IMG/VR virus record: IMGVR_UViG_3300020043_000861
Location: 1-24,215 of that record
Strand: one strand, 5' to 3'
Length of the DNA: 24,215 nucleotides
DNA from: a virus
Lineage: Duplodnaviria; Caudoviricetes
In this document: positions 1-24,215 of the stretch, one piece after another
Numbering within the stretch: the first letter of the stretch is position 1
Layout: the number at the start of each line of letters is the position of its first letter
Notes under the pieces: generated by a model
Told to the model about the DNA's origin: nothing
Database searches by the model: none
What the model saw: the letters and a program-made list of their open reading frames with translations, nothing else
Program-made: the position numbers and the translations under genes

Positions 1-30
1 ACACTGGACACAAAATGTTCCAAGGACATC

Positions 31-59
31 TTGGAAATTGGCTCAAAAATCGTTAAACT
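31..59 (+). promoter_or_regulatory. Candidate sigma70-type promoter for the fibre genes; -35 overlapped by a 7-bp inverted repeat (18-36)
   Basis: TTGGAA (31-36), 17-nt spacer, TAAACT (54-59). Inverted repeat TTCCAAG-gacat-CTTGGAA at 18-36. Confidence 0.35.
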
Positions 60-83
60 TAATCACCTTTGCAAAGGATCATC

Positions 84-347
84 ATGTCCAACTATTCACA
101 GATTTCCGCTACCACTTTGGTAAAGAATCAGCCTGGCAAACTAAAAGGCATTTTTTGCAGTAGCGTGACCAGTTCCCCCACAATCACTGTGTACGATGCC
201 CAAACCCCAGGCACAGATGTCAAGATCATTGACACCTACACTCTGACAGCGGCAACGAACATGAACTTCTATGATGGCATCAACTGTGAAAATGGTCTGT
301 ATGTTGTCATTAGCGGCACAGCAAGCGTAACTGTCTATTTCGAATAA
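84..347 (+). CDS. Small beta-rich virion-associated hypothetical protein
   Basis: ATG at 84 with AAGGA at 74-78, preferred over TTG at 69. Stop overlaps the next start (TAATG). Lies in the structural arm. Confidence 0.7.
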   Translation: MSNYSQISATTLVKNQPGKLKGIFCSSVTSSPTITVYDAQTPGTDVKIIDTYTLTAATNMNFYDGINCENGLYVVISGTASVTVYFE

Positions 348-2848
348 TGTCCAACAATACGGCTGTCACTCAGACAACCAACATTGTCCCCGTTCAGGGA
401 GTTTTTGCCCCTGAACCATCGTTTGCCCTCCAATACTTTGTTGGGCCAGCGGGAACACCCTTTCTGCCTCCCTCTGACCCCAACATCAGTGGGGCAACAA
501 TTACCAGTAGCACGATCAATAGCACGACTATTGGGGCGACTTCTCCCTCCACAGGGAATTTCACCAACATTGCCACAGTCACAGGCACGATCTCCACCAC
601 CCCATCAGGCGACACTGACATTGCCAACAAGGGATATGTGGATTCGGTTGCCCAAGGGCTTGATGTCAAGGCTTCATGTGTTTATTCGACCACCAACAAC
701 ATCACTTTGTCGGGTCTTAGCACTCAGGCGGGTGGTGATTGGGCATCGAGCCTGACTGCGGGTGATCGGATTCTTGTTAAGAATCAGTCAAGCAGCCAAT
801 TCAATGGCATTTATGTGGCTTCTGCCTCTACTTGGGCAAGATCATCAGACATGAACACATGGGCTGAAGTCCCATCAGCGTTCACTTTTATTGAATCAGG
901 GACAACTCTAGCTGACTCAGGATGGGTTTGCACTGCCAATCAGGGCGGCACAATTGATGTGACCGCAATGCCTTGGTCGCAGTTCTCAGGTGCGGGAACT
1001 TACCTTGCGGGTAATGGCCTCCAACTAATTGGCAATACATTCTCAGTCAAAGCCAACGGCACGACCTTGGATGTGTCTGCAAGTGGCGTGAAGATTTCCG
1101 ACACTTACCCAGGCCAAACATCCATCACCACTCTAGGCACGATTGCCACAGGCGTGTGGAATGGAACTGACATTGCGGTTGCCGATGGCGGCACAGGGGC
1201 ATCAGATGCCACCACAGCAAGGGCAAATCTGTCTGCGGCTATCTTGGGTGCAAACAACGACATCACAAGCCTCACAGCCTTAACGGGCGGTATCTCTACC
1301 CCCTCATTTGTTCAGTTCAATACGACTCAAGTGCCTTTGCCCACAGATGCAACGGGCAAGATTTATTACGATTACAACGACCAATTCCAAACTCTAGCGT
1401 TCCAAATGAACAGCGGAGTGGTTCAGAAAATTGGTGAGGAAACCTTTTTCCGCATTAAATGCGATGGCGCTATTGCCAAAGGCCAAGTGGTTTCGTTTGC
1501 GGGAACTTTGGGTGCTTCTGGCGGTCTAAAGGGCAAAGCGGCTACAGGCTTGGCGGTTGATGAGGCCAACTACATTTTGGGCGTTGCCACCGAAAGCGGA
1601 AACAATAACGATTGGATTTTCGTCACCTTTTTTGGTGAGGTCAAAGGCATCAACACCACAGGCGGTGCAGAGGCATGGGTTCAAGGTCAAACCTTGTACT
1701 ACAACCCAAGCGTCACAGGCGGTTTGACAAAGACAAAACCCGCAGTTCCTAATGCAATTTGTGTGGTTGCGGCAGTGGTTCATGTGGGTTCATCAAATGG
1801 CATTTTGTTTGTCAGACCCACTTATGGCTCAGTTCTTGGTGGCACTGATGGCAATGTCTCATTTGGCACTTTAGCCAATTTGGATGTGATCCAGTACGAC
1901 AGTACGCTTCAGTATTGGAAGAATGTCTCTGCCTCCACTTTGTCGGTCAGTTATGCCGCCACAGCGGGTTCTGCGGGTTCATCAACCACAGCGGTGACTG
2001 CCACCAATCTAGCGGGTGGAACTTCGGGTGCTTTGCCTTACCAATCAGGTGCGGGTGCAACGACTTTCCTTGGCCTTGGCACAACAAACTATGTGCTGAC
2101 TGCGGGTGCTTCAGCGCCTCAATATGTGGCTCAATCTACCTTGTCGGTGGGAAGCGCCACAACTGCGGGAACGGCTACCAATTTGGCGGGTGGGGCTGCG
2201 GCTTCTATTCCCTATCAGTCAGCAAGTGGCACAACGGCTTTCTTGGCCTCTGGTGCTGGTGATGCCAACAAGGTGCTTCAGAGCAACGGCACAAGCGCCC
2301 CCTCATGGGTAACACCCGTGGCTTATGCGACTGTGACCGATGACACCACCACCAATGCGGTGCGTTATCCACTGTTTGCAGACCAAACCACAGGCAATCT
2401 TGCGACCACTTTGGTCAGTTCTACCAAGTACAACTACAACCCAAGTTCAGGATTGCTCACAGCAACGGGCTTTAGCGGCTCTGGGGCGAGTTTGACAAGC
2501 CTCCCTGCGGGTCAACTATCGGGAACGATTCCAAGCGGTGTATTGGGCAATTCAAGCCTTTATGTTGGCACGACTGCGATTGCCCTGAATCGGTCAAGCA
2601 GCGCACAGTCTTTGACAGGCGTAAACATCGATGGTTCTGCGGGTTCTGCAACGACTGCGGGAACGGCAACAAATGCCACCAATGTGGCGGTGACGGATGA
2701 CACCACAACGGCATCAGATATGTACCTTTCTTGGGTAACTTCCACTACAGGAAATTTGCCAATCAAGGTATCATCCACTAAACTGAAATTTAATCCATCC
2801 ACAGGCGTTTTGACCGCAACTGGTGGCGTTCTTGGAGGCACATTCTGA
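347..2848 (+). CDS. Long modular fibre protein (head or tail fibre), 833 aa
   Basis: Very rich in T/S/G/A. Contains the fibre motif DIANKGYVD, the GDRILVKNQ...NGIYV module, GGTGAS..ATARANL, and internal repeats (ATNLAGG..PYQS x2; TDDTTT...SSTK..NPS.G.LTAT x2). Confidence 0.8.
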   Translation: MSNNTAVTQTTNIVPVQGVFAPEPSFALQYFVGPAGTPFLPPSDPNISGATITSSTINSTTIGATSPSTGNFTNIATVTGTISTTPSGDTDIANKGYVDSVAQGLDVKASCVYSTTNNITLSGLSTQAGGDWASSLTAGDRILVKNQSSSQFNGIYVASASTWARSSDMNTWAEVPSAFTFIESGTTLADSGWVCTANQGGTIDVTAMPWSQFSGAGTYLAGNGLQLIGNTFSVKANGTTLDVSASGVKISDTYPGQTSITTLGTIATGVWNGTDIAVADGGTGASDATTARANLSAAILGANNDITSLTALTGGISTPSFVQFNTTQVPLPTDATGKIYYDYNDQFQTLAFQMNSGVVQKIGEETFFRIKCDGAIAKGQVVSFAGTLGASGGLKGKAATGLAVDEANYILGVATESGNNNDWIFVTFFGEVKGINTTGGAEAWVQGQTLYYNPSVTGGLTKTKPAVPNAICVVAAVVHVGSSNGILFVRPTYGSVLGGTDGNVSFGTLANLDVIQYDSTLQYWKNVSASTLSVSYAATAGSAGSSTTAVTATNLAGGTSGALPYQSGAGATTFLGLGTTNYVLTAGASAPQYVAQSTLSVGSATTAGTATNLAGGAAASIPYQSASGTTAFLASGAGDANKVLQSNGTSAPSWVTPVAYATVTDDTTTNAVRYPLFADQTTGNLATTLVSSTKYNYNPSSGLLTATGFSGSGASLTSLPAGQLSGTIPSGVLGNSSLYVGTTAIALNRSSSAQSLTGVNIDGSAGSATTAGTATNATNVAVTDDTTTASDMYLSWVTSTTGNLPIKVSSTKLKFNPSTGVLTATGGVLGGTF

Positions 2849-3123
2849 TGTGGAAAATACTAGAAATTCAAGCCGATGGCGATCTGATCACAGGCGCTAG
2901 GTATTTCTGCGCTAAAAACGGGGTTGACACAGAAGGTTGGTGGCAGTTTGCCGAGCCTGTTTTGACCACTCCATTTGCTGATGTGACCGAGGAAATGGTT
3001 GTTGGTTGGGTTACAAGAGACATTGGCGCACAAGTTGAGGCAAGGCTTGATGAGCAAGCAGCTACAGTTGCAAAAACTGTAATTGCCCCTTGGTTGCCCC
3101 AAGTTTTTACACCGAGCATCTAA
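2848..3123 (+). CDS. Small fibre-associated protein, putative assembly chaperone
   Basis: Translationally coupled (TGATG) with GGAGG at 2834-2838. The PFADVTEEMVVGWV motif resembles small genes that follow phage fibres. Confidence 0.65.
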   Translation: MWKILEIQADGDLITGARYFCAKNGVDTEGWWQFAEPVLTTPFADVTEEMVVGWVTRDIGAQVEARLDEQAATVAKTVIAPWLPQVFTPSI

Positions 3124-4407
3124 ATGGCACAAACAGGCTTTACCCCAATTCAACTGTACTTTAGCAGTACAACAACCAATGTTCCTTTGGCGGCAAACCT
3201 TGCTAATGGTGAATTGGCAATCAATATCACTGATGGCAAGTTGTTTTATAAAGACAACGCTAGTGCCGTTCAAGTAATTGGTTGGAAAGTTACTCCTACC
3301 ACTGCGGGTGGCACAGGGCTGACAAGTTACACAGCGGGTGATTTAACATATTACGCTAGTGGCACAGCATTTTCTAAACTTGCAATTGGTGCTTCAGGTC
3401 GATATTTATCTAGCACTGGTTCAGCGCCTCAGTGGTCAGCGCCAGCGGCTTTGACAAAGACTGATGACACCAATGTCACTTTGACTTTGGGTGGATCGCC
3501 AAGTACTGCGTTGCTCAATGCCGCTTCTTTAACACTTGGTTGGACAGGAACACTTGCCACAACTAGGGGCGGCACAGGAACTGGAACAGCTTTCACGGCT
3601 GGCTCAGTAGTGTTTGCGGGTGCATCAGGCGTTTATTCTCAAAACAATGCAAACTTCTTTTGGGACAACACCAATAGCCGTTTGGGATTAGGCACAGCAA
3701 GCCCCGCAACTTGGTTGCATATTTCCCCTGGCACTAGTAGTGCATCAGATTTTGAAGTTGCCCGTTTTGTAAATGGTGGCGAAAACGGAACTTATTTAAA
3801 TTTCAATAATGTATTTGGCCCACTTGGTCGATTTACTGTTACCAAGTTTGGTGGTGGCTCAAGCGCAGATGAAGGGAAAATGATTTTTTCCTTGGCAACA
3901 AACTCTGTTTTAGCCACTTGTGCAACATTAGATTACGCAGGAAATTTCTCAGTTGTTGGCGCATTGTCTAAAGGATCGGGGTCTTTCAAGATTGACCATC
4001 CAATCCCATCAATGACAGACACTCATCATTTGGTTCATTCATTTGTTGAAGCACCACAAGCTGATCTGTACTATCGTGGAAAAGTTGCTTTGGTTGACGG
4101 GAAAGCAAGTGTCAACATCGATCAAGCCTCTGGCATGACTGAAGGAACTTTTGTTTTGTTGTGCCGTGATGTTCAATGCTTCACTAGCAACGAAACTGAT
4201 TGGGATGCTGTAAGGGGTTTTGTATCAGGAAACACTTTGACCATTGAATGTCAGAATCAATCATCTACAGCGATGGTTTCATGGCTTGTTATTGGTGAAC
4301 GCCAAGACAAACACATGATGGATACTGAATGGACAGATAAAAATGGAAAAGTAATTGTCGAGCCATTGAAGGTTAGTGACGATACCAATGTAAAGGAAAA
4401 TGTATGA
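3124..4407 (+). CDS. Tail fibre with Mtd_N-like N-terminal attachment motif and a probable C-terminal chaperone-type domain
   Basis: N-terminal P..ANLANGELAINITDGKLFYKD; GGTG repeats; FFWDNTNSRLGLGTASP; C-terminal KGSGSFKIDHP...HSFVEAP domain typical of fibre ends. Confidence 0.78.
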   Translation: MAQTGFTPIQLYFSSTTTNVPLAANLANGELAINITDGKLFYKDNASAVQVIGWKVTPTTAGGTGLTSYTAGDLTYYASGTAFSKLAIGASGRYLSSTGSAPQWSAPAALTKTDDTNVTLTLGGSPSTALLNAASLTLGWTGTLATTRGGTGTGTAFTAGSVVFAGASGVYSQNNANFFWDNTNSRLGLGTASPATWLHISPGTSSASDFEVARFVNGGENGTYLNFNNVFGPLGRFTVTKFGGGSSADEGKMIFSLATNSVLATCATLDYAGNFSVVGALSKGSGSFKIDHPIPSMTDTHHLVHSFVEAPQADLYYRGKVALVDGKASVNIDQASGMTEGTFVLLCRDVQCFTSNETDWDAVRGFVSGNTLTIECQNQSSTAMVSWLVIGERQDKHMMDTEWTDKNGKVIVEPLKVSDDTNVKENV

Positions 4408-6197
4408 GTGTTAATCTTTCCCCTCTGGCTGGTGCTGGTTGGCAATTTTTTGACAATGATGGCGTAATTCTCGCTGGCGGTTTGATTTACACATACGCTG
4501 CGGGTTCATCTACACCTTTGGCAACTTACACCACAAGTGCTGGAAACATTGCCAACGCAAATCCTATTCAACTGGATAGTTCTGGAAGAACCCCAAGCGA
4601 AGTTTGGTTGACTGCTGGCTCAACATACAAGTTTGAAATTAAAACAGCCACAGGCACTTTAATTCGCACTTGGGACAACATTTCAGGCATCAACGACACA
4701 AACACTTTGGCAGAATTAGCCAATAGTAGTGATCCAACAAAAGGCGATGCTTTGGTGGGATTTCGTCAATCAAACTCATCAGGCAATTTGCCAAACACAA
4801 TTGGTAGAACAGTCCATCAAAAATTTCAGCCATACATTGATGCCCATGACTTTGGTGCGTTAGGTCTTAATGCTGATTACACAACGCAACTTCAAAACGC
4901 TATTAATGCAACACCCTTAAATGGTGCTTTGTATCTTCCAAACGGAATTTATCAAATTAGCAGCCAATTGGTAATTAACCAAGCAATTACCATTTTTAGT
5001 GACAATGCACACAACACAGGCACAATTATTTGCCTTGGTTGTTCTGCTTTTAAGATTAATAAAGTTTCGAATGTCGAAATTAAAAGCATGACGATTGCAC
5101 AAGCGGTTCGTTATACGACAACGCCAAATTCTTATTATGGAATTGAAGTGCCTGGCGACACTGTTAATCGTCCATATAATTTGTTATTTCGTGATTTGTA
5201 CATTGATGGATTTCAAACTGCTATTGATACGCAATGGATGTGGTCAAGCGTTTTGGACAATGTGGAATCGGATTTTGGCAAATATGGTTTGATTGCCAAT
5301 AATTTAAGCGCAAACAATGTTGTAACAAATTGCTCTTTTAATGGTGATGGAACTGGTAATGCTATTACCTTAGATGGTTCTGTTGATCCGTCCGAAGGAT
5401 GGATGATCAACAACACATTGACATTTAATAATTATTATGGTGTCTATGGAAAAAACATTGCCCATATTTATATTTCAAACTGCATTTTTGATTTTAACTA
5501 TCAAGCTGGAATTTTGTTAACTAATGACAGCCCACATTGGTCTGCAAATTGGGGAATTGTTAACAACTACATTGCTTTAAATGGTTCAACAGCGCAAGTT
5601 GGCATTTGGTCAACCAATAGTGTGAACGCTGCTTTAAATATTGGCAACATGATTTCAGGAAACACCATTCTTGCTTATCCTGGCGCAACTGCTCTATATG
5701 GTATTTACATGGAAGGGGCGCAATCTAATAACAATGTCATTTCAGGAAATACTCTCAAGAATTTCACAAACAATGACATAAGAACAAACGGGGTTAAGAA
5801 CATCATTATTGGCAACAATTGTCAATCTGCAATTTCATTCAACATTGATTGTGCCGCTGGAATTGTTCAGGGTAATGTTGGAACTTATGTTCAAAATTCA
5901 TTGGTCTTGTGGTCAGGTGGTCAAAGAAAAATTACATACGCAACTGTCAAACCCGCAAGTGGCACATGGGATGAAGGCGACATTTGTTTGAACCTACAGC
6001 CTGGCTATGGCGAGCCAACGGGTTGGACTTGCACATTAGCGGGAACGCCAGGCACATGGTATCCATTTGCACAAGTTGGTGCGACTGCAAGCGTTGGATC
6101 AACACCCTCATTTGTTGGTGAAATTGCAGTTGTTGGCACTACTGCCTATATTGCTGTTGGAACATCAACATCGGGCGATTGGAAACAAATCACATAA
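4404..6197 (+). CDS. Tailspike / polysaccharide depolymerase (pectate-lyase-like parallel beta-helix)
   Basis: N-terminal particle-binding domain (QFFDNDG..LAGG.IYTY.AG...ANPIQLDSSGR). DFGALG..DYTTQLQNAIN...LYLPNGIY marks the start of a Pectate_lyase_3-type fold, followed by Asn-rich ISGNT beta-helix rungs. Confidence 0.85.
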   Translation: MSVNLSPLAGAGWQFFDNDGVILAGGLIYTYAAGSSTPLATYTTSAGNIANANPIQLDSSGRTPSEVWLTAGSTYKFEIKTATGTLIRTWDNISGINDTNTLAELANSSDPTKGDALVGFRQSNSSGNLPNTIGRTVHQKFQPYIDAHDFGALGLNADYTTQLQNAINATPLNGALYLPNGIYQISSQLVINQAITIFSDNAHNTGTIICLGCSAFKINKVSNVEIKSMTIAQAVRYTTTPNSYYGIEVPGDTVNRPYNLLFRDLYIDGFQTAIDTQWMWSSVLDNVESDFGKYGLIANNLSANNVVTNCSFNGDGTGNAITLDGSVDPSEGWMINNTLTFNNYYGVYGKNIAHIYISNCIFDFNYQAGILLTNDSPHWSANWGIVNNYIALNGSTAQVGIWSTNSVNAALNIGNMISGNTILAYPGATALYGIYMEGAQSNNNVISGNTLKNFTNNDIRTNGVKNIIIGNNCQSAISFNIDCAAGIVQGNVGTYVQNSLVLWSGGQRKITYATVKPASGTWDEGDICLNLQPGYGEPTGWTCTLAGTPGTWYPFAQVGATASVGSTPSFVGEIAVVGTTAYIAVGTSTSGDWKQIT

Positions 6198-6219
6198 TTT
6201 ATTAACAGAAGGAAAAATT

Positions 6220-6513
6220 ATGGCTCTGCGTAAAATTATCGAAGCTGAAGGCAAATCAATAATTCAAACCACCTATGGTTCTATTGAAAACGGCACTCAG
6301 CGAGTTTCTTTTTCTGCCTATGTTAAAGTGGTTGGAATTAGTGGCGACAAAGAAAAAGTAAACGCCAACATCTTATTCAAAGGTGATGCTTGTGAATTTA
6401 CTAAACAGTACCAAGTGCCTGTTTCAGTTCAAGACAATGCGTTAAATTTTATTGCTCAAATTTATCAATACTTAAAAACATTGCCAGAATTTAGTGGCGC
6501 TGAAGATTGCTAA
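6220..6513 (+). CDS. Tailspike-associated small protein (97 aa)
   Basis: ATG at 6220 preceded by AAGGA, preferred over the track start at 6067 that overlaps the tailspike. C-terminal YQYLKTLPEFSGAEDC resembles fibre-adjacent genes. Confidence 0.7.
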   Translation: MALRKIIEAEGKSIIQTTYGSIENGTQRVSFSAYVKVVGISGDKEKVNANILFKGDACEFTKQYQVPVSVQDNALNFIAQIYQYLKTLPEFSGAEDC

Positions 6514-6527
6514 TTTAAGGATAAAAA

Positions 6528-7502
6528 ATGACTCAGCCAATTGACATTATTACCAGAGCCATGAAAGACATTGGCGCTATTGCCGCTGGTGAAGTGCCAA
6601 CGGCTGATGAGGCGCAAGATGGTCTGGATATGCTTAACGATATGCTTGCCCAATGGTCAAATGAAAACATGATGGTTTTCTACCGATCAGAGATCATCTT
6701 TCAAACCACCCAAAACCAAGTTCAGTACACCATTGGCCCAAGCGGTCAAATGGGCGCTACCTTTACAGGTTCAATTGCGGGTAATACTTTAACAGTCCCC
6801 GCTAATGGCGTGACTGCGGGTGGCATCAACATTGGCATGACTTTGAGTGGCACAGGCATTATTGCGGGAACTCGCATTGTGGCGTTTAAAACGGGCGCTG
6901 GTGGCAATGTGAACGAGGGTGGCACATACACTGTCAGCCCAAGCCAAACAACGGCAAGCACAACGATTACAGCCTACTATGAGCGCCCCCTGACGATTGA
7001 ATCAGGCTTTGTTCGTGTGGCTACTATGCAAGGCGGCTCAAACATTGCGGGTGGATACTTAGACTATCCCTTGACAGTGTTTAGTCTTGAAGAATACGAA
7101 TCCATCGGCATCAAGCAATTGAACGGCCCTTGGGCAAAAGGCATTTACTACCAACCCTCAGAGTTGTTGGGAACAATCTATGTTTACCCTAACCCATCTC
7201 AGGGTGAATTGCACTTGTTTACTCAGACAATCTTTAGGGAATTTAACAGCCTGAACGACACTATCCAACTGCCACAGGGTTACAACATGGCTTTGCGGTG
7301 GTGCTTGGCTGAAAGACTTTTGCCTATGTACGGCAAGGTCAATCAAGTGTCTATTGGTCTAATCAATGCGTATGCAGCACAAGGCAAGGCAACGATCAAG
7401 CGCACTAATATGCGCCCTGTACAGATTGCACGATACCCTGACAGTCTCATGGTGGGTCGTGCTAAAGATGCGGGATTCATCATGGATGGAGGCTTTAGAT
7501 AA
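6528..7502 (+). CDS. Head-to-tail adaptor, P22 gp4-like, with an inserted Gly/Thr-rich beta domain
   Basis: DIITRAM..IG....[24 protein letters not shown]-terminus, C-terminal LP.GY..AL...LA.RL.PMYG, and position directly before the gp10-like gene. AAGGA upstream. Confidence 0.8.
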
Positions 7503-8980
7503 TGGCAGACTTTGGCTTTGTTGGCACATCCTACACCGCCCCATCAATCTACCAAGACGATCAGGAGTGCATCAATTTCTTTGCTGAGATTGATCCTACT
7601 AAGCAGCCTGGTGAACGAGGGATTGTGGCGCTGTATCCAACGCCAGGTCTTGAACTTCAAACCCAATTAGCCAATGCCCAAGTTCGTGGGCTGCACACCA
7701 TGTCGGGTGAGCAAATCCTAATTGCGGTGGCGGGTAACATTGTTTATAAAGTCAACCTTTCAATGGTGGCAACTCAGATCGGCAATTTGACTACTTCAAC
7801 GGGTCAAGTTGTTATTTCTGACAATATCACCAGCACCGATGGCTTGATTGCCTACATTGTGGATGGCCCAAATCGTTACACATGGGTTGTTGATACAAAC
7901 ACCTTTACACAATTACCAAGCAGTGATGGCCCGTGGCAGGGCGCTACTGTGGTAGATGTGATTGACAACTACAACATCTATAACGAGCCAAACTCACAGA
8001 ATTGGGCTTGTACTGATCTAGGCTCACGGCTATCCACTCAGGCGCTTTACGGCACTTCTGATGGCTCATCAGACTTGCTTGTGACGCTGATTGCAGACCG
8101 CAGACAAGTCTATTTGTTGGGCGAGACCACCACCGAGGTTTGGACAGATGTGGGCAATGTGATCGCTGGCATTACCACTTTCCCTTTCCAACGAGTGCCT
8201 GGCACGTTTAGCCAAACAGGATGTGCCGCTAAATACTCTGTCGCTAGGTTTGCCGACTCTTTTGTGATTGTGGCAAAAGACACAAGGGGTAACTCAACCA
8301 TCGAGATGATGCAGGGTTATGCTTGGGTCAAGATTTCCACTCATGCTGTTGAACAGTCTTTGCTCAATCAAGTGGTGTCGGATGCCGTGGCGTACACCTA
8401 TCAAATCGAAGGTCACGAAATGTATGTGGTGACTTTCCCATCTGTGGGTGAGTATGGCCTCACATGGGTTTATGATTTATCTACAAAGTCATGGCATAAA
8501 TGGTTGTCTTGGGACTCTGCCAACGCTGTGTACAAGCGCCATCGTTCAAACTGCGGTGCTTATTTTGCCAATATGTACATTGTAGGAGACTACGAGAATG
8601 GCAAACTGTACAGCTTAGAAAATGAACTTTACACAGATAATGGTGCAACCATCAGGCGTTTGCGTAGAGCAAAACACCTGACTACTGACTTACAAAGACA
8701 GTATTTTGAGGAATTCCAAATCCAATTTCAGCCTGGCGTTGGTTTAAATACTGGTCAAGGCCAAGACCCTCAAGCCATGTTGAGATGGTCAAACGATGGT
8801 GGCTCAACTTGGTCAAACGAACATTGGGTGACTATTGGCAAAATTGGTCAATACTTAAACCGAGCCATTTGGAGGCGTTTGGGATGGTCAAGGGACAGAA
8901 TCTTTGAGGTGGTGCTTACCGACCCCATCAAGGCGGTTATTGTGTCTGCAAACCTTAAAGCAAGCGCAGGGGATAACTAA
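7502..8980 (+). CDS. Tail hub / packaged DNA stabilisation protein, P22 gp10-like
   Basis: LYPTPGL N-terminal motif; TTEVW..G....FPFQR; YQIEGH..YVVTFP; TWVYD..T..WH; LRWSNDGG.TWS..W..IG..G.Y..R..WRRLG..RDRIFE. Confidence 0.88.
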   Translation: MADFGFVGTSYTAPSIYQDDQECINFFAEIDPTKQPGERGIVALYPTPGLELQTQLANAQVRGLHTMSGEQILIAVAGNIVYKVNLSMVATQIGNLTTSTGQVVISDNITSTDGLIAYIVDGPNRYTWVVDTNTFTQLPSSDGPWQGATVVDVIDNYNIYNEPNSQNWACTDLGSRLSTQALYGTSDGSSDLLVTLIADRRQVYLLGETTTEVWTDVGNVIAGITTFPFQRVPGTFSQTGCAAKYSVARFADSFVIVAKDTRGNSTIEMMQGYAWVKISTHAVEQSLLNQVVSDAVAYTYQIEGHEMYVVTFPSVGEYGLTWVYDLSTKSWHKWLSWDSANAVYKRHRSNCGAYFANMYIVGDYENGKLYSLENELYTDNGATIRRLRRAKHLTTDLQRQYFEEFQIQFQPGVGLNTGQGQDPQAMLRWSNDGGSTWSNEHWVTIGKIGQYLNRAIWRRLGWSRDRIFEVVLTDPIKAVIVSANLKASAGDN

Positions 8981-9243
8981 TGGCTACGGCAATTCCAAAT
9001 GCCAACATTAACATCCCCTATGCAGCGTTTTTGGATGAAAACACGGGTCGCCCATCTCAAGCATGGTTGCAGTGGTTGATGAATCCAAATGTGATTACTT
9101 TTAACACATCTAACACAAACATTAATGGCGGCACGATCAATAATGTGGTGATCAATAATTCCACCATTGGATTGACAACCCCCGCAGCGGGTAAATTTAC
9201 CGATTTCACCGCCCTGAATGGGGTCAAGGGAGGCACATTTTGA
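8980..9243 (+). CDS. Small tail protein at the P22 gp26 (needle/plug) position
   Basis: Coupled to gp10 (TAATG). Contains D..TGRPSQAWLQWL followed by a fibre-like INGGTINN..IG.TTPAAG.FT segment. Confidence 0.6.
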   Translation: MATAIPNANINIPYAAFLDENTGRPSQAWLQWLMNPNVITFNTSNTNINGGTINNVVINNSTIGLTTPAAGKFTDFTALNGVKGGTF

Positions 9244-9683
9244 ACGACTTAGAATTGCCAAGCCATGTTTCCCGTGAGCAAGTTGAGCGTCTCCAAGCGG
9301 AAATGGCGACCATGCCACAGGCAGAACTAACTACAGAACATAGTTTTAGCCCAGGTATGTATATGCGGAAAGTTTTTCGACCCGCTGGCACTTTAATTGT
9401 GGGCAAAGTTCATAAAGAACCCCACTTTTTTTTATGTGCAAAAGGCGAGATAATTGCGTGGACAGAAAGCGGAATGAAAAGGCTTCAGGCAGGGGATGTT
9501 GTGGAATCCAAGCCTGGCACGAAACGGGTAACTCTAGCTGTGACAGATGCAATTGGCATCACTATTCACAGAACTGAAAAGACCGATCTTGATGAAATTG
9601 AAGCTGAATTGATTGAGCCAGATACGACCGCACTTTTTGATGCCAATAATGACATTAAAAAATTAAGAATTGAAGGGGAATAA
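9240..9683 (+). CDS. Cupin-fold protein
   Basis: HSFSPGMYMR....PAGT.IVGKVHK.PH and S.PGTKR cupin-like motifs. TTG start overlapping the previous stop, with GGAGG at 9229-9233. Confidence 0.7.
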   Translation: MNDLELPSHVSREQVERLQAEMATMPQAELTTEHSFSPGMYMRKVFRPAGTLIVGKVHKEPHFFLCAKGEIIAWTESGMKRLQAGDVVESKPGTKRVTLAVTDAIGITIHRTEKTDLDEIEAELIEPDTTALFDANNDIKKLRIEGE

Positions 9684-9684
9684 T

Positions 9685-10389
9685 ATGACTTGGGTAGCAG
9701 TAGCAATTGGTGGATCAGCCCTTTTAGGGTATGCGGGGGCTAAGAAACAAGCCAGTGCCGCAGAGCGTGGCGCACAAATGCAATCTGATGCGGCTGCCCG
9801 AGCTGCTGCCCTCCAAGAAAAGCAATATGAGGATTTAGCCCCATATCGTGCTTCTGGTCAAATGGGCTTGAGCAAAATCCAAGAGATGCTTCCTTACTTT
9901 ACAAGAGAAGTAACGGCAGAGGATTTGCGATCAATGCCAGGTTTCACCTTTGGCCTAGAACAAGGCACAGGGGCGGCTGGTCAGGCAATGAATGTTGGTG
10001 GCGGTGGCTCTAATGTAGATATGGCAAGACGCAAATTTGCTATTGATTACGCCACTAATGTTGGATTGCCACAATATATTTCTCAAAGAACTGGCATTTA
10101 CAACACCTTGGCAAACATTGCGGGTATTGGTCAAAAGAGCCAAGAACAATCTGGAGGCATTGCTTCTAACATTGGTCAACTTGGTATTGGTGGCGCTACA
10201 GCTTTGGGTGCGGGTCAAATTGGTGCGGCTAACGCAATGGCTGGCGCTTATGGTGGCGTTGGAAATGCTTTGACATTGGCGAGTTTATTAAACCCGCAAG
10301 GTGGCGGTGGCATAACGCCAGGCGGTGCAACAGCCATGAACCCTGCATTAAGCCCTTATTTCACACCTACACCACCCCCAATAGGCTGA
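9685..10389 (+). CDS. DNA ejection (transfer) protein, P22 gp7-like
   Basis: Hydrophobic N-terminus, PYR.SG...L and PGF.FGLEQG motifs, Gly/Ala-rich tail. ATG at 9685 with GAAGGGG upstream. Confidence 0.72.
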   Translation: MTWVAVAIGGSALLGYAGAKKQASAAERGAQMQSDAAARAAALQEKQYEDLAPYRASGQMGLSKIQEMLPYFTREVTAEDLRSMPGFTFGLEQGTGAAGQAMNVGGGGSNVDMARRKFAIDYATNVGLPQYISQRTGIYNTLANIAGIGQKSQEQSGGIASNIGQLGIGGATALGAGQIGAANAMAGAYGGVGNALTLASLLNPQGGGGITPGGATAMNPALSPYFTPTPPPIG

Positions 10390-10400
10390 TTGGATAAAAA

Positions 10401-11906
10401 ATGGCAGATTTCAACATTAAACCCATCGGCACAGAAGTTCGCCCTGTTCAGGGTGCGTCTTTAGGAGACATGATAAATGTTGCCCGTGGCGCACAACAGT
10501 ACCAACAAGCGGCTCAAATTAACCCGTTAGAACTTCAACAAAAGCAACAACTAACTCGCACAGGCGAGATTGCTTTAAGTGTTGAAGAACAAAAAGACAA
10601 AGAGCGCATCAATATGCAAAGGGTGATGTCTGATCCATCACTTTATTCAACTAATGGCAAATATGATCCCGCCAAAGCAACAGCGATTGCAACTCAAGTT
10701 GCCCCGTTGACGGGTTTGTCATATCTCAAAGATATGGCGGGTGCTTTTGGGGCACAAGAAAAAATTAAAAATGCGGCAACAGGTGCTGAATCTTCTGCAA
10801 TGGAGTTTGCCAATAAGCAAGTCAATGCTATTGCGGGTCGTTTAACAAGTCTGATCAACAATCCTTTGATTATTGCTGCCGAGCAAAATCCTCAAGCGGT
10901 TAATGCCAATCAACTGGCAGAAATTATCAAAAATTATGGCGAAGATCAAGCATCTGCATTAGGTATGTCAAAAGACAAAGCTAGTCAATTGATGCAACCT
11001 TACTTAGATCAAACAAAAAACCCTGCGGGGATTCGTCAGTTCTTAAAAGACAAGTTGTTAAGCACTTTGGATCAAGGATCACGAATTACAGCCATGCAAC
11101 CTACTGGCGTGGCTGTCAGTACTGGTGCGGGTGGGGCTACTGTTCAGACGGGTCAGTTTGGCCCTTATGCGCCTGGTCAAGCCTTGCCTGGCACAACGTT
11201 CGAGACTCAAATCCCGCCAACCGCAGAAGTTGTTTCTGCAACAGGCGCAAAGAAAATGATTGGCCCAATGTCTCAGCGTGGTACAGCAGACCTTACGACA
11301 AATCTTGGCCCTGCTCAAACAGCGTTGTTGACAGCGGGTGGGGAAACTATTGGTTCAGACCTACAAATAACTTTGAAAGAAGGCGCAGAAGCGCCTGGTC
11401 GTGTTGCCATCTTTCAGAACATCAAAAAGTTTACCCCCGATGCTTTCACAGGCGTTGGTGGTCAACGCAAAGAATTGGCTGCGGGTATTCTCAACGCCAT
11501 TGGTATTCCTGCTTACGAAGCTGAAAAAGTTAGCACCGAGCAGTTGGCAAAGAACTCTGCTTTGTTGACCTTGGCGGGTGGTAATACAGATGCGGCAAGG
11601 GCTTTGGCTGAAGTTGCCACTCCTAATAAGAAGCTAGATGAGAAAGCCATTCTTGCAATTGCTAATCAGATGATTGGCATTGAGAACATGAAAATTGCAA
11701 AGTCTAATTATTTAGGCCCTGTTCAGAATGATGCAATTCAATATGGTCAACGCAAATTGCAGTTTGATCAGATTGCCGATCCCCGAATCTTCCAAGAAAT
11801 GACTGCCCAAGATGTTGCCAAATTAAAGGCTTCCATGTCTCCCGCAGAACAGGCAGAATTGACCCGTAAGATTCGTTTGGCACGACAAATGGGGATTATT
11901 CGATAA
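10401..11906 (+). CDS. Internal virion / DNA ejection protein (gp20 position)
   Basis: 501-aa Gln/Ala-rich helical protein lying between the gp7-like and the large ejection gene. Call rests on synteny. Confidence 0.6.
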   Translation: MADFNIKPIGTEVRPVQGASLGDMINVARGAQQYQQAAQINPLELQQKQQLTRTGEIALSVEEQKDKERINMQRVMSDPSLYSTNGKYDPAKATAIATQVAPLTGLSYLKDMAGAFGAQEKIKNAATGAESSAMEFANKQVNAIAGRLTSLINNPLIIAAEQNPQAVNANQLAEIIKNYGEDQASALGMSKDKASQLMQPYLDQTKNPAGIRQFLKDKLLSTLDQGSRITAMQPTGVAVSTGAGGATVQTGQFGPYAPGQALPGTTFETQIPPTAEVVSATGAKKMIGPMSQRGTADLTTNLGPAQTALLTAGGETIGSDLQITLKEGAEAPGRVAIFQNIKKFTPDAFTGVGGQRKELAAGILNAIGIPAYEAEKVSTEQLAKNSALLTLAGGNTDAARALAEVATPNKKLDEKAILAIANQMIGIENMKIAKSNYLGPVQNDAIQYGQRKLQFDQIADPRIFQEMTAQDVAKLKASMSPAEQAELTRKIRLARQMGIIR

Positions 11907-14161
11907 TGGCAACACTTGCTGAACTGTGGGAAGCGGAAGCCCCAGCGCCAGTTAAAAGCGCAAAAGTTCCATCTCAAGATCAAGCCATGCGTGAAAAAAG
12001 CCGAATGGATATTCTCCAAGCGGAGATGAAAAGCGCCCAAGAAAGACTTGCCAAAGGCGATGCTAGAGCGCAAAGAGACATTGAGGCTTTGACCCGTGAG
12101 ATGGGTGGCAAGGTTGCCCGTACAACGCCTACAGTGACTCCAACTGCCACACCTACTGCCGCCCCCGCTACAAGTGGCACATTGGCTGATCTGTGGGAAT
12201 CAACCCCTGCGGCTACAACTAAAGAACAACCCAAAGAGCAAGTCACAGAAGAAAAAAAGCAAGGCGGCACTGCCGTAGGTCGCAAGGCGGCTGAGTTGCT
12301 TGGGGCAGCACAAAAAGCCAAACAAGAGTTTGGTGCAAGTGTTGCATCTTTGGCTGATGTGACTGTGGGCGGGATTATCCCAGGCATTTCAGGCCCTGTG
12401 ACTTACGCTGGCGCACGATTTATTGGCAAGACACCAGAGCAAGCCGCAGCCCTTGAGCAAAAGGTTGTCGGTGCTACTGAGAAGCCATTTGGCAAGTTAT
12501 TGGGCGTGACCGAGACTCAGGCTTACAAAGGCGAAGCAAGCCGACAGTTGATGGACTTCATTGGTCAAAACATCAACAAAGGTGCTGAATGGATTTCTCA
12601 GAAAACAGGCGTTCCTGTTAATGATGTGCAAAACATGATTGGCACTGCGACTGTGGCGGCTGCCCCCGCAGTTAGCAAAGCGGCAACCACCACTGCAAAA
12701 GTTATTCAAGAGACCGCCCCTGTTGTGGGTAAGAAATTAGGCGTTGGCGAATTGCAAGTTCAACCTACTGCCCCACCAACTGCCCCGACTGCCCCATCTG
12801 GCGGCATGGTGAGTGCTGGTGCTGCGGTCGTTCCTGATGCCACCACAATCAAGCAAGCCTTGTCTGTGGCAACTCCTGAACTACAACAAGCGATTGCCTC
12901 CATTCCTGTTGACAAAGTAAACATTCCAACTTTGCAACGGCACATTGAGGCTGACACATTGCCTGTCCCCGTTCGTTTGACAGAAGGCCAAGCCACTGGT
13001 GATGTGGTCAAGTTATCCAACGAACAAAACAGGCGTGGCAAAGACCCTGTGTTGGCTCAACGATTCAATGAACAGAATGGTCAGCTTGTCGAGAATCTTG
13101 GTTTGATTCGTGACAAAGCCGCCCCTGATGTGTACGGCACAAAGAAGATTGAGAACAGCCAAGGCATTATTGATGCCTACAAAGAGTTGGACACCAATCT
13201 AAACAAAGGGATTGATGCAGATTATCAAGCCTTGCGTGATGCCGCTGGTGGTCAGTTTCCTGTTGATGCCCCTCAATTGCTCAAAAATGTACAGTCAAAA
13301 CTTAAAAAAGAATTGCTGTCTAACGAAGCACCAGCGGGTCAGTTTAGTGAATTGAAACGATTGGCTGACAGCAACGCTATGACCTTTGAGGACTATTTGT
13401 CTCTGAGGCGAAATCTTGGCGCTATTGCTAGAACAAGCCAAGATGGAAACACTCGCAAAGCCGCCAGTTACATGATTGAAGAATTGGAAAAGTTGCCTTT
13501 GCAGAAGGAAGCGGCAGCCCTTAAGCCTTTGGCTGACAAAGCAAGAGCATCTGCAAGAGCAAGATTCCAAATGCTTGAAAAAGACCCCGCCATGAAAGCG
13601 GCTGTAGAAGATTCTGTTCCCGCAGATAAATTTATTGACAAGTTTGTGGTCAATGGCGTGAACAAGAACATCAACACAATGGTTGAGCATTTGGGCAGAG
13701 ACTCACCCGCCCATCAGCACATGGCTGCGGGAACTGTGAATTGGTTAAAAGACAAGGCAGGGATTGTTGACGAAACTGGCAACTTCAGCCAAGCGGGTTA
13801 CAACAAGGCTCTCAAGCAATTAGATGATGTTCAAAACCTGAACATGATTTTTAATCAAGAGGCTGCCTCACAACTCAAGACTTTGGGAAATGTGGCACGA
13901 TATACCCAAGCACAGCCCCGTGGTGCGTTTGTAAACAACTCCAATACATTGGTGGGTGCGCTTGCTGAAAAAGCGGGTAAAGGCGTTGCTATGGGCGTGG
14001 AAAGTGGTTTGAACTTGGCAGTGCCAGGCTTACAGCTTGGAACTTCTGTGATGGAGATGAGAGCAAGACGAGCCGCAGAAGCACAAACCAAAAAGGCGCT
14101 TGAGACAGGCGCTGGTACTCAACAGACTGGCAAAAACAAAGTTCAAGATTTGGGGAAATAA
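11906..14161 (+). CDS. Large internal virion / DNA ejection protein (gp16 position)
   Basis: 751-aa Ala/Lys-rich helical protein with LTEGQATG and VNNSNT motifs; last structural gene before the lysis cassette. Confidence 0.62.
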   Translation: MATLAELWEAEAPAPVKSAKVPSQDQAMREKSRMDILQAEMKSAQERLAKGDARAQRDIEALTREMGGKVARTTPTVTPTATPTAAPATSGTLADLWESTPAATTKEQPKEQVTEEKKQGGTAVGRKAAELLGAAQKAKQEFGASVASLADVTVGGIIPGISGPVTYAGARFIGKTPEQAAALEQKVVGATEKPFGKLLGVTETQAYKGEASRQLMDFIGQNINKGAEWISQKTGVPVNDVQNMIGTATVAAAPAVSKAATTTAKVIQETAPVVGKKLGVGELQVQPTAPPTAPTAPSGGMVSAGAAVVPDATTIKQALSVATPELQQAIASIPVDKVNIPTLQRHIEADTLPVPVRLTEGQATGDVVKLSNEQNRRGKDPVLAQRFNEQNGQLVENLGLIRDKAAPDVYGTKKIENSQGIIDAYKELDTNLNKGIDADYQALRDAAGGQFPVDAPQLLKNVQSKLKKELLSNEAPAGQFSELKRLADSNAMTFEDYLSLRRNLGAIARTSQDGNTRKAASYMIEELEKLPLQKEAAALKPLADKARASARARFQMLEKDPAMKAAVEDSVPADKFIDKFVVNGVNKNINTMVEHLGRDSPAHQHMAAGTVNWLKDKAGIVDETGNFSQAGYNKALKQLDDVQNLNMIFNQEAASQLKTLGNVARYTQAQPRGAFVNNSNTLVGALAEKAGKGVAMGVESGLNLAVPGLQLGTSVMEMRARRAAEAQTKKALETGAGTQQTGKNKVQDLGK

Positions 14162-14364
14162 TGTCTGACATTGATTTGGTCAAATATGGCGTTCTTTGGC
14201 AAAAGGTCGAATCTATGGAGGCCAAGATCGACAAGATGGAAAGCCAATTAGAAACCCTCATTGAATTAGCCAACAAAGGTCGTGGTGGCTTTTGGATGGG
14301 CATGACATTTGTTTCTGCCATCTCCACAGTTATGGGTTACTTTAGCCATCACTGGACAAAATGA
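14161..14364 (+). CDS. Small coiled-coil protein with a C-terminal TM segment (holin/antiholin-like)
   Basis: Heptad segment followed by GRGGFWMGMTFVSAISTVMGYF; coupled start and stop; heads the lysis region. Confidence 0.6.
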   Translation: MSDIDLVKYGVLWQKVESMEAKIDKMESQLETLIELANKGRGGFWMGMTFVSAISTVMGYFSHHWTK

Positions 14365-14645
14365 AATGGCTTTTTGTTGGGTTGCTGACCATGTGTGTGT
14401 TAGCGGCTTCCCAACAGAAATGCGTGGTTGCGGATTTTTATGGCCTCAGTTGGCTTGGCAATCCAACAGAGAGAAACCAAAGGCTTTCTGAGTGGCTGAC
14501 CATTAATGGAAACTCATGTTCCACAGACCAATTACTTGCGATTTGGAACAATCTTGCTATGTGGGCGGGAACTGCGGATAGCGGAGAATTAAGAGCCAAA
14601 GTGCTGTTTTATTATGCGAGGGCAACGGAGAGGGAAAAGAAATGA
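14361..14645 (+). CDS. Putative exported protein
   Basis: Signal-peptide-like N-terminus MKWLFVGLLTMCVLA; ATGA overlaps at both ends. Confidence 0.6.
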   Translation: MKWLFVGLLTMCVLAASQQKCVVADFYGLSWLGNPTERNQRLSEWLTINGNSCSTDQLLAIWNNLAMWAGTADSGELRAKVLFYYARATEREKK

Positions 14646-14878
14646 TCACCTTAAACAAATGGTATCCCCTTGTCCAACCCACCCACACTGCTAGAGAATT
14701 GGCTTTTGACAAGGCAGTTGAGAAAGTTCAAGAAGAATACAGATATGCAATGGAATGTCTTAAACAAGTTAGAAAGACTGAAGATTTGGAACTAGAACTT
14801 TACGACAAAAGGGCTAGGCAAAACACCATTGAACTTGGATCATTCGAAGATCGCAGAAGATTCCAAATCTTTGTATGA
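14642..14878 (+). CDS. Hypothetical protein
   Basis: ATGA-coupled, GGAGAGGG upstream, charged helical sequence. Confidence 0.6.
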   Translation: MITLNKWYPLVQPTHTARELAFDKAVEKVQEEYRYAMECLKQVRKTEDLELELYDKRARQNTIELGSFEDRRRFQIFV

Positions 14879-14885
14879 GGGCAAT

Positions 14886-15128
14886 ATGGAAAACACAACA
14901 AGCACTAAAGAAAAACTGACGCTGTATGTGACCCTAATGGTCAGCACCACATTGTGCATTTCTGTTCTGTCAATGGTCTTTGCATTTATGTTGGGTTTGT
15001 GGGCAAAGGAAGTGGACAACGCTGAGATATTCAAGATGATCAGCCCCGCCTTTAGCACTTTGATTGGCGGCATGATTGGCTTTCTGTCAGGCATCAAACT
15101 GATGCAAAATGATGAGGACAAAAAATGA
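14886..15128 (+). CDS. Two-TM membrane protein (holin-like)
   Basis: ATG at 14886 after GAGGG. Two hydrophobic segments, the second being PAFSTLIGGMIGFLSG. Confidence 0.65.
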   Translation: MENTTSTKEKLTLYVTLMVSTTLCISVLSMVFAFMLGLWAKEVDNAEIFKMISPAFSTLIGGMIGFLSGIKLMQNDEDKK

Positions 15129-15532
15129 TTGGACTAGATGCACTTTTAAACGTGGGCGGCAAGCTGATTGACAAGCTAATTCCTGACCCAGAGGCCAAAG
15201 CCAAAGCGCAGCTTGAATTGCAAAAGATGGCTCAAGATGGTGAGTTGGCAAAAATGGCTAACGAGACCAAACTTTATGAGACCGAGCAAAACAACCTTAC
15301 ACAGCGTGTTCAGGCCGACATGGGGTCTGACTCTTGGTTGTCCAAAAATATTCGCCCTATGACCCTTATATTCCTTTTGGTTGCCTATTCAGGCTTTGCC
15401 ATTGCATCGATCTTTGAGTACGAAACCCGTGGCGCTTATGTTGAGTTGTTGGGTCAGTGGGGGATGTTGGTGATGTCGTTCTACTTTGGCGGCAGAACAA
15501 TGGAAAAAATTGCTGATAGGGTGAAAAAATGA
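15125..15532 (+). CDS. Holin, 3-TM (GTA holin-like) family
   Basis: GKLIDKLIPDP..KAKAQLEL...SWLSKNIRP...FYFGGRTMEK pattern; immediately upstream of the endolysin. Confidence 0.8.
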   Translation: MIGLDALLNVGGKLIDKLIPDPEAKAKAQLELQKMAQDGELAKMANETKLYETEQNNLTQRVQADMGSDSWLSKNIRPMTLIFLLVAYSGFAIASIFEYETRGAYVELLGQWGMLVMSFYFGGRTMEKIADRVKK

Positions 15533-15957
15533 ACTTGACCGACCACTTTACACTTGAAGAACTGACCCACACTGATCACAGGCAGTATGACAACACCCCG
15601 AATGATGCAGAACTTGAGAACATTAAACGATTGGCTGAGTTCCTTGAGGAAGTCAAAACTGTATTGGGTGGTAAGCCCATCATGGTTAATTCAGCTTTCA
15701 GGTCTAAACAAGTCAATGATGCTGTGGGGTCTAAAGACACTTCTCAGCATCGGATCGGCTGTGCTGCTGACATTCGTGTACCCGCTATGACCCCCGACCA
15801 AGTGGTCAGAGCCGTGATTGCTTCAGGCATCGGCTACGACCAAGTGATCAGGGAGTTTGACCGCTGGACACACATCAGCATCCCCAACCAAGAGGGTGGA
15901 ACACCCCGCAAGCAAGCCTTGATCATTGACAAACAAGGCACTAGGGTTTTTACTTAA
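15529..15957 (+). CDS. Endolysin, peptidase M15A family (Zn-dependent)
   Basis: HFTLEEL, NSAFRS..VN.AVG, SQHxxGxAAD (Zn ligands H and D) and WTHIS motifs. Confidence 0.88.
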   Translation: MNLTDHFTLEELTHTDHRQYDNTPNDAELENIKRLAEFLEEVKTVLGGKPIMVNSAFRSKQVNDAVGSKDTSQHRIGCAADIRVPAMTPDQVVRAVIASGIGYDQVIREFDRWTHISIPNQEGGTPRKQALIIDKQGTRVFT

Positions 15958-16132
15958 TTTGATATTGGCGTAAGTGTTTGCCTGTCAGTCTCATAATCCA
16001 ACAAGACTGACAAATCCACTTATGCCCCATATCAACCCCGCCCTCTGGTGGTTTGGTTTCATCACATTTATTACAAGTTCGTAATCTGTGAACTGGCTGA
16101 TTGCCGTTCAGACCGAGTGGGTACATTGCCAT
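15950..16132 (-). CDS. Small zinc-finger-like protein
   Basis: CNKC...WICQSC pair of CxxC motifs; last gene of the leftward arm. Confidence 0.55.
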   Translation of the reverse strand: MAMYPLGLNGNQPVHRLRTCNKCDETKPPEGGVDMGHKWICQSCWIMRLTGKHLRQYQIK

Positions 16133-16434
16133 TCTCTTTCGCTTCTGCCTGAGTTTGATTTGACTGTGTTGCCTGTCAATTCAATCAGACCAATTATTTT
16201 CATTTCGTTGAGCCGCCTGGCAACCTGATTGCTGTCCAAATTGGTATGCGCTGAGATGCCATCCTTGCCTAGTGGCCCGTGTGTTTGGAGGCACTCCAAG
16301 ATAACTTGGTGGTGTTGATTGGCGGTTTCCTTGATGGAATCTGCCGCCTGAAACGATGTTAGGGGATCATTTGCCCTTACTCTTGGGAATTCGGGCATGG
16401 CGAAAATTCTCTTAAATGCGTCTTTATAGTCCAT
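16108..16434 (-). CDS. Winged helix-turn-helix DNA-binding protein
   Basis: R..DP.TS..AA motif, then ILECL..HG....I.....L..NQVARRLNE...GLIE.TG....SGR..REW. AGGA upstream. Confidence 0.75.
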   Translation of the reverse strand: MDYKDAFKRIFAMPEFPRVRANDPLTSFQAADSIKETANQHHQVILECLQTHGPLGKDGISAHTNLDSNQVARRLNEMKIIGLIELTGNTVKSNSGRSEREWQCTHSV

Positions 16435-16452
16435 GATATTTCCTAAATAGGT

Positions 16453-16521
16453 GGGGTACTCGCTGCACTGTGTTCAATCGCAAGCTAAGATTAAACTTTG
16501 CCACAGCATCCGCTTTCCCCC
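16453..16521 (-). ncRNA. Structured intergenic RNA element with a sarcin-ricin/bulged-G-type internal loop
   Basis: Minus strand: GGGG-GAA...AGUA-CCCC closing stem, CUGU/ACAG inner stem, and GUUUAAUC/GAUUGAAC hairpin. Fills the non-coding gap. Confidence 0.45.
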
Positions 16522-16526
16522 GTTAA

Positions 16527-16763
16527 TCAAAAATCGATGTCATCATCCTTTGGCAAGCCTTTGTAATCGTCTTTGGGCTTTGGTTCATTCATGTATGCCC
16601 AACCATTCCATCCACCATCGATAAGCGGAATCATGTCAAGTTTAAGCATCGGGCCGTTCTTGGTCTCAATGACCGAGCCAATGTTTTGGTAGCGGGATTT
16701 CTCCACACCATCTTTGTTTTTGTATTTACCTGAAACAATGGTAATTTCGTAGAGTTTAGACAT
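16527..16763 (-). CDS. Small ssDNA-binding-like protein
   Basis: G.Y...DG.EK.RY..IG beta-rich core with acidic C-terminal tail DDDIDF; adjacent to the exonuclease and annealing protein. Confidence 0.65.
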   Translation of the reverse strand: MSKLYEITIVSGKYKNKDGVEKSRYQNIGSVIETKNGPMLKLDMIPLIDGGWNGWAYMNEPKPKDDYKGLPKDDDIDF

Positions 16764-17382
16764 TTTTGACTTTCATAAGTTTATTGATTTTGTCATCCAG
16801 TTCAGCAAGGAATTGGACAATTTCAGCTTCTATTAGTCTGATGAACACTTCATCCCGTGGGACTCTTGTTACAAACAATTGAAGTTCCTCTGGCAGACGA
16901 TTGTCAAAAGACACAAAGTCACACCACTGTCGCCCTGTGCAAGCCATCTGAAACTGCATCTGGGTGTTGTACTTGCCTAGCACTGATTGACTAAGCAAAG
17001 TCTCAATGTGCGTGGCAGTGTTGGGGCATTTGATCTCAATCAGACCATCATCACCCACCAAGCCATCAGGAGAAGCGCCAGCCATGATTATTGAGGGATG
17101 GGGTACAAACCCCACTTCATCAACCAAAACATCCTGTAAAGCCTCATAAGCGGCTCTGGCAAGGGGTTCTGTGTCTGTGCCATGTTGCATGGCAGCGTTC
17201 GTGAAACTCTCACCCTTTTGACCTGTGAGGCGTTCACACACCAACTGAGCCATGTAGTTGTCACGGGTTGCTGAATAGCCCGTCTTTGTCTTGGCAAGAA
17301 CGTCAGCTACACGAGATGCGGTGACTTTGCCAATTCGGACTTGAAACCAAGATTCCGAACCCTGATCCATCATTTCAATCAT
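16756..17382 (-). CDS. YqaJ-like / lambda-exonuclease family 5'-3' exonuclease
   Basis: QGSESW...RIGKVTAS, M.HG...EP.AR..YE, GASPDGLV, IEIKCP, Y..QMQ.QM..TG..WCDFVS. Confidence 0.92.
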   Translation of the reverse strand: MIEMMDQGSESWFQVRIGKVTASRVADVLAKTKTGYSATRDNYMAQLVCERLTGQKGESFTNAAMQHGTDTEPLARAAYEALQDVLVDEVGFVPHPSIIMAGASPDGLVGDDGLIEIKCPNTATHIETLLSQSVLGKYNTQMQFQMACTGRQWCDFVSFDNRLPEELQLFVTRVPRDEVFIRLIEAEIVQFLAELDDKINKLMKVKNV

Positions 17383-17588
17383 TTTTTCATACCCCTTATG
17401 TATGCTGTAAAACTGCCGATTGTGTCTTTGCCAAACGCTGTCATTTTTTCTATTTCTTTTGCCACTTCCTCAAGCACTTGATTGCGTTGTGAGGGTGAGA
17501 CAAAAACATCCCAATGGTATGGCTGACCACTTTTCATTTCCGCTTCATGGGCGATGCGGTCGAATTCATCATCTTCATCTGTTTTCAT
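17379..17588 (-). CDS. Hypothetical protein
   Basis: Coupled ATGA overlaps; contains RNQVLEEVAKEIE, a segment typical of small phage proteins. Confidence 0.65.
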   Translation of the reverse strand: MKTDEDDEFDRIAHEAEMKSGQPYHWDVFVSPSQRNQVLEEVAKEIEKMTAFGKDTIGSFTAYIRGMKK

Positions 17589-18139
17589 AGTTTGGCCTTT
17601 GCTTTGTCTTTGGCTGCAATGACTTTGATCTGCCAGGCTTTGTCGCCATCACAAGCCGCATACGCTACTTTATAGGCAATCTTGAGTTCGTCTTGAGTGG
17701 TGGCGCTTTCAATAGCCGCAAACAAGTCTGTCATTGTGTCAGGCTCAATGGTTGACTCAGGCTCTATGAAAGACGGGAGATCATCTCCGTTGTAGATGTA
17801 CAGACCGAGACCATGCAAGCTGAGTGCCTTGGTCATGCACCGCATGATGGCTGTATTCACTTGGAAAGCATCAGGGTTCACGATGGCTTTGTTGCGGTGA
17901 TCCATCACAGGGAGTTGGCAAGTCATTGGCTTGTCAAACATGGTGACAGTAACCCACACCATTGCTGTGCCGTTGATGTCCATAAAGCACTTGTCACCAA
18001 ACATCTCAACCTTGAACGAGGCTTTGGCATCAGCTTTAAGTGCTTCAGCCCATGCCCAAGCCCAAGACAAGTAAGTCAGATTGGCTTTCTTCTCAGTGTG
18101 TTCGTTGACATTCAAAGTCAGTAAATTAGCGATTGACAT
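17585..18139 (-). CDS. Single-strand annealing protein, Sak3/DUF1071 (Rad52-like)
   Basis: NVNEHTEKK..LTYLSWAWAW, LPVMDHRNK, N.AIMRC.TKA..LHGLGLYIY.G.DLP signatures. Confidence 0.85.
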   Translation of the reverse strand: MSIANLLTLNVNEHTEKKANLTYLSWAWAWAEALKADAKASFKVEMFGDKCFMDINGTAMVWVTVTMFDKPMTCQLPVMDHRNKAIVNPDAFQVNTAIMRCMTKALSLHGLGLYIYNGDDLPSFIEPESTIEPDTMTDLFAAIESATTQDELKIAYKVAYAACDGDKAWQIKVIAAKDKAKAKL

Positions 18140-18147
18140 GATGATCC

Positions 18148-18420
18148 TTAGAATTGATATTTAGGGCCACAAGACACTTCAATAACTGTCTCGACTGTGT
18201 AGCCACCGACCTTGCGTTTTGCGTACAAGGGAATGGCACGAAGTCCTGATGACTCGCACTGGCGCACAGCATCGATCACTTCATTGCGACCCATTGGCTG
18301 CACTTGCTTGTCAACGATCAGGTCTTGATTGGGGGGTGATGGCACATGGCCTGGCATCATTGAGCATCCAGTTGTAACAATGCCAAGAGTGCATAAAAGG
18401 GTGAATGTAAACATTTTCAT
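18148..18420 (-). CDS. Putative lipoprotein
   Basis: Hydrophobic leader ending in a lipobox-like TTG-C, plus two further Cys residues. Confidence 0.65.
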   Translation of the reverse strand: MKMFTFTLLCTLGIVTTGCSMMPGHVPSPPNQDLIVDKQVQPMGRNEVIDAVRQCESSGLRAIPLYAKRKVGGYTVETVIEVSCGPKYQF

Positions 18421-18602
18421 GATTCTTCTTTCAAATAAGTTGTTAAGCGTTTGATTCGGTCGGAGTGATAGTCAGCCATGCGCTTGGCGTATTCTTGGGC
18501 GCTAAGAGCCTCTAACAGCTTGCGTTGTGCCATTTCAAGTTCTTTAGCAGCCAACTCTTTTGGTGATGGCAAGCGGAAATAATCTTTGAATTTGTCAATC
18601 AT
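18417..18602 (-). CDS. Hypothetical helical protein (61 aa)
   Basis: ATG at 18602 with GGAG upstream, preferred over the track start at 18665, which overlaps a separate small ORF. Confidence 0.7.
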   Translation of the reverse strand: MIDKFKDYFRLPSPKELAAKELEMAQRKLLEALSAQEYAKRMADYHSDRIKRLTTYLKEES

Positions 18603-18604
18603 GG

Positions 18605-18697
18605 TCAGCCTCTCCATGCGAGCATTACGCCCCAACCACCAAAGATGATGATCGCCAATGTCCATTCGACAATTGTTGTGATGATCTTAGATTTCAT
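18605..18697 (-). CDS. 30-aa single-TM micro-protein (not in the ORF track)
   Basis: Translates as MKSKIITTIVEWTLAIIIFGGWGVMLAWRG*. AAGGA SD upstream; fills the gap between its neighbours. Confidence 0.6.
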   Translation of the reverse strand: MKSKIITTIVEWTLAIIIFGGWGVMLAWRG

Positions 18698-18959
18698 TTT
18701 GTTCCTTTAGCATACGAGCGTGATGAATCTTGGCCTCAGACACAATGCGTTCAAATTCGGATGAGGACAGATCGCAAGAAATGTCATCACCCTTTTCGCT
18801 AAAGACAAACACATCGTATATTTCTGCTGAGTTGTGGTCATGGGGCAGATTGTGTTCTTCTGGGTAGTAGTCATAACCGACCTTGACTTTCTCAAGGGTT
18901 GTGCCATCGTCATAAGTGACGAATTCATCAAAGTGGTATTGGAGTTTGTAGTCAATCAT
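18687..18959 (-). CDS. Acidic hypothetical protein
   Basis: AAGGA SD before ATG 18959; 90 aa, Asp/Glu-rich. Confidence 0.7.
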   Translation of the reverse strand: MIDYKLQYHFDEFVTYDDGTTLEKVKVGYDYYPEEHNLPHDHNSAEIYDVFVFSEKGDDISCDLSSSEFERIVSEAKIHHARMLKEQNEI

Positions 18960-18968
18960 TTGGTTTCC

Positions 18969-19109
18969 TTAAATAAGCCAAATGTCAATGCCAGTAGCTT
19001 TGGGGTACTGAGACAGGATTTGTTTTTCAAGTTCATAACGCCCAACAGCCCAAATTTCTTGAGAGTGTTGTTTGTAATTGCAGAAAAAATTGATGCCATA
19101 AAGTTTCAT
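18969..19109 (-). CDS. 46-aa first gene of the leftward early operon (not in the ORF track)
   Basis: Translates as MKLYGINFFCNYKQHSQEIWAVGRYELEKQILSQYPKATGIDIWLI*. Strong AGGAG SD; its stop abuts the SD of the next gene. Confidence 0.62.
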   Translation of the reverse strand: MKLYGINFFCNYKQHSQEIWAVGRYELEKQILSQYPKATGIDIWLI

Positions 19110-19152
19110 TTGCTCTCCTAAATAGACCCCGAGAAGTTCAGGGCATGGCGCA

Positions 19153-19180
19153 AGTGTACACCAAACTAAACACGCAACAA
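19153..19180 (-). promoter_or_regulatory. Candidate leftward early promoter
   Basis: Minus strand TTGTTG, 16-nt spacer, TACACT (19158-19153), about 45 nt upstream of ATG 19109. Confidence 0.4.
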
Positions 19181-19189
19181 TGTTTTTTT

Positions 19190-19207
19190 ATTAGGACTTT
19201 CCCTAAT
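19190..19207. promoter_or_regulatory. Palindromic operator candidate between the divergent promoters
   Basis: ATTAGG-actttc-CCTAAT, a perfect 6-bp inverted repeat. Confidence 0.5.
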
Positions 19208-19240
19208 GTTGTATTTATGCAAATGCTTAAATGTTTATTT

Positions 19241-19249
19241 TGATATACT
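19241..19249 (+). promoter_or_regulatory. Extended -10 promoter driving a leaderless cro-like mRNA
   Basis: TG-a-TATACT, with 6 nt to ATG 19256 and no SD. Confidence 0.55.
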
Positions 19250-19255
19250 TCAAAA

Positions 19256-19408
19256 ATGGATAAACAAAAGGCTATCACCCTTGCTGGCTCACAGAGTGAG
19301 CTTGCTCGCATCTTGGGCATCACCAGGGCAGCAGTACACAATTGGAAAACAATTCCAACTGGTAGGCTTTATCAATTGATGATCCTCAAGCCAGAGTGGT
19401 TTAAATGA
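19256..19408 (+). CDS. Cro-like HTH regulator (50 aa; not in the ORF track)
   Basis: MDKQKAITLAGSQSELARILGITRAAVHNWKTIPTGRLYQLMILKPEWFK*, a classic Cro/YdaS-type HTH pattern at the divergence point. Confidence 0.85.
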   Translation: MDKQKAITLAGSQSELARILGITRAAVHNWKTIPTGRLYQLMILKPEWFK

Positions 19409-19528
19409 TTTTTTTATTTTTCTTCATTTTTGCGTTCATCTTGTTGGTAGGTGAGGCCAGCTTTTATTGGTGGTTGTTGCTTTTTTTCTGGCTTTTTTAC
19501 GCAATCTCCACAAAAAACTAAAAATATG

Positions 19529-19534
19529 TATAAT
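19529..19534 (+). promoter_or_regulatory. Consensus -10 box upstream of the structured leader
   Basis: Perfect TATAAT 6 nt before the first hairpin at 19541; no good -35 seen. Confidence 0.45.
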
Positions 19535-19540
19535 TCAAAT

Positions 19541-19700
19541 CGTCTGAGTGGCATCAGACGAGCGAAACCAATTGCGAACCCCATAGATTTCTGTGCGGTC
19601 TTGCCTGACAACAGGCGAACTTTTGATTGGTTTCAATCGTTTGTTGTTGCTCTCGCCAAGAGCCAAGACCGCAGAGTGATTTATGGGGTTTTTTGCTTTT
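19541..19700 (+). ncRNA. Multi-branched structured RNA ending in a U-tract (C4/CI-like antisense or attenuator candidate)
   Basis: Hairpin CGTCTGA/TCAGACG; outer stems 19577-19588/19679-19690 and 19594-19603/19664-19673; three inner hairpins; poly-T at 19689-19701. Confidence 0.6.
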
Positions 19701-19890
19701 TGGCTGACCGTCAGGGCGCGTTAGCAAATGGTCTGCATGGACTGAACCCAAGAAACACCGACAACAGGACACACCCCCTGACTTGCCGACCAGCGTTGGT
19801 TAAGCGACTGGTAAAGGATTGGGTACAACGGTGGAACAAGGCCCAATCTATAAGCGAATTGACCCGTCAAGCGCACTTGGTCGCTTTTGT
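19701..19890 (+). ncRNA. Second structured RNA domain with potential pseudoknots
   Basis: GTCAGGG/CCCTGAC, ACCAG/CTGGT and GATTGGGT/GCCCAATC stems, plus crossing pairings CACCG/CGGTG and CCAAG/CTTGG. Confidence 0.5.
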
Positions 19891-19968
19891 TTTTAGTTAG
19901 CTAAATTAAGATGAATTATGGAAAACAGATCGATGGAGAAAGGTGGTATATCCACCCTTGGAGAACCT

Positions 19969-20340
19969 ATGCCTGAATTATTTGAATCAGGGTTTGAAAG
20001 ATTCTGGAAAGCATGGCCCTCATCAACAAGAAAGGGTGCGAAGTCAGAATGTAAAAAGAAATGGGAAAAGCATTACTGCGAAACCCAAACCGACCAGATC
20101 ATCAAACACATTGAATGGTTAAAGACCACAGAGCAATGGCTTAAAGGCAATGGTGCTTTTATTCCCGCCCCGTTGGTCTATCTCAACCAACAACGATGGG
20201 ATGGCGCAGAAGTGCCTGAGATGAAGCCCAAACCCACAATAGACCCCGCCTTGGCAAAGATCGAAGCTGACCGCAAAAAGGCTTCACCCATGCCTGAATA
20301 CATAAGGCTAAAAATCGCACAAATGAAAGGTAGGTTATGA
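19969..20340 (+). CDS. Replication-initiator C-terminal-domain-like protein (no N-terminal HTH)
   Basis: FERFWKAWP...RKGAK..C.KKW...FIP.P..YLNQ.RW matches the C-terminal domain pattern of phage replisome organisers. GGAG SD before ATG 19969; alternative starts at 19918 and 19933. Confidence 0.72.
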   Translation: MPELFESGFERFWKAWPSSTRKGAKSECKKKWEKHYCETQTDQIIKHIEWLKTTEQWLKGNGAFIPAPLVYLNQQRWDGAEVPEMKPKPTIDPALAKIEADRKKASPMPEYIRLKIAQMKGRL

Positions 20341-21323
20341 ATGAGTTGGCTCTTTTCGCAGGCGCTGGTGGAGGAATACTTGGTGGACACCTCCTTGGTT
20401 GGAGAACAGTCTGTGCAGTCGAATGGGAGCAATACCCAGCAAGCGTACTGTGCGCCCGACAAAATGACGGGCTTCTCCCGCCTTTCCCGATTTGGGATGA
20501 TGTACAAACCTTTGACGGAAAACCTTGGAGACAAATTGTTGATGTTGTATCTGGAGGATTTCCTTGCCAAGATATCTCTGCCGCAGGAAAAGGTGTCGGA
20601 ATCGATGGAGAGCGAAGCGGGATGTGGGGAGAAATGGCGAGGATCATTCACGAAGTACGACCCAAGTTCGTATTCGTGGAAAACTCACCAATGCTCACTT
20701 CTAGGGGACTTGGACGAGTTCTTGGAGATTTGGCCTCAATGGGGTTTGATGCGAGATGGGGAGTGTTGGGAGCAGCGGACGTTGGAGCAAACCATCAGAG
20801 GGACAGAATCTGGATTGTCGCCAAATGGCATGGACAGTTTTCACACGCCCAACACAACAGGATTAGACGGTGGGAGCAACAGCAGAAAAGCCTTAAAAAA
20901 ACGTATGGAAAAATGGCCAACACCAGCGACCAAGGGTTATGGTCATGCGGCAGAGGGGATGGTGGGCAATCTGATCGAGAAAATAGAACAAGGTGTGATA
21001 ACCAAATTGGAAGCCGAGCAGATGTTGAGTTTGCCCAAATTGGAAAACCACAGGACTTGGAAAAAGAAATTTCCGACACCGCAAGCCTCAGACAACAGGG
21101 ACAGGGGCAACATGAGCAACTCAGTAGTTCAAAGACGAGTAGCGATAGGCAAGCAAATTTTATTAAGCCAATCGGTTCATCCGACTTCTGGACAACTGAA
21201 CCCAACGTGGGTCGAGTGGTTGATGGGTTGGCCTCTCGAATGGACAGACTTAAAGCCATTGGTAATGGACAAGTCCCTCTCTGTGCAGCAACAGCCTGGA
21301 GAATCCTAAGTGAATCACTATGA
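20337..21323 (+). CDS. DNA (cytosine-5)-methyltransferase, catalytic (alpha-like) chain
   Basis: Motif I LFAGAGG, motif IV GGFPCQD (20553), motif VI ENS (20679), motif VIII HQRDRIW (20793), motif X RLKAIGNG (21246). No clear motif IX in this frame. Confidence 0.9.
   Translation: MNELALFAGAGGGILGGHLLGWRTVCAVEWEQYPASVLCARQNDGLLPPFPIWDDVQTFDGKPWRQIVDVVSGGFPCQDISAAGKGVGIDGERSGMWGEMARIIHEVRPKFVFVENSPMLTSRGLGRVLGDLASMGFDARWGVLGAADVGANHQRDRIWIVAKWHGQFSHAQHNRIRRWEQQQKSLKKTYGKMANTSDQGLWSCGRGDGGQSDRENRTRCDNQIGSRADVEFAQIGKPQDLEKEISDTASLRQQGQGQHEQLSSSKTSSDRQANFIKPIGSSDFWTTEPNVGRVVDGLASRMDRLKAIGNGQVPLCAATAWRILSESL
20341..21309 (+). CDS. Nested +1-frame ORF, putative methyltransferase second (beta-like) chain
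   Basis: 322 codons without a stop, wholly inside the MTase gene. Contains FHTP/WPTP/FPTP repeats and LNPTWVEWLMGWP.EWTD, a motif IX-like block of phage C5-MTases. Confidence 0.72.
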   Translation: MSWLFSQALVEEYLVDTSLVGEQSVQSNGSNTQQAYCAPDKMTGFSRLSRFGMMYKPLTENLGDKLLMLYLEDFLAKISLPQEKVSESMESEAGCGEKWRGSFTKYDPSSYSWKTHQCSLLGDLDEFLEIWPQWGLMRDGECWEQRTLEQTIRGTESGLSPNGMDSFHTPNTTGLDGGSNSRKALKKRMEKWPTPATKGYGHAAEGMVGNLIEKIEQGVITKLEAEQMLSLPKLENHRTWKKKFPTPQASDNRDRGNMSNSVVQRRVAIGKQILLSQSVHPTSGQLNPTWVEWLMGWPLEWTDLKPLVMDKSLSVQQQPGES

Positions 21324-21546
21324 AGCAAACAGAATCCTTGATCGGGTCAGAGAAGGCCAACAATTTAGCGAGTTTGTCATCACAAGAGCGCTTGAACTTA
21401 CAGGAGACTATGAGGAACACAGAAGCCCAAGAATGGATCAGGCGTTATCGCAAGAAAGCCTTGGAGGAAGGAAGGGGAGAAGCCCAATACTGGTGGCAAC
21501 AAACCCTGTTGGACATTGCCAAGAGGCGAGACCAAGCGGCTGCTGA
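21310..21546 (+). CDS. Hypothetical protein (N-terminal ~33 aa looks folded; the tail overlaps the next gene)
   Basis: GTG start directly after the TAA of the nested ORF, with GGAG at 21298-21301. Amphipathic ANRILDRVREG...ITRALELTGD. Confidence 0.5.
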   Translation: MNHYEANRILDRVREGQQFSEFVITRALELTGDYEEHRSPRMDQALSQESLGGRKGRSPILVATNPVGHCQEARPSGC

Positions 21547-21589
21547 CGATCTAAAAAAACGCATGAACGAACAGAAAGACAAAAAATGA
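21410..21589 (+). CDS. Hypothetical helical protein
   Basis: AGGAG SD before ATG 21410 (alternative ATGA-coupled start at 21320); stop coupled to rusA. Confidence 0.6.
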   Translation: MRNTEAQEWIRRYRKKALEEGRGEAQYWWQQTLLDIAKRRDQAAADDLKKRMNEQKDKK

Positions 21590-22005
21590 TTCAAATCATG
21601 TTCACGATTTATGGCGAGCCTGTACCAAAGGGCAGACCAAGATTTTCCACAAGGGGGAAGTTCCCTGTTGCTTACACCCCAGAAAAGACAAAGAACTATG
21701 AATCCGATGTCGGGATGATGGCAAAGGCTGCAATGGGTGCGTCAGAACCGCTAGAAGGGGCATTGGAAGCGTTTATTTATGTCACCTTTCCTGTTCCCGC
21801 CTCATACTCAAAAAAACGCACTGAGGCTTGTTTAATCGGTCAAGAAAAACACATTAAAAAGCCCGACTTGGACAATGTAATCAAGTCAGTGATCGATGGC
21901 ATGGACAAGATCGTGTTTGAGAACGACTCCCAAATCACATCCATCCACAGCACCAAGGTTTATGGCGAAGTGGCAAAGGTTGAAGTTGTAGTGAGGCAAG
22001 CATGA
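21586..22005 (+). CDS. rusA: RusA-family Holliday junction resolvase
   Basis: GEPVPKGRPRF, YTP.KT..YE, KPDLDNVIKSVIDG and ENDSQI catalytic Asp motifs. Confidence 0.9.
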   Translation: MIQIMFTIYGEPVPKGRPRFSTRGKFPVAYTPEKTKNYESDVGMMAKAAMGASEPLEGALEAFIYVTFPVPASYSKKRTEACLIGQEKHIKKPDLDNVIKSVIDGMDKIVFENDSQITSIHSTKVYGEVAKVEVVVRQA

Positions 22006-22403
22006 TTGTTTCTCTCCACAACCCCCAACAAGCCCACACAGTGCTGAAAGACCTATGGCCCAAGATTAAGGAAACCTTACAGGCGGGTAAACAACTGCGC
22101 TTAGAGGTCAAAAAAGCCACCCGCAGCACAGATCAGAACGATATGTTTCACGCCCTGATTGATATGGTTGCCAAGCAAATGAAGGGCGCTGGCAGTGCCT
22201 GGTCATCAGACGATTGGAAAAGGCTCTTAATCGACCAATGGGCGCATGAAACAGGGCGCAAGGTGGGCAAGGTCGCCCCAAGCCTAGACGGGGAACGAGT
22301 TGTTCAATTAGGGCTACAAAGCCACAAATTTACAAAAGAAGAAGGTTCAGAGTTCATTGAATGGCTCTTGGCATGGATGGCAGACAAAGGAATTGAGACA
22401 TGA
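22002..22403 (+). CDS. ninB: NinB/Orf-family recombination protein
   Basis: RSTDQN..FHA....VAKQ, W....WK.L, P.LDG..V.LG..S.KFT..E.SEFIE.L.AW. Confidence 0.82.
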   Translation: MIVSLHNPQQAHTVLKDLWPKIKETLQAGKQLRLEVKKATRSTDQNDMFHALIDMVAKQMKGAGSAWSSDDWKRLLIDQWAHETGRKVGKVAPSLDGERVVQLGLQSHKFTKEEGSEFIEWLLAWMADKGIET

Positions 22404-23032
22404 GTTACATAATTGCATCGTTGCCACCCATGAAATGTTTTGTAAAACGTGAGTTTTTATACAACGATCAAAAAGGTCATGGCGAATTAGAGCCAGCGAT
22501 TTGGGTCAGCTTGAAAGCCTTGCGTGGTCAAGTTTTCCGCATTGAATCATTGTTACCCGCTTATGGCGCTTTGTATGACAAACTGCCAATCCATGCTTAT
22601 GTGTGGCACACAGAGGCGGGTAACTTGCCAATTGACACTCTCCAATTGTGGGATTGCATGGGTTATAGATTCACAATTGTAGAAAAAATTGGCTTGCGTA
22701 ACTTAGGCGTTAAATTTTTGGGAAAAGACAAAGAATGGCATTTTGGTCGCTATTTGTTCACAGTTGACTTTTGCGCTGACGGGATGGATGTTGATACAGG
22801 CTTTACAGAACAAGCTGAAGAACACAAGAGTTTTAACTTTATTGCGTTAGACAACGGGCAATTTGCTTGTCAACCCAACAATCGATGCCTGTGGTACGAC
22901 CAGAGCCTTATTCCCACTGAAACAAAATTTCCCGATTTTCAGGCTGCAAAAAGATTGTGGACAGTGGATGGCACTCGCAAATGGTCAGCGGGTGACGATT
23001 GGTTTTATGACATAAAGGAAAAAAACTCATGA
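22400..23032 (+). CDS. Conserved phage protein of unknown function
   Basis: Coupled 210-aa ORF rich in aromatic and conserved-looking motifs (GHGE, GALYDKLPIHA, LQLWDC, YLFTVD, EHKS, NGQFACQPNNR). Confidence 0.8.
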   Translation: MSYIIASLPPMKCFVKREFLYNDQKGHGELEPAIWVSLKALRGQVFRIESLLPAYGALYDKLPIHAYVWHTEAGNLPIDTLQLWDCMGYRFTIVEKIGLRNLGVKFLGKDKEWHFGRYLFTVDFCADGMDVDTGFTEQAEEHKSFNFIALDNGQFACQPNNRCLWYDQSLIPTETKFPDFQAAKRLWTVDGTRKWSAGDDWFYDIKEKNS

Positions 23033-23259
23033 TGTGTCCCCGCTGTGGCTCTGAAACCCTCAAAGTTTTGGACACCCGATCCACCCCCGAATTCGTCAAC
23101 CGAAAACGTCAGTGCGAAAACAACCACAAGTTTTATACAAAAGAATATGCAATACCCGAAACACAAGTATGTGAGAAGCCAGAAACTCCTAAAGTTAGTG
23201 GCGGGTCTCTCTTGTCAAAGCTGTGGCATGGACAATGGCGTTCAGGCGGCTCACAGTAA
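23029..23259 (+). CDS. Zinc-ribbon protein resembling the NrdR N-terminal domain
   Basis: CPRC.....KVLDTR.....NRKRQC.N.H.F.T.E; no ATP-cone domain. Confidence 0.7.
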   Translation: MMCPRCGSETLKVLDTRSTPEFVNRKRQCENNHKFYTKEYAIPETQVCEKPETPKVSGGSLLSKLWHGQWRSGGSQ

Positions 23260-23479
23260 TTGGGGCGGTGGCAAGGGTCGTGGCATCAAGGCAGATGACA
23301 ATTTGGTCGCTGCTTTGTGCTTGGCTTGCCACTACGAGATCGACCAAGGCAAAGACTTAAGCAAGGAAGAACGACAAAAGAAGTGGGCAGAGGCTCACAT
23401 TGGCACAGTTTTGTTGCTTTGCAAACAAGGGAAATGGCCTGTAGAAGTTCCACTCCCTTTTGTGGCAGAATTTGAATAG
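23147..23479 (+). CDS. Nin-region Zn-binding HNH-like nuclease (DUF968/DUF1364-like)
   Basis: YVRS.KLL..V..L.CQSCG...QAAHSN...KG.GIKADD...A.LC..CH..ID. ATG at 23147 preferred over the track start at 23045. Confidence 0.75.
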   Translation: MQYPKHKYVRSQKLLKLVAGLSCQSCGMDNGVQAAHSNWGGGKGRGIKADDNLVAALCLACHYEIDQGKDLSKEERQKKWAEAHIGTVLLLCKQGKWPVEVPLPFVAEFE

Positions 23480-23498
23480 GCTATGCAGTTGCCTTTTT

Positions 23499-23523
23499 GG
23501 GGGTTGATTCCCCCGCTTTTTTT
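23499..23523 (+). terminator. Intrinsic terminator candidate
   Basis: GGGGG-ttgatt-CCCCC followed by gc and a run of seven T, just after the stop at 23479. Confidence 0.5.
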
Positions 23524-23531
23524 GGTATAGT
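23504..23531 (+). promoter_or_regulatory. Promoter for a leaderless transcript of the ferritin-like gene
   Basis: TTGATT, 16-nt spacer, TG-g-TATAGT, with 6 nt to ATG 23538 and no SD. Confidence 0.5.
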
Positions 23532-23537
23532 GCAAAT

Positions 23538-23906
23538 ATGGAAAAAAATGCCGAAGTTGCTGAGTTCGTGGCTACTCTGTTTCACAGTGGCACGATTACC
23601 CATTTTCAGCATTTGCAGACACGGGAATATGCTATTCACAAAGCATTGGGCAAGTTCTACCCCAAGATTGTTGACTTGGCAGACCAGTTAGCTGAGAGTT
23701 ATCAAGGGCGCTACAACACCCGAATGACTAAATTCCCTGATGAACTGCATCAGCCACAGGAAACACCTGAAGCCTACTTGGCTCAACTAAAACAGTTTGT
23801 CGAGGAAGCCCGTGAAGAAATCCCGCAAGACTCAGAACTGCAAAACATCGTTGATGAAATTGCCGATCTGATTAATTCCACTCTGTACTTACTCACCCTT
23901 AAATAA
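23538..23906 (+). CDS. Ferritin/Dps-like four-helix protein (DUF5856-like)
   Basis: H.QHLQT..YA.HKAL..FY.......D.LAE.YQG.Y and LQNIVDEI..LI..TLY.L. Confidence 0.78.
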   Translation: MEKNAEVAEFVATLFHSGTITHFQHLQTREYAIHKALGKFYPKIVDLADQLAESYQGRYNTRMTKFPDELHQPQETPEAYLAQLKQFVEEAREEIPQDSELQNIVDEIADLINSTLYLLTLK

Positions 23907-23915
23907 GGAATCATC

Positions 23916-24128
23916 ATGGCAAACATGGACAAAAACGAACCCAAAGGCTACGGCTACGGCAACAGCGCAAAGATGGCTGGCAACCCTGCCCCCGAAATGA
24001 AGTCCAACGGCAGCGTGAAAAACCGCATCCCCGATGCCATGACCAACAAGGTCGGCAAAGATTCTAAGTTTGAAGGTGGCAAATCTTCTGGCGTTTGCTA
24101 CACTCACGACCGCAAGTCTTATCAGTAA
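23916..24128 (+). CDS. Small low-complexity hypothetical protein
   Basis: AAGGA SD before ATG 23916; G/K/N/S-rich. Confidence 0.65.
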   Translation: MANMDKNEPKGYGYGNSAKMAGNPAPEMKSNGSVKNRIPDAMTNKVGKDSKFEGGKSSGVCYTHDRKSYQ

Positions 24129-24131
24129 AGC

Positions 24132-24167
24132 GAAACGCCCCGCAGACGGAGAATCTGGGGGCGCTTC
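24132..24167. other. GC-rich intergenic hairpin
   Basis: CGCCCC(g)CAGA-cggagaa-TCTG-GGGGCG; no U-tract on the + strand. Confidence 0.45.
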
Positions 24168-24193
24168 TAACCAAGCAATAAAAGAGGTATTGA

Positions 24194-24215
24194 ATGGCTG
24201 AATCACATTCTAATT
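24194..24215 (+). CDS. Start of a gene truncated by the window edge
   Basis: GAGGT SD then ATG GCT GAA TCA CAT TCT AAT. Confidence 0.4.

Follow-up and report, generated by a model that had tools for sequence, protein, structure and literature searches.

In the window analyzed here (the whole 24,215-nucleotide stretch, from a tailed phage of the Caudoviricetes), a Cro-like HTH gene is followed on the plus strand by a sigma-70-like promoter, by a very stable hairpin RNA with a terminal U-run and, directly 3′ of that run, by a conserved RNA element that lies between cro and the remaining plus-strand genes (Table 1). The fold of 19538-19704 reaches -78.1 kcal/mol, compared with -44.4 ± 3.7 for shuffles (z -9.1), and promoter/hairpin/U-run cassettes of a similar kind occur in relatives. 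The element ends at the start codon of a first cistron whose 123-aa product matches phrog_9474 over positions 176-260 of its 288-position profile (E 5.9e-14) and also phrog_270, with no Pfam match; this cistron starts at AUG 19969, not at 19918. The stretch flagged in the initial annotation, 19701-19890, is the core of this multiply pseudoknotted RNA of about 265 bases, which is common to many uncultured tailed phages. Its placement upstream of a replication-type gene was correctly called, as shown by the phrog matches and by 56/80 related loci.

Table 1. Features of the RNA element and its surroundings; coordinates are those of the window, and pairing statistics refer to alignment A5
Feature	Position	Strand	Remarks
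Cro-like HTH gene	19256..19408	+	PF14549 P22_Cro, E 2.5e-9; phrog_409
Sigma-70-like promoter	19507-34	+	score 10/12
Hairpin RNA U, very stable	19507..19704 (upstream context)	+	U-run 19690-19700 directly 5′ of element
Whole conserved RNA unit	19706..19971	+	Domain I, Domain II, variable hairpin P9, Domain III; start codon at end
P1 hairpin	19706-07 + 19709-10 with 19719-22	+	C19708 bulged; loop L1 = UCAGGGCG, 19711-18
PK0	19714-16 (L1 GGG) with 19747-49 (CCC)	+	second strand just 3′ of P2
P2 hairpin, GGUCU/GGACU	19730..19743	+	loop GCAU; 98.3% paired, 5/5 pairs with compensatory changes
P3 (uncertain)	CCAAG 19748-52 with CUUGG 19876-80	+	overlaps PK0
P4	19759-61 with 19786-88	+	encloses P5; 89.1% paired, 3/3 pairs covary
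P5	CAGG 19765-68 with CCUG 19777-80	+	conserved loop ACACACCC; 96.5% paired, 5/5
P6	19789-95 with 19805-06 + 19808-12	+	A19807 bulged; 98.0% paired, 6/7 pairs with compensatory changes
PK1	P6 loop GGUUAA 19798-803 with UUGACC 19859-64	+	pseudoknot
P7	19816-24 with 19841-49	+	GATTGGGT/GCCCAATC; 95.3% paired, 9/9 pairs with compensatory changes
P8	CGU 19865-67 with GCG 19871-73	+	98.9% paired
P9 variable hairpin	19881..19936	+	5′ strand = T-run 19886-95, paired with AAAACAG 19922-28
Domain III	19934..19968	+	UGGAG 19934-38; hairpin P10; SD-like UUGGAG 19958-63
P10 hairpin	AGGUGG 19941-46 with CCACC(C)U 19952-58	+	sequence-conserved
First cistron, 123-aa protein	19969..20340	+	like C-terminal part of phage replication initiators

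Well over 100 phage contigs of IMG/VR carry the element in conserved form. CM R1 matches the window once, at 19706-19892 (181.7 bits), and the element is likewise present in a single copy in 5/5 long records and in MW202674.1. Homology has a sharp 5′ limit at 19706, upstream of which the sequences of relatives are unrelated. About one-third of the loci with Domain I carry different, longer middle domains; Domain I is strongly conserved across RNAs that are otherwise unlike each other. Contigs of four RNA libraries include relatives, among them one piece over 19706-19811 with 6 differences and another over 19753-19974; such contigs show presence, not transcription, ends or strand, as DNA carry-over is possible, and stretches without coverage are uninformative.

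By the measure of Rfam 15, the RNA matches no catalogued family, in keeping with its initial description as a compact, pseudoknot-rich structured RNA of an unrecognized family. None of the 4227 models, which took in hammerhead, twister, pistol, hatchet, HDV-like, glmS, group I/II, RNase P, tmRNA, 6S, GOLLD, ROOL and known riboswitches, matched anywhere in the window at gathering scores; at E<=10, 19300-20000 gave two sub-threshold matches, neither within 19706-19971, and 20 variant loci gave only 3 sub-threshold junk matches. Likenesses to the rRNA 3′ end, RNase P, retron msr and cobalamin riboswitch motifs were dropped upon these negative scans. ARAGORN found no tRNA or tmRNA genes in the window; a T-arm-like string in one relative (L008) had suggested tRNA adjacency, an idea that was abandoned because only 2 of 239 related loci held a tRNA, 161-176 nt away and not overlapping the element. 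A split coat gene in MW202674.1 had likewise raised the possibility of an intron in the capsid gene, and this too was rejected, the element of that genome lying elsewhere, at 5125-5308. Blastn with three queries against the cultured phages of the GenBank collection returned no match, and only the uncultured record MW202484.1 did match, which may explain why the element went unnoticed. Fremin et al. 2023 (PMC10690425) list 8,495 candidate RNAs, including candidates from IMG/VR, the longest of which is 151 nt; nothing comparable to the element is described in the accessible portions of that text or of the Minerva preprint.

The case for an RNA structure is carried by covariation. In three alignments (A2, 82 rows; A3, 70 rows; A5, 58 distinct rows), 92.4-94.3% of paired cells hold standard pairs, compared with 37.4-40.0% when the 3′ partners are slid by one column; compensatory changes are present in 32/44, 39/48 and 41/48 pairs, respectively, and the observed covariation score was equalled by 0/500 shuffles. 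The plus strand is assigned from G·U pairs (e.g., GU in 82/82 rows at a P2 position). Folding energy, which the initial annotation had proposed to compare with shuffled controls, spoke against structure when taken by itself: 19701-19895 folds at -55.5 kcal/mol, its shuffles at -55.4 ± 4.8 (z -0.03), and half of them (100 of 200) fold equally well; the minus strand of the same interval gives z +0.72, and the full unit folded as a single sequence gives z -1.94. Covariation, also among the proposed checks, is the stronger test and clearly favors structure. Many loop and junction nucleotides are invariant, and the whole is a conserved, aptamer-like, covariation-backed fold, as expected of a riboswitch; the conserved loop sequences would also suit a ribozyme or a trans-acting RNP.

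The alignments support a fold in which P1, P2 and PK0 form Domain I and P4-P8 with PK1 form Domain II. Every complementary segment listed initially is present in the sequence at the coordinates given, and three of the proposed helices, GGTCT/GGACT (19730-43), ACCAG/CTGGT (19789-19812) and the pairing at 19817-48, correspond to P2, P6 and P7, all strongly supported (Table 1). Others do not survive alignment. The proposed stem GTCAGGG/CCCTGAC forms standard pairs in 29, 47, 17, 12, 34, 54 and 70 of 70 rows at its successive positions (A3), and its 3′ half pairs instead with CAGG 19765-68 in P5; AAGCGA/TCGCTT does so in 31, 39, 41, 14, 21 and 11 of 70 rows; and for the supposed crossing GCGC/GCGC (59, 69, 38 and 60 of 70) a change at 19872 is compensated by 19866, within P8, and not by 19718. 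Two further crossings are uncertain. CACCG/CGGTG is conserved, with 52-57 of 58 rows paired at four CACC/GGUG positions (A5), but changes there are one-sided only; CCAAG/CTTGG, our P3, is paired in 86.4% (A2), 77.3% (A3) and 68.2% (A5) and shows one compensatory clade, but it holds in a single subtype and is impossible in type 2 rows and in the relative L321. Missing from the initial list were P1, P4/P5, P8, PK1, PK0 and, at the 3′ end, 19881-19971, one-third of the RNA.

The two pseudoknots thereby added are well supported. PK1 is paired in 99.0% (A2), 99.3% (A3) and 98.6% (A5), and 6/6 of its pairs covary, with up to 5 pair types per position. PK0 occurs in four complementary states among 60 A5 rows: GGG/CCC in 34, GAG/CUC in L321, UCCA/UGGA in 20 and UGACU/AGUCA in 2; three further A5 rows, cut at the 5′ end, show CCA/UGG and are counted with the UCCA/UGGA state. 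In P1, 89.2% paired with compensatory change in 2/4 pairs (A5), G19710:C19719 becomes C:G in 12/82 rows (A2), and in P8 G19866:C19872 becomes C:G in 18/58 (A5). The P7 loop holds conserved GGUGG and ACAAG.

The RNA was initially judged to be more like a ribozyme or a large ncRNA than a UTR, a view that does not fit the continuation of the unit for a further 90 bases to an SD-like motif and a start codon. P9, which differs in sequence and length among loci, is taken from the MFE fold of 19874-19975 and from covariation at the base of its stem (core188/189 with tail22/21). An intrinsic terminator suggested at 19869-19895 by a consensus scan was rejected: its stem would be AAGCGA/TCGCTT, paired in just 11-41 of 70 rows per position, and its U-run is paired within P9 and missing from many members. 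T-runs directly 3′ of the core occur in many members, and no conserved terminator was found at the 3′ end of the element. The Domain III motif, [A/C/T]CACCCT with the hairpin before it, is present in 114/117 set-1 loci and once in the window. A start-type codon follows CACCC at 10-12 nt in 87 of 89 unique sequences (ATG in 60, TTG in 18, GTG in 9, none in 2; never CTG), and the SD-like motif is absent in some members, which have tails such as UAGCUAAACC. From this codon, an ORF of 40 aa or more begins in 20/60 loci; among the other 40, the resulting mini-ORF stops between -79 and +15 nt from the ATG of the next long ORF in 20. We do not take the start codon as proof of translation, since the closeness of mini-ORF and next gene could also stem from compact genomes alone.

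Where the RNA accompanies a close relative of the rep-like protein (56 of the 80 loci encoding one), it is always upstream and on the same strand (56/56), ending 75-123 nt before the gene in 32/56. Of 67 loci, 45 have their downstream coding on the strand of the element and 2 on the other, with 20 tied; upstream coding is on the opposite strand in 16/66, which creates a divergent junction. In 62/70 loci the element is preceded, within 40 nt, by a T-run, which leaves no room for a dedicated promoter; strong sigma-70-like promoters are found 109-216 nt upstream in 23/70 loci on the strand of the element and in 0/70 on the opposite one. The downstream genes elsewhere are varied (rep-like, capsid, HNH-like and others), which is unusual for a metabolite riboswitch. 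In MW202674.1 and in a capsid-context clade (about 10 unique loci), the ORF opened at the conserved start has only 3-13 codons and is followed by a promoter-like site, so the RNA cannot lead the next gene there.

We tentatively favor, as the most likely reading, a cis-acting leader that governs the translation start of the cistron at its 3′ end: the fixed spacing to an SD-like motif and start codon and the position at the head of co-directional genes are the anatomy of a leader. We posit that the RNA would be made by read-through from the promoter at 19507-34 over the upstream hairpin and U-run and that the folded Domains I and II would decide whether the ribosome can use the SD-like GGAG (19960-63) and AUG 19969. 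Domains I and II could (i) present Domain III or (ii) act through a switch in which PK0 alternates with pairing of CCAAG 19748-52 to CUUGG 19876-80 or to CUUGG 19956-60 beside the SD. In the MFE fold of 19706-19975, CCAAG is paired with 19956-60; searches for covariation between Domain I and the SD region or tail, and between the upstream U RNA and the element, gave nothing convincing, and since no covariation links Domain I to the SD region, the switching step is a conjecture. The effector might be a ligand, a protein, the ribosome or temperature. The leader may perhaps also govern the fate of the transcript, and genes that are not fused to the AUG would plausibly be served via short leader ORFs ending at or near their starts. 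A bolder proposal, about which we are more doubtful, is that the element represents a portable class of multi-pseudoknot phage leaders that would itself recruit or gate the ribosome at the start codon set 10-12 nt 3′ of its final hairpin, with PK0 as the switch and recombination placing the whole cassette before different genes.

The element might instead be a stable, "ornate" phage RNA that acts in trans (as an sRNA, an RNP component or a self-assembling RNA) after processing from the operon transcript, which we regard as unlikely. On this view, the neighboring start codon would be a by-product of compact phage genomes. Such an RNA would be consistent with the abundance of invariant nucleotides in loops and junctions, with the two or more pseudoknots and with the single copy per genome, and the PK1 loop-linker pairing could in principle be intermolecular. 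Placement varies among phages, the element following cro, standing on either side of the rep-like gene or lying between scaffold and capsid genes, as would suit a trans-acting RNA, but Domain III keeps its distance from the start-type codon nearly throughout, and every copy near a rep-like gene is upstream and co-directional. Promoter-like sites lie 3′ of the element in the capsid clade and MW202674.1, whereas a dedicated promoter does not fit between the upstream T-run and the element; nor is a 3′ terminator conserved, the T-run after the core being the 5′ strand of P9 in the window and missing in many members.

A still lower probability attaches to processive antitermination, in which, as with HK022 put or Bacillus EAR, the nascent fold would bind RNA polymerase and take it past downstream terminators of the long rightward operon. 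The element heads long co-directional blocks, often at a divergent junction, in the window lies between cro and the other plus-strand genes, and has T-runs straight after its core in many members, and the conservation of Domain I in otherwise different RNAs is as expected of contact with a conserved host machine. However, in 62/70 loci it comes after the nearest terminator-like hairpin, with T-run and hairpin within 40 nt upstream, and thus does not stand before the first terminator; there is one copy per phage despite leftward operons, CM R1 did not match the HK022 genome at E<=10 (a test of homology only), and the link to a start codon is left unexplained. It is improbable that the element is catalytic, by self-cleavage or otherwise, and serves to process the polycistronic transcript either near Domain III or at 19706. 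Other ribozyme classes are common in phage intergenic regions, which is where this element lies, and conservation that begins sharply at 19706 with unrelated sequence upstream, a nested-pseudoknot architecture and many invariant unpaired bases would be in character, but no Rfam ribozyme family matched, and RNA-library contigs cross 19706 into upstream sequence, a weak argument given possible DNA carry-over. Finally, a coding stretch or a DNA site such as an origin or attachment site can be dismissed almost entirely: an open frame does span the region in the window (ORF 19451-19900, 149 aa), GenBank annotates the homologous part of MW202484.1 with a hypothetical CDS and a replication-type gene adjoins, but that frame is open in just 31/87 unique relatives (every other frame in at most 17), most internal gap runs (759 of 844) have lengths not divisible by three, column entropy lacks 3-base periodicity (0.83, 0.80, 0.83), the compensatory changes and strand-specific G·U pairs indicate selection at the RNA level, and an exact 19-mer gave only 7 matches in 185,579 representative prokaryote species genomes, 7/7 of them chance and without the flanking motifs. 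Codon-like constraint, raised at the outset as a sign against an RNA, is thus not seen by frame openness, gap lengths or entropy, and the 149-aa ORF and the MW202484.1 CDS are very likely spurious.

A cis-acting leader or not, the element, large, conserved and endowed with two covariation-proven pseudoknots, would be an uncommon new member of the still small set of complex RNAs from bacteria and phages. Whatever its partner (ribosome, polymerase, ligand or protein), it marks a point of control, as yet unstudied, where phage early/replication operons begin, and it offers a compact natural scaffold for structural work. Annotation is corrected as well, with respect to ORF 19451-19900, the MW202484.1 CDS and the downstream gene start at 19969.

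Known systems offer partial likenesses. Set beside HK022 put (putL/putR) and other cis-acting antiterminator RNAs such as EAR, the element is likewise a structured, phage-borne RNA, encoded in a lambdoid-type early region downstream of cro; it would act in cis on its own operon if the antitermination reading were right, and it needs no phage protein gene dedicated to it in the vicinity. CM R1 shows no homology to HK022 put, and put RNA is about 70 nt with two stem-loops, compared with about 265 nt and at least two pseudoknots here; unlike put, the element comes after a terminator-like hairpin, has one copy per genome and is tied to a start codon. Riboswitches and protein-operated leaders, such as the pseudoknotted translational operator upstream of T4 gene 32, share with it a pseudoknotted fold that is conserved, covaries and immediately precedes an SD-like motif and start codon, and the element is co-directional with, and usually adjoins, one gene family. 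It departs from them in matching no Rfam 15 family, in the unrelated genes downstream, in a clade with a mini-ORF only and in showing no alternative-pairing covariation. The pRNA of phi29, 120-170 nt long, is likewise a phage RNA present in a single copy, and its loop-loop complementarity covaries; here, in contrast, the covarying loop pairs with a linker in Domain II of the same molecule, and the RNA is contiguous with a coding start. The P22-like, lambdoid and T7-like contexts in which the element occurs are, to our knowledge, not ones that need a pRNA.

GOLLD and ROOL, described in PMC12286853 as large, complex pseudoknotted phage/prophage RNAs known mainly from environmental sequence, resemble the element in being phage-borne, in a multi-helix pseudoknotted fold and in strongly conserved loops. 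The element, by contrast, is 2-3 times smaller, has no Rfam match to their models, ends in a ribosome-binding site and has tRNA genes near it, not adjacent, in only 2/239 loci. The dicistrovirus intergenic-region IRES, from a eukaryotic RNA virus (10.1101/2021.01.28.428736), is likewise an intergenic multi-pseudoknot RNA of about 200 nt that abuts the next ORF, and in some relatives of the element the next ORF is in the capsid gene region; this resemblance is offered as an analogy. If the element does prove to be a portable leader class, it would be the bacterial-virus counterpart of an IRES/riboswitch hybrid.

The structure of the element was derived from visible compensatory changes and scored on three alignments: A2 (82 rows) and A3 (70 rows, including P2-diverse members), both built with MAFFT, and A5 (58 distinct rows, with members found via the neighboring protein added), which was aligned to R1, a covariance model of the element, and is biased towards the structure. 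Assigned partners pair in 94.3%, 92.8% and 92.4% of cells in A2, A3 and A5, respectively, against 38.7-38.8%, 38.7-40.0% and 37.4-38.3% when partners are slid by one; compensatory changes occur at 32/44, 39/48 and 41/48 pairs, and none of 500 column shuffles of each alignment attains the observed covariation score. The proposal in the initial annotation that this region is a structured, pseudoknotted RNA is thus strongly supported by all three. G·U pairs are frequent (G19730·U19743 is present in 82/82 A2 rows) and would be A·C mismatches on the opposite strand, which assigns the RNA to the + strand.

Features of the element and its surroundings in the window; pairing and covariation are those of alignment A5
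Feature	Position	Strand	Paired cells	Covarying pairs	Remarks
Structural and lysis genes	up to 15957	+
Exonuclease, Sak-like annealing protein, small ORFs	15950 to ~19110	leftward block
Cro-like gene	19256-19408				PF14549
Sigma-70-like promoter	19507-34	+			TCCACA, 16-nt spacer, TATAAT
5' hairpin (19540-61), then long branched hairpin	within 19507-19704	+			ends in U-run
P1 (Domain I)	19706-22	+	89.2%	2/4
P2 (Domain I)	19730-43	+	98.3%	5/5
PK0 (Domain I)	19714-16 with 19747-49	+			GGG/CCC, 34 rows; GAG/CUC, locus L321, one compensatory change; UCCA/UGGA, 20 rows and 3 more truncated at the 5' end; UGACU/AGUCA, 2 rows
P3	19748-52 with 19876-80	+	68.2%	3/6
P4 (Domain II)	within 19759-88	+	89.1%	3/3
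P5 (Domain II)	within 19759-88	+	96.5%	5/5
P6 (Domain II)	19789-812	+	98.0%	6/7
PK1 (Domain II)	19798-803 with 19859-64	+	98.6%	6/6
P7 (Domain II)	19816-49	+	95.3%	9/9
P8 (Domain II)	19865-73	+	98.9%	2/3
P9	19881-19936	+			variable hairpin
Domain III	19934-19968	+			hairpin P10, SD-like motif
123-aa protein		+			first of block after cro; phrog_9474, E 5.9e-14
C5 methyltransferase, RusA, NinB, others	downstream of the 123-aa protein gene	+

Every complementary segment listed initially is present in the sequence, and covariation confirms GGTCT/GGACT (P2), ACCAG/CTGGT (P6) and the 19817-48 stem (P7). GTCAGGG/CCCTGAC, AAGCGA/TCGCTT and GCGC/GCGC find no support; the 3' or 5' half of each falls instead within P5, P9 or P8 and P1. 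Two proposed crossing pairings fared in between. CACC/GGUG, the core of CACCG/CGGTG, is retained in 52-57 of 58 rows with changes on one side only, which allows the pairing but does not prove it. CCAAG/CTTGG (P3) can form in the window and in most GGG/CCC members, with compensatory change in one clade, but is impossible in UCCA/UGGA members and L321. P3 shares its CCC with PK0, in which the P1 loop (L1) pairs with bases 3' of P2; either P3 is specific to one subtype or it replaces PK0 as an alternative pairing. The signal lies in the comparison of relatives: on its own, 19701-19895 (+) is no more stable than its dinucleotide shuffles (z -0.03; 100/200 fold equally well), and its - strand gives z +0.72.

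PK0 occurs in four complementary states in 60 A5 rows. Loci whose neighboring protein is 98% identical to that of the window combine a UCCA/UGGA Domain I with a Domain II that does not differ from that of the window; Domain I thus constitutes a module that can be exchanged and is co-adapted internally. Two loci differ in domain composition: L162 (398-649) has a tandem pair of Domain I copies ahead of one Domain II, and L068 (1471-1675) has Domain I fused directly to Domain III, without Domain II; these natural duplication and deletion variants would be useful for probing domain function. Among 100 loci that share Domain I (found with a 17-mer of P1), 64 score >100 bits on the full model, 33 score 19.5-84.7 bits and have different, longer middle domains (~300-420 nt from Domain I to the 'CUAUGG' end, with no Rfam matches), and 3 are truncated at locus ends; the family therefore extends beyond the architecture in the window.

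As initially surmised, the element belongs to no recognized family: Rfam 15 has no match at gathering scores across the entire window and none overlapping the element at E up to 10, and ARAGORN finds no tRNA or tmRNA in the window. A blastn search of GenBank phages returned one record, MW202484.1 (158/193 identities and 10 gap positions along the element), in which the element lies downstream, not upstream, of a homolog of the rep-like gene, and three such queries matched no cultured phage. In IMG/VR, the exact P2 19-mer occurs at at least 119 loci (~130 estimated) and the P1 17-mer at at least 120 (~210 estimated). The 19-mer has 7 hits in 185,579 representative prokaryote genomes, none with flanking motifs, and the element thus seems confined to phages. 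It is single-copy in the window, in MW202674.1 and in each of five long records (three complete).

The window, an IMG/VR virus record of 24,215 bases, has a lambdoid layout (estimated completeness 73%). Between cro and the rep-like gene, 19409-19968 contains no credible ORF, and the 123-aa (rep-like) protein matches phage replication initiators in their C-terminal part only. A CI-type repressor gene is not apparent next to cro (18960-19255) in this 73% complete record; the first leftward ORF past the divergent promoter region has only ~44 codons (about 18977-19109), and the translation of 18977-19111 (-) includes a stop. Farther downstream, two nearly completely overlapping + strand ORFs in different frames, 20337-21323 (328 aa) and 20341-21309 (322 aa), match different methyltransferase families (phrog_363, E 5e-67; phrog_1008, E 1.8e-26), reflecting either dual coding, or frameshifts or assembly errors in one gene.

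The location upstream of a replication-type gene noted initially holds beyond the window. Among the best 80 of 541 IMG/VR contigs that encode a relative of the rep-like protein, the element is present in 56 (R1, E up to 0.001), in every case upstream and on the gene's strand; 32 of these elements end 75-123 nt ahead of the gene, the others being separated from it by at least one small ORF. Of 67 loci in the 19-mer set, 45 have downstream coding in the direction of the element, 2 have it in the opposite direction and 20 are tied; upstream coding is on the opposite strand at 16/66. The element also occurs behind the rep-like gene and ahead of HNH-like and other genes; at ~10 unique loci it is flanked by a T7-type scaffold gene (PF05396) and a capsid gene (PF19821). 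At five capsid-context loci (L004, L009, L012, L056, L063), the scaffold gene is followed, ~420 nt 5' of the element, by a terminator hairpin that incorporates a promoter: TTGACA lies in the loop, and the T-run separates it from a TATACT/CATAAT box. Next comes a small RNA with conserved GCAGUAGUAAGCGGC and a U-run at its end; 3' of the element, a second promoter-like site precedes a ~190-nt capsid 5' UTR. In MW202674.1, the annotation splits the P22-type coat gene into two parts (16569-16871 and 17089-18084) separated by ~217 nt, non-coding in appearance and possibly an intron; the element, at 5125-5308, is unrelated to it.

Upstream of the element, a T-run lies within 40 nt at 62/70 unique loci, and a sigma-70-like promoter (at least 10/12 matches) lies 109-216 nt away on the same strand at 23/70 and on the opposite strand at 0/70. 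In the window, 19538-19704 folds at -78.1 kcal/mol vs -44.4 for shuffles (z -9.1), and promoter and hairpin together look like a separate small RNA or attenuator directly ahead of the element. Pieces of this RNA (19519-19693, 19569-19693) stand alone in RNA-library contigs, and relatives carry analogous cassettes of promoter, RNA and T-run. There is no room for a promoter between the U-run and 19706, and we therefore infer that the element is transcribed by read-through, the simplest route. Relatives of the element occur in contigs of four RNA libraries, one piece spanning 19753-19974, although neither transcription nor ends nor strand can be proven from contigs.

Conservation sets in abruptly at 19706 and extends beyond 19890, through variable P9, whose 5' strand is the T-run at 19886-95, into strongly conserved Domain III, anchored at 114/117 loci (the other 3 being cut by locus ends). 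Domain III comprises UGGAG, a hairpin with an almost invariable 3' strand, (U)AUCCACCC, and U(U/A)G..., followed in most cases by an SD-like GGAG/GGGG/AGGA, and then a start-type codon. Of 89 unique sequences, 60 have ATG as this codon 10-12 nt past CACCC, 18 have TTG and 9 have GTG; 2 have none. In the window, AUG 19969 occupies this spot, preceded by GGAG (19960-63) and in frame with the rep-like ORF; the gene therefore starts there, and the 140-aa call from 19918 probably overextends it. Where the downstream sequence is long enough (60 unique loci), the conserved codon starts an ORF of 40 aa or more at 20 loci and a mini-ORF at 40 (3-13 codons in the capsid context, where a promoter-like site then follows). 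Twenty mini-ORFs stop within -79 to +15 nt of the ATG of the next long ORF, 15 stop 74-176 nt short of it and 5 have no such ORF; compact genomes alone could yield part of this pattern.

The data thus establish a large, conserved RNA that is pseudoknotted and has a translation-initiation region as its 3' end. We tentatively favor, as the best-supported reading, a cis-acting leader that governs start-site use and perhaps transcript stability or elongation. We conjecture that control could operate through alternative pairings of CCAAG (19748-52), which would have three candidate partners: (i) L1, via its CCC, in PK0; (ii) CUUGG 19876-80, in P3; and (iii) CUUGG 19956-60, beside the SD, which the minimum free energy fold of the whole unit selects. 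In UCCA/UGGA members, L1 is complementary to UGGAG; a search for covariation tying Domain I to the SD region found none. A trans-acting stable RNA or RNP, which would suit the flexible position among phages and the promoter-like sites that come after the element, seems rather unlikely. More doubtful is a put-like processive antiterminator: the element sits at operon heads, but a terminator precedes it, homology is absent, and the genome of the put phage HK022 has no copy. A self-cleaving or processing ribozyme is improbable, and a coding stretch or DNA-level site is scarcely credible. The 149-aa ORF 19451-19900 was rejected as a gene and is very likely spurious: its frame stays open in just 31/87 unique relatives, 759/844 gap runs are not multiples of three, and the alignment lacks 3-base periodicity. 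MW202484.1 annotates a 'hypothetical protein' CDS (33533-33892) on the homologous RNA. Functions other than these take the remaining weight.

Full-text literature searches turned up no description of the element, though fragments may be present, unnamed, among the 8,495 candidates of 29-151 nt that Fremin et al. (2023; PMC10690425) report from an IMG/VR intergenic screen. On this basis, we rate the element as a new family within the structured phage leader or non-coding RNAs, not as a categorically new kind of RNA.

What the first reader, a model, noticed from the sequence alone, without database searches (positions are those of the whole stretch)
20337..21323. DNA methyltransferase coded in two frames over its full length: a putative nested two-chain enzyme
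Seen: two same-strand ORFs of 328 and 322 codons overlap almost completely. Frame A carries C5-MTase motifs I, IV, VI, VIII and X, but only low-complexity sequence where the target recognition domain and motif IX should be. Over that same DNA, frame B reads as folded protein, with xPTP repeats (20839, 20914, 21070) and LNPTWVEWLMGWP (21196-21234), a motif IX-like block. Established: M.EcoHK31I needs an alpha chain plus a beta chain carrying motif IX, encoded in an alternative frame inside the alpha gene. Inference: this is an orphan phage version in which the second chain spans nearly the whole gene and probably supplies target recognition. Gene callers would report only one chain.
Basis: partly seen in the sequence, partly recalled or inferred. 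Interest (0 to 1): 0.88.

Follow-up and report, generated by a model that had tools for sequence, protein, structure and literature searches.

The report
Two-frame, two-chain phage cytosine methyltransferase
One stretch of phage DNA is open in two reading frames offset by one base, and comparison with about 150 relatives shows both are kept by selection; they most likely give two proteins, predicted to assemble into one DNA cytosine methylase, a layout proven so far only for the E. coli enzyme M.EcoHK31I.

Summary
In detail: window 20337-21323 (frame A, 328 aa) and 20341-21309 (frame B = A+1, 322 aa) overlap almost fully. It is not chance. In 75 non-identical relatives found with B and 78 found with A's catalytic half alone, purifying selection runs A (motifs I-VIII), then B (xPTP target-recognition region and motif IX), then A (motif X). 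The unselected stretches still stay stop-free: B's 5' half in 78 of 78, A's middle in 71 of 75. Synonymous shuffles expect 2-4 stops there. B's own ATG is preserved: Asn-2 of A is AAT in 74 of 74, and all 75 scorable loci keep ATG. Where motif X has moved into frame B (L020, L073, L123), frame A acquires stops in the middle. Best reading (0.72): two chains from start codons 4 nt apart, A the catalytic large domain and B the recognition small domain. Published M.EcoHK31I primers show the same frame offset and the same handover point right after motif VIII. No protein-level evidence exists; the complex predictor was unavailable and the single-chain folds were weak. A double ribosomal frameshift giving one chain is the main rival (0.12). 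This scan found the same family on six other genomes. I class it as a new variant of a known kind.

The parts
20337..21323 (+). Frame A ORF (chain A, 328 aa): catalytic large domain, unselected linker, motif X
   Evidence: PF00145 on residues 4-205; M.HhaI alignment over 4-162.
20341..21309 (+). Frame B ORF (chain B, 322 aa): unselected leader, then xPTP recognition region and motif IX
   Evidence: phrog_1008 on residues 66-304 (E 1.8e-26); 7654 relatives among 8000 scored candidates.
20326..20343 (+). Shared start region AAAGGTAGGTTATGAATG: purine-rich SD-like stretch, A's ATG (20337), the upstream ORF's TGA stop (20338-20340), B's ATG (20341)
   Evidence: sequence. B's start is kept in all 75 scorable loci: A codon 2 is AAT in 74 and TAT in 1, both giving ATG in frame B; CGT in 2 further loci gives GTG. 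The SD assignment is by inspection.
19918..20340 (+). Upstream ORF (replication-initiation-like C-terminal domain), in frame B; its stop abuts B's ATG and overlaps A's ATG (ATGA), which would allow translational coupling
   Evidence: phrog_9474 E 2.2e-14. Coupling is inferred.
20337..20822 (+). Stretch under purifying selection in frame A (motifs I-VIII, A residues 1-162); frame B here is only kept stop-free
   Evidence: Variation peaks at A's third codon position. Mean pairwise aa identity is 0.85 in A and 0.63 in B. 56% of differences are synonymous in A and 19% in B.
20839..21261 (+). Stretch under purifying selection in frame B (B residues 167-307: FHTP, WPTP, FPTP and LNPTWVEWLMGWPLEWTDLKPL); frame A here is only kept stop-free
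   Evidence: Variation peaks at B's third position. A is open in 71 of 75 loci against 3.7 stops expected.
21196..21261 (+). Truly dual-coded block: B reads motif IX (LNPTWVEWLMGWPLEWTDLKPL), A reads EPNVGRVVDGLASRMDRLKAI leading into motif X
   Evidence: Low diversity in all three codon phases at B codons 290-311. Identity is 0.70 in A and 0.84 in B. In L020, L029, L073 and L131 the block is duplicated on either side of an insert, each copy keeping one reading.
21189..21323 (+). C-terminal selected part of chain A (WTTEPNVGRV...RLKAIGNGQVPLCAATAWRIL, motif X) plus stop
   Evidence: Selection returns to A's phase from B codon about 308. Tail identity is 0.80 in A and 0.50 in B.
20823..20838 (+). 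Junction 1: the handover from A-selected to B-selected coding, variable in sequence and length among relatives
   Evidence: All three phases are variable at B codons 161-166. Spacing from the end of motif VIII to the first [TS]P in B is 2-35 codons, and a homopolymer of 5 or more occurs in only 16 of 143 loci.

Best explanation
This phage gene most likely makes two polypeptides from start codons four bases apart in frames offset by +1, and the two are predicted to assemble into one orphan DNA cytosine-5 methyltransferase. Chain A (20337-21323) would carry the AdoMet-binding and catalytic large domain (motifs I, IV, VI, VIII). It would then run through about 120 residues of unconstrained linker to reach motif X, which completes that domain. 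Chain B (20341-21309) would begin with about 160 unconstrained residues, the out-of-frame reading of A's catalytic domain. It would then carry the xPTP-repeat target-recognition region and motif IX, which together form the small, DNA-reading domain. Shown here: both frames are open; selection alternates A, B, A; the unselected stretches are kept stop-free; B's start codon is conserved. Inferred: both chains are translated, they bind each other, and the enzyme methylates the phage's DNA, presumably to escape host restriction. The sequence specificity is unknown.
For: (1) Selection pattern. On 75 non-identical genes, variation sits at A's third position over B codons 1-160, at B's third position over about 167-305, and at A's again from about 308. 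Amino-acid identities and synonymous fractions agree.
(2) Stop-free upkeep of the unselected frame. B has 0 stops over A codons 3-155 in 78 of 78 loci found with A's catalytic half only; shuffles give a mean of 2.27 stops and median P(open) 0.04. A has 0 stops across B's selected middle in 71 of 75 loci found with B; shuffles give a mean of 3.7 stops and median P(open) 0.005.
(3) B's start. A's Asn-2 is AAT in 74 of 74, while other Asn codons in the same half run 135 AAC to 54 AAT. The variants TAT and CGT still give ATG or GTG in frame B. At the other NAY+G sites the T-ending share ranges from 4/74 to 42/47. Where A starts upstream, GGAG or AAGGAG sits 7-9 nt before B's ATG (by inspection).
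(4) Natural experiment. In L020, L029, L073, L131 and L123 motif X lies in frame B. Frame A then has stops in the middle in three of the five (L073 six, L020 one, L123 several), while B stays open from its 5' ATG to motif X.
(5) No conserved slippery site at junction 1.
(6) Precedent. M.EcoHK31I needs alpha plus beta, with beta encoded in another frame inside alpha (PMC2836561 and PMC3404938, passages read). Its published primers show alpha = beta-1, the same offset as here, and alpha's PQRRRRVY (motif VIII) overlaps beta residues about 55-64. Beta lacking 67 residues still works, and activity drops between deletions of 69 and 70 residues. That is the same handover point as here.
(7) Breadth. 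All 7 annotated phages from 6 host genera plus an E. coli prophage keep both frames. 5418 representative clusters match B's selected half.
Against: There is no protein-level evidence: no peptides, no ribosome profiling, no activity assay.
The complex predictor was unavailable.
The single-chain AlphaFold models are of low confidence (mean pLDDT 51.9 for B and 49.2 for A). Even the known catalytic fold scored poorly, so low pLDDT in the leader and linker says little.
The model requires translating about 160 plus 120 codons of unselected sequence, which looks wasteful.
Some loci break its rule. L120 and L127 share a TAA in A four codons after motif VIII although motif X is still in frame A. L007 and L055 have stray stops in A's middle or end.
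In 56 of 143 loci B's PTP follows A's motif VIII within 2 codons, which is just what a frameshift-fused chain would also need.
Pfam and NCBIfam give no match for B, so 'motif IX' and 'TRD' rest on motif inspection, position and the M.EcoHK31I analogy.
Confidence: 0.72

Rival explanations
1. A single polypeptide with the ordinary motif order (I-VIII, TRD, IX, X) would be made by ribosomes that shift +1 just after motif VIII and -1 between motifs IX and X. Only the first shift would be needed in the L123 and L020-type variants. The full-length A and B products would be by-products.
For: The selected segments in the order A, B, A reproduce the canonical C5-methyltransferase order.
In 56 of 143 loci the handover is seamless, within 2 codons.
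The block around junction 2 (TGGACAGACTTAAAGCCATTGG) is conserved in all three phases and could hide a signal.
L120, L127 and L055 have stops in A's middle yet keep motif X in frame A.
L123 shows that TRD, IX and X work in one frame.
Against: Nothing in this model needs B's 5' half open (78 of 78), B's ATG conserved (75 of 75 scorable loci) or A's middle open (71 of 75).
Junction 1 has no conserved slippery motif, stop or rare codon, and varies from 2 to 35 codons in length.
C_TTA_AAG at junction 2 is not a canonical X_XXY_YYZ heptamer (my inspection; recalled rule). Its conservation is explained by dual coding, since the block splits into two single-reading copies in L020-type loci.
A's middle acquires stops once motif X leaves frame A.
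M.EcoHK31I is shown experimentally to work as two separately expressed chains.
Confidence: 0.12
2. Two chains are made, but B would be translated mainly from an internal start near its selected part (for example Met136/137 of B), as with the internal Met17/Met26 starts of M.EcoHK31I beta. The 5' ATG and open leader would then serve something else, such as coupling or mRNA protection.
For: A codons 137 and 138 prefer T-ending codons (42 of 47 and 45 of 65), which give Met-Met in B.
M.EcoHK31I beta starts internally and tolerates loss of 67 N-terminal residues.
B's leader is not under amino-acid selection.
Against: The preference at 137/138 is far from the 75 of 75 seen at codon 2.
An internal start would not need 130 or more stop-free codons upstream, yet these are present in 78 of 78 loci.
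In the L006-type starts, B's N-terminal M-[SAT]-W-L-x-S-x-x-L is kept with different codons while A varies, which points to use of the 5' start.
Confidence: 0.08
3. Only one frame is functional and the second open frame is a by-product of composition, an assembly error or a decaying gene.
For: Databases annotate only one frame per record.
B has no Pfam or NCBIfam match.
The window is a metagenome-derived viral contig.
Against: Each frame is under purifying selection in its own segment.
Shuffles reject composition as the cause.
The third frame is full of stops.
The layout recurs in cultured phages and complete bacterial genomes.
Confidence: 0.03

Closest known systems
M.EcoHK31I (E. coli HK31, YGGCCR), two-polypeptide C5-methyltransferase (Lee, Kam and Shaw 1995, not readable here; described in PMC2836561 and PMC3404938)
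   Same: Beta is encoded in another frame inside the alpha gene, and both chains are needed for activity (passages).
Alpha carries motifs I-VIII and X; beta carries motif IX.
From the published primers, alpha = beta-1, the same one-base offset as A and B here. Alpha's motif VIII (PQRRRRVY) overlaps beta residues about 55-64, and the essential part of beta begins at about residue 67-69, right after it. This is the same handover point.
   Different: Beta starts internally (MQNSS; plasmid name C23 suggests about 23 kDa), whereas here B starts 4 nt after A and spans the whole gene.
Alpha's N-terminus is MKKKPLKQ, not MNELALF.
M.EcoHK31I belongs to a restriction-modification system (recalled), while this is an orphan phage gene.
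The literature places the 'predicted TRD' in alpha; here the selected recognition region is in B, and I infer that the same may hold for M.EcoHK31I.
Sequence homology could not be tested, because the beta sequence figure is an image.
M.AquI (CYCGRG), two-subunit C5-methyltransferase (Karreman and de Waard 1990, as described in PMC3404938)
   Same: It is a natural split of a C5-methyltransferase within the variable region. The variants L123 and L020/L029/L073/L131 have this partition: A carries I-VIII, B carries TRD-IX-X.
   Different: In the window itself motif X stays with the catalytic chain, so the split follows structural domains rather than a single cut. The two genes also overlap over their full length, not just at a junction.
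Ordinary monomeric C5-methyltransferases (M.HhaI, M.HaeIII; Pfam PF00145)
   Same: The catalytic half of A aligns to M.HhaI 15-170 (E 2.4e-13). The order of selected segments equals the canonical motif order.
   Different: No single frame holds the whole enzyme. Among the best 150 representatives matching B's selected half, none is a clean single-frame enzyme; 6 carry partial PF00145 matches and read as frame chimeras or rearrangements.
Programmed ribosomal frameshift genes (dnaX, prfB, IS3 transposases; recalled)
   Same: Functional parts lie in two frames of one mRNA.
   Different: Those genes have a conserved shift site and the zero frame ends soon after it. Here junction 1 is unconserved and both frames stay open end to end.

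Membership tests
DNA cytosine-5 methyltransferase (PF00145) | AdoMet-binding motif I (FxGxG) and catalytic motif IV (PCQ with the nucleophilic Cys) | tested here: met
   Frame A reads FAGAGGG at 7-13 and GFPCQ at 74-78. PF00145 E 3.6e-33. Alignment to M.HhaI 15-170.
DNA cytosine-5 methyltransferase (PF00145) | Motifs VI (ENV) and VIII (QxRxR) | tested here: met
   Frame A reads ENS at 115-117 and QRDRIW at 154-159, both inside the M.HhaI alignment. These positions are invariant or nearly so in alignment A1.
DNA cytosine-5 methyltransferase (PF00145) | Target recognition domain plus motif IX between VIII and X in the same chain | tested here: not met
   Frame A has only unselected sequence there. 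The selected xPTP region and LNPTWVEWLMGWP lie in frame B. No Pfam or NCBIfam match for B; naming this block motif IX is by inspection.
DNA cytosine-5 methyltransferase (PF00145) | Motif X (GN..V.) at the C-terminus | tested here: met
   Frame A reads GNGQVP at 309-314. G309, N310, Q312 and V313 are invariant in 62 sequences, and selection is in A's phase.
M.EcoHK31I-type two-polypeptide methyltransferase with nested frames | The second chain is encoded in an alternative frame within the gene of the first | tested here: met
   B = A+1 and is co-extensive with A. The offset is the same in M.EcoHK31I according to its primers.
M.EcoHK31I-type two-polypeptide methyltransferase with nested frames | Alpha carries I-VIII and X; beta carries IX; the essential beta part starts just after alpha's motif VIII | tested here: met
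   The selection phases run A, B, A, with the handover at B codons 161-167. For M.EcoHK31I.
M.EcoHK31I-type two-polypeptide methyltransferase with nested frames | Both polypeptides are made and both are required for methylation | not testable with these tools
   Only indirect support exists: stop-free upkeep and the conserved B start. The complex predictor was unavailable.
M.EcoHK31I-type two-polypeptide methyltransferase with nested frames | Sequence homology to M.EcoHK31I alpha and beta | not tested
The 1995 paper is not held and the supplement figure is an image.
Programmed ribosomal frameshift gene | A conserved slippery site at the frame junction | tested here: not met
   Junction 1 is variable in all three phases and in length (2-35 codons), and a homopolymer of 5 or more occurs in 16 of 143 loci. 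Junction 2 is conserved but is not a canonical heptamer (inspection).
Programmed ribosomal frameshift gene | The zero frame terminates shortly after the shift site | tested here: not met
   A continues open for about 125 codons to its own motif X in 71 of 75 loci.

The most novel reading that the evidence does not exclude
A very large phage gene family (thousands of clusters) encodes one enzyme as two same-strand genes overlapping over their entire length. Nearly half of each protein would be an obligatorily translated but sequence-unconstrained spacer, kept only free of stops. This would be the most extensive conserved same-strand dual coding known in prokaryotic viruses. It would also imply that the recognition domain of the textbook case M.EcoHK31I sits in beta, not in alpha as the literature predicts.
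Probability: 0.6. Interest if true: 0.85.

Novelty: new variant of a known kind. Interest (0 to 1): 0.78.

Why it matters
If both chains are made, thousands of phage and prophage 'DNA cytosine methyltransferase' and 'hypothetical protein' annotations each describe only half of an enzyme. The half that would read the DNA target is the one most often left unnamed. Specificity prediction, REBASE-style cataloguing and anti-restriction studies would all miss the recognition subunit.

The family is also a natural, replicated example of long same-strand overlapping genes. Selection acts on amino acids in one frame and only on 'no stops' in the other, which makes it a clean system for studying how overlapping coding evolves and what gene callers lose.

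Because the split follows the large and small domains, it offers natural heterodimeric methyltransferase scaffolds of the kind already engineered from M.EcoHK31I for targeted methylation (PMC2836561).

Tried and rejected
Complex prediction of A with B(150-322): the queue was full, searches came before the retry opened, and I was told not to retry. Nothing was folded.

AlphaFold2 of B alone (mean pLDDT 51.9) and A alone (mean pLDDT 49.2). Both are of low confidence with shallow alignments of 65 and 62 sequences. Even A's known fold at residues 1-60 scored 27-43, so I draw nothing about disorder of the leader or linker.

VIA-align wide search with the B model: best Z 4.5, only helical hairpins, no methyltransferase. 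This is meaningless for a model of this confidence.

phmmer of B against PDB sequences: one chance-level hit (E 0.31).

Pfam on L020's and L123's long B chains, which include motif X: no match.

Search for ordinary single-frame relatives: Pfam on the best 150 of 5418 representative hits gave 6 partial PF00145 matches, all chimeras or rearrangements. Relatives ranked below 150 were not examined.

Literature searches: 'EcoHK31I' gave 7 papers. 'cytosine methyltransferase' + 'overlapping reading frames' + 'phage' gave 0. 'methyltransferase / two polypeptides / AquI' is. 'overlapping genes / DNA methyltransferase / bacteriophage / alternative frame' gave 43 papers, of which 12 were listed and none describes this family by title or abstract. 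The GeneTack paper PMC3711429 mentions only other methyltransferases (passages). The 1995 M.EcoHK31I paper (PMC306636) is not held.

Sequencing runs: no run holds more than 0.39 of the sampled words, and RNA runs hold 0.11 or less. I laid no reads, so nothing can be said on expression or on RNA-level slippage.

I considered a test of hydropathy of the unselected stretches against shuffles. I dropped it because synonymous shuffles preserve the relevant composition.
Full report
OBSERVATION

The window is an entire metagenome-derived viral record of 24,215 bases. It carries phage structural genes, a recombination module (exonuclease and a Sak-like annealing protein), a replication-initiation-like ORF, RusA and NinB.

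At 20337-21323 and 20341-21309 two same-strand ORFs of 328 and 322 codons overlap almost completely, offset by one base. Frame A matches PF00145 over residues 4-205 (E 3.6e-33), phrog_363 and M.HhaI 15-170. By inspection it reads motifs I, IV, VI, VIII and X, with a Q/K/R/S-rich stretch between VIII and X.

Frame B has no Pfam, NCBIfam or PDB-sequence match. It does match phrog_1008, labelled 'DNA methyltransferase' (E 1.8e-26). The upstream ORF (19918-20340) lies in frame B. Its TGA overlaps A's ATG (ATGA) and directly precedes B's ATG.

THE LAYOUT IS CONSERVED

B has 7654 relatives with E <= 1e-3 among 8000 scored candidates. The 120 listed show 59-96% identity, and none has a precomputed Pfam domain.

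All 7 annotated phage relatives that I opened keep both frames open end to end, although the length of the middle differs. They are a spring-water phage, Salmonella phage S9-5, Acinetobacter phage ABMM1, a Pseudomonas Detrevirus, Vibrio phage ZQ26, Ralstonia phage Gerry and Microcystis phage Mel-JY01. An E. coli prophage does the same. Of these 8 records, 6 annotate frame A and 2 annotate frame B as 'hypothetical protein'.

I collected two sets of loci. The first was 80 viral contigs found with B as query, so in that set only A's state is an independent observation. The second was 80 prokaryotic genome contigs found with A's residues 1-165 as query, where B's state is independent. The second set holds prophages in Proteobacteria, Verrucomicrobiota, Planctomycetota, Cyanobacteria, Chloroflexota, Bacteroidota and others, going by the record titles.

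WHICH FRAME IS SELECTED WHERE

I built a B-guided codon alignment of 75 non-identical genes: the window, 7 annotated phages and 67 viral loci.

| Region (B codons) | Phase where diversity peaks |
|---|---|
| 1-160 | A's third position |
| about 167-305 | B's third position |
| about 308 to the end | A's third position |

| Region | Identity in A | Identity in B | Synonymous in A | Synonymous in B |
|---|---|---|---|---|
| 5' half | 0.85 | 0.63 | 0.56 | 0.19 |
| Middle | 0.18 | 0.30 | 0.19 | 0.28 |
| IX/pre-X block | 0.70 | 0.84 | 0.24 | 0.51 |
| Tail | 0.80 | 0.50 | 0.52 | 0.18 |

Identity is mean pairwise amino-acid identity; the synonymous columns give the share of nucleotide differences that are synonymous in each frame. 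The selected 'virtual protein' therefore runs A(I-VIII), then B(TRD + IX), then A(X), which is the canonical order of a C5-methyltransferase.

Junction 1 (B codons 161-166) varies in all three phases. Its length ranges from 2 to 35 codons, and only 16 of 143 loci have a homopolymer of 5 or more there. B codons 290-311 are conserved in all three phases, which indicates real dual constraint.

THE UNSELECTED STRETCHES ARE KEPT OPEN

Shuffling synonymous codons within each gene keeps the same protein and the same codon usage.

| Test | Set | Expected stops | Median P(open) | Observed open |
|---|---|---|---|---|
| B over A's half | A-ascertained | 2.27 | 0.04 | 78 of 78 |
| B over A's half | B-ascertained | 2.84 | 0.015 | 75 of 75 |
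| A over B's selected middle | B-ascertained | 3.7 | 0.005 | 71 of 75 |

The third frame carries 7.6-8.6 stops per half. The loci are related, so these are not independent trials. However, the sets span about 65-95% nucleotide identity, and the variable sites are exactly those that would create stops.

B'S START CODON IS SELECTED

B's ATG is made from A's Asn-2 and Glu-3 codons (AAT GAG). Asn-2 is AAT in 74 of 74 loci, whereas other Asn codons in the same half are 135 AAC to 54 AAT. The non-Asn variants TAT and CGT still give ATG or GTG in frame B.

Among all NAY+G sites in A's half, the T-ending share is 75 of 75 at codon 2. At the other sites it ranges from 4/74 to 42/47.

Where A starts a few codons upstream, a GGAG or AAGGAG sits 7-9 nt before B's ATG. 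In six loci with an 8-codon 5' extension, B still begins M-[SAT]-W-L-x-S-x-x-L using different codons while A varies (by inspection).

NATURAL EXPERIMENTS

In L020, L029, L073 and L131 an insert lies between motif IX and motif X. For L020, L029 and L073 I read its length as 1 modulo 3. The insert carries an HNH endonuclease ORF in the third frame (phrog_1271, E 5.7e-10 for L020; no Pfam match).

The dual-coded block is duplicated on either side of the insert. The upstream copy keeps B's reading and the downstream copy keeps A's reading, which is now in frame B. B then holds leader, TRD, IX, insert and X in one frame of 409-501 aa. In L123 the same partition exists without an insert.

In three of these five loci, A has stops in the middle: six in L073, one in L020 and several in L123. 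B stays open from its 5' ATG in all five. A's middle therefore seems to be kept open only when it must lead to motif X.

RESULTS AGAINST THE SIMPLE RULE

- L120 and L127 share a TAA in A four codons after motif VIII, while motif X is still in frame A.
- L007 and L055 have stray stops in A, and L042 and L117 have a stop inside A's catalytic half.
- L096, L133 and L161 look like single-base indels, two of them at G-runs.
- L114 is truncated.
- Of 76 complete A-ascertained loci, 63 are strictly co-terminal with B's ATG at +4. By my reading, four more are open in both frames but lack the upstream stop.

MECHANISM

The most economical reading is two chains initiated 4 nt apart. A would be the large domain, whose linker loops past the region that encodes the small domain. 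B would be a leader followed by the small domain. Shared or adjacent initiation signals, plus coupling to the upstream ORF's stop, would give co-expression; this last part is inferred.

The main rival is a +1/-1 double frameshift. It explains the segment order, but it does not explain the open leader, the open linker, the conserved B start or the unconserved junction 1.

STRUCTURE-BASED TESTS WERE INCONCLUSIVE

- The complex predictor was unavailable.
- The single-chain AlphaFold models were of low confidence.
- The fold search returned nothing useful.

COMPARISON WITH KNOWN SYSTEMS

From passages in PMC2836561 and PMC3404938:

- M.EcoHK31I consists of alpha (motifs I-VIII, X and a 'predicted TRD') and beta (motif IX).
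- Beta is encoded wholly in another frame inside alpha, and both are required.
- Separately expressed alpha and beta complement each other.
- Beta lacking 67 residues still methylates, and activity drops between deletions of 69 and 70 residues.

Supplement 1 of PMC2836561 names the plasmids M38 and C23 and lists primers. Translating three primers one by one shows that the beta-1 frame reads GTPQRRRRVY, which is alpha's motif VIII, over beta residues about 55-64. The enzyme of record therefore has the same one-base offset and the same handover point as this family. I infer that its true recognition region may also lie in beta.

The differences are that beta starts internally and that alpha's N-terminus is unrelated (MKKKPLKQ). 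M.AquI resembles the L123 and L020-type variants.

No clean single-frame enzyme appeared among the best 150 of 5418 representative clusters matching B's selected half. Six had partial PF00145 matches and read as chimeras: two switch at a G-run after motif IV and the others are rearranged.

My four literature searches found no description of this whole-gene two-frame family. The 1995 paper itself could not be read.

EARLIER SCAN NOTES

The scan met this family on six other genomes, and follow-up agents reached the same reading. I used these notes as leads only; every count above is from my own calls.

New relative to what those summaries say:
- the motif-X relocation natural experiment;
- the site-by-site start-codon test;
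- the primer-based demonstration that M.EcoHK31I shares the offset and the handover point.

VERDICT

The mechanism is two chains at about 0.72. I class it as a new variant of a known kind (M.EcoHK31I-type), with high interest, because the family is huge, systematically half-annotated and an unusually clean case of full-length same-strand dual coding.

Noticed in passing
L020:2063-2413 (+, third frame); also L029, L073, L131: An HNH endonuclease ORF (phrog_1271, E 5.7e-10 in L020) sits in an insert between motifs IX and X of the methyltransferase gene. The dual-coded block is duplicated on both sides of it. Frame B reads straight through the endonuclease gene in another frame to reach motif X. 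The fully conserved dual-coded block would make a good homing site.
   Followed up: partly
L123:1505-2671 (+): A Spirochaetia-MAG prophage variant has TRD, motif IX and motif X all in frame B (389 aa) without any insert. Frame A has many stops after motif VIII. This is an M.AquI-like partition that still has the full 5' overlap.
   Followed up: partly
L120 and L127, four codons after motif VIII of frame A: Two non-identical loci share the same TAA in frame A (..ANAT*T..), with an ATG five codons later, while motif X remains in frame A. This could be a three-piece enzyme, a shared nonsense mutation or support for the frameshift rival. It is unexplained.
   Followed up: no
L096 (after motif VIII), L161 (motif I G-run), proteins P0136 and P0186 (G-run after motif IV): Single-base register changes at G-runs put both chains out of frame. 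An earlier scan note (e1-6241317) reads such a tract as a phase switch. The window's own gene has no long G-run.
   Followed up: partly
L006, L007, L011, L026, L039, L078 (5' ends): These loci have an eight-codon 5' extension. In it frame B keeps M-[SAT]-W-L-x-S-x-x-L with different codons (for example Ser TCA against AGT, Leu TTA/CTG), while frame A varies (MVNQQSL, MADKQQF). This hints at protein-level selection on B's extreme N-terminus.
   Followed up: partly
window 20895-20901: A run of seven A's lies inside B's selected region, reading Lys-Lys in both frames. It is a possible slippage site; its conservation was not measured.
   Followed up: no
A codons 137-138 (window 20745-20750) across L088-L167: T-ending codons are preferred here (42 of 47 and 45 of 65), which gives Met-Met at B 136/137. 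These are candidate internal starts for a shorter B, as with Met17/Met26 of M.EcoHK31I beta.
   Followed up: partly
protein P0217 (387 aa): This B-type protein has a weak LAGLIDADG_1 match (E 2e-4, residues 76-159) upstream of its motif IX region. It may be a second kind of homing endonuclease associated with this gene family.
   Followed up: no
L002:1500 and L169:600: In Salmonella phage S9-5 and the E. coli PT62 prophage, frame A starts with GTG while frame B starts with ATG four bases later. B may therefore be the better-initiated chain there.
   Followed up: no
L105, about 140 nt upstream of the gene: A duplicated gene start (MNELALFAE / MSWLFSRRL) lies upstream of the main gene. Frame B stays open from the upstream copy across the intervening 137 nt.
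   Followed up: no
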